A stretch of 35,717 nt of DNA, taken from IMG/VR virus record IMGVR_UViG_3300006851_000004, positions 1 to 35,717 of that record, one strand, 5' to 3'. The notes beneath the pieces were generated by a model that ran no database searches, was not told the DNA's origin, and worked only from the letters and a program-made list of their open reading frames with translations. This document shows, piece by piece, positions 1 to 35,717 of this stretch. Positions within the stretch are counted from its first letter, which is position 1; the number at the start of each line of letters is the position of its first letter. A program made the translations under genes and the position numbers. The DNA comes from a virus (Duplodnaviria; Caudoviricetes).

Positions 1-123
1 GTGTACGTTAGTTCAACTCCTGGTAACGAGGGCGTGGATTTCGACGATAAATTCGCGGCAGCGTAATGGACATTAGCATACTTGAAGAGAAACCCGAAAA
101 AGTAAGGGTAAATGAAGAAATGA
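1..123. repeat. Terminal direct repeat, copy 1 (circular-assembly overlap)
   Basis: 1-123 is identical to 35595-35717; it falls across the end of ORF 35079-35660 and the start of ORF 66-461. Confidence 0.95.
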
Positions 124-461
124 TGCGCTCTTATATTGAATTGTATAAGAGCGTATTTCATAAGGAGCCTAATTGCGCCAGCTGTTCATTTTCAAATGAT
201 TTCAGACGGCTGCAAAACTATTTCAAACAACACCATAAAGAACAAGTTATGAGCAATTCAAAGAAGTATAAATTAAACGCGCGACACAAAGATGAAATTT
301 TGCGTTACGCAAAAGACGGCAAGACCTATCGTCTGTACGGGCGCGACATCAATGACGATTTCGCAAAAGCATATTTGAAGCACGGGAAAAAATCGGAGTT
401 GAAAAATCGAGCCGATAAATTTGACCATATTCCGAAAAACAAGAAGAAAACAAAGAAGTAG
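66..461 (+). CDS. Hypothetical protein in head module (CxxC motif)
   Basis: 131 aa ORF coupled (TAATG) to the upstream structural gene and abutting the portal; contains CASC. Confidence 0.7.
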   Translation: MDISILEEKPEKVRVNEEMMRSYIELYKSVFHKEPNCASCSFSNDFRRLQNYFKQHHKEQVMSNSKKYKLNARHKDEILRYAKDGKTYRLYGRDINDDFAKAYLKHGKKSELKNRADKFDHIPKNKKKTKK

Positions 462-1586
462 ATGAGCGTCAGAGCGAAATTAATACAGCTGTTCAGTCGA
501 AAAATCAAATATAATTCTAATAAGGATATTTGGCGAAACGGCGGCGACAACCATTACCCCGAGCGTGTTGAGCTGGTTATACAGAACAGCCCGACAGCAA
601 ATCGGGCAAGAAACTTAATGAGCAAATTCATTTCGGGAGCTGGTGTTGTGAATGATTTCGATCTTTCTGAAAACAGATTCATAAGTGATGTTATTAACGA
701 CATCGCTTATGATATTTCAACGCAGGGCGGGTTCTATATACACAGAACAGTCAAAATTGAAAACGGCAAGTTGGTTACGGGTGATGTCACTGTTATGGAT
801 TACCTCAAAATGCGACTTGGAAAAACGGACGACAACGGATTTGGCGGCAAAATATGGCAAGACGACTATGACGAAAGCACTGGATTTGGAAACACGAAAG
901 AAGCTAACTGGTATTATCCATTTTCAAATAATCAAGACGTAATTTCGGCTCAAATTGCAAACGATTACATCGGCAATTCTGAAAACTTAGAAGAGATGCT
1001 AGGCGCGTACCGCGGTCAAATTATGTACGTTAAGGCATTTCGCGGAAAAGTGTACGCGCTTAGCCCTTTCGATTCTGTGTACGACGATTGCGACACCGAT
1101 TATCGGATTAGTCTGTACTCGAACAAGACTATCCGTTCGGGTTTTTTAGGAAAAAAAATGTTTTTGACGAACGGTTTGAGCCCCGAAGACGAAGAGCGAA
1201 TGGAAGAGAACATTGCGGGTTGGCTTGGCGCTGAAAATTCGTCTAACGTGTATTACGCGAACCTTGATAACGCGGAAGATATAGAGAAAGCGATACACGT
1301 GAAAAACATAGACACAGATTTCAATGACGATATGTTCACGAACACACAGCAGAGAATCAAGCGCAATATCCTGGGAGCAGCAAACAACGCTCCAGAAGCG
1401 CTTATTTTCAGCAATGACGGCGGCTTATTTTCAGGAAGCGGAGAGCAATTGAAGCAGCTTAAGAAATTCTATTCTGAACAGACAGCAAGTGAGCGGGCGC
1501 TAATTGAACGCTCATTGAAAATGCTAGGATATGAAGTTGAAATTAAAAAACTAGGCGATGATAGAATTGACGAAACAGGACTTTAA
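462..1586 (+). CDS. Portal protein (putative)
   Basis: 374 aa; 'NHYPERV...NSPTA...FISGAG' N-terminus and 'GAENSS'/'GGLFSGSGEQL' segments resemble Bacteroidetes phage portals; head-module position. Confidence 0.75.
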   Translation: MSVRAKLIQLFSRKIKYNSNKDIWRNGGDNHYPERVELVIQNSPTANRARNLMSKFISGAGVVNDFDLSENRFISDVINDIAYDISTQGGFYIHRTVKIENGKLVTGDVTVMDYLKMRLGKTDDNGFGGKIWQDDYDESTGFGNTKEANWYYPFSNNQDVISAQIANDYIGNSENLEEMLGAYRGQIMYVKAFRGKVYALSPFDSVYDDCDTDYRISLYSNKTIRSGFLGKKMFLTNGLSPEDEERMEENIAGWLGAENSSNVYYANLDNAEDIEKAIHVKNIDTDFNDDMFTNTQQRIKRNILGAANNAPEALIFSNDGGLFSGSGEQLKQLKKFYSEQTASERALIERSLKMLGYEVEIKKLGDDRIDETGL

Positions 1587-2121
1587 TTGCGTAGGATTGG
1601 TCGCGAGACATTGCAACAACGAGAAACTTTGCATCGCGATTGACGAAGCTAAGATGTTTGATTTCATTCCATTGATTTGCGAACTGGCTAGCGATGTAAA
1701 ATCGCACTGGAGTGAGATAAGTGGCGATTTCTACGACTTGATTAACGGAAGTGATTACACAGATTGCGGAGGGAATACAGTGCATCAAATAGGCTTAAAA
1801 CGCGTATTAGTGTACTACGCTTACGCGCGTTATGTGATGATTAATAATTTCGACGATACGCCAAACGGCGGCGTAACGAAAACAAATGATTTCTCAATGC
1901 CAAAACCGCTAAAGGAATTGCGGTCGATTTCAAACCGATACCGCGCTATGGCTAAGCAGGTTTGGGAATATCAGGTATTGCCTTACTTGTGCCACAATAA
2001 AGATAAATTCATTAACTTTGATTCAAGCGATTGCAGAGGGTGCGGATGCGGTTCTAACTGCAATTTAAACAAGGAAAACACAAAGGGCTACGGATTAACA
2101 GGCGTAAATATTGGAGAATGA
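1558..2121 (+). CDS. Head-tail adaptor-like protein (putative)
   Basis: 187 aa directly after the portal; 'GLKRVLVYYAYARYV...TPNGGVTK' motif; Cys-rich C-terminus. Confidence 0.55.
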   Translation: MIELTKQDFNCVGLVARHCNNEKLCIAIDEAKMFDFIPLICELASDVKSHWSEISGDFYDLINGSDYTDCGGNTVHQIGLKRVLVYYAYARYVMINNFDDTPNGGVTKTNDFSMPKPLKELRSISNRYRAMAKQVWEYQVLPYLCHNKDKFINFDSSDCRGCGCGSNCNLNKENTKGYGLTGVNIGE

Positions 2122-2723
2122 TTTGTGAAAGATTGACTAGAAATATCGACAACAGATGCGGATCACCAGCTAGAAAATTTGAGCAACGGTTGGTGCTTAT
2201 TCCTTATGACGATATTCTAAGCTACGTTATTGACACTTCGAATGACAACCATAGTGCGGAATTTTATCTTTTACCTACTTATTCAGGGGGGCATCACATC
2301 GTTTCTAACGCGAACGGAGATAATATCAGCGCTAGTTTCAATATGAGCCGAGATGAAAATATACCTCGATACACTCATACCGTGAATTTCCCAATTATAG
2401 GGATTGAAGGCAAGGTAATGAACGCGTTAAGAAAAATCGACGCTACAAAATATGTAGCTGTTTTGCGATTTGGAGACGGCACAATCAAAATATACGGGCT
2501 AGAAAACGGATTGAAAAGCACAGGTTATTCCTACACCCCACAAAGCCGTTCGGGCGGTGGCAGAATTTCTCTGAAAAGTGATTTCACTGAGAGCTTCCAG
2601 CCATTTGAATATTCTGGCGATAAGGGGAACTTTGACAACGATTTCAATAACCCGGTAATCACATTAACAGGCGACTATAACGACGATTATAACGATAGTT
2701 ACGCCCAAAATTTCTACTTATGA
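2118..2723 (+). CDS. Tail tube-like protein, paralog of 35079-35660 with acidic C-terminal extension
   Basis: Aligns by eye with 35079-35660 over most of its length (YTH.V, YV.V...DGT..IYG..NG, GG..I.L.S). Confidence 0.6.
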   Translation: MICERLTRNIDNRCGSPARKFEQRLVLIPYDDILSYVIDTSNDNHSAEFYLLPTYSGGHHIVSNANGDNISASFNMSRDENIPRYTHTVNFPIIGIEGKVMNALRKIDATKYVAVLRFGDGTIKIYGLENGLKSTGYSYTPQSRSGGGRISLKSDFTESFQPFEYSGDKGNFDNDFNNPVITLTGDYNDDYNDSYAQNFYL

Positions 2724-3298
2724 CGATTGCACAACTATATCAATTAATTGACGATAATATTCGTGAAAATCATAACGAAGAAATAACTGGCGCTATTGAT
2801 AATTCAGTCAGACACGCTGTCGTAGATTGGGTGTGGGGGGAAGTAGGCGACTTAAACAACTTAAACACTAACAATAAGAGTGATTTAGTTTCCGCTATCA
2901 ACGAAGCTCTTACTGAAATAACGAATAATCAAGGGGCGGTTAATGACAAGCTTTTCGACAAGCTAACGGTAAAAAATGTAACAGACGTGAACACGGTTAC
3001 GGGGCTAACGGACGATTATTATATGTTGCGAGAAAACGCGAACAAACTGTATTTCGCGGTTAAAAAGTCGCTCGATTATGAGTTTGAAAATGCAAAATTG
3101 TTATTTCCGTTATCGTCGCAAAAAGTTATCTTAACGACGCCAAATGTCGCTAACTCAAATTATAACATTTGGGCTTTAGGGGTTATTAACAATGTACCAG
3201 CAGACGGTGAATTAATGGCGTTTGACGTATGGTTTCAAAATAAATATGTAGCTATTCCAGACTGGAGCGGCGATATGACTACAGGATTAAATTGGTAA
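2720..3298 (+). CDS. Tail fibre/adaptor structural protein
   Basis: N-terminal 'IRENHNEEITG', 'GDLNNLNTNNKSDLVSAINE' fibre-type coil, C-terminal IPDWSGD motif. Confidence 0.55.
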   Translation: MTIAQLYQLIDDNIRENHNEEITGAIDNSVRHAVVDWVWGEVGDLNNLNTNNKSDLVSAINEALTEITNNQGAVNDKLFDKLTVKNVTDVNTVTGLTDDYYMLRENANKLYFAVKKSLDYEFENAKLLFPLSSQKVILTTPNVANSNYNIWALGVINNVPADGELMAFDVWFQNKYVAIPDWSGDMTTGLNW

Positions 3299-3300
3299 TT

Positions 3301-3516
3301 ATGACAGCAGAAAGACAACTATTAACGGAGAATCTAAACTTTATGTTCTTGCCTGAAAATGAAATAACAAAATTAAGTTATGACAATGAAAATGACACAA
3401 TAGTTCTAAAAGATTGTTGGGGTGAGGTGTTGTGTGAGACGCCCGTGGAACGAAATACAATAGAGGAATTACAAGAAGAAGAAATTGAAAGATTTTACAA
3501 TTACTTAATTAAATAG
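3301..3516 (+). CDS. Small acidic hypothetical protein
   Basis: Fills the gap between two fibre genes; ATG at 3301 follows the stop at 3298. Confidence 0.55.
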   Translation: MTAERQLLTENLNFMFLPENEITKLSYDNENDTIVLKDCWGEVLCETPVERNTIEELQEEEIERFYNYLIK

Positions 3517-3519
3517 ATT

Positions 3520-5052
3520 ATGAGCTGGAAACAAGATATTATAACGGAGGTTACGGAACTGAAAGAGGTGCTAAAAACAAAGCTAAATGAGCTCCTTACT
3601 AAAGTCGAATCAAAAGCAGTTAAGCTTACGGCAGACCAGCCTAATGCAAAAATTAACTTGTTGGACATTAACAACAATGTTATTAGTACGTTAGACGTTG
3701 GTTTTCTCAACAACGAGGGTACTACAATATTTTTCAACACTACTACGGAAGAGATTGAGTTGAAAGACGACGCAGGAAATGTATTAAGTTCGTTCCCCGC
3801 TAGCGCATTAATGACTGGCGTGCCGTTCGGCATCGACCTTACAGGATCTACACTAGCACTAGTTGATAGTGCAAATGCGGTTGTGGATAGCGTTACGCTG
3901 AAAATAGCTAACATACAAGGCTTGCAGGCAGCCCTAGACGCTAAAGCAACACCTAGTGACATTAAAGACGGAACGTTTACTGTAAGCGGAACAGGAAGTT
4001 TGACAGGTAGCGGTTCTATGACAGCAAACCAAAGCGGAAACACTACAGCCCAATTGGATTTGACTGCAACTGCAAAACAGGATATTATTGACGCGGGAAA
4101 GCAGGACTTGCAGAGTGTTACCGATAATGGAAACGAAACTACTAATGATTTAGCGACAAACTACAATCATTATATAGGTAATTCAATTCGAGTAACAAAT
4201 ACTAGCGCAGGAAATGGCGTGTTGATAGAAACAAATATACCTATAAATACAGTTTCTTACGCCTCATTTGTAGGTGTAGAGTTTTCTGTATTGCCGTCAG
4301 TTAATTCTAAAAATATATTAAAAGTAAAAGCAGGATGTGACTTGTATGGTAATGGCATCCAAGATTTTTATGCTGAAATTAACGACGAAAGTTTTTTTGA
4401 TAATAATCTAAAAGCTTTTTTTAAAAACGGTAAACTTTTTTTCTGGTTTGAAATACAGGCTTTAGGACAAGCATCTACAGCACATCGTCATGTAGTAATA
4501 GATAGTATTAAAAGTGACATAAGTAATAATGTTATTGCTAATTTGACAGAAGAGGTTTTGCCGACATCAGGCGTAACGGGTTTGATTGATGCTGTTTTTT
4601 CATTTCAAGCTACTCAAAAATGGGTGACGGACCAACTTAGCATGTTACCAGCTGGGTACACAGATGAAGAAGCACAAGACGCTGTAGGAACTATCTTAAG
4701 CGCTAATTTAGCGTATAATGACGCGACCCCAGAAATAGATTTGTCTAGTGCTATATTAACAAAAATCGACCACGGAGAAACAGCTTTTGGTTGGGGAAAT
4801 CACGCAAGTGCAGGTTACTTGAAAACTGAAACAGACACCCTACAAAGCGTTACAGATAGAGGTGCTTCATCTACTAATGCAATAACGGTTAAGGCGCTTA
4901 AAGTTACAGATACACCGCTTTTAAATGGTATCACAAATGACAAAGTACTAACAACTGACGCTAACGGAAACTTGACAATGGTTGACGGCGCAGAACCTTA
5001 TGTAACAATACCAGATTGGTCAGGCGACCTTTTAGCTGGATTAAACTTTTAG
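3520..5052 (+). CDS. Tail fibre protein
   Basis: 510 aa, rich in T/G/N/S; fibre-type motifs 'IQGLQAALDAKA', 2x 'LQSVTD.G', 'AFGWGNHASAGYL', 'YTDEEAQDAVG'. Confidence 0.75.
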   Translation: MSWKQDIITEVTELKEVLKTKLNELLTKVESKAVKLTADQPNAKINLLDINNNVISTLDVGFLNNEGTTIFFNTTTEEIELKDDAGNVLSSFPASALMTGVPFGIDLTGSTLALVDSANAVVDSVTLKIANIQGLQAALDAKATPSDIKDGTFTVSGTGSLTGSGSMTANQSGNTTAQLDLTATAKQDIIDAGKQDLQSVTDNGNETTNDLATNYNHYIGNSIRVTNTSAGNGVLIETNIPINTVSYASFVGVEFSVLPSVNSKNILKVKAGCDLYGNGIQDFYAEINDESFFDNNLKAFFKNGKLFFWFEIQALGQASTAHRHVVIDSIKSDISNNVIANLTEEVLPTSGVTGLIDAVFSFQATQKWVTDQLSMLPAGYTDEEAQDAVGTILSANLAYNDATPEIDLSSAILTKIDHGETAFGWGNHASAGYLKTETDTLQSVTDRGASSTNAITVKALKVTDTPLLNGITNDKVLTTDANGNLTMVDGAEPYVTIPDWSGDLLAGLNF

Positions 5053-5055
5053 AAA

Positions 5056-5439
5056 ATGGCAGATACTTGGAAAACAGATATAATAACGGAATTGACGCAG
5101 CTTAAAAACGAGCTTAGAGACAAGCTGAATAAGTGTTATACAACACCGATAACGGAAATATCCGTTCCACCTGCTTACAACGTCGATTACAGCAAAGGGA
5201 AGGTGTTTAAGCTAACTATGACAGCAGACACTACATTTAATTTTGTGAAGCCCCCATCAGGCACTAACGTTGTTATAGAGCTTATTATTGACGGTAATTT
5301 TGTGCCTACTTTTACGGGAGCAACTATGCTAAATGGGTCAGCTCCTTTTGACGGAACTAAAACTAATCACATTACGCTATCAATTAATAACTACACTTCT
5401 GGAACAGACGATATACTGTACACAATTCAATGGATATGA
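5056..5439 (+). CDS. Short fibre-associated beta-rich protein
   Basis: N-terminus homologous to that of 3520-5052; 'VDYSKGKVFKLTMTADTTFNF' resembles fibre-tip domains. Confidence 0.6.
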   Translation: MADTWKTDIITELTQLKNELRDKLNKCYTTPITEISVPPAYNVDYSKGKVFKLTMTADTTFNFVKPPSGTNVVIELIIDGNFVPTFTGATMLNGSAPFDGTKTNHITLSINNYTSGTDDILYTIQWI

Positions 5440-6089
5440 GAGCATTATTTTTACAACCATGTTACGGTGAATGCACGCTAAAAACGGATTCTACTAGTCA
5501 ATTTTGGCGAACTTTTTTTCAGCCTGAAAACAGTTTGTCATATGAGTATTCTGGTGGTCTTACAGGAAGTATGGCTGGGAAAAACCCTTATATCGATATG
5601 ACAGCTAATACAGGAGTTGTTGATATGATTATAAGCGGTAATTTAGGTATTATAGAGTATTGTGTTTTCGGAGAATACGATAGCATTATTTCTGTTGATT
5701 TAAGTGACTTTTGGAATGCTAAAATACTTGAAATAATACAATCATCGTTAACCTCAATTGACGTTAGTAATAATAAAAAATTAGAAAAAATAACCCTTAC
5801 AAAATGCGACATATCTTATATAGATTTAAGCGTTAATAACTCATTAAAAACACTAATTCTGCTAGAAACAAAAATAACCTCTATTATTTTTCCGACGTCA
5901 AGCAAAATAAACTTTTTAGATTTAACTCTTTGCACAGTTATATCATCAACCGAATTAGACGCAATAATAATAGATTTAGATAATACTGGTGTAACTGACG
6001 GTTTTTTTGGGTTACCAACAGCAACAAGGACGTCAGCAAGTGACACAGCATACAACTCACTCATTTCAAAAAACTGGAGAATACAATAA
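5430..6089 (+). CDS. Leucine-rich-repeat-like protein, candidate receptor-binding protein
   Basis: ~21-aa repeats such as LTSIDVSNNKKLEKITL and ISYIDLSVNNSLKTLIL; AT-rich. Confidence 0.6.
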   Translation: MDMRALFLQPCYGECTLKTDSTSQFWRTFFQPENSLSYEYSGGLTGSMAGKNPYIDMTANTGVVDMIISGNLGIIEYCVFGEYDSIISVDLSDFWNAKILEIIQSSLTSIDVSNNKKLEKITLTKCDISYIDLSVNNSLKTLILLETKITSIIFPTSSKINFLDLTLCTVISSTELDAIIIDLDNTGVTDGFFGLPTATRTSASDTAYNSLISKNWRIQ

Positions 6090-6091
6090 TT

Positions 6092-6304
6092 ATGAAAAAT
6101 ATTACAGAAAACCCGCTTAGCACTTTCATCGGAATAGCATTCATTGCATTAGCTATATCATTACTATTCATAGACACTATATATTCACCGCTACCGCTTT
6201 GGGCTTTAGGCATTATAGCGGTAGCAGGCTTGCTTTTACTTTTCGCTAAGGACAAGTTCATTTCGATAATCACGTTAGGACTCGATAGATTCCTAAAAAA
6301 ATAG
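6092..6304 (+). CDS. Holin-like membrane protein
   Basis: 70 aa, two hydrophobic segments, basic C-terminus, upstream of the endolysin. Confidence 0.6.
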   Translation: MKNITENPLSTFIGIAFIALAISLLFIDTIYSPLPLWALGIIAVAGLLLLFAKDKFISIITLGLDRFLKK

Positions 6305-6350
6305 TAAATTATCGTATTGGGTTGCTACTTGGGGAACAATTACAGCAGCT

Positions 6351-6620
6351 ATGAAAAAAACAATAAAAATGGAACAGGGCAAGCATATCATCGACAGCAT
6401 ACTATTAGGCTTGACGTGGACACTTAGCATTATATCTACAGTCACTCAAAGCGAGCTAACTTTTTTTCTCGCAACGAGTGTATCGGTAATTTCAATCGTG
6501 TATTTTATTTTCGCCATTCGTGAAAAAGTTGTAAAAATAAAAGAAATAAAGGAGCGTCGAAAAAACAGGCTCAACAAACAAATTAACAAAAATGGTAAGG
6601 ATACAAAAAATAAACACTAG
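6351..6620 (+). CDS. Holin/antiholin-like membrane protein
   Basis: Two hydrophobic segments, very basic tail; two possible starts (MKKTIK-M). Confidence 0.6.
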   Translation: MKKTIKMEQGKHIIDSILLGLTWTLSIISTVTQSELTFFLATSVSVISIVYFIFAIREKVVKIKEIKERRKNRLNKQINKNGKDTKNKH

Positions 6621-6747
6621 ACACTATCGCGTAAATGGCAAACTTATTAACGTTTACGGCGAAAAGATTATGAACTCTAATACGCTAGAATCGAATGAGT
6701 TGTCAGCGCTCAAAAAACATTTAGGATGCACAAAGAAAACCAAGTAG
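6592..6747 (+). CDS. Small hypothetical protein (51 aa, not in ORF track)
   Basis: MVRIQKINTRHYRVNGKLINVYG...; fills the gap between the membrane gene and the endolysin. Confidence 0.45.
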   Translation: MVRIQKINTRHYRVNGKLINVYGEKIMNSNTLESNELSALKKHLGCTKKTK

Positions 6748-7349
6748 CTAAGTTTCAGCGCGTTCACGACTTAATCGAGGACGGCATTATCGGTAAAAAA
6801 ACAGCCGACACTATGGCCACAGTGTGGGGCTTAACTTACACGCAGCTAGCTCACTTCCTTGGGCAATGCGCCCACGAGTCGCTTAACTTCACTCGGTCAG
6901 TCGAAAACACAAGCTATTCAGCTGAGCGGCTGTTACAAGTATTCCGAAAGTATTTCACGCCAGAAGCAGCTGAATTATACGAACACAAACCGCGACTAAC
7001 AGCCCGATTTGTTTACGCTGACAGAATGGGGAATGGAGGAATTGATACGATTGACGGCTGGTTGTACCGCGGACACGGGGTTATTATGCTTACAGGAAAA
7101 TATAATTATATTGACTTCGCTGATCACGTTAAAGATATTGATGTTATCCAAGCGCCAGAGCTGTTGAGGGGGAAATACTATTTCGACGCGGGGCTTTATT
7201 TCTTCGAGAAAAACAAAATATTTGATATTGCGAACGATTTCGAGATAAGCACGATTAACGCTATCACGAAAAGGATTAACGGAGGTTACAACGGTATAGC
7301 CGATCGAAAGAAAAAGACGATGTACTACAAAGAATTATTAGGATTATGA
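6726..7349 (+). CDS. Endolysin, glycoside hydrolase family 19, with N-terminal peptidoglycan-binding-like segment
   Basis: 'LAHFLGQCAHES', 'GWLYRGHGVIMLTGKYNY', 'ITKRINGGYNGIADR' GH19 motifs; 'FQRVHDLIEDGIIGKKT' PG-binding-like. Confidence 0.92.
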   Translation: MHKENQVAKFQRVHDLIEDGIIGKKTADTMATVWGLTYTQLAHFLGQCAHESLNFTRSVENTSYSAERLLQVFRKYFTPEAAELYEHKPRLTARFVYADRMGNGGIDTIDGWLYRGHGVIMLTGKYNYIDFADHVKDIDVIQAPELLRGKYYFDAGLYFFEKNKIFDIANDFEISTINAITKRINGGYNGIADRKKKTMYYKELLGL

Positions 7350-8002
7350 AAATTCACAGATTAATTCCCTGGGCAGCCTGCATCGTGTTGTTAATCTTCA
7401 CAGTAGGCAATTGTCGAGGCAGAAAACAAGCGGAAAACAAGGCGGACAATGTTCGTGATTACTTGACCGATTCTATTCATTACTACAAGCTAAAAAACGG
7501 AAAACAAGCGGCTAAAATATCGGCATTAAATGGCGACAATGCTAGTCTTGAATTGTTGTTGTCAGAAACCTCATCACAGCTCAAAGAAATTACTCGAAAA
7601 TACAATCGCGTTGATGCTGCGATTGAAATTAAAACAGTAACTAAGATTGATACCGCACATCAACGTTACACAGACACTATTAAATACGAGTTCAAGCGCG
7701 ACTGGACAATTCAGTCAGAGTGGTACAAAATACAAGGCACAAGCACTCAATTAGGCAACACTATTAATTCAATTAAGATACCGAACGACCTTTCAATCGC
7801 AGTTGGGCAAGAGGGCTCAAAATACACGATTACGGCAACTAACTCAAATCCGTACATCAAAGCTGCCGAGATGAAAAGTTTTACCCTAAAAACAAAGCCC
7901 ACGCATTGGGGCGTAGGATTGATTGGTGGTTATGGCATCGGTAAGAGCGGAGCCACCTATTTTGTGGGAGCTGGAATTTATTACCGATTGTTTGGCTTTT
8001 AA
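7346..8002 (+). CDS. Spanin-like lysis accessory protein (putative)
   Basis: N-terminal hydrophobic segment ending in Cys, coil, and Gly/aromatic C-terminal segment ending in Phe; follows the endolysin. Confidence 0.5.
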   Translation: MKIHRLIPWAACIVLLIFTVGNCRGRKQAENKADNVRDYLTDSIHYYKLKNGKQAAKISALNGDNASLELLLSETSSQLKEITRKYNRVDAAIEIKTVTKIDTAHQRYTDTIKYEFKRDWTIQSEWYKIQGTSTQLGNTINSIKIPNDLSIAVGQEGSKYTITATNSNPYIKAAEMKSFTLKTKPTHWGVGLIGGYGIGKSGATYFVGAGIYYRLFGF

Positions 8003-8159
8003 AATGGTTTAGTTACGACGTCAATTTTTAGAATTTGACGCCACCCTTTGAAAAAAAATATGGCTTTATCTTCGCTCTTTTCGTTTTGACGGAAAGGATT
8101 ATTTTCCCTATCTTCGCCTTAGCGATTATTCGTATTTTTCATATTGTATTTTGATTTTG

Positions 8160-8187
8160 AACCCGTCAGTTTTGGCGGGTTTTTTTT
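8160..8187 (+). terminator. Rho-independent terminator
   Basis: AACCCGTCA-GTTT-TGGCGGGTT followed by a T run. Confidence 0.85.
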
Positions 8188-8379
8188 AATTAAAAAAACA
8201 CCTGATAATCAGTAAGTTACGCATTTATTTTCTCGATTTGTTTTTATTTTGTTTTTTTTAGTACTCAACATTATTTTTCTCTTTTTCTATTTTAAGCTCG
8301 TAGTGACTTATACGGGCTTTATCGTTAATCTTTTTGGCTTCCTCTAGGCATCTTCGCAGCCTTTTGAACGATTCTAGCG

Positions 8380-9072
8380 TCATACGTTAAGTATTTTCGG
8401 GCTATACTTGTCAGCCCATTTTTTTCGCAAGTATTTGATTAGCGATTTGTATTCGGTAATAAGCCCGTCATCAATAATTTGCGAAACAAGTAATTCAAGA
8501 GATACAAGTTCATTCATTTCGGTTTCGGTCATTTCGTTACGAGCGTCTTTGATATGTCGATTGCACACGATGTAATTAAGAGCCTCAGCTGTTTTCGCTA
8601 TGTTTTTAACAACGCGCTTTGTTTTCGAGATTGAAGCGACAGAGGAAGACAGACGTTTATAAGCGTCACCCGCCTTGTTTCTATAATCAACTAGATTATC
8701 TTGCACGAATTTAAGAACGTCATACTCGAATCTAGGATTAATATACATTCCGAATTTTAAAAACAATAAGGGGTGCATCCAGACTTTATCAGAAGCCCTG
8801 CCGTTTTTTGTCATTCGCCCCTTAACTTCCATAAAGGGTTGATTTTTACCCTTAACCCGTTTTCGGGATAAGGTTTTTTCCCTTTCAACTAGCTCATCAA
8901 CGAATTCCAAAGTTCTTTTCGACTTTAAAAAACGGTTCATTTGACGTTTTCCATTCCCTTTTTTTGCATTCCATTGACGAAGCAGAACATTGGCATCAAA
9001 GTACCCGTCTTTTGTCCGTTGAACAATTTCAAATCCGCCCATTTGGCGCGTCAAGTTTACATTTGTTTTCAT
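8380..9072 (-). CDS. KilA-N domain DNA-binding protein
   Basis: 'QRTKDGYFDANVLLRQWN...VWMHPLLFLKFGMYINPRFEYDV' KilA-N signature; ATG at 9072 preferred over the track start 9114. Confidence 0.88.
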   Translation of the reverse strand: MKTNVNLTRQMGGFEIVQRTKDGYFDANVLLRQWNAKKGNGKRQMNRFLKSKRTLEFVDELVEREKTLSRKRVKGKNQPFMEVKGRMTKNGRASDKVWMHPLLFLKFGMYINPRFEYDVLKFVQDNLVDYRNKAGDAYKRLSSSVASISKTKRVVKNIAKTAEALNYIVCNRHIKDARNEMTETEMNELVSLELLVSQIIDDGLITEYKSLIKYLRKKWADKYSPKILNV

Positions 9073-9171
9073 AAAAAGAAAAACCCCCGTTATCAGTGGT
9101 AGTGGGCACGTCAAACGAGGGTTTCATTAAGATTTTCAAAACGTAACCACTACTTTACAAAGGCAAATATA
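9073..9171 (-). promoter_or_regulatory. Promoter (-7 TATATTTG at 9164-9171) with attenuator-like leader of the KilA-N gene
   Basis: Stem 9081-9091/9114-9124 with U-rich tail; loop segment 9099-9105 complementary to 9147-9153. Confidence 0.65.
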
Positions 9172-9327
9172 CAAATTAATTTCAGTTAACCGCATAAAAA
9201 AACAATTAATTTTATTACATTTGAAACATACTTCAAATAGGTATTGAGTGAAAATAGCGCTTTCGGAGAAATTCCACGCAGCGCTATTTTTTTTGCTCAA
9301 AAGTTTTTTTAATCGAAAACATTTTTT

Positions 9328-9436
9328 TAAATTTGCCCCATAGAATACTCGGTCAGACAAAAAAATATTACAAAATTGGCTTTTGGTACTTACCTTTTGT
9401 TTCTGACCGAGCAACAAGTACTGAAAGCCTTTTTTT
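9328..9436 (+). promoter_or_regulatory. Promoter (-7 TAAATTTG at 9328-9335) with attenuator-like leader
   Basis: 14-bp stem 9378-9391/9416-9429 plus T7; loop TCTGACCGAG (9402-9411) complementary to CTCGGTCAGA (9348-9357). Confidence 0.65.
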
Positions 9437-9793
9437 GTGGTGTTTTTTCACGGTTAGACCTCACTCAAACGTCAAGATAACTAAGTTAACCCGAAGTGCT
9501 TATTAGGCGAACAGCTTAGTTAATACAGTCAGCTTAATAGTTGCGAATACAACCCGATGCTCTAACCCACCCCCGTTAACATCGTTGCCTAACTCAATAC
9601 AGCGCATAAAGCGCCCCTAGGCGAGAGCAACAGCATAACAAAGGATGCGAATTTAAGCGGCTAAAAAAAGCTATTTTCGGGCTTTTTAGCTTTTTTACTT
9701 AATTACTTTAATATTTCAGTTTTGCTGGTATTAGGGTATTGAGTAAAGGGAAAGGGGGAACTGTACCCTTAACACAAACCTAGAAATAAAAGC

Positions 9794-9873
9794 AAAAAAA
9801 ACACTGAAAAAGTTATGAGAAACAAAGAAAAGTTTTAAATTTGCTGCATAATCAAAAAACTAAATACATTATG
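9794..9873 (+). promoter_or_regulatory. Early promoter repeat, copy 1
   Basis: ACTGAAAAAGTT..GAGAAACAAAGAAAAGTTT-TAAATTTG(9836-9843)..TAATCAAAAA..CATTATG. Confidence 0.85.
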
Positions 9874-10335
9874 AAGTTAGTAAAAATCGAAACCCGCAAC
9901 CTACTACACTTGTTATCAAAACAAGAGCCGAAAGTAATCGCCCAAACCCAAACCCATTACATTGAAACGAAATGGGGCGAATACGAAGGAGACCTAGAGC
10001 ACCTGGAAATGGTGTATATAGGTCACGCCCTACCAAACGAAAAAAACACCGTTGTAGGCGGAAAAATATACGAGATTGAGAAATGCTGCCTGCACGACGA
10101 CGGCGATTATTACATCGGGATATTAGAACTAGACGACAAGTACGAAGACGGATACGCTGTAGTCGATTTAAGCCCCGACCAAATCGACATAGTCAAATCC
10201 ATACTAGAGTGTTATTTCGGAGAAATAGAACAGCTCACAATAAACGCCACCGACGATATGGAGAGCGAGGCAAGGAAGTGGGGCGAATACAAGGGCGATA
10301 TCGAGTGCATCACAAATTATTACGAAACATTATAA
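9871..10335 (+). CDS. Acidic hypothetical early protein
   Basis: ATG at the end of the promoter repeat (CATTATG); rich in D/E/Y. Confidence 0.75.
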   Translation: MKLVKIETRNLLHLLSKQEPKVIAQTQTHYIETKWGEYEGDLEHLEMVYIGHALPNEKNTVVGGKIYEIEKCCLHDDGDYYIGILELDDKYEDGYAVVDLSPDQIDIVKSILECYFGEIEQLTINATDDMESEARKWGEYKGDIECITNYYETL

Positions 10336-10378
10336 ACAACTGGCGCGGACGACAAATCCGCGCCTTAAAACGCAAACT

Positions 10379-10762
10379 ATGTTAACATACCATAAAATCA
10401 TACACGAAATAAAGAACCTATACGATTGCCTATCTGAAGCAGAAGCAAATAGAATCAGCTTAATAATTGACAAAGCACAGATGCGAGAATCAGAAATCGA
10501 AAAACTACTCGAACTAAAAGACAAAGCAGAAAAACAAGTGTTCGGTTTTGATATATCTTTCAAGAGCAAAACAAGGCTTGTAAGCGACGCAAAATCGATG
10601 TTCATAGGGTTAACAACCGAGAGAGGTTATTCGCCGAGAAATATCGGAAAAGTGCTAAACATAGACCGTTCGTCAGTCTATGCAGCAAAGCACAAGCACT
10701 ACGAAATAATTCAATTCGACAAGAGGTATATTGAAAAATACGAAAAACTGAAAACGATATGA
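10379..10762 (+). CDS. HTH protein resembling the DnaA C-terminal domain
   Basis: 'RGYSPRNIGKVLNIDRSSVYAA' helix-turn-helix. Confidence 0.6.
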   Translation: MLTYHKIIHEIKNLYDCLSEAEANRISLIIDKAQMRESEIEKLLELKDKAEKQVFGFDISFKSKTRLVSDAKSMFIGLTTERGYSPRNIGKVLNIDRSSVYAAKHKHYEIIQFDKRYIEKYEKLKTI

Positions 10763-10863
10763 ACAGGATGGAAAAATTTTACGAGTGGTGGACTCAAAAA
10801 ATAAAAGGACGGTACATCACTAACACGGAATTCGAAAACATAAAATATAAATTGAATGGTTAA
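10759..10863 (+). CDS. Small hypothetical protein (34 aa)
   Basis: ATGA overlap with the upstream gene; MNRMEKFYEWWTQK... Confidence 0.45.
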   Translation: MNRMEKFYEWWTQKIKGRYITNTEFENIKYKLNG

Positions 10864-11035
10864 TACAGAGAAAAGAAAACAGCAGCTAGAAGAGCTAGGA
10901 CTAGAAAAAACATATCAAGGCGGTTACAAGCTGAACAAAAACTTCGTCGTGGTATCGTCCAGCATAAAGAGAATGAGCCGCGAAAATTGGGATATGTTAG
11001 TAAGAACCATAAAAAAAGTTTCAAAAAAAAACTGA
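10856..11035 (+). CDS. Small hypothetical protein (59 aa)
   Basis: Overlaps the previous stop; MVNTEKRKQQLEELGLEK...; ends inside promoter repeat 2. Confidence 0.5.
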   Translation: MVNTEKRKQQLEELGLEKTYQGGYKLNKNFVVVSSSIKRMSRENWDMLVRTIKKVSKKN

Positions 11036-11101
11036 AAAAAGTTTGTAGAAACAAAGAAAAGTTTTAAATTTGCCTTGTAATCAAAAACAAAATACATTAT
11101 G
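11023..11101 (+). promoter_or_regulatory. Early promoter repeat, copy 2
   Basis: TTTG(11042-11045)-N19-TAAATTTG(11065-11072)...CATTATG. Confidence 0.88.
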
Positions 11102-12331
11102 ACAATCTACAAAAATTTAGCCGCAGAGTACAAAAAGGCAAACGAAGCCAAAAAAAGCAGAAGCGTACACAGCAGATTAAAAAAAGAATTCGGTATCGAC
11201 ATCAACGCTAGAGCGATTAAGGACTACCTAAGCCTGTCTTGGAATGAAATTGTCAACGGCGAAATAGAGCATTACTTTGCCGATATGTTCAGCCCTGAAG
11301 AAGCCGACCGGGCATCATCCATCATCGCCGAAATTTTAGACGAGAAACAAGATAAAGAGGAGGAAACCGAAACGAAAAACGAAACCCAGAAAAACGAACC
11401 TAAAACCACAGTAGGCAAAGATAAGTTCGAGGCTGGATTCAGCCTTAACCTACCAATCTACGAAATGGTAAAGGAAGCCGTAAACGAACACGCACCCGAA
11501 ATCGCAGAGAAACAAGCGAGCGAGGTGGAGCAATTAATCAAGGAAGCCGCCAAGAGCATATCGCCAAACATCATCAACATCAACAACGCAAAAGTAGGCG
11601 AAGTGAAAGGCAAAACACACAAGGAATTCCAAGAGGCAATGGATATAGTTGTTAGCCAAAAAAAGTTGTTTTTAAAGGGCGAATCGGGAACTGGAAAGAC
11701 ATTCATAGCAGAGCAAATAGCAAACGCGTTAAACCTTAAATTTGACACCATCAGCCTCACCGCAGGAATCAGCGAGGGGTATTTAATCGGGCGAACAAAC
11801 ATACAAGGCGAGTTTATCAGTACTTCATTTATTGATATTTACGAAAACGGAGGTGTGTTTTTATTAGATGAAGTTGACGCGTCAGACGCAAATACGTTGC
11901 TAATATTAAATAAGGCTATAAGCAGCAACTCTATGCCAGTACCGATGCGCACAGAAAACCCAATTGCTAAGCGTCATAAAGATTTTTACATCATTTGTGC
12001 CGCCAACACGTGGGGCAACGGAGTCGGGAGCGATTACACGGGTCGAGAATACCTCGACGAAGCGTTTCTCAACCGATTTTCGGCGGCAAAGTTGGAGTTA
12101 GACTACGACGAAGAGCTAGAAAAGGAATTATTAGAATCTGAACTGGAGCTGTTCGGCAAACTAATAGAATTGCGCAAAAACATTCGAGAAAACAAGCTAG
12201 ATAGGCTAGTTAGCACCCGAACAATGATAGACGCGATGAAGTACAAAAAAACTGGCAAAAGTATCGAACAGGTAATTGACAGGCTGACCGTTGATTACAC
12301 AAACGAAGAGCGAAAAAAAGCGGTCGCCTAA
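11099..12331 (+). CDS. MoxR/CbbQ/CobS-like AAA+ ATPase
   Basis: Walker A GESGTGKT, Walker B FLLDEVD, sensor 'ICAANT', 'LDEAFLNRF'. Confidence 0.9.
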   Translation: MTIYKNLAAEYKKANEAKKSRSVHSRLKKEFGIDINARAIKDYLSLSWNEIVNGEIEHYFADMFSPEEADRASSIIAEILDEKQDKEEETETKNETQKNEPKTTVGKDKFEAGFSLNLPIYEMVKEAVNEHAPEIAEKQASEVEQLIKEAAKSISPNIININNAKVGEVKGKTHKEFQEAMDIVVSQKKLFLKGESGTGKTFIAEQIANALNLKFDTISLTAGISEGYLIGRTNIQGEFISTSFIDIYENGGVFLLDEVDASDANTLLILNKAISSNSMPVPMRTENPIAKRHKDFYIICAANTWGNGVGSDYTGREYLDEAFLNRFSAAKLELDYDEELEKELLESELELFGKLIELRKNIRENKLDRLVSTRTMIDAMKYKKTGKSIEQVIDRLTVDYTNEERKKAVA

Positions 12332-12337
12332 ACTACG

Positions 12338-12362
12338 GAGGGGTTAACGCCCCTCTTTTTTT
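12338..12362 (+). terminator. Rho-independent terminator
   Basis: GAGGGG-ttaacg-CCCCTC followed by T7. Confidence 0.8.
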
Positions 12363-12371
12363 GCCTAAATA

Positions 12372-12429
12372 TTTTGCAGAAACAAATAAAAGTTTTAAAT
12401 TTGCCTTGTAATCAAAAATAAACATTATG
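12372..12429 (+). promoter_or_regulatory. Early promoter repeat, copy 3
   Basis: TTTG..AGAAACAAATAAAAGTTT-TAAATTTG(12396-12403)...CATTATG. Confidence 0.85.
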
Positions 12430-13206
12430 AAATCACGAATCATCAACCACCTAAACACAAAGCATTACATACACGAATTCCGTAACGTGAATGACCTGTA
12501 CAATTCCGCAACGAACACAAAGAGAGGAAAAAAAATAATAAACAAAGCGATAACCGAAAACGACAAATGGGTATTCGGAAAATACGGAATCGACAGCGTT
12601 GATAAAGTCGTAAATGGAGTTAACAGCGACTTTATAGTAAAAAAACAAGGCAGGAAAACAAGCAGAAAACAAAAAGGGCAAAAGCGCCGAAAAAAATACA
12701 GTGACCAAGGCGATGTAGATGTCATGAGGGCGTTATCAGGTTCAATGTCGCCATTCATTAGAAAGACAAAAGTAAAATCAAAATGTCGAAACGTAGAGCT
12801 AATAGTATCGTTAACTATTTCAGCAAAACACAAAACAAAAGACATAGCAGCGTTTTGCAATGAGGTAGCAGACAAAGCCGCATCCTTAATAAGCTCGGGT
12901 AAAATGGTCAAAATAACCCTGTTTTCATATTCAATCAACACCACAAAAGGAAATTCAAACCTGGTAACGCTAGTTAACCTAAAGGGTTACCGTGAAAAAA
13001 TAGACATAAGCAGAATATATTCAATTTGCTACCCAGTCTTGTACCGAGGGTTAATTTTAGAGTCCTACAACATAGTCGACGAAACACTAAGTGCAGGCTA
13101 CGGAATTCCTAGCCAAAGCACCCAAACCAGCAAAGATTTGCTGAACGTGATTGGAATAGATAATTTTGAAATCATAGACTTCAAAGAATGGCTAAGAAAA
13201 AAATAA
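12427..13206 (+). CDS. VWA-like (CobT-like) partner of the AAA+ ATPase, degenerate MIDAS
   Basis: 'GDVDVMRALSG..PF' followed by 'VELIVSLTISA' strand; adjacent to the MoxR-type ATPase; C-terminal 'GYGIP'. Confidence 0.6.
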   Translation: MKSRIINHLNTKHYIHEFRNVNDLYNSATNTKRGKKIINKAITENDKWVFGKYGIDSVDKVVNGVNSDFIVKKQGRKTSRKQKGQKRRKKYSDQGDVDVMRALSGSMSPFIRKTKVKSKCRNVELIVSLTISAKHKTKDIAAFCNEVADKAASLISSGKMVKITLFSYSINTTKGNSNLVTLVNLKGYREKIDISRIYSICYPVLYRGLILESYNIVDETLSAGYGIPSQSTQTSKDLLNVIGIDNFEIIDFKEWLRKK

Positions 13207-13664
13207 CACTAGAAGTAGAAATGCTGGAGCTAATGGCTAATGAAGTCAGCTCCAGCACGTGCGCAGACATCGCTAGACTTATACTAAGCGATTTAAAAAA
13301 CGAAAACGCACCAAAAGCCAGCGAAGCTGCTAAAATAGCTTACAAGGCGTATCAGGACGGCATTAAGAAGCAGCTAGAAAAAAGGACGCCAGCAAAAAAG
13401 AAAAACATACCTAGCTGGACAGAGTTTAAAGCATACGCAGAATTGAAAAGCGACAACATAAATGAGGTGTTGCTTCGCAGAAAATACGAATCTTGGATTG
13501 AAGCAGGTTGGCGATGCGGTAAAAAATTACGCCCTATAAAGGTCTGGAAAACAACACTTTTAAACACACTTAAATATTTAGAAAATGAAAAAACAAGCAG
13601 AAAACAAGCAGCTAAGTACAGCGCTAGAGACGAAGCCGACGAAGTCAAGACATTATTTAGCTAA
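13188..13664 (+). CDS. Putative replication initiator/replisome-organiser-like protein
   Basis: 'IPSWTEFKAY...YESWIEAGW...IKVWKTTLLN' resembles phage initiator C-terminal domains. Confidence 0.5.
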   Translation: MAKKKITLEVEMLELMANEVSSSTCADIARLILSDLKNENAPKASEAAKIAYKAYQDGIKKQLEKRTPAKKKNIPSWTEFKAYAELKSDNINEVLLRRKYESWIEAGWRCGKKLRPIKVWKTTLLNTLKYLENEKTSRKQAAKYSARDEADEVKTLFS

Positions 13665-14376
13665 GATGTATGAAAAGAAAAAAATACGAGAATACAACAC
13701 AACGCCGACACACGAGTACCCAGGGGGCGAAAAACAAAAAGCAGCTATTCAGACTGTCAACGCACTAGTATCATTCCTGGGAGTTATGGAAACAGAGGGC
13801 GACGGCAAAAAACGCCAGCACTTCATGGTACAGCAGTTTATGCTATCAGATTATAGTAGATTCGCGTTTGAAGAGGTCATCGAAGCTTTCAAGCTGGCGA
13901 TGAAAGGCGAATACGACGGAATGAAAAGCTGGAAAAATACACGGTTGGTAGCTAAGTTAGACTGTAATATTTTCGGTAGAGTAATGAAGTGTTATGACGT
14001 GTACAAAAAACAAAACGCACCAAAAAAACGAACGCAGCCACCGAAAAAGGAACTTACTGAATCGGAAAAAACAGCAGTAGAAAACAGGTGCATAGAGAAA
14101 TGCAAGGCGGAATTCAAAAAAACAGGTGAAGTACCAAGCGGATATTCTTTCGTATGGGACATACTAGCTAAGCGCGGTTTGGTTGACGACAGCAAGGGTT
14201 TCAAGTTAACATTAATAGGCCACGCGAAAAAACAAGAATCAATGCGAAAAAAAGGACTAGCCGAAGTGATTAGGAATAACGAAAAAAGGTACGTTTCAAT
14301 CGCAAAAAGAATCGGCGTCGAAAATTATTTTAAAAAAAACACTGAAAAAGTTTTGAGAAACAAAGAAAAGTTTTAA
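13585..14376 (+). CDS. Hypothetical protein (replication region)
   Basis: 263 aa ORF; start uncertain; last codons overlap promoter repeat 4. Confidence 0.65.
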   Translation: MKKQAENKQLSTALETKPTKSRHYLAKMYEKKKIREYNTTPTHEYPGGEKQKAAIQTVNALVSFLGVMETEGDGKKRQHFMVQQFMLSDYSRFAFEEVIEAFKLAMKGEYDGMKSWKNTRLVAKLDCNIFGRVMKCYDVYKKQNAPKKRTQPPKKELTESEKTAVENRCIEKCKAEFKKTGEVPSGYSFVWDILAKRGLVDDSKGFKLTLIGHAKKQESMRKKGLAEVIRNNEKRYVSIAKRIGVENYFKKNTEKVLRNKEKF

Positions 14377-14407
14377 ATTTGCCTTATAATCAAAAACAAA
14401 CATTATG
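14332..14407 (+). promoter_or_regulatory. Early promoter repeat, copy 4
   Basis: TTTG(14352-14355)-N18-TAAATTTG(14374-14381)...CATTATG. Confidence 0.88.
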
Positions 14408-14632
14408 AAAACCATCTACATTAGAGAAAAACGAAGCGGAAACTACGAATTTTCAAACCGTGCGGAAGCGACGCACAAGTTTAAAAGTAAAAAAACTTTT
14501 AAAAAATGGTTTGACAATTGCTGCGGTGGATACCGCGGCAAATTAATCAAGGCGACCTATTCGAGGTCACAAGTATATTTCGGCGTATTCGATTTCGACG
14601 ACGCATGGAAAAAAGCAAAAGAGTTATTTTAG
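14405..14632 (+). CDS. Small basic hypothetical protein
   Basis: Starts at the promoter-repeat ATG; followed by a GC hairpin (~14640-14658). Confidence 0.7.
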   Translation: MKTIYIREKRSGNYEFSNRAEATHKFKSKKTFKKWFDNCCGGYRGKLIKATYSRSQVYFGVFDFDDAWKKAKELF

Positions 14633-14670
14633 AAACATCGGGCGGGTAACACCGCCCATAAAACGGGATT

Positions 14671-14892
14671 ATGACGAAAACAGAAAAACAAATGGTTAAG
14701 GTGCTAGACGACGCACTACGAGAAAAGAAAATTAAAAACTACGAGCTAGCCGAAAAACTCGGCTACTCATCACTACAAATCGGCAGATGGCGAAAAGCAA
14801 AACAAACAATGAAGCTAACTGTATTTTTAGAATTATGCGAGGCAGCTGGCGTGAAATCAATTATAATAGATAACCTAATTTTTAAAGTATGA
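14671..14892 (+). CDS. XRE/Cro-like HTH regulator
   Basis: 'NYELAEKLGYSSLQIGRWRKA...LELCEAAGV'. Confidence 0.8.
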   Translation: MTKTEKQMVKVLDDALREKKIKNYELAEKLGYSSLQIGRWRKAKQTMKLTVFLELCEAAGVKSIIIDNLIFKV

Positions 14893-15464
14893 GAGAGCTA
14901 AAAAATATCAAAAAGAAACTGTACGAATTCCAGCAGTCTTGCCCAGAAATCAAGCACGACTGTAGTAACGATTATTCAGGCTACACATACGCTAGCCTCA
15001 ACGCAACCCTAAAAGCGGTAAAGCAGGCGATGAAACCGTTAAAAATGGGCTTATTTCAGCTTGTTAACGACAACAGAATAGACACCGTTATTTTCGACTC
15101 CGAAAGTGGCGAGGAAATCACCAGCAGCACCGCTATTCCTGAAGAAGTAAAACTTAAAGGAATGAACGAGTACCAGGCTTTAGGTTCGGCTATTACGTAC
15201 CTCAAAAGATACGCGTTGACGTCGATGCTAGGTATTAGCGCAGAAAGCGACAACGACGCTATAGGCGAGCAGCAAAACACGACGCCTAAAAAGCCCCAAA
15301 AGCCGTGGCTAAACCTGTTCGACAAAAACGGAAACGAGACAGGAGTTTTCCTTCAAATAAAGGATAAACACGAAAACAACCCAATCGAATTGAGCCAGTT
15401 GAGAAAATATTACAAAATAAGCAAAGCGAGCGTAAAATCACTAAACGAAATCGGAATACAATGA
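14889..15464 (+). CDS. erf: ERF-family single-strand annealing protein
   Basis: 'YTYASL', 'QALGSAITYLKRYALTSMLGI..ESDNDA' ERF signature. Confidence 0.9.
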   Translation: MRELKNIKKKLYEFQQSCPEIKHDCSNDYSGYTYASLNATLKAVKQAMKPLKMGLFQLVNDNRIDTVIFDSESGEEITSSTAIPEEVKLKGMNEYQALGSAITYLKRYALTSMLGISAESDNDAIGEQQNTTPKKPQKPWLNLFDKNGNETGVFLQIKDKHENNPIELSQLRKYYKISKASVKSLNEIGIQ

Positions 15465-16342
15465 GCACTGTAAAATTGAAAAATACGGAAGAATTAATCC
15501 TATTTGACGAATCGGAACACGTGTACGAACACGACGGAAAACGACTATCAGGCATAACGGGAATGATAAAAAAGCATATATTACCCGACAAGTACAGCGG
15601 CATTCCTGCTGCTGTACTAAGGAAAGCAGCGGAGCGAGGCACGCGAATTCATAAGAACCTAGAAGAGCTTGATACAGGGCAAAAGAAAGCGTCTGAAAAA
15701 TACGAATTCAACTGGAACAAGATTAAGTTCCAGAATCGAATCAAGCCGTTAGCGAATGAGTACTTAGTAAGCGATTTCAAAGGCATAGCTACGGCGATTG
15801 ATGAGGTAGCTGTCGTGAACGGAAAACTAGCCCTACTAGACTTTAAAACAACGCACAAGCTAGACAAGCAATATCTAAGCTGGCAACTATCAATCGGAAA
15901 AAAACTATTTGAGACGGTGAACCCCGATTTGCAGGTTACTCGCCTGTACGGCGTACACATAGATAAAGCGCACAATGTCTATTTGCACGAAATCCCCGAA
16001 ATAAGCCCTGACGAGGTCAATGAACTACTTAAATGCGAATATGAGGGCGCAGATTATGAGTTGCCGACGGACGAAAAGACGGATGGATTAATCCAGGAAG
16101 CAATAATGACGAAATTGGCCATCAAGGAATTGAAGTCACAATTAGCCGAATTAGAGAAACAAATAAGGGAGTCGGTTAAAACAAGCTACAACAGCGAAAA
16201 TTACGAAGTCAAGATAGGTGACGATTACCAGCGGCAGTCGTTCAGTTCCAAAAAACTAAAAAAAGAACGCCCCGAGATATACGAGGAGTTTCTCGGAGAG
16301 CCGAAAACGATTAAAGGACGGCTAACGTACAAGGCAAAATGA
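15461..16342 (+). CDS. PD-(D/E)XK exonuclease
   Basis: 'SGITG', 'AAERGTRIH', 'ATAID...LLDFKT...WQLS' motifs; adjacent to ERF. Confidence 0.8.
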   Translation: MSTVKLKNTEELILFDESEHVYEHDGKRLSGITGMIKKHILPDKYSGIPAAVLRKAAERGTRIHKNLEELDTGQKKASEKYEFNWNKIKFQNRIKPLANEYLVSDFKGIATAIDEVAVVNGKLALLDFKTTHKLDKQYLSWQLSIGKKLFETVNPDLQVTRLYGVHIDKAHNVYLHEIPEISPDEVNELLKCEYEGADYELPTDEKTDGLIQEAIMTKLAIKELKSQLAELEKQIRESVKTSYNSENYEVKIGDDYQRQSFSSKKLKKERPEIYEEFLGEPKTIKGRLTYKAK

Positions 16343-16755
16343 AAGATGAAGCTAGAATACTAACAGCAATCGGCGCCGTGTGCGGGTGGTACACGGCGCT
16401 TAATCGCGGGTACAACAACATCAACGAAATGATGTATAAGCGACAGAAGTTGAACGGCTACACCTACGCCGCCACCGACGCGCTAGAGAAAGCAATAAGC
16501 TACGAAAACAAGGCGCAATACGAGTACGAGCGAAAAAAAGACGGAATAAGAGCGGCATATCTAGACAAGGGCGTAACGAAAGCGGAAGCCTTAGCGAAAG
16601 CGAAAACAAGCGCAGAAAAACAAGAGGCGACGCAATGGAAGTCAGCCGCTATTTCTATCCGCGAAAAAATCAGACAAGCAAACAGGGTATCAGAAAGTAT
16701 GAGCCAGCATATCGCTATTTTGAGAAAGGAAATGGAAAACACCAAAAAAAATTAA
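16339..16755 (+). CDS. Hypothetical helical protein
   Basis: 138 aa, ATGA-coupled. Confidence 0.7.
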   Translation: MKDEARILTAIGAVCGWYTALNRGYNNINEMMYKRQKLNGYTYAATDALEKAISYENKAQYEYERKKDGIRAAYLDKGVTKAEALAKAKTSAEKQEATQWKSAAISIREKIRQANRVSESMSQHIAILRKEMENTKKN

Positions 16756-16813
16756 AAAAAAACACTGAAAAAGTTTTAAATTTGTCTTGTAATCAAAAAC
16801 AAAATACATTATG
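16754..16813 (+). promoter_or_regulatory. Early promoter repeat, copy 5 (20-bp internal deletion)
   Basis: ACTGAAAAAGTTTTAAATTTG..TAATCAAAAACAAAATACATTATG; lacks the -33 TTTG/spacer segment. Confidence 0.8.
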
Positions 16814-17018
16814 ACAACTTTACAAAACAGGTAAACCGTCCGCAATGGGTGGAGAAATGAAATTGCGAGTACTTAGTTTTTACGCAGAGGATTTCGAAGA
16901 GCTAGAAAGCGGCGAAACAACAAAGGAAGAGTTAATTGAAGATGTAATACTTTTCGAGGGAGATGCAAAAAACAAGGAACTGCAGGAAGATATTTACAAC
17001 CTAATCTTGAAAGCTTAA
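16811..17018 (+). pseudogene. Acidic small protein, frameshifted near its start (or intact from ATG 16845, 57 aa)
   Basis: The repeat ATG gives only MTTLQNR*; the +1 frame is open 16815-17018 (..GGEMKLRVLSFYAEDFEELESGETTKEELIEDV..) and couples by TAATG to the HNH gene. Confidence 0.5.
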
Positions 17019-17287
17019 TGAGCTATAAAAAAAACAGGACAGAAATGGCAGAACAGATGCTCGCAAAGTACGGGTATCTGTTCTGCCAAAATTGCGGAAC
17101 GTCTAACGCATTCAAATTTGAGGTTCACCATATCATATTTCGCAGCGAAAAACCGAACCATAGAGAGATACATAATAAACGGAATTTAATAATCGTGTGC
17201 AGCGAATGCCATAGACGATTTCATAAGCATAAAAAAACAAGAGGAAAACTAGTAAAACAACGCAGCCTAAAAGAGCTGTTTAAATAG
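17018..17287 (+). CDS. HNH endonuclease
   Basis: CQNC...EVHHI...NLIIVCSECHRRFH. Confidence 0.9.
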   Translation: MSYKKNRTEMAEQMLAKYGYLFCQNCGTSNAFKFEVHHIIFRSEKPNHREIHNKRNLIIVCSECHRRFHKHKKTRGKLVKQRSLKELFK

Positions 17288-17294
17288 GTAAATT

Positions 17295-17699
17295 ATGAAA
17301 GGATTAAACAAAATGCAAATCATCGGCAACGCAGGGAGCGAAGTCAAGACGTTTGATAGCGTCAGAACGTTATCAATCGCCGTAAACGAGGATTACAAAA
17401 ACAAACAAGGCGAGAATGTGAAGCAAACAGAATGGATAGATGTAGTATTTTTCGGCAAGCTGGGAGAAATCGCAGAAAGGTACATAAACAAAGGCGACAA
17501 ACTGTACATCGAGGGCAAAATGAACACTCGAAAATACGTCGATAACGAGGGAAATAACCGACGCTCAACCAGCGTAGTGGCTCGAAATATGATAATGTTA
17601 GGAGGTAAAGCGCAGCGCCCGCAAAACATCAAGACACAACACAAAACAAGAACCGAAGCACCCGGGTGGAATGAGGAAAACGACGATTTACCGTTCTAA
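17295..17699 (+). CDS. ssb: Single-stranded DNA-binding protein
   Basis: 'LNKMQIIGNAG', 'TEWIDVVFFGKLGEIAERYINKGDKLYIEG', C-terminal DDLPF. Confidence 0.95.
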   Translation: MKGLNKMQIIGNAGSEVKTFDSVRTLSIAVNEDYKNKQGENVKQTEWIDVVFFGKLGEIAERYINKGDKLYIEGKMNTRKYVDNEGNNRRSTSVVARNMIMLGGKAQRPQNIKTQHKTRTEAPGWNEENDDLPF

Positions 17700-17713
17700 T
17701 AAAACCAAAACAA

Positions 17714-17992
17714 ATGAAAAAACCACAGTTAATACCGAAAAACACAGTCCTAGAATTTCAATTTCTAGCGGACAAAATAGCCACTTACATCACAGCTATA
17801 CCAATCAACAACAACGGAGATTTAGAATCTTACGAAATTTCATTCTTCCACGAAGGCAATGATTTTCTTTTGAGCACCGACACTTATGGGGCTCTGAGCG
17901 AAATGTACAAGGTATTCGAGATAAACCGAATAAGTGGGAAGATGAACAGAGATAACATATTCAGAGCAAAAAGAAACGAATACCCAAAATGA
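17714..17992 (+). CDS. Hypothetical protein
   Basis: 92 aa ORF in operon. Confidence 0.65.
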   Translation: MKKPQLIPKNTVLEFQFLADKIATYITAIPINNNGDLESYEISFFHEGNDFLLSTDTYGALSEMYKVFEINRISGKMNRDNIFRAKRNEYPK

Positions 17993-18186
17993 AAAACGAC
18001 ATCCTGAAATTTATAGAAAACAACGTCAGAACCAACACGATAGGCACGACTATTATAGCCGTAATGGAAGAGTTTGAAATACGCAAGCCCGAAGCGATAG
18101 AAGTGCTGACCGAATTGCGAAAGGACGGAAAAATAAAAGTCCTATCAGGCTTGAACAACAATATAATAACAGTCAAATGGAAGTAA
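17989..18186 (+). CDS. Small winged-helix-like protein
   Basis: 'EAIEVLTELRKDGKIKV'; ATGA-coupled. Confidence 0.55.
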   Translation: MKNDILKFIENNVRTNTIGTTIIAVMEEFEIRKPEAIEVLTELRKDGKIKVLSGLNNNIITVKWK

Positions 18187-18509
18187 TACAAGGTAACATC
18201 CCCGCGAAGTCAAACAATTACCGATTGTCACGCGGGAGAATGTTCAAGGACGCGAGAGTAAAACGTTACGAAAAATCATTTGCGCTTCAATGCCGAAAAA
18301 ACAAGCCTGTTAGAGGTGAGTTCAGGTTAGAAACGACGGTTTATTTCAGAAACGCCAAAAGCGACCTAGATAACGCCTTGAAAACGCTTTTAGACTGTAT
18401 AGAGAAAGCGGGCTTAATCACAAACGACAACAAGTGCTACGAAATAATAGCCAAAAAACAAGTGGACGCAAAAAAACCAAGAGTTGAATTTGAAATAATC
18501 GAATTATGA
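18177..18509 (+). CDS. rusA: RusA-like Holliday junction resolvase
   Basis: 'PAKSN', 'SDLDNALKTLLDCI...ITNDN...PRVEFEI'. Confidence 0.88.
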   Translation: MEVIQGNIPAKSNNYRLSRGRMFKDARVKRYEKSFALQCRKNKPVRGEFRLETTVYFRNAKSDLDNALKTLLDCIEKAGLITNDNKCYEIIAKKQVDAKKPRVEFEIIEL

Positions 18510-18766
18510 ACGACAAAACCAAGGAAATAGAATATCTTGAAGATGAGGTACGAATGCTAGAAGAGCAAGTCGCGTATTTAGAGGAAAAGAATAGATCTAT
18601 TGACAATGAAATTGACGACATATGCCAATTTCACGAACGCGAGCTAAATGATTACAGAAACAGCTTCACCGAAATCAAAACACTATCAGGCACCATCACA
18701 TACAAGTGCACATCTATGCTTGACGAAATTAAAATGGAAATATTAATAAAAAACATAACCAAATGA
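18506..18766 (+). CDS. Hypothetical coiled-coil protein
   Basis: 86 aa, ATGA-coupled. Confidence 0.65.
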   Translation: MNDKTKEIEYLEDEVRMLEEQVAYLEEKNRSIDNEIDDICQFHERELNDYRNSFTEIKTLSGTITYKCTSMLDEIKMEILIKNITK

Positions 18767-19134
18767 AAAAGACAATCACAATAATAGCAATGTTGATATC
18801 AGCGACATTGAGCGCGCAAGAATTCCAAAACGAAGCCGACCTAATTTACCTAACGTTCAGCAAGGAAATAACCAATACAAAAATCAAGAAAATAACAAAG
18901 TCTAAAAAATCGGCAGCCTACTATTTCAAATTACCGTCGTATTATAATTTTGAGCACTTCAAGCGAAAGGTAAGGATGTTCGCAGAGCAATACACTGACG
19001 TGGAATTACTATCCAACTGGGAGATAAAAAAGAAAGGATTATTCACAGTATCGTACGCGGTTGACAAAAGTAGAATACTAATCATAAGGTACAGCACCAA
19101 AAATATCGGGATGATAATCTACGGCAAGCCCTAA
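18763..19134 (+). CDS. Exported protein with signal peptide
   Basis: MKKTITIIAMLISATLSA|Q; Gln at +1 is common in Bacteroidetes exported proteins. Confidence 0.7.
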   Translation: MKKTITIIAMLISATLSAQEFQNEADLIYLTFSKEITNTKIKKITKSKKSAAYYFKLPSYYNFEHFKRKVRMFAEQYTDVELLSNWEIKKKGLFTVSYAVDKSRILIIRYSTKNIGMIIYGKP

Positions 19135-19140
19135 AATTAT

Positions 19141-19164
19141 AGCGACAGAAATGTCGCTTTTTTT
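19141..19164 (+). terminator. Terminator ending the early region; followed by a TAACTTTG -7 box (19168-19175)
   Basis: AGCGACA-gaaa-TGTCGCT followed by a T run. Confidence 0.8.
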
Positions 19165-19249
19165 GTTTAACTTTGAAAAAAAACAGGAATATGAACAACG
19201 TAGTTTGCGATGACGATATTAAAAAATTAGCAAAAAAATATAATAGACA

Positions 19250-19813
19250 ATGGAGGTAAATAAATTAAAGAAAAACAAAGATAACCCTAGAATAACACAA
19301 GATTCAGACATAGAATCATTAGCTAAATCCATAAAAGGATTTCCAGAAATGATGAAAGTTAGACCCATCATAATAAACGAAAAAAACGTAGTGTTAGCAG
19401 GGAACACAAGGCTAGATGCTATCAAAAGTTTAGGGATGAAAAATATCCCAGACGAATGGGTAAAGAAACTAGGCAACGTGGGTCGCGATAAAGAAGTAGA
19501 ATTCATTGTAAAAGACAACACCCATAAAGGGGCGTGGAATGCTGAAATAATAGACGAGTTCTATCAAGATGTAGATTTGGAAAACGCAGGGATATCAGTA
19601 TTCGACAGCGGCGATGATTTGGACTGGGATATGCTGGACGACATAGACGAAAACGAAATAGACAAAATGACTGACGGACTAAGAAAAAATGTAATGTTCA
19701 CGTTAGAGGAATCGGAATACGAAGAAGCGAAAAATAAGCTAGAAGACACAGGTAGAGAGGAGTTTGAGAAAGGATTTATGGATTATATCAAACATACATT
19801 AAAGACACTATGA
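19250..19813 (+). CDS. ParB/Srx N-terminal domain protein
   Basis: 'NPRI...LAKSIKGFPEMMKVRPIII...VLAGNTRLDA...FIVKDN'. Confidence 0.85.
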   Translation: MEVNKLKKNKDNPRITQDSDIESLAKSIKGFPEMMKVRPIIINEKNVVLAGNTRLDAIKSLGMKNIPDEWVKKLGNVGRDKEVEFIVKDNTHKGAWNAEIIDEFYQDVDLENAGISVFDSGDDLDWDMLDDIDENEIDKMTDGLRKNVMFTLEESEYEEAKNKLEDTGREEFEKGFMDYIKHTLKTL

Positions 19814-20136
19814 AAAAAACAAAGAAATTACTTAAAAAACTAGTAGAGACGCACAGGAATAGTTTATGCAATATTTCTTTGACTTGCAAAAAACACGGCA
19901 TCATACGCAACACATTCTACGAGTGGATGAAGCAAGAGGAATGGTTCAGAAATGCTATAGAGGAAAACAAGGAGGCTACAGTGGATTTTGTCGAAAGCAA
20001 GTTGATGAAAAAAATATCAGACGAAGACACAGCGTCGATTATTTTCTATTTGAAAACAAAGGGAAAAACAAGGGGTTACATAGAGCGAATCGAGCAAGAC
20101 CAAAAAACGGAAGTAACGATTGATTTCACGGATTAA
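19810..20136 (+). CDS. terS: Terminase small subunit (putative)
   Basis: HTH 'TCKKHGIIRNTFYEWM', 'IIFYLKTKGKTRGYIER'; immediately upstream of TerL. Confidence 0.75.
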   Translation: MKKTKKLLKKLVETHRNSLCNISLTCKKHGIIRNTFYEWMKQEEWFRNAIEENKEATVDFVESKLMKKISDEDTASIIFYLKTKGKTRGYIERIEQDQKTEVTIDFTD

Positions 20137-21409
20137 AATAAAGCGACCACAGCTAACGAGCTATCAAAAGAAATTCCTTTACAACGGTAAGCGCTTTACG
20201 ATAACGGAAGCATCAACTAAGGTAGGAAAAACGTATTCGCATATCTGGTGGTTATTCGAACGGGCGACAGCTAAAGGTCAAAAGAAAGGAGCGGAGCATT
20301 GGTGGGTAGCACCTGTGTACTCACAAACCAAGATAGCGTTCAACAGATTACGCAGGAAGGTAGCGCCAACGGGCGTATTCTTGATTAATGAAAGTTCATT
20401 AACAATCAAGATGCCTAACGGTTCAATTATTCGCTTCAGGTCAGCCGAGAAGCCAGATAACCTCTACGGTGACGATGTTCATTCGATAGTGTTTGACGAA
20501 GCACCAAGGGCGAGGGTGGAGGCGTGGTACGCGTTGAGGTCAACCATAACCGCCACAAAGGGCGAAATCAAAATGATTGGAAACTTTGGCGGCGCATCAA
20601 ATTGGATGCACATCTTAAAAAACAAAGCGAAAACAGACGAAAACTACGAGTACTACAAGGTGAACGCTTATGACGGAGTAAAGGAGGGTATTCTGGATGA
20701 AGACGAGATAGAGCAAGCTAAAAAGGATTTGCCCGATAGGGTATTCAAGCAGTTGTATTTAGCCGTGGAATCGGAAAACGAAGACCAGTTAATCCCGTAC
20801 AAGACCATCAGGTCAATGTACAGCAATGATTTCGTCAGCGGCGGAACAAAGTACATTACGGCGGATATTGCCTTGCAGGGGTCGGATAATTTCGTTTTGA
20901 TAGTCTGGGATGGATGGCGCATAATCGACGTGGACATAATCGCAAAAATAGAATCAGACGAGCTAGTTAAGCGCATAAGAGATAAAGCCCGACATCACAA
21001 GGTGCAGCAGCACAATATATGCTTTGACGCCGACGGAATAGGTAGCTATATTCGCGGTCAGATTAAGCGAGCAGCACCATTTCACAACGGAGGCAAGCCC
21101 ATTAAAGAGAAAGGCGCAAAGGTTAATTACAAGAATTTGAAGAGCCAATGCGGTTATGGGTTTGCAAGAATAGCTAACGAGGTCGGCATATTCATCGCTG
21201 AAAACGTAGTAAGTGAATCATTGCTAGTCGAAGAGCTAGAGCAGCTGCAATCATACAAGACCGACCAGGAGGGGAAAATGCAGCTTAAACCAAAAAAGGA
21301 AATAAAAAAATCAATCGGCAGGTCACCCGACTTGCTAGACGCACTAATGATGAGGTATTATTTTGAGTTGAAACCGCAGACTAGAGTACGAAAAACAACG
21401 CTAATATGA
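20120..21409 (+). CDS. terL: Terminase large subunit
   Basis: Walker A STKVGKT, Walker B IVFDEA, nuclease 'ITADIA..GSD', 'DADGIG', 'RSPDLLDALMM'. Confidence 0.93.
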   Translation: MISRIKIKRPQLTSYQKKFLYNGKRFTITEASTKVGKTYSHIWWLFERATAKGQKKGAEHWWVAPVYSQTKIAFNRLRRKVAPTGVFLINESSLTIKMPNGSIIRFRSAEKPDNLYGDDVHSIVFDEAPRARVEAWYALRSTITATKGEIKMIGNFGGASNWMHILKNKAKTDENYEYYKVNAYDGVKEGILDEDEIEQAKKDLPDRVFKQLYLAVESENEDQLIPYKTIRSMYSNDFVSGGTKYITADIALQGSDNFVLIVWDGWRIIDVDIIAKIESDELVKRIRDKARHHKVQQHNICFDADGIGSYIRGQIKRAAPFHNGGKPIKEKGAKVNYKNLKSQCGYGFARIANEVGIFIAENVVSESLLVEELEQLQSYKTDQEGKMQLKPKKEIKKSIGRSPDLLDALMMRYYFELKPQTRVRKTTLI

Positions 21410-21945
21410 CGCTAAGAGCATTCCTTAACCAGATAGAAAATTTAGAGCTGGTGCGCAAGCATTCGGCACGGACAAATGAATTATGCGGTATCGAAATGGA
21501 CGGGCTGTTCAACGTACCATACTGGGATTTGAAGCACACGATACCCGACTTATTGAGAAAAGAGAGGATAGAACGGGCTATTCACAAGTGCCTTGTTTCC
21601 GAAAAAAACATTACCTTTGAAAAGGTCAGGAAGCCAAGCAATTATGAAAAGGCGAAATTCTTTTTTTGGATGCTTGACCAGTTCGAGATAATCGGACGGC
21701 TGGAGCAGGAGCAGCTAAGGAGCGACCCCGACCCCGATTTGACCGCGGCTGGCGTTGACAAGCTGAATGTATTAGAGGACTTCAATATGATTGATAACAT
21801 CGCTAAGAAGTACAGTTACACGCACGAGGAAGCTAAATATTTACCGTATGAGACGGTGTTTTCGATTCAGCTGAAAGAAAAAATAGAAAGAGAAATCAAC
21901 AAGAAGCTAAGCGAGATAAAGCGCAAAAAACGAGAAAACAAATGA
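21406..21945 (+). CDS. Hypothetical protein (tail assembly chaperone-like)
   Basis: 179 aa; 'AAGVDKLNVL..IDNIA..LPYETVF'; start of the tail module. Confidence 0.5.
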   Translation: MTLRAFLNQIENLELVRKHSARTNELCGIEMDGLFNVPYWDLKHTIPDLLRKERIERAIHKCLVSEKNITFEKVRKPSNYEKAKFFFWMLDQFEIIGRLEQEQLRSDPDPDLTAAGVDKLNVLEDFNMIDNIAKKYSYTHEEAKYLPYETVFSIQLKEKIEREINKKLSEIKRKKRENK

Positions 21946-22427
21946 TAGATGTAGTCAAAGCATTTGCCGATATGGCGGAGTATTGGAACACAAATAACGC
22001 GTGCGGGTGGTGCTGGGAGTTCGAAGCCCCGTTACGGGAGTCGGATTTGAACGAGTCACAGCCGAAAAGCGACGAGTGCTGCACCAGGGTGATGGCAACA
22101 AATTACAGGATAACAAAAAGCAGGAGATACAACGACCATCTTAGCACTTCACAGGAATCCATAACGCACAACATCACGTTGCGATTTTTACGCCAAGACG
22201 ACATCGGGAAAAACGTGTACACAGAGCAGGCAGGACACCCGCTAAGCGAATCGAAATGGGCTACGATATTAGACCCTATGCGGCAGTGTATTAATTTTGA
22301 AGACGCTTGCCTTGTTTTAGGTATCGTTTTACCTATCACCCGAGAAAACTGGTCGCCAGTCATCGACGAGTACGACGGGAACTACACAGGCTGGAAAGTA
22401 GATTTAGTGATAACAGAAAACATATAA
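21942..22427 (+). CDS. Putative tail completion/terminator protein
   Basis: 161 aa; position; C-terminal 'NYTGWKVDL'. Confidence 0.45.
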   Translation: MIDVVKAFADMAEYWNTNNACGWCWEFEAPLRESDLNESQPKSDECCTRVMATNYRITKSRRYNDHLSTSQESITHNITLRFLRQDDIGKNVYTEQAGHPLSESKWATILDPMRQCINFEDACLVLGIVLPITRENWSPVIDEYDGNYTGWKVDLVITENI

Positions 22428-22429
22428 TT

Positions 22430-22630
22430 ATGGGATTAGTAATAGCAATTGGAACGATTTTAGGCGCTGTGTTTTTTATAGAATACACGAGGCGCAGCGC
22501 GATTAAGTATTACGAGAAAATGCGCGACCGACAAGACATTACGACCGAGTGGGGGAGGACGGTAATAGAGGCTTGCAACGAAGAGATAAATAGACTTAGA
22601 TACTTTGAGCGAAAATGGTTGAACTGGTAA
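22430..22630 (+). CDS. Small membrane-anchored protein
   Basis: MGLVIAIGTILGAVFFIEY; ATG at 22430 preferred over the track start. Confidence 0.55.
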   Translation: MGLVIAIGTILGAVFFIEYTRRSAIKYYEKMRDRQDITTEWGRTVIEACNEEINRLRYFERKWLNW

Positions 22631-23067
22631 CAATACAAGACATTGAGCGGATTATCGACGACGTTATTCGCGAGATACTTATACCGAAGTTCAAGTCGCT
22701 AGGAATGGACGCCACAGGCGAGTGGATCAGAACGGTTGACGCTAGAGGTAATGAGATTTGGGGACGCGATTACACAGAATACCTAGTGAACGGAAGACGA
22801 CCAGGGAAAATTCCGCCCATAGCGCCGATTCTCAATTGGATACAAGCGAAATTCGGCATAAGCGGTCAGGAAGCAATGAGCAGAGCGTACGCAGTAGCTT
22901 ACACGATAGCGGAGAAAGGCACAACGTATTACCAGCAAGGCGGTACAGACTTACTCGCTATACTCGACAGCCAAAAAACAAAGGATTTCATAAACAGCCG
23001 AATATCCGAGATTGCCAACGATAAGCTAGAAAAAATATTGACAAACGAAATTAAAACTACATTCTAA
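22615..23067 (+). CDS. Neck/tail completion protein (HK97 gp10-like, putative)
   Basis: 'ATGEW', 'GRRPGKIPPIAPILNWIQAK...AYAVAYTIAEKGT'. Confidence 0.6.
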   Translation: MVELVTIQDIERIIDDVIREILIPKFKSLGMDATGEWIRTVDARGNEIWGRDYTEYLVNGRRPGKIPPIAPILNWIQAKFGISGQEAMSRAYAVAYTIAEKGTTYYQQGGTDLLAILDSQKTKDFINSRISEIANDKLEKILTNEIKTTF

Positions 23068-23768
23068 TGCCACAGCAATTACCACAAGTCACGCCATTCG
23101 TAACAGGATTAGAAAACAAGTACTACTTCATCAATAACCCTGTATGGGCTAGTATGCAATATATGGGCAATAGGGTAGATGTTCAGGTGAAGCAAAACGG
23201 GGTACTGAAAAACAGGGCGATATTCAACACGCCGACACCGAATAGAGGCTACCAATTCGATATCACGCCGCTTGTGAAGTCGGTATTCTATTACCCACAA
23301 TTACCAGCTTTTAATAATCAACCTAGCGCTGACCGAAATATAGAAAAACTGACTCTTGTTTTCAAGGCACTAGACACGAATAACGAAATAACAATAGCAG
23401 ATAAGTATTTTGTACGTGGCGGCTACTTAACAGGCATTAACCTAAGCCCAACCGAGGGAATGTTGTTAAGCGACACAAACAAGATACCAGTTTGGAACGG
23501 AAAGCCTGCGCGAGCTTACAAGCTGAATAACGGCGAAATTGATTCAGTTATTCCGTCACCGTCGGAAACTAAGGTAATGAACGACCTAGGGTGCGACAGC
23601 TTGTACGTGGCATTCCTCAACGGCAAGGGCGGTTACTCATATTGGAATTTTGAAAAATGGGAGCTAAGTCAAGAAACGGACTCATCGGGAGTAATCCAAG
23701 GCGAGGTATATCCGCAAAATCACCTGTACTCATTTCATCAACTTGGCGGAAAAACAAGCACAAAATAA
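23067..23768 (+). CDS. Tail structural protein, N-terminal part of a probably split gene
   Basis: 'FLNGKGGYSYWNF' motif; the reading frame continues in -1 to 24004. Confidence 0.65.
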   Translation: MPQQLPQVTPFVTGLENKYYFINNPVWASMQYMGNRVDVQVKQNGVLKNRAIFNTPTPNRGYQFDITPLVKSVFYYPQLPAFNNQPSADRNIEKLTLVFKALDTNNEITIADKYFVRGGYLTGINLSPTEGMLLSDTNKIPVWNGKPARAYKLNNGEIDSVIPSPSETKVMNDLGCDSLYVAFLNGKGGYSYWNFEKWELSQETDSSGVIQGEVYPQNHLYSFHQLGGKTSTK

Positions 23769-24004
23769 AGCTAACATCACGATTTCAAGGCGAATTCTTA
23801 GAGCTAGCCAGAGCGCTAGCGAAAACAAACGCGGCGTACGTGTACAAAATCGCCGACAAGCTGAAAGGTTACCCGAATGCGCCGACCTGGAAAAAAATCA
23901 AAAACACAGGTAACGCGTTCAAAACAAAGAGCATGAGCGACATGCAAGAGCTATCATTTGAGTTCGATTTGATGACAAACGAAAACACAACGCTGCTATG
24001 GTAA
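23657..24004 (+). CDS. C-terminal part of the split tail gene (-1 frame)
   Basis: 'KIKLTSRFQGEFLELARALAKT...ELSFEFDL'; fills the gap to the next gene; own start is doubtful. Confidence 0.5.
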   Translation: MGAKSRNGLIGSNPRRGISAKSPVLISSTWRKNKHKIKLTSRFQGEFLELARALAKTNAAYVYKIADKLKGYPNAPTWKKIKNTGNAFKTKSMSDMQELSFEFDLMTNENTTLLW

Positions 24005-25851
24005 ATTTGATTATCCAAGAGACTGGGCAATACATCGACGTCGAGGGCGATATTTCCTTGACCTTGCAGGCTAGCGACATAGGCGAAATAAGCAAAGCTA
24101 AGAGCAGCTATTCATTCGCATTCAAAATACCTCGCACGGAGGGCAACACGTCAACATTCGAGCTGCTTGGCTGCATAGGTAGCGTTAGCACATCGCCTTA
24201 CAGAAAAATAAAGGTTACCGTACTGAATGATGGCTTCACAGTATTAAGCGACGCTAATTTGCAAATAACGGGCGCGGGAAAGAAGTATTACAAAGCGCAC
24301 ATTACGCACGGCATCATAGATTTTTTTCAAGCGATTAACAACAAGTACATTGGTGACCTAGATTTGTCGTCTATCAACCACGAAAACACACGGGCTAACA
24401 TTATAGAAACTTGGCGTCAAAACAAGACATATATCTACGCAATGGCTAGCTTCAACGGGGAATTTAACCAGAATACTGCGCAATACGGCTACACCGATTT
24501 CAAAAGCACGTCAATGATACCGTCGGCAAATTGTTGGATATTGATGTATCTTTCTTTTAACGCTCACGGGTGGACTTTTGAGGGGTTAGATAGCTTAAGA
24601 GACTTGTGGATGACATATCCGAAAGCATCAGGAGAAGATGATACGGGCGTTAAAACAGGTATATTTGAAATTGACGATTCAGGATTTGTAACGATATCGG
24701 GAAGTAACCAGCTTACATTCGGAAGTACAGTAGGGGTTGACACGGCATACGTAATTAACAACGGTAGTTACTTAGAGGCACAGCAAGACATTGAAGATTT
24801 CGCTATCAAAGTACCCAATATCACTGTAGGGGTTGGCGGAATTGTGCCTGTAGTTCATTATTACGTCAATGGCGTAGAGCAGTCGCCAGTGTTTTTAACA
24901 GAGTTTTCAGCATATTCAATAGGTAACGTGTCGACTGGCGATAAGGTAACATTAGAGCTAACATTTTCAGGAGCAGCGCCGCCAGTTCCGCAAGCTAATT
25001 TCGAGGTTCACGGAAACGTAGAAACCTTTGCGCCTAAGTCGGTTAAAATCAACTGGAACGAAGCATTGATAGAACTCAAAATAAAAGACTTCATTAAGGA
25101 AATGATGATGCAGAAATCAGTTATTGCAGTGGCTGACGCTTACGAAAAACACATTAAGTTTTTGAGCGTTGACGACCGATTGAGCGCCGAAATTGTGGAC
25201 TTGTCCGATATTTTCGCAGAAAAACAAAGCGAAAATTACAAGTACGGAAACTACGCGCAAAACAACTACTTGAAACACAAGTACGATGATGACGAGCAGA
25301 ACTATGCTGACGGCACTATCGTAGTTGACGACGAAAACTTGACGGTTGAGCAAGACTTGTATCAGGGCATAGGTTACGCGCCTTTGAAATCACCGCAGAC
25401 AATCACTATTAACGCACCAGACTTTAACAGCATTAACAACCCGACCAAGATTGAAGTGCCAATTTTCAAGATGTACGATATTGAGGCTAGCGAGGAATCA
25501 GGAAATATTAAGCTGAATTACAAACCACTCGATAAGCGATTCTATTTTCACGAGGTGGAGAAGTTCCCGTACACGTCGATTTGGATTAACGGACAATCGG
25601 TATCGAACTGGGCGGGAGCAATACCGCAAATATGGGAAAACACAGTACGCGACGAATACTGGCAGATACGACGCATAATAAACACCGCAAAAGTATTCAC
25701 GGTTAAAATCGCAATGACTAGAATAGAGGCGAATAATTTCAGACTTGACAAGCGGTATTATATCGAACAACTAGCGTCTATGTTTCTCGTGAATAAGTTA
25801 ACTTACAAGAGCGGCGACGCTTCAACAATCGAACTAATAAAAATTGACTAG
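23998..25851 (+). CDS. Tail tip/baseplate hub-like protein
   Basis: 617 aa; 'DISLTLQASDIGEISKAKSSYSFAFKIPRTEGN' N-terminus; adjacent to the tape measure gene. Confidence 0.65.
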   Translation: MVNLIIQETGQYIDVEGDISLTLQASDIGEISKAKSSYSFAFKIPRTEGNTSTFELLGCIGSVSTSPYRKIKVTVLNDGFTVLSDANLQITGAGKKYYKAHITHGIIDFFQAINNKYIGDLDLSSINHENTRANIIETWRQNKTYIYAMASFNGEFNQNTAQYGYTDFKSTSMIPSANCWILMYLSFNAHGWTFEGLDSLRDLWMTYPKASGEDDTGVKTGIFEIDDSGFVTISGSNQLTFGSTVGVDTAYVINNGSYLEAQQDIEDFAIKVPNITVGVGGIVPVVHYYVNGVEQSPVFLTEFSAYSIGNVSTGDKVTLELTFSGAAPPVPQANFEVHGNVETFAPKSVKINWNEALIELKIKDFIKEMMMQKSVIAVADAYEKHIKFLSVDDRLSAEIVDLSDIFAEKQSENYKYGNYAQNNYLKHKYDDDEQNYADGTIVVDDENLTVEQDLYQGIGYAPLKSPQTITINAPDFNSINNPTKIEVPIFKMYDIEASEESGNIKLNYKPLDKRFYFHEVEKFPYTSIWINGQSVSNWAGAIPQIWENTVRDEYWQIRRIINTAKVFTVKIAMTRIEANNFRLDKRYYIEQLASMFLVNKLTYKSGDASTIELIKID

Positions 25852-25853
25852 CA

Positions 25854-28640
25854 ATGGCAGAGCAAATAAAACTAGCTGAATTTGAAATGGATATGGACGG
25901 CGTAATTGCCGAAGCCGAAAAATATAAACGCACGCTGGACGAATTGAAGCAAAAGCGAAAGGAGATGAAGAAGTCAGGCGAAACGGCTAGCAAATCTTAT
26001 GTTCAGCTTGAAGCGTCAATTAAGGCGACAAACAAAGAATATAGAGACAGGCTAAAGATAGTTCAAAGCAGCATCGAGAAAGCAGACAAACAAGAAAACA
26101 GAACTAAGAAACTAACAGCTGCATTAGACTTCCAAGGCACGACGATTAAGGAATTGCGCGACAACAACAAGGCGCTTAACAAGATGCGCAACAGCGCAAA
26201 CATCGAGACCGAAGAGGGTCGAAAGGAACTAGCTAAGCTTAACGAAAAACTAGACGAAAACAACGCGAAAATAAAAGAAAACGTTGACGCCTACACTCAA
26301 CAAAAAATAAATATCGGTAATTACACCGAGTCGGTGGTTGACGCATACAAGGAATTACGAAAACAAGAAGCAGAAATACAAGATAACATTAGCGCATTAG
26401 AAGAAGCGCGCACACAGGTTGACAAGAATAGCGACGAATGGACAGCCTATTCACTCGCAATCGACAAAGCTTCAGGGGAGCTTGATAGCGTTCAAAACGA
26501 ACTAGGCGACACGTCCGACCGAATGGACGATACAGGCGGGGCGACAGACTCATTATCGGAAGGAATCGGCAACCTAACAGGTTCGGAAGCGGCAGCAGGT
26601 TCAGCAGCTGTATTAATGGAGAGTGGACTCGCAGGCGCTACGGCAGCGGTAAAGTCGTTCACGAAATCAACATTAGCTTTTATCGCTACACCAGTTGGCG
26701 CGGTGTTAGCAGCACTAGCCGCGGCTTTCTTGTTAATCAAGAACGCAATTAGCAGAAGCGAGGAAAGTACGCACGCGTTGGCTATGGCATTCGCACCGCT
26801 CAAAGGGTTATTCAACGCGTTAATGGGCGCGTTGAAGCCTCTAGGCGACTTGCTTATAGAGGGAATAGCGGGAGCATTAGAGTTAATAACGAAATCATTC
26901 TACGCGTTAATTGAGGCGGCGTCAGCGGCAATGGAGTGGTTAGGATTTGAGGACGCAGCCGAAGCGATGAGAGATTACAGGGCTAGCATAGACGCAGCAG
27001 CTGAATCAGCAAGAGAGTTGGAACGGGCTGAACACAAGCTAACGGTAATGACACGTGAACAGACTATCGCAACGGCAAAAGCAAAGGCGCGACAAGAGGA
27101 ATTGAAAACCATAAGAGACGACGAAAGCCGCAGTATTCAAGAAAGAATAAAAGCGAACAAACAACTAGGTCAGGTTATCGCTATTCAGCAGAAATCCGAG
27201 TTAGAACAAGCTAAATTAGCATTAAGAGTAGCGAAATTAAGAGCAGAACAAGACGGGAAAACTACTGAAAATTTAGACGCTATAACAGAGGCAAAAGTCA
27301 GAATATTTGAAATTAACGAAGATATTTCATCCCGACAAACGGAATTCGTTACCAATCGAGCTACATTGATGAAAGATTACCGCGCAAAACTTAAAGAGCA
27401 AGCGCAGGAAAGAATAGACCAGTTAAACGCGGAGCTAGAGTTAATGAAAGCAAAGCAAGGCTGGCAAGCCAAATCAGCCCAAGAAGAGTTATCACAAGCG
27501 GAAGCTGTAGCGGATGAAAAACTAAGCATACTCAACAAGCAGCTTAAAAATGGATTAATCACGCAAACGGAATACGAAATACAGTCGTTGACCATAAGCA
27601 ATGAGATTGAAAAGAAAAGAGCCGAAACATCAATCGGAATAGCTAAGCGAGCCTTGGATGAACGCGTAAGGATGCTTCAAGAGTCGAAGAACCAAAAGCG
27701 GTATCTTGACGAGCAGGAGTTACAACGGCAGTTAAGCCTTAACGCAAAATTGCTAGCAGCTGAGCAGCAATTTCAGAATAAGCGCTTGCAGCAAGGGTTA
27801 ATAAGCGAACAGCAGTACCAAGACGCTATCGCAGCCAAGCGACGCGAGATTGAAGCAAAAAACAAACAGCTAAAAAAACAAAGAGAAAACAAAGAAAAAC
27901 AAGAGCAGGAAGCGTTAGAGTTAATCGAGTTTCAACAAAGCATCGCGCAAATGAAAGCGCGTAACGCTAGCAAGTTTGAAATCAAAATGGCGCAGGTTCA
28001 AGAGCAATACTCACAAGAACTCGAAGCGCTAAATCAGAAGTTGCACGATGAGGAGATAAGCGAAAAGGTTGCAGCCGAAAAAAGAAAGCAGTTGCACAGG
28101 CAGCAAGCAGCAGCGGAGTTGAAAATTGAACAAGCTAAGAACAACGCGATGTTAGCTTCAACGGAGGGAATGTTATCGGCGGTTGCGAGCTTAGTCGACG
28201 AGAGTAGCGCCGCAGGCAAAGGAATAGCTATTGCAAAGGCGTTAATAAACACTTACCAGGCTATTACGTCAGCGCTTAATACGAAACCTTTCTTGCCTGC
28301 CGGATTAGCAGCAGCAGCGACAGCAGCAGCGACAGGATTCGGAGCTGTTCAAGATATAGTAAGCACGGAAATACCTAGTGCAAGCGGTAAAGGAAGCGCA
28401 GGAGGCGGAAGCCAAGCACAAGGCAACCGAAACATAAGCACATCAATGGGATTCAGCGTAAACGGCAGCCCAGCGGAAACAAGCGCGACGGTGCTAAACC
28501 AACTAGACGCGAATAACCTTATGGGCGATATGCCGCAAAAAGTAGCCGAAGCGGTCAGAGATGGCGCAAAAGACGGCACACAATCGGGTATGGTAGAATT
28601 GAGCGGAAATCAAGAAATAGCAAGACAAAATTCATTTTAA
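25854..28640 (+). CDS. Tail tape measure protein
   Basis: 928 aa, A/E/K/Q-rich coiled coil, 'QQKINIGNY', hydrophobic Ala/Gly segments. Confidence 0.88.
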   Translation: MAEQIKLAEFEMDMDGVIAEAEKYKRTLDELKQKRKEMKKSGETASKSYVQLEASIKATNKEYRDRLKIVQSSIEKADKQENRTKKLTAALDFQGTTIKELRDNNKALNKMRNSANIETEEGRKELAKLNEKLDENNAKIKENVDAYTQQKINIGNYTESVVDAYKELRKQEAEIQDNISALEEARTQVDKNSDEWTAYSLAIDKASGELDSVQNELGDTSDRMDDTGGATDSLSEGIGNLTGSEAAAGSAAVLMESGLAGATAAVKSFTKSTLAFIATPVGAVLAALAAAFLLIKNAISRSEESTHALAMAFAPLKGLFNALMGALKPLGDLLIEGIAGALELITKSFYALIEAASAAMEWLGFEDAAEAMRDYRASIDAAAESARELERAEHKLTVMTREQTIATAKAKARQEELKTIRDDESRSIQERIKANKQLGQVIAIQQKSELEQAKLALRVAKLRAEQDGKTTENLDAITEAKVRIFEINEDISSRQTEFVTNRATLMKDYRAKLKEQAQERIDQLNAELELMKAKQGWQAKSAQEELSQAEAVADEKLSILNKQLKNGLITQTEYEIQSLTISNEIEKKRAETSIGIAKRALDERVRMLQESKNQKRYLDEQELQRQLSLNAKLLAAEQQFQNKRLQQGLISEQQYQDAIAAKRREIEAKNKQLKKQRENKEKQEQEALELIEFQQSIAQMKARNASKFEIKMAQVQEQYSQELEALNQKLHDEEISEKVAAEKRKQLHRQQAAAELKIEQAKNNAMLASTEGMLSAVASLVDESSAAGKGIAIAKALINTYQAITSALNTKPFLPAGLAAAATAAATGFGAVQDIVSTEIPSASGKGSAGGGSQAQGNRNISTSMGFSVNGSPAETSATVLNQLDANNLMGDMPQKVAEAVRDGAKDGTQSGMVELSGNQEIARQNSF

Positions 28641-28641
28641 A

Positions 28642-28932
28642 ATGAGCAGCTTATTCAAAAAAATAAACAGCGTAGCTAAGCACGGAATTAAGCCGATAGA
28701 GAAAGGCAGAAATAATTACCAACTCAATATACCCGAAATTGAACAGCTGGCAGCAGAGAGGCTAAAAACGTGTTTAGAATGCGAAAACTACGCGGACGAA
28801 CCAATTTCGTTTTTGAAAGTGAAAGATAAACGACTTGAAAAATTAAGCGAAAAAATGTGCAATAATTGCGGTTGCGCATTACCTTACTTGCTACGCCAGA
28901 GCGATAAAATTTGTAAAAAGTGGAAGCGATGA
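28642..28932 (+). CDS. Cys-rich putative zinc-binding protein
   Basis: RLKTCLEC...CNNCGC...CKKW. Confidence 0.7.
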   Translation: MSSLFKKINSVAKHGIKPIEKGRNNYQLNIPEIEQLAAERLKTCLECENYADEPISFLKVKDKRLEKLSEKMCNNCGCALPYLLRQSDKICKKWKR

Positions 28933-29159
28933 AAGTACACCAGTATTATTTAAAAAACAAGAAAAAACTAAAGGAGCTGACCCGACTGGGCTACGCGAGC
29001 ACAAAGATGACCGTATATTTCAAATTGTATCAAGATTTTTTGAAATGCAAGAAGCCACATCTTACAAAAATGGACAGGTATCAAATAACAGCGGACGACA
29101 ACCGCACATCAGTAATGACTGTTATGCGTGCCGTCCGCGAAATGGAAAGCGAGGTATGA
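28920..29159 (+). CDS. Small HTH-like protein
   Basis: 'YQITADDNRTSVMTVMRAVREME'. Confidence 0.6.
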   Translation: MEAMKVHQYYLKNKKKLKELTRLGYASTKMTVYFKLYQDFLKCKKPHLTKMDRYQITADDNRTSVMTVMRAVREMESEV

Positions 29160-29372
29160 TTACACAGCTTCAAGAGCCGCAACACGAGCCTCTAAATCAG
29201 AAAGTGCCGATTTTGTAGCCAAATCAGTAAGTGCTGTTTTGTCGGCTTTGTTGTTTTGCAAATCAGTAACGTCTGTTTTTACAGCGTCAAGCTGACCTTG
29301 CGTAACGTCGTTTCCGCTTCCTTGTTTCAATTCCTCGACTTCGGGAATAATGTTTTGTGGTGTAACTGCCAT
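29160..29372 (-). CDS. Small coiled-coil protein with fibre-like motif
   Basis: 'KADKTALTDLATKSALSDLEARVAALEA'; ATG at 29372. Confidence 0.65.
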   Translation of the reverse strand: MAVTPQNIIPEVEELKQGSGNDVTQGQLDAVKTDVTDLQNNKADKTALTDLATKSALSDLEARVAALEAV

Positions 29373-29406
29373 AATAAAAAAAATTAAAGGTTTGAACACA
29401 AAGGTA

Positions 29407-29721
29407 CTAAAAACCTTTGAATACTTTTTTTGCAGGATAACGATAATCCCAGTTATCCGTTATGATATTGACATCAATCCAGACGCAAGTATCTCGATAT
29501 TGCGTGTTTTCAGTAATTCCGTAAACCTTTTCAAGCCTAGCCATTTCGTAATTAGAAATAGTGAAGTGTTCGCCGCTACGTCCGCACACATCAGAAAGCT
29601 GAATAGTAACAGGAATAGCGCCTTGGCTAGGCGGAAGCGGATTGTGCCTGTAAGGCATTTCATTTTTAGTGCAGCTTGTGAATATTACTGCGATTGATAG
29701 TAGTAAGATTAATCGTTTCAT
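29407..29721 (-). CDS. Lipoprotein
   Basis: MKRLILLLSIAVIFTS-C lipoprotein signal; starts just downstream of the tRNA. Confidence 0.75.
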   Translation of the reverse strand: MKRLILLLSIAVIFTSCTKNEMPYRHNPLPPSQGAIPVTIQLSDVCGRSGEHFTISNYEMARLEKVYGITENTQYRDTCVWIDVNIITDNWDYRYPAKKVFKGF

Positions 29722-29748
29722 AGTTTTGATTTTTAAGTTAAAAATTAG

Positions 29749-29820
29749 AGCTCCCGACAGGATTCGAACCTGCATAATCTTGGTTTGCTGCCAAGCACCT
29801 TGCCAATCGGACACGGGAGC
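29749..29820 (-). tRNA. tRNA-Cys(GCA), atypical (A33, no encoded CCA)
   Basis: Acceptor GCTCCCG/CGGGAGC with U73; anticodon arm CTTGG-CAGCAAA-CCAAG; T arm GCAGG-TTCGAAT-CCTGT. Confidence 0.85.
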
Positions 29821-29845
29821 GATAATACTTGCGTCTATCTGCGAG

Positions 29846-30214
29846 TTATCGGCAACTGATTTTACCACCGCACATCTTCATAAACCATCGGAAAGTTTGT
29901 TCTACTTCTTTTTGTGCATCTTCCAAATTATCGAATAAGTGTTTTCCATTTGATGGATATAGGTAACTGATTGTGAATTTCAATTCACCTTTTATATCCA
30001 ATTTTTTTATCCAAGCAATTTCCCAACGGCAAACTTTACCTCTGTAAAATCCAATATTATCAAACTTTCCTGCATACGCAACTCTTGCCCATCTACCCAT
30101 ATCATCATCTTCCATAGTTGATGAATAGCGTGGAAGCCATCGCACATCAGCAGCCGATAACACGGGTTTTGTGCCATTGGCGGTTTCGTTTTTCAATTCA
30201 GCTTTTCTGCTCAT
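29846..30214 (-). CDS. Hypothetical protein (cassette 1)
   Basis: 122 aa; starts within the attC loop and stops on the TTA of the core site. Confidence 0.7.
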   Translation of the reverse strand: MSRKAELKNETANGTKPVLSAADVRWLPRYSSTMEDDDMGRWARVAYAGKFDNIGFYRGKVCRWEIAWIKKLDIKGELKFTISYLYPSNGKHLFDNLEDAQKEVEQTFRWFMKMCGGKISCR

Positions 30215-30281
30215 ATCAATATTTGTTTTTCAATTTAACATTTGTGGTTTAGGTCGCCAACTGACACAAAGCCCGAAACCG
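29846..30281 (+). mobile_element. Integron-like gene cassette 1
   Basis: Begins at G|TTATCGGC (29845-29853), the exact reverse complement of its attC left box GCCGATAAC (30153-30161). Confidence 0.75.
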
Positions 30282-30289
30282 TTATGTGC
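30153..30289 (+). repeat. attC-like site 1 (137 bp)
   Basis: GCCGATAAC-ACGGGTTTTGTGCCATTGGCG ... CGCCAACTGACACAAAGCCCG-AAACC-GTTATGTGC imperfect inverted repeat with a bulged base. Confidence 0.8.
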
Positions 30290-30294
30290 CATTG

Positions 30295-30474
30295 CTACGT
30301 TGACCGCTTCGATTGAATTTTAGTGGAAGTTTTTTGTTCTTTTTCCCAACGCTCAATCAAAAATCCAACAAAACCTGAAATACTTTCTTTACCAAATAAA
30401 TTTTTTGATAAAGAACGAGCCTTCTCCTGTTGTTCAGGAGTAAGGCTTATTGTTACTTTTTTTGTGTTGCTCAT
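30295..30474 (-). CDS. Ribbon-helix-helix-like small protein
   Basis: 'KKVTISLTPEQQEKARSLSK..GKESISGFVGFLIERW'; ATGA-type overlap with the upstream gene. Confidence 0.6.
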   Translation of the reverse strand: MSNTKKVTISLTPEQQEKARSLSKNLFGKESISGFVGFLIERWEKEQKTSTKIQSKRST

Positions 30475-30710
30475 ACAAGTTCCCATTTGTGTCCGTTACT
30501 TGTCTCAATCACATTCTTTAAAGTCAATTTCACAAAATCAACTATTGATGGATCAAGTGTTTCAACTATGATTTTTAAACCATCAAATCTACACCATTGC
30601 AAGGAACGGTTGTTTTGTTCGTTAAATCTGCTTTTTACAACAAACTCAAAAAACTGATTTTCCTCTTTGTGCTTTATACCTGTGCTTTGGTATTCAAATA
30701 CTTGTGTCAT
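30471..30710 (-). CDS. Hypothetical protein (cassette 2)
   Basis: 79 aa, downstream of a consensus promoter. Confidence 0.65.
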   Translation of the reverse strand: MTQVFEYQSTGIKHKEENQFFEFVVKSRFNEQNNRSLQWCRFDGLKIIVETLDPSIVDFVKLTLKNVIETSNGHKWELV

Positions 30711-30752
30711 AATTTTATTTTTTACATCGTAGCTTCATTGCTAACAACACTT

Positions 30753-30783
30753 CAAAGATAAGTATTTATTTTGTATTTACAAA
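30753..30783 (-). promoter_or_regulatory. Bacteroidetes housekeeping-type promoter inside cassette 2
   Basis: Minus strand reads TTTG-N19-TATCTTTG. Confidence 0.75.
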
Positions 30784-30871
30784 CTATTTATCAAAAATAT
30801 TTTTCCCCACCCACAAAAAAGAACAAAAAACCTTGCTGCGATTGAAGTATCTGCTAAACAAACCGCAACGA

Positions 30872-31005
30872 GAGCATAACAGCACCTATGCAAAATGGCT
30901 CAATTCATTTCCAGTTGACAGTTTAACGATGCGACAAATGCGGTTTTCAAAAGAACTTTTGTATTTAAAAACCGCCACTTCGCATAGCCGCATCACGTTA
31001 TGTGC
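30872..31005 (+). repeat. attC-like site 2 (134 bp)
   Basis: GAGCATAAC-AGCACCTATGCAAAATGGC ... GCCACTTCGCATAGCCGC-ATCAC-GTTATGTGC. Confidence 0.78.
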
Positions 31006-32570
31006 AAGTGCTACGTTAGTCGTTAAATTGAAACATTGTAGCATTTAAGCCGTTTTAATAATTTTTGCCTTTGCGCTTTTTGCGTATGGTAGATAATTGA
31101 AAAAATGTGCGATAACATCAACCGTCCACCCATTTCCAAGCATTCTGTAACGTTGCGTGTCGGAGACTTCATTTGTGTAATTATCCGGGACCGTTTGAAG
31201 CCGTTCGCACTCTAAAGGTGTTAATCGTCTTAATCTATTTCCACAAATGAATTTTTGAACGTGATTAGTTAGGTGCGTGTCGGTTTTTTGGTTATCATAA
31301 ATTATAGTTCCTAGTTCTGATATTCCGGTCTTTTTTTTGTCGCCCCTATGCGGTCTAATTCCCCTGTCATTAATTGAAATACCGCCCACTCTTTGCAAAA
31401 CCAAATTATCCTTTGAAACGCTCGTCAAACAATTGGTTTTCCCGTCTTTTTTTGGTTCTAACCTTTGCTCGGTCGGGCTTCCATTTTGGCGGTCGCTCGG
31501 ATTGTCGGGGTTTCTACCTCGCATTGCAACGCAAATAATATCCATATCCGAATGAAGCCCACCAGAATTTCCACCGGCCGTAAAACAATTGCTTTTATCT
31601 TGGTTTTTTGCCACTTGCAATCTTGTATCAACTTTGATAAAATTATCCGAAATATCACAACTTGCCATACTTGAAGTTAATGTGGTCGCCTTTCCAGTTT
31701 CTTTGCGAATATTCACTTTTCCGTTGTTAAAATTTACTGCTCTGTTTTCAAAGTAATTAAGCATTTTATCACTCAAATAATACTTTTCCGGGACATCATT
31801 TTCTAAAATATCCTTTAGCAAAATCCCTTTGTCTTTTGGTTGTGGAACACCACATTTCAAATCATTGAACAAACCGAACGTTTTTAAATTTATATTGGTC
31901 CAGTATAATCTAACTCTATTTTGAGCAGAAACCAAAGCGGAATTTATGGTAACGGGTCCTATTTTTAGAAATTGGCTAATAACCGTTTCATATTCCTTTT
32001 TCATTTTCACGTTTTCCAAGAAAAAATAAGTCGGGTTCAATTCGTCTTTCAACCGGATAAACTCAAAGAACAATTTACTTCTTTCATCATCAAATGCTAA
32101 TTGCTTTCCTGCAAAAGAAAATCCCTGGCACGGACTACCACCAATCAACAAATCTATCTTAGGCAAATCCTTTGCGTTTATTTCGGTAACATCGCCAAGC
32201 TGTATCGTATCGGGAAAATTACTTTGAGTTACTTTTATGGCGTGTTTGTCAATTTCGGATGCAAAGTATTGGTTTACTTTTATTCCTGCCTTTTTTAAGG
32301 CTAATTGACCGCAGCTCATTCCGTCAAATAAGGAAAGCACATTGATACCTTCGCTTCCTTCGTCAGCGATTTTGCCACCGCTTAAAAAATTATTAAAACT
32401 CGTTTCGTTTTCCATAGTAAATTTTAGTTTTTAAATCCGCACCAGCACATAACAAGGGCTAAGCGTAATCGGGCAAAAGTGCCACGATTGAAACATTTCG
32501 GTAAGCTGAACTATTTGTTTTCATAACACGTATCGAGGTAAAATCCCCGCCTACGCTTAGACCCGAAACG
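30998..32570 (+). mobile_element. Integron-like gene cassette 3 (methyltransferase)
   Basis: Begins at G|TTATGTGC (30997-31005), the exact reverse complement of GCACATAAC (32445-32453). Confidence 0.75.
31045..32415 (-). CDS. C5-cytosine DNA methyltransferase (orphan)
   Basis: Motifs SLFDGMSCG, GGSPCQGFS, LENV, QNRVRLYW, RRLTPLECERLQ, MLGNGW. Confidence 0.95.
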   Translation of the reverse strand: MENETSFNNFLSGGKIADEGSEGINVLSLFDGMSCGQLALKKAGIKVNQYFASEIDKHAIKVTQSNFPDTIQLGDVTEINAKDLPKIDLLIGGSPCQGFSFAGKQLAFDDERSKLFFEFIRLKDELNPTYFFLENVKMKKEYETVISQFLKIGPVTINSALVSAQNRVRLYWTNINLKTFGLFNDLKCGVPQPKDKGILLKDILENDVPEKYYLSDKMLNYFENRAVNFNNGKVNIRKETGKATTLTSSMASCDISDNFIKVDTRLQVAKNQDKSNCFTAGGNSGGLHSDMDIICVAMRGRNPDNPSDRQNGSPTEQRLEPKKDGKTNCLTSVSKDNLVLQRVGGISINDRGIRPHRGDKKKTGISELGTIIYDNQKTDTHLTNHVQKFICGNRLRRLTPLECERLQTVPDNYTNEVSDTQRYRMLGNGWTVDVIAHFFNYLPYAKSAKAKIIKTA

Positions 32571-32578
32571 TTATGCTC
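32445..32578 (+). repeat. attC-like site 3 (134 bp)
   Basis: GCACATAAC-AAGGGCTAAGCGTAATCGGG ... CCCGCCTACGCTTAGACCC-GAAAC-GTTATGCTC with a bulged base. Confidence 0.8.
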
Positions 32579-32608
32579 AATTGCTACGTGACCGCTTCGA
32601 TTTAACAT

Positions 32609-32809
32609 TTACTCCATTCTTCTACCCCATTCCTCGTCCGATACTTTCTCGTACCCCATTTTTTTTAGATACTTATCAATCGTTTTCTTTTTAGCCATTC
32701 CTTTTCGGAATGACTGCAAGAAGTTACTAGCCGTTGATTGTTCGATTCCGTAGTGGACGTACCACTTTAGACGACTTGTTTCTTTTTCTATTATTTCTTT
32801 TGGGGCCAT
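32609..32809 (-). CDS. Small HTH-like protein
   Basis: 'GIEQSTASNFLQSFRKG..KKKTIDKYLKKMGY'; first gene after the leftward promoter. Confidence 0.65.
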   Translation of the reverse strand: MAPKEIIEKETSRLKWYVHYGIEQSTASNFLQSFRKGMAKKKTIDKYLKKMGYEKVSDEEWGRRME

Positions 32810-32829
32810 AGGTAGTTCTTTTACAGGAG

Positions 32830-32859
32830 CAAATATACATAAATATATTAATACAGCAA
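32830..32859 (-). promoter_or_regulatory. Leftward promoter facing the accessory island
   Basis: Minus strand reads TTG-N19-TATATTTG. Confidence 0.7.
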
Positions 32860-32919
32860 TAAAAAGTTATCATTTCTTTGAAAAACAAACAATTGCTATT
32901 CGAACTAACTTTGAAAAGT

Positions 32920-33969
32920 ATGAAAGGAGTGATAAATATTTTCGGAGATATTGGCGACGATGTGACGTTGATTGACGTTGTTCAGCAAGTCGAAAAACAA
33001 AAAGACGCAACATCATTCACAGTTAATCTAAACTCGAACGGCGGTTACGTATCGGAGGGTTTCGCTATCTATGATTATTTGAGCAGCTTAGAACAGAGCA
33101 TTACGATGAATGGACAAGGCGTTGTGGCGTCAATCGCTTCAATTATATTTTTAGCTGGTGACAAGCGACGAGTTCAGCGCGGCACGGTATTTATGATTCA
33201 CTTGCCCGCAGTCAAGCTAGACGACTACAACACATCAGACGATTTCGATGAAGCGTCTAAGCAGCTGAAAAAGATTGAACGCGACGTGATGAAGTTTTAC
33301 GAAAAACACACATCGTTAAGGGGTGCTACATTGCGCGAGCTTTTGAAACAGGAAACATATTTGAACGCCGAGCAGCTCTATGATTTCGGCTTCACGACCG
33401 CAAAACAAGAGTTACGAGCGGTCGCAAAACTTAATATTAATCAAAACAGAGATGAGATGACAGAGCAGGAAAAACTAGAAGCCAAAAAAGCAAAAGGTAT
33501 TCTGGAAAAAATAAAGGCGTTTTTCGCAGACGAGGGGGCTGTAATGAAGACGTTAAAAACAGCCAACGAAAAAGAGTTAGAGTTTTCACAAGTTGACGAC
33601 GAGGCGAAAGTAAAAGTAGGCGATACGGCAACGGTTGACGGCTCACCCGCTGACGGCGAATACGTACTAGCCGACGGACGGAAATTAGTTTTCGAGTTAG
33701 GCAAATTGGTTGAAATCATTGAAGCAGGAAGCGAAGATGACGGAAATCAAGATGAAGAGATTCAAGCCTTGAAAGAGGAAAACGAAAAACTCAAAAAACA
33801 AGTCGAAAACAAGACTGACGAAGCAGCTGACGCGGTTGCAAAACTAACGGAAGCAAAAAACACTTTGAAAGATATCGAAAAGATTCAATCAAAAGTGGTT
33901 GCAAAAAAACAAACTAAAGAAAAAAAGAAAGGCGTGTTAGACGGCGCTTTCGATAACCTACGAAAATAG
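32920..33969 (+). CDS. ClpP-type prohead protease with C-terminal scaffold-like coiled coil
   Basis: 'LNSNGGYV..G', 'VASIASIIFLAG', 'FMIHLP', 'ETYLNAEQ..GF'; ATG 32920 preceded by TAACTTTG (32906-32913). Confidence 0.9.
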   Translation: MKGVINIFGDIGDDVTLIDVVQQVEKQKDATSFTVNLNSNGGYVSEGFAIYDYLSSLEQSITMNGQGVVASIASIIFLAGDKRRVQRGTVFMIHLPAVKLDDYNTSDDFDEASKQLKKIERDVMKFYEKHTSLRGATLRELLKQETYLNAEQLYDFGFTTAKQELRAVAKLNINQNRDEMTEQEKLEAKKAKGILEKIKAFFADEGAVMKTLKTANEKELEFSQVDDEAKVKVGDTATVDGSPADGEYVLADGRKLVFELGKLVEIIEAGSEDDGNQDEEIQALKEENEKLKKQVENKTDEAADAVAKLTEAKNTLKDIEKIQSKVVAKKQTKEKKKGVLDGAFDNLRK

Positions 33970-33975
33970 AAAATT

Positions 33976-35058
33976 ATGGCACTAGACCAAACATCATTAG
34001 CGGCTATCCTCGACGCACTTAACGGCTTAGAGGAGTCAGAAAAAATGAAGCTATCGGAAGCTATCTTTTTAGAGGCTTTTAAGGCGGAAAACATCAAGAA
34101 CACACATACCACCATAGGCGGTATTCACAGCGGGAACAAAGTACCTATTTTGGGCGACGAGGACGGCTTTGACGGCTTCCCGTTTGTCGATGGTTGCGCA
34201 CTTCCAGATTGCTCAATCGCAAACGATTGGAGCACAATGAAATGGGAGCTAGGCGAAATCGGTTGCGAGCTAACGTTGTGCTTGAAAGACTTGTTACCGA
34301 AATTTCAAGCATTCTACAACGTGTATCGCAAAATGAACGAGGGCGACATCAACAGCGCATTTGTTCAATTTATCGCCGAGCGTTTTCAGACCAAACATTT
34401 GAAAGCTGAGTTACGCGTAGCTTACTTCGCTGACGTTGACGCTACAGATACAAAGCTCAACGGGTACGACGGCTTTGTTTCCCAAATGGACGCGATTTCA
34501 ACAGCCAACCCCGATTTGAGGGTTGATATTACTGAAAACGCACAGACTACATTAGCAGGTCAGACTATCGCTGACGGGCAAGCTGTGTACGACTATATGA
34601 AAGCGCTGTACAACCAAACCGCTGGCAAGGCGTGGTTCAATCCTGAAAAAATGGTGTGGCGAATGAACCGCTCACTAGTTAACAAGCTAGTGGCGTTCTT
34701 GAATACTAAGAGCGATTTAAGCGGCATTTCTTGTGGTTGTATTGACCCCGAGAAAGCAGCAGGCGCACGAATTTTCAGCTATGACAACCTGACGTTGTTT
34801 GGCATTCCAGTAGAGCCAAAACCTTTCGAGCAAGCGATGAAATCAAGCGCATTCTACTGGGACGGCAGCAAATTCACTAAGTACAAGAACATTATCATCT
34901 TGGCGCGACGCGACGCGATGATTTTGGGGTACGAAACAGAGGAAGCACTTTCGCAATTCAACATCGGTTACGATAAGCGTAAACGCGAGGTTTGGATGCA
35001 AGGTAGTTCACTATTCGGAGCGGCTGTGCCAGTGCCTTATTTCGGAATCGCAATTTAG
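33976..35058 (+). CDS. Major capsid protein (putative)
   Basis: 360 aa directly after the protease/scaffold gene; assigned mainly by size and position. Confidence 0.8.
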   Translation: MALDQTSLAAILDALNGLEESEKMKLSEAIFLEAFKAENIKNTHTTIGGIHSGNKVPILGDEDGFDGFPFVDGCALPDCSIANDWSTMKWELGEIGCELTLCLKDLLPKFQAFYNVYRKMNEGDINSAFVQFIAERFQTKHLKAELRVAYFADVDATDTKLNGYDGFVSQMDAISTANPDLRVDITENAQTTLAGQTIADGQAVYDYMKALYNQTAGKAWFNPEKMVWRMNRSLVNKLVAFLNTKSDLSGISCGCIDPEKAAGARIFSYDNLTLFGIPVEPKPFEQAMKSSAFYWDGSKFTKYKNIIILARRDAMILGYETEEALSQFNIGYDKRKREVWMQGSSLFGAAVPVPYFGIAI

Positions 35059-35078
35059 AAACTTAAAAACAAAGCATT

Positions 35079-35660
35079 ATGGCAGTTACAAGTATTTGCG
35101 GCAAATTGGCAAGCGATTTCATTCAGGACTGTAAAGCCCCGATTAAGAAATTCCACCAGCAAGCCGTACTAATTAATAAGGACGACATCGACACATCAAC
35201 CATCACCACAACTGGTGGTGGAAGTTGTGCTTACAACGTTTCATTTGCGTTGAAGTCGGGAAAAACAGGCTATCGAATCGCAGGAATCGAAGCAGGTTCT
35301 AGTTTTTTTGGAAGCGTATCGAAAAGCCGAGATGATAACGGTTACCCAGTTTACACCCACAACGTCACTATCTTTTTGAGCGGCGTTGATGAGCAGACTA
35401 AATGTGTTTTAGACGCGTTAGACAGCGGTAATTACGTCGTAGCTATGCAATATATGGACGGAACAGTCGTTATTTACGGATTTGTGAACGGAATGAACAC
35501 AGGCGATTACGATTACTCTGTACAGGAAAACGCTGGCGGAGCAGCAATCGTATTGTCAAGCGCTGAATCCGCACCAGAAAACACATTGCCGCTCGTGTAC
35601 GTTAGTTCAACTCCTGGTAACGAGGGCGTGGATTTCGACGATAAATTCGCGGCAGCGTAA
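35079..35660 (+). CDS. Major tail tube-like structural protein (putative)
   Basis: 193 aa, beta-rich, directly after the capsid gene; paralog at 2118-2723. Confidence 0.6.
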   Translation: MAVTSICGKLASDFIQDCKAPIKKFHQQAVLINKDDIDTSTITTTGGGSCAYNVSFALKSGKTGYRIAGIEAGSSFFGSVSKSRDDNGYPVYTHNVTIFLSGVDEQTKCVLDALDSGNYVVAMQYMDGTVVIYGFVNGMNTGDYDYSVQENAGGAAIVLSSAESAPENTLPLVYVSSTPGNEGVDFDDKFAAA

Positions 35661-35717
35661 TGGACATTAGCATACTTGAAGAGAAACCCGAAAAAGTAAG
35701 GGTAAATGAAGAAATGA
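35595..35717. repeat. Terminal direct repeat, copy 2
   Basis: Identical to 1-123. Confidence 0.95.

Follow-up and report, generated by a model that had tools for sequence, protein, structure and literature searches.

A probable integron-like cassette platform in a complete phage genome lacking its own recombinase

Layout of the array and its genome

The phage genome analysed here (the window, a stretch of 35,717 nt) probably carries a recombinase-less platform of the integron kind, in which a docking site at 29845 is followed by three hairpin-ended cassettes that are exchanged at G|TT, likely in trans by a Bacteroidota-type tyrosine recombinase without the insertion specific to IntI. The genome is circular, with a 123-nt terminal repeat, and the record is rated 100% complete. 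Searches with Pfam and PHROG identified genes for portal, terminase, tape measure, Clp protease, endolysin, Erf, exonuclease, SSB and RusA. The array is part of a minus-strand block flanked by the tape-measure region and the Clp gene, and gives this small phage three accessory gene cassettes. Its features are as follows.

29748..29820, minus strand: tRNA-Cys(GCA), directly adjoining the docking site
29826..29847, plus strand: attI-like docking site, with the G|TT crossover (G at 29845) at its end
29846..30281, plus strand: cassette 1 including site 1 (436 nt), homologues of which start and end at GTTs in 7/8 viral loci
29846..30214, minus strand: 122-aa gene, with its ATG in the loop of site 1 and its stop formed by the TTA of the 29845 core
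30153..30289, minus strand (the folded strand): attC-type site 1 (137 nt; 90 bits, E 4e-20)
30282..30997, plus strand: cassette 2 including site 2 (716 nt)
30295-30474, minus strand: gene of about 59 aa in cassette 2, conserved
30471-30710, minus strand: 79-aa gene of cassette 2, variable
30720-30830: promoter-like block of cassette 2, conserved
30872..31005, minus strand: attC-type site 2 (134 nt; 60.5 bits, E 7.7e-13)
30998..32570, plus strand: cassette 3 including site 3 (1,573 nt), with 9/9 end complementarity
31045..32415, minus strand: C5-cytosine DNA methyltransferase, 456 aa (PF00145, E 5e-52; phrog_116)
32445..32578, minus strand: attC-type site 3 (134 nt; 62.3 bits, E 2.8e-13)
32571..32809, plus strand: start of an orphan cassette that has no site to its right, followed by a 66-aa gene on the minus strand; this region is the array's fixed right end

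No tyrosine recombinase was found in the 54 ORFs scanned with Pfam and PHROG, nor in a six-frame search of the genome with PF00589 (0/1 positive, against 14/14 positive controls), in agreement with an earlier note on this DNA. The array thus has no integrase gene beside it, as a complete integron would, and since the genome is complete the enzyme is likely to be supplied in trans. The place taken by the recombinase gene in recombinase-bearing phages is here occupied by the tRNA-Cys(GCA) gene. A scan with Rfam returned the tRNA and one chance match, and a query with the Clp protease found no viral relatives.

Hairpin sites

The three imperfect palindromes described in the earlier note, each with an ATAAC left box, a GTTAT right box and paired arms, were all confirmed. 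A covariance model was built from 37 bacterial sites, drawn from loci that had been found either via an 18-mer of the site 1 arm or via the recombinase described below, and every site containing the 18-mer was left out of its training. Over the whole window this Bacteroidota model recovered exactly these three sites at the same coordinates, all on the minus strand, with E values from 4e-20 to 8e-13; site 1 scored 19 bits on the plus strand compared with 90 bits on the minus strand. The minus strand also folds better at all three sites, with energies of -16.0, -20.9 and -20.8 kcal/mol for sites 1, 2 and 3 against -13.4, -19.3 and -19.8 kcal/mol for the plus strand. A G-T pair adjoins the right (R) box in 35/37 of the training sites, at a position which the detector does not score, and this too indicates that the bottom strand is the one that folds. 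All three sites therefore show the AAC...GTT core, the paired arms and the bottom-strand fold expected of attC, and it is suspected that the folded bottom strand serves as the recombination substrate. The opposite polarity, with the minus strand taken as top, was also tried and was rejected on its poor scores and because the homology ends fit the plus polarity.

The asymmetric spacer that had been reported takes the form of a 4-nt bulge beside the R box. The bulged base claimed for the arms was clear as an extra base in site 1, while for site 3 its presence varies with the register chosen. An arm scorer with this geometry fixed, which was chosen after the sites had been seen, gave 14.4, 13.7 and 12.7 for sites 1, 2 and 3, while the highest score reached in 50 dinucleotide shuffles of the window was 11.0. 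It replaced a looser, free-gap scorer that did not separate the sites from shuffles (shuffle maximum 15.4). Counts of covariation are partly circular because the sites had been selected for pairing.

In a canonical attC site the spacers differ by one base and an extrahelical base lies on the L'' arm, both of which are visible in the aadA7 sequence. The present sites do not follow this geometry: a 1-nt offset gave -8.1, -0.9 and -9.1 in place of the 14.4, 13.7 and 12.7 seen at 4 nt, a comparison that is rough because the arm scorer expects pairing across the spacer. With attC-type taken in this broad sense, the array corresponds to a CALIN, namely a run of at least two attC-type sites of the same polarity with no integrase.

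Docking site at 29845

Position 29845 appears to be the platform point of the array, which the earlier note overlooked. A matrix was made from the 14 bases preceding GTT downstream of 40 Bacteroidota recombinase genes; of these 40 anchors, 9 have negative leave-one-out scores and could be erroneous. On this matrix 29845 ranks first of the 677 GTTR sites in the genome, with the GTTs of the three attC-type sites ranking 562-643. The top rank argues for a platform rather than a chance insertion, and the same grounds led to the rejection of a sporadic secondary insertion at this position. The resemblance to an attI platform is one of position and of likeness to these recombinase-adjacent Bacteroidota sites. 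Similar motifs stand at the head of many other viral arrays, and alternative cassettes follow the docking site in two sequencing runs (X2 and X3, see below).

The earlier note had proposed looking for relatives with an empty site at 29845. No empty docking site was found in loci L263, L264 and L267, in which the 28929 homologue lies within about 100-700 nt of the Clp gene, or in the distant relatives examined (29-58% capsid identity), which have no sites.

Cassettes and their ends

The left box of a site had been noted to match the start of its own cassette, and this was reproduced: GCCGATAAC matches 29845 at 9/9 positions and GCACATAAC matches 30997 at 9/9, with the weaker 7/9 match at the end of cassette 2 also as described. 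The pattern is general in the site family, as the own start was a better match to the left box than the own right box in 84/100 cassettes and a worse one in 4. Such matching would be explained by circles re-entering at G|TT, and at this frequency it requires a circular intermediate or an equivalent. It is therefore suspected that the cassettes are excised as circles and reintegrate at G|TT.

The proposal that these are mobile cassettes bounded at G|TT was borne out by homologues in other phages, in which homology stops at the GTTs. Relatives of the cassette 1 protein were found in eight viral loci and comprise three sequence types. In seven of the eight (two sequence types) the DNA homology spans the GTT of 29845 to the GTTA of 30281 between unrelated flanks; the eighth, L008, retains the gene and the right end without the left GTT end. 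Homologues of the 122-aa gene are 73-88% identical. It has no Pfam or PHROG family and its Atlas matches are all below 0.9, and, more generally, the small cassette genes could not be assigned to any family.

Of the 13 loci homologous to cassette 2, four open at a GTT after unrelated upstream DNA. These four begin with GTTATGCTC, the complement of the left box of site 2, from which the start of cassette 2 in this phage differs by two changes, the matching form being present in the orphan start at 32570. The middle gene of cassette 2 is a different one in L278-L280. Together, the 7/9 end and the replaced inner gene show that exchange also proceeds by other routes. The orphan start is itself homologous to the start of the cassette 2 family, with about 32566-32610 matching the starts in L278-L280 and L287 at 92-93%. 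The right-end region to which it belongs (32571..32809) is conserved in run X3 and has a match to phrog_26076.

A check of cassette boundaries of the BLAST type, as had been proposed, thus found homologue ends coinciding with GTT positions, and units bounded by G|TT in varied contexts were seen for cassette 1 and for the start of cassette 2. For cassette 3, the evidence for a unit consists of the complementarity of its own ends and of contig ends. Among 78 loci with homologues of its methylase, a site lies at the gene start in 9 and on both sides in 5, and most such methylases are therefore not cassettes. A BLAST search against 50,697 GenBank phage records gave 214 matches, of which the best 40 all fell within the methylase gene. 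No restriction enzyme was found beside the methylase, and the cassette likely shields the phage from host restriction.

A scan for sigma-70 promoters and terminators gave results at chance level. The Bacteroidota motif TAnnTTTG has 54 occurrences in the genome, which makes the promoter calls leads only. Expression of the array may run along the minus strand in the direction of the docking site and the tRNA, starting at promoter-like motifs located at 32837 and within cassette 2.

Exchange among close relatives

Eight sequencing runs were found to contain part of the window, six of which were compared (X6 and X8 were left out). The evidence from X2, X3 and X7 consists of assembled contigs rather than reads, and X4 and X5 hold short pieces only. 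X3 is an independent run from another study and year (2025). X1 may itself be the source run, and X2, which comes from the same habitat and year as the probable source, could belong to one campaign with it. Locus L270 was considered as a further relative and was rejected, being the same phage at 99.98%.

A 10.9-kb contig of X3 is about 97% identical to the window over both flanks of the array, with 14 differences in 29237-29847 and 60 in 32569-34500. Between these flanks, 2,721 nt are swapped for 2,801 other letters, of which the start was read and shows a different cassette-like beginning after the GTT. The two G|TT points at 29845 and 32570 bound the replacement. Invariant gene content in relatives, which would have spoken against a cassette array, was accordingly not observed, as the array of X3 differs between the same two GTTs. 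In X2, a single foreign start is found after 29848 and again after 30284; it is similar to the beginning of a cassette in L281. An arm like that of site 3 (21/22) precedes 30995 in this run. Cassette 3 forms its own contig of 1,572 nt in X2 (31004-32575), at depth 7 compared with 22 for the right flank, depth not being a measure of copy number. The junction at 30995 could stem from cassette 3 in circular form, from an array in a different order, or from some other cassette that carries a sister arm. In X7, a copy of cassette 1 with about 99% identity begins at 29845 and has foreign flanks.

These swaps bear on two other explanations. Under the first, which is considered very improbable, the phage's own homologous or micro-homologous recombination exchanges the cassettes through similar arms and starts with no site-specific enzyme. 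Erf, exonuclease and RusA are indeed all encoded by the phage, cassette starts resemble each other, and the start and inner gene of cassette 2 look recombined. However, X3 shares only the GTT at 29847 before diverging and rejoins at 32569, the match in X7 opens at the G of the GTT, and the end complementarity described above calls for a circular intermediate or its equivalent. Under the second, which is unlikely although somewhat less so, the platform is a fossil, built while an ancestor had its own recombinase at the docking site, with variants that predate the loss of that gene. This would fit the last cassette start without a site and the imperfect ends of cassette 2; phages with a recombinase beside the array do exist, and in three of five of them the gene is split or partial. 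Against it, the match of X3 to the window runs as far as the docking site and X3 has no recombinase there, yet its array holds other content between flanks of about 97% identity, alternative junctions occur in X2 among near-identical copies, and the copy of cassette 1 in X7 is about 99% identical in another place. Exchange at G|TT by an enzyme acting in trans is the preferred reading. A phage of the L333/L334 type may have been the source of the platform in this lineage, which now has no recombinase gene beside the platform.

Orientation of the cassette genes

In the usual integron cassette the gene is read from the GTT towards its attC. That orientation was not found here, as all cassette genes of this phage lie on the minus strand, antisense to the sites. 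This inversion, which is absent from the earlier note and is added by the present analysis, was examined in viral and bacterial cassette sets collected with the same 18-mer. Viral cassettes (25/41 loci) were antisense in 70/77 cases and sense in 2, and bacterial cassettes (24/80 loci) were sense in 47/51 and antisense in 2. In the set found by protein searches, 21/46 of the antisense genes start inside a site. The antisense orientation suggests a separate pool rather than captured host cassettes, and the phage cassettes accordingly look like a pool apart from those of the hosts.

A recombinase family associated with the sites

Within the part of the genome collection that was scanned, the 18-mer of the site 1 arm matched 121 stretches, with about 430 as the estimated total, and the 80 matches listed were mostly from Bacteroidota. 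The covariance model matched 56/101 sampled Bacteroidota genomes. Arrays of this family have sites of the same polarity, 141/181 of which are 120-129 nt long, clustering at about 126 nt. From the distribution of the family the host of the phage is probably a member of the Bacteroidota.

Adjoining the Bacteroidota arrays is a family of tyrosine recombinases with 46 distinct members. Where at least 1.2 kb of downstream sequence was available, a same-strand site was found downstream of 15/35 of them, the other 20/35 having no downstream site within the short flank; an opposite-strand site was found upstream in 2/37. Sites were present in 23/28 recombinase-positive genomes compared with 32/72 recombinase-negative ones (p 7e-4, kinship ignored), on the assumption that both searches drew genomes G048-G147; those 32/72 have sites without a strong recombinase match. 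From the adjacency, this family is likely to include the cognate enzyme of the sites. All nine aligned array-associated recombinases (9/9) are without about 40 residues that are found in IntI (reference L209), and all five scored (5/5) fall under the cut-off of TIGR02249, so that the cognate IntI with I2 insertion of a complete integron is not what stands beside these arrays. The predicted fold of a member from a phage was closest to XerA (5hxy) and IntI (2a3v). Among viral records bearing arrays, the recombinase was found in 5/41, and in 1/13 of the near-complete ones; in L333-L336 it lies head to tail after the cassette genes. For the present phage, the enzyme could be provided by the Bacteroidota host or by a co-infecting phage.

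The earlier note had instead proposed a classical IntI of the host. This is not what was found, as IntI was above the cut-off in 1/47 genomes reached through the 18-mer and the adjoining recombinase has no IntI-specific insertion. The GTT/AAC core is held in common, the best profile matches of the partner family include TIGR02249 (below cut-off), and IntI1 did recombine five of six phage attC sites, P12002L_attC2 among them (PMC9892861). The geometry of the sites differs, however, and P12002L_attC1, which fits the present family weakly (16.7 bits, E 0.047), is the one site that IntI1 did not integrate (PMC9892861). It is therefore most doubtful that a classical IntI recognises the present sites, and the Bacteroidota-type recombinase is retained as the candidate enzyme.

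Relation to known systems

The array works like an integron and is not a member of that group by the tests of IntI and of canonical geometry. It shares with integrons a platform site followed by hairpin sites of the same polarity, crossover at G|TT, cassette ends complementary to their starts, a folding bottom strand and, in its partner family, a tyrosine recombinase of the IntI/Xer neighbourhood. It differs in that this phage genome has no recombinase, that the partner family is without the IntI insertion linked to hairpin recombination (PMC7790495), that the sites have a 4-nt bulge by the R box and cluster at about 126 nt, and that the phage cassette genes are antisense, often starting within the hairpin loop. 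Hairpin recombination has been tied to I2 (PMC4792948; PMC7790495), and the published text consulted holds that the two occur together only in IntI (PMC7790495). A survey reported almost no complete integrons in Bacteroidetes, with one exception (PMC9024848), and co-oriented integrases have been mentioned (PMC4889954). No publication on the Bacteroidota system was found in the open-access literature.

The present site family occurs in 56/101 sampled Bacteroidota genomes and beside a recombinase without the I2 insertion. If that enzyme acts on these hairpins, the origin of IntI from a Xer-like ancestor would become directly testable, and a precise route would exist for phage mosaicism and the exchange of methylase genes. 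It is somewhat more likely than not that a second integron system extends across the phylum Bacteroidota and its phages, in which the recombinase would handle bulged single-stranded hairpins without an I2 helix, and the phages would have an inverted pool in which the hairpin often supplies the gene start. Phages without the recombinase, such as this one, would then retain just the docking site and rely on a borrowed enzyme to reshuffle their counter-defence genes.

The use of a recombinase that the phage does not encode has a precedent in IMEX such as CTXphi, where XerCD, which has no I2 domain, acts on a folded strand (PMC4792948). What CTXphi integrates at dif is its whole genome, and its stem is without extrahelical bases, whereas in the present case it is individual genes that move inside a phage genome, and the hairpins carry bulges. 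The closest published case is that of Qi et al. (2023), who described 17 phage CALINs and activity of IntI1 on 5/6 sites (PMC9892861). Those are likewise integrase-less attC clusters in virulent phages with methylase cargo, for which action in trans was proposed (PMC9892861). They were taken as ordinary attC sites and assayed with IntI1, and as far as the available text goes it describes neither a docking site nor a cognate enzyme, and neither inverted genes nor natural swaps in relatives (PMC9892861). What is new in comparison with these published clusters is population-level evidence of exchange, with this phage adding natural swaps at the exact crossover points in close relatives while the enzyme is absent from the genome. 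It should also be noted that Polaribacter phage P12002L gave weak matches to the covariance model with minus-strand genes adjoining, and its cluster looks to belong to the present site family.

Cassette 2 and putative ORFs across sites 2 and 3

The attI-like docking site heads an array of three cassettes, the following minus-strand features of which concern cassette 2 and attC-type sites 2 and 3:

30295–30830 (−), cassette 2 region with conserved gene, differing gene and conserved block
30886–31044 (−), putative short ORF of 52 aa running through site 2
32459–32608 (−), putative short ORF of 49 aa running through site 3

The conserved gene of cassette 2 encodes 59 aa and was judged by eye to be ribbon-helix-helix-like, with a family search returning no match for it. 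An inverted repeat (TTTGTA-TT-TACAAA) lies at 30770 inside the conserved block. In the cassette 2 homologues L278–L280, another gene is located between the 59-aa gene and this block. Cassette 2 may represent a self-regulated promoter cassette carrying a variable passenger. No family was found for the ORFs across sites 2 and 3.

Docking sites and recombinase layouts

A tRNA gene lies 25 nt from the GTT of the docking site:

29748–29820 (−), tRNA-Cys(GCA)

The base directly 5′ of its anticodon is A; the usual base at this position is U. In some other phages, attI-like sites that are almost identical to one another occur two or three times, and each of them heads its own array:

L323, at 1255, 4233 and 6677
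L326, at 1998 and 8407
L281, reversed, at 266 and 3287

The Bacteroidota tyrosine recombinases beside arrays of this site family seem to occur in two layouts (L213, L162, G090, G102, G114, and G053). In one, mostly long forms appear to be co-oriented with the array; in the other, mostly short forms (~280–310 aa) appear divergent from it, as also seems the case in phages L333 and L334.

Variation outside the array

Close to where the tape-measure gene ends, ~225–240 nt (28189–28428) are replaced in X2 and X3, sequencing runs containing part of the same phage stretch, by different sequence of almost equal length. In both runs, contigs break at repeated ~21-nt units (29193–29279) within a small gene (29160–29399, −). 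The early region contains:

11099–13206, AAA ATPase gene adjoining a DUF7192 gene

Follow-up and report, generated by a model that had tools for sequence, protein, structure and literature searches.

How does a gene of 122 codons come to begin inside a hairpin that resembles a recombination site and to end inside a core site? The question is raised by positions 29846 to 30281 of a 35,717-nt phage DNA (the window, meaning here the whole stretch of DNA analyzed). The window is a complete phage genome, with a 123-nt terminal repeat and a virus record rated 100% complete, and the 53 open reading frames (ORFs) scanned include those for a terminase, portal, head protease, tape measure, Erf-like annealing protein, exonuclease, and endolysin; a search of the window for tyrosine recombinases gave no PF00589 candidates. 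The reading that we favor, with a probability of about 0.76, is that the 436-bp unit is an inverted integron-like cassette, in which a predicted hairpin precedes the gene, is the likely substrate of a short IntI-like host recombinase acting at its outer AAC, carries a likely translation start in its loop, and has one arm that is likely translated as a neutral leader.

Cassette 1 (29846..30281, 436 bp) consists of hairpin H1 and the gene body and runs from the TTA at 29846 to the G at 30281. These limits come from homologues, which keep hairpin and body together and differ in their flanks at both TAAC ends, and from contigs, which branch at 29848 and 30284. H1 (30153..30289, minus strand) extends on the coding strand from the AAC at 30283-30281 to the GTT at 30161-30159, an AAC..GTT length of 125 nt, with spacers of 5 nt and 1 nt; its inner AAC (30159-30161) belongs to the core GCCGATAAC (30153-30161), and its outer G|TT lies at 30281-30283. 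Along the coding strand, the order is outer AAC, 5-nt spacer, stem arm, loop with ATG, stem arm, 1-nt spacer, inner GTT with core, gene body, and a complementary core containing the TAA. The 122-aa gene (29846..30214, minus strand) has its predicted ATG at 30214 within the H1 loop; codons 10 to 18 (ETANGTKPV) are the inner arm of H1, codons 19 to 21 (LSA) are the core, and the stop codon TAA (29846-29848) coincides with the TTA of GTTATCGGC (29845-29853), which exactly complements the inner core. An earlier sequence-only reading had claimed a start in the loop, one hairpin arm translated as the N terminus, and a stop within the core, and coordinates and codons agree with it on each point. Within the window, this interlocking of a gene with hairpin and core is confined to cassette 1. 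The predicted folding energy of the H1 region is -19.3 kcal/mol on the coding strand versus -14.3 kcal/mol on the other strand, and the putative translation-initiation region in the loop (30215..30230, minus strand) is A rich, with A at -16 to -12 and at -6 and G at -3. An AlphaFold2 model of the protein predicts a disordered leader (residues 1 to 19, pLDDT <50) followed by a small beta-sheet-plus-helix domain of unassigned family (residues 24 to 115). The body matched no family in Pfam, PHROGs, or NCBIfam; Foldseek returned no PDB or BFVD match at an E value of 0.001, the best VIA Z score of 5.6 speaks for neither fold kinship nor a new fold, and the best ESM Atlas score, 0.83, is a lead at most. 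Judged from its homologues, the body is a small phage accessory domain that occurs both inside and outside cassettes.

Cassette 1 belongs to a three-cassette array within a minus-strand island (29846-32860) located between the tape-measure region and the head protease. Cassette 2 (30282..30997) comprises hairpin H2 (30878-30999) and two listed minus-strand ORFs of 79 aa (30471-30710) and 63 aa (30295-30486), and its two cores agree at only 3/5 positions. Its inner core matches instead the core at 32570 of a hairpin-less head unit (32570-32620), and the tails of cassette 2 and the head unit are homologous (repeat D6), sequence relationships that suggest a past exchange between them. Cassette 2 may also carry its own promoter, as matches to TANNTTTG lie inside it at 30753-30760 and 30792-30799 (minus strand), ahead of both ORFs. 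Cassette 3 (30998..32570) comprises hairpin H3 (32451-32572) and a C5 cytosine methyltransferase gene (31045-32415, minus strand), whose separate start lies 36 nt past the hairpin and whose stop lies 46 nt short of the next core; as in cassette 1, the cores match perfectly (9/9), and a 1572-nt contig from run X2 covers 31004-32575 as a single piece. The fixed array head (32571..32860, minus strand), whose flank is retained in a relative with a replaced array, contains a 66-aa gene (32609-32809; phrog_26076) and a match at 32830-32837 to the Bacteroidota-type -7 promoter (consensus as given in PMC6847099), a putative promoter that would transcribe the array toward its entry site. This attI-like entry site (29828..29853, minus strand) consists of the coding-strand core GCCGATAAC and, after it, a half site that forms no hairpin (AAC-T, T at +10, G at +15). 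A weak hairpin at 29820-29850 (-6.2 kcal/mol) might be read as a worn attC, a reading rejected because the consensus of terminal sites favors an entry half site. Just downstream, in the fixed flank outside the cassette, lies a tRNA-Cys gene (29748..29820, minus strand); it starts 25 nt past the entry core and therefore would be cotranscribed behind the newest cassette. It was the only Rfam match in the window, and no RNA family accounts for the hairpins. Contigs of relatives also break or join near 29237-29259 and 29194-29223, where plus-strand tail genes meet the minus-strand island.

The host of the phage is likely a member of the Bacteroidota, because of promoter-like repeats with TANNTTTG, hairpin matches (17 Flavobacterium phage records), and matches to host genomes. 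A 100-nt repeat occurs five times (9783-9882, 11012-11111, 12343-12442, 14321-14420, and 16724-16823), each copy containing TAAATTTG directly before a gene start, and these repeats are likely host-type early promoters. Window-wide, TANNTTTG shows only mild enrichment (54 versus 42.9), and a sigma-70 promoter scan, which uses the wrong consensus for this phylum, showed no excess (8 versus 11.2 expected).

The hairpins belong to a well-defined class of sites. They were called by anchored arm alignment, as a cofolding scan misses sites whose arms fold on themselves. At 40 loci, 122 AAC-N5..N1-GTT pairs scored at least 12, compared with none in first-order Markov resampled sequence; the window hairpins score 19.9, 16.0, and 15.8, and 5/1 spacers outscore 5/5, 5/6, 4/4, 3/3, and 1/1 by far. 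The cores flanking a gene body match at 5/5 positions in 115/155 phage cassettes and 30/32 host cassettes (shuffled mean, 2.0/5), stems remain paired across diverse sequences, and G-T pairs mark the 5/1 strand (G in 96% and T in 97% beside the core). Host and phage sites have in common the consensus AAC-G..T-GTT and the core match. As in integrons, the predicted folds are single-strand hairpins with one favored strand. Canonical attC sites have central spacers of near-symmetric length. The sites described here, with spacers of 5 nt and 1 nt, do not, and, on the strand whose AAC coincides with the breakpoints, the arm that bears this AAC is also the one with the extra bases, whereas the rule set out for attC in the relevant part of PMC5027507 assigns extrahelical bases to the arm across from the cut AAC. 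The site called attC in the sequence-only reading is attC-like and not a canonical attC. Array ends without a hairpin differ in turn: AAC-T is found at 30/51 uncalled ends versus AAC-G in 140/141 hairpins. The 28 distinct phage AAC-T ends have T at +10 without exception and G at +15 in 75%, and 12 host sites lying 73 to 193 nt past the 3' end of the short integrase have the same two features (100% and 66%, respectively). The window site at 29847, in the entry site (29828-29853), fits this terminal-site consensus of the phage and host sets, and the contigs of relatives break there. An attI-like site thus lies at the array end, and we infer that it serves as the target for incoming units; in host arrays, the corresponding site lies 3' of the integrase.

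A candidate enzyme emerged from the host side. A scan of species genomes gave eight loci, three chromosomal ones having close H1 relatives with their genes on the other strand. At one locus (L173), an inverted cassette with the ETANGTKPV leader adjoins a tyrosine recombinase. This enzyme (P0048, a 236-aa fragment) resembles IntI at both ends and lacks about 40 residues of the IntI insertion: it aligns with VchIntIA in two blocks, residues 138-159 facing residues 180-243, and scores 185.5 bits against TIGR02249 (cutoff, 265) as a fragment without its N terminus. The IntI-specific insertion (I2 region) that helps to define an integron integrase is therefore missing. Matches to the short recombinase were present in 69/201 genomes of a phylum sample at an E value of 1e-50. 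We compared 16-kb stretches around the 20 loci that lie on longer contigs, among the 30 best, with 20 control stretches from the same genomes and found 56 hairpins in 17/20 integrase regions versus 1 in the 20 controls, with 50/56 lying 3' of the integrase. Relative to the 5/1 strand, the host genes lie on the opposite strand in 44 cases and on the same strand in 6, with 6 uncalled. Host arrays, in which 44/56 genes are upstream of and co-oriented with their own site, are thus classical in layout by sequence comparison, and phage arrays, in which genes do not lie so, are inverted; the antisense orientation that the sequence-only reading had claimed holds relative to these host arrays. Phage and host hairpins of 110 to 135 nt differ also in their loops, those of the phages having acquired a start: an open ATG is present in 135/167 phage versus 10/50 host hairpins, and an A-rich context is present in 74 versus 1. 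At L215-L234, the chromosomal arrays share the orientation of the short recombinase gene and begin about 100 nt beyond its 3' end; at L225, the hairpins lie 5' of it instead. Among viral contigs, no close relative of the L173 recombinase was found, cultured phages having integrases only 36 to 43% identical, and, of the three host genomes whose hairpins are closest, two (G001 and G002, both incomplete) gave no match to this enzyme at an E value of 1e-30.

These comparisons lead us to propose the following scheme. During infection, the short recombinase of the host would bind the folded coding strand and cut at the outer AAC, and hairpin-plus-gene units would move into the entry site or from one hairpin to another. 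The enzyme is taken to act in trans because the window has no tyrosine recombinase and viral contigs have no close one. The coding strand would be the recombined ("bottom") strand, a choice suggested by its expected exposure in single-stranded form during phage replication and by the near-invariant G-T pair beside the core. The array would be read from one promoter opposite the entry-site end, and the loop may act as an unstructured, A-rich ribosome landing site, suited to a phylum without Shine-Dalgarno pairing. Selection may favor compact cassettes in which an otherwise idle loop doubles as that landing site, which would make a cassette self-starting wherever it is inserted.

Core matching cannot orient a cassette, because it is symmetric and reads alike on both strands; the orientation of the unit is settled by comparative breakpoints together with the host arrays. 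Homologues of the 122-aa gene keep the upstream hairpin, and their sequences change at the TAAC before the hairpin and right after the TAAC of the stop. The 192 cassettes fall into 171 body families, and comparison of the 15 families with at least two members revealed 20 additional upstream and 19 additional downstream contexts but only 5 changes of hairpin; the upstream hairpin was retained in 15/20 context changes, and the last gene of an array has no hairpin behind it. Since the breakpoints share 4 to 7 nt, they locate the cut only to within a few bases. In cultured Flavobacterium phages, whole units are seen to be gained, lost, and reordered. Over the 10 kb compared, mumin6-1 and mumin6-3 are 99.9 to 100% identical apart from a 506-bp unit that extends from TAACGTT to TAACGTT and holds gp008, whose stop is the TAA of the second copy; the head of this unit falls below the hairpin finder's call and begins like a hairpin called in the record L178. 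In snork9-1, shared units occur in a different order. In a relative from run X3, both flanks of the array are kept and 2801 bases of other sequence stand between 29847 and 32569; contigs from run X2 diverge from the window at 29848 and at 30284, in both cases into one foreign stretch. The window region also occurs as an identical copy (L034), which, like a possible source of it (run X1), was not counted as independent. The Muminvirus and Lillamyvirus records (L175-L179) have 10 to 14 hairpins per 7 kb with three to four methyltransferase genes, in rows that vary between near-identical isolates. Phage-type inverted arrays were also found on short contigs in Woesearchaeota and Saccharibacteria assemblies (L167 and L172), which are likely misbinned phage DNA.

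The five hairpin changes deserve separate consideration. In three families, unrelated or distant hairpins are joined to a fixed body at the inner GTT, and four bodies were found under different hairpins. Such exchange could reflect occasional recombination of the other strand, which is known for classical attC sites (described in part of PMC5027507), or homologous recombination by the phage. It also raises a bolder suggestion, that the hairpin works as a movable start of translation, which is joined in frame at its inner GTT to bodies lacking a start and then carried from one genome to another by its outer AAC through the I2-less host recombinase. We hold this tentatively, at clearly less than even odds; if it is correct, the one hairpin family found on 18 bodies, the four bodies with GTT joins to different hairpins, and the homologues without sites would be snapshots of cassette birth, a process that could then be followed in cultured phages.

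Homologous exchange also contributes, because the phage encodes an Erf-like protein and an exonuclease and because some hairpins have arms from different families (L003 and L007). These same facts, together with the absence of an integrase from the window and the five hairpin exchanges on fixed bodies, would also fit a scenario in which phage homologous recombination does all of the shuffling and the hairpins are host relics kept as translation starts. We nevertheless regard that scenario as unlikely: the TAAC breakpoints share only 4 to 7 bases and have unrelated sequence beyond them, the cores remain complementary across the gene in 115/155 cassettes though they differ between cassettes, stem pairing is kept across diverse sequences, and the arrays end in an entry site of the host consensus.

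The sequence-only reading had further proposed that the site could place a stereotyped N-terminal peptide on unrelated proteins. In a scan with the inner arm, 9 viral loci were found, 9/9 encoding M..ETANGTK[PL]VLSA on six distinct bodies and 6/9 having the TAA of TAAC as their stop codon. Relaxing the scan yielded 70 loci with 72 matches, 58 of them distinct, and 50 bodies of at least 48 aa. An H1-like arm heads the protein in 55/58 distinct viral loci, with unrelated bodies, and 48/50 long bodies under such an arm are joined in one frame; the linkage of the peptide motif to hairpins elsewhere is thus borne out. The loop ATG is in the TTA frame at 53 of the 58 loci, a figure that is inflated, as is the leader share given below, because the phage set was gathered with H1-arm patterns; at 2 loci (L066 and L104) body and ATG are both displaced to frame 2, and the other 3 loci have no such ATG. 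Leader-bearing bodies include an HNH nuclease and methyltransferases, and in five of the latter (L050, L065, L096, L098, and L106) motif I follows the junction by 3 to 4 residues with no Met between. Both these junctions and the joint displacement to frame 2 favor a start in the loop.

Leader translation is not universal. Leader ORFs pass through the inner arm in 100/175 hairpins and through the outer arm in 12 (43 near edges were left out); with a stricter length requirement, 109/216 hairpins carry a leader, in three frames (64, 36, and 9), and the remaining hairpins head genes with their own start. The stop lies in the core in 39/104 leader cassettes and within 15 nt before the core in 53 more. 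Stop codons in the core are common in classical cassettes too, and such tight packing is seen in them as well.

With one leader family (21 hairpins) heading 18 distinct bodies, and with a single frame joining nearly all long bodies beneath the H1-like arm, the leader might be thought a functional tag for degradation, localization, or packaging that the site grafts onto its cargo. The pattern of substitution points elsewhere. Uncorrected for multiple hits, pN/pS is 0.86 for the loop-coded part, 1.44 for the stem-coded part, and 0.93 for the untranslated stretch before the ATG (51 near-neighbor pairs), against 0.12 for the bodies (18 pairs), and the leader differences are spread evenly over the codon positions (44, 45, and 52). 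By this measure, selection retains frame, ATG, and stem and not the peptide. The three frames used by the different hairpin families yield unrelated peptides, domain homologues occur without the leader, and about half of the cassettes have none. We thus give a functional tag little credence: since the peptide shows no protein-level constraint, the leader is likely a by-product of translation starting in the loop.

Another arrangement, in which the cassettes are classical on the coding strand, so that each hairpin belongs to the preceding gene and the leader is a gift from the upstream neighbor, would be compatible with the symmetry of core matching, with the five exchanges at the inner GTT, and with the unpaired bases of the other strand, which lie opposite its AAC arm as in a classical bottom strand (described in part of PMC5027507). 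We find it very improbable, given that in nearly every pair the sequence behind the stop departs right at TAAC, the upstream hairpin being retained in 15/20 context changes, that no hairpin follows the last gene of the array, and that host genes face the opposite way relative to the same hairpin polarity.

The remaining issue, the start codon of the 122-aa gene, was addressed with homologues (69 candidates, 47 of which passed, giving an alignment of 48 rows). At least 90% of the rows conserve W26, R29, Y30, and S31, all of which lie upstream of the downstream Met, M34, that had been put forward as the possible real start; a start at M34 is refuted by this position. Many homologues without a leader begin 5 to 12 residues ahead of the conserved W. 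Close homologues (among loci L010-L048) also start inside a hairpin loop, and the distant ones (L018, L035-L046, and L048) showed, by inspection, no hairpin site in the 200 bases upstream. A at -12 and -13 has been reported to stimulate translation in Flavobacterium johnsoniae (PMC6847099). Two observations count against a start in the loop: A at -3 is found at only 36% of leader starts versus 65% of 40 ordinary window genes, and a Met lies within the first 14 body codons in 20/109 leader cassettes. That the leader is a mere artifact of ORF calling, with the true start at M34 or another downstream codon, is hardly credible, for although M34 has A at -3, it lacks the A run at -12 and -13, a start there would remove the conserved strand 24-28 along with W26, R29, Y30, and S31, and a comparable ATG is seldom present in host loops. 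In a tree of 43 homologues (5/47 were left out as short or as lacking the W..RY anchor), the 16 leader-bearing rows require seven changes; a single leader clade is neither shown nor rejected (p-AU 0.07). Five entries (P0018, P0019, P0025, P0028, and L032) have worn leader remnants, or a 3' core without a 5' hairpin, and are possibly settled cassettes whose site was lost.

Taken as a class, the inverted cassettes with their likely translated hairpins are, on comparative sequence grounds, a real, integron-like but distinct layout. They would represent integron-like shuffling in a phylum with almost no integrons by standard searches, used backwards by phages that lack the enzyme; the part of the IntegronFinder 2.0 report that covers Bacteroidetes names one complete integron (PMC9024848). 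Recurring N-terminal peptides on unrelated phage proteins would in these cases be translated DNA structure, which bears on annotation and homology searches. The methyltransferase-rich cargo makes cassette shuffling a candidate means of tuning antirestriction. In the relevant portion of their study of Muminvirus isolates, Nilsson et al. (2020) show one methyltransferase tracking host plating efficiency and do not name an integron (PMC7077304). With cultured phage-host pairs that carry arrays, the joining of genes to att sites and the need for the IntI insertion become testable. Our literature search, which covered few subscription journals, returned no description of inverted, translated att sites.

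Among known systems, the array works like an integron cassette array. With three hairpins in 2.4 kb and no integrase, it may also be compared with a CALIN, defined by at least two neighboring attC sites without a nearby integrase, but its sites are noncanonical. CALINs without an integrase and carrying DNA methyltransferases have been reported in virulent phages, including Polaribacter phage P12002L (Qi et al., 2023; PMC9892861), and the pertinent sections of that article do not describe an inverted layout, translated sites, or a non-IntI recombinase. P12002L_attC1 precedes a methyltransferase on the coding strand and resembles the H1 site family; according to the same sections, it was the only one of six sites without verifiable recombination by IntI1, which would fit a different enzyme but is a single negative. 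For translation, the nearest analogue is attI1 ORF-11: ORF-11, ORF-17, and ORF-18 of attI1 and short attC ORFs provide translation signals, with a stop in the core, in the account given in part of PMC8876359. There, the signals lie in the fixed platform or the upstream neighbor and act mostly by coupling, whereas the predicted start of the phage cassette lies within its own traveling site and is fused in frame. In sedentary chromosomal integrons, too, one site family, the VCR, accompanies many unrelated genes, as the phage hairpins do, but a VCR follows its gene and does not provide its start, whereas the phage hairpin precedes it. Integrons (IntI, attI, and attC, as in class 1 or in Vibrio cholerae with VchIntIA, PDB 2a3v) likewise have cassettes bounded by complementary AAC/GTT cores. 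Their hairpin sites, too, are enriched for G-T pairs on one strand, their entry site forms no hairpin, the units of their arrays are gained, lost, and reordered, and they use a related tyrosine recombinase. The phage array differs from them in three defining features: the integrase insertion, the site geometry, and the orientation of the genes.
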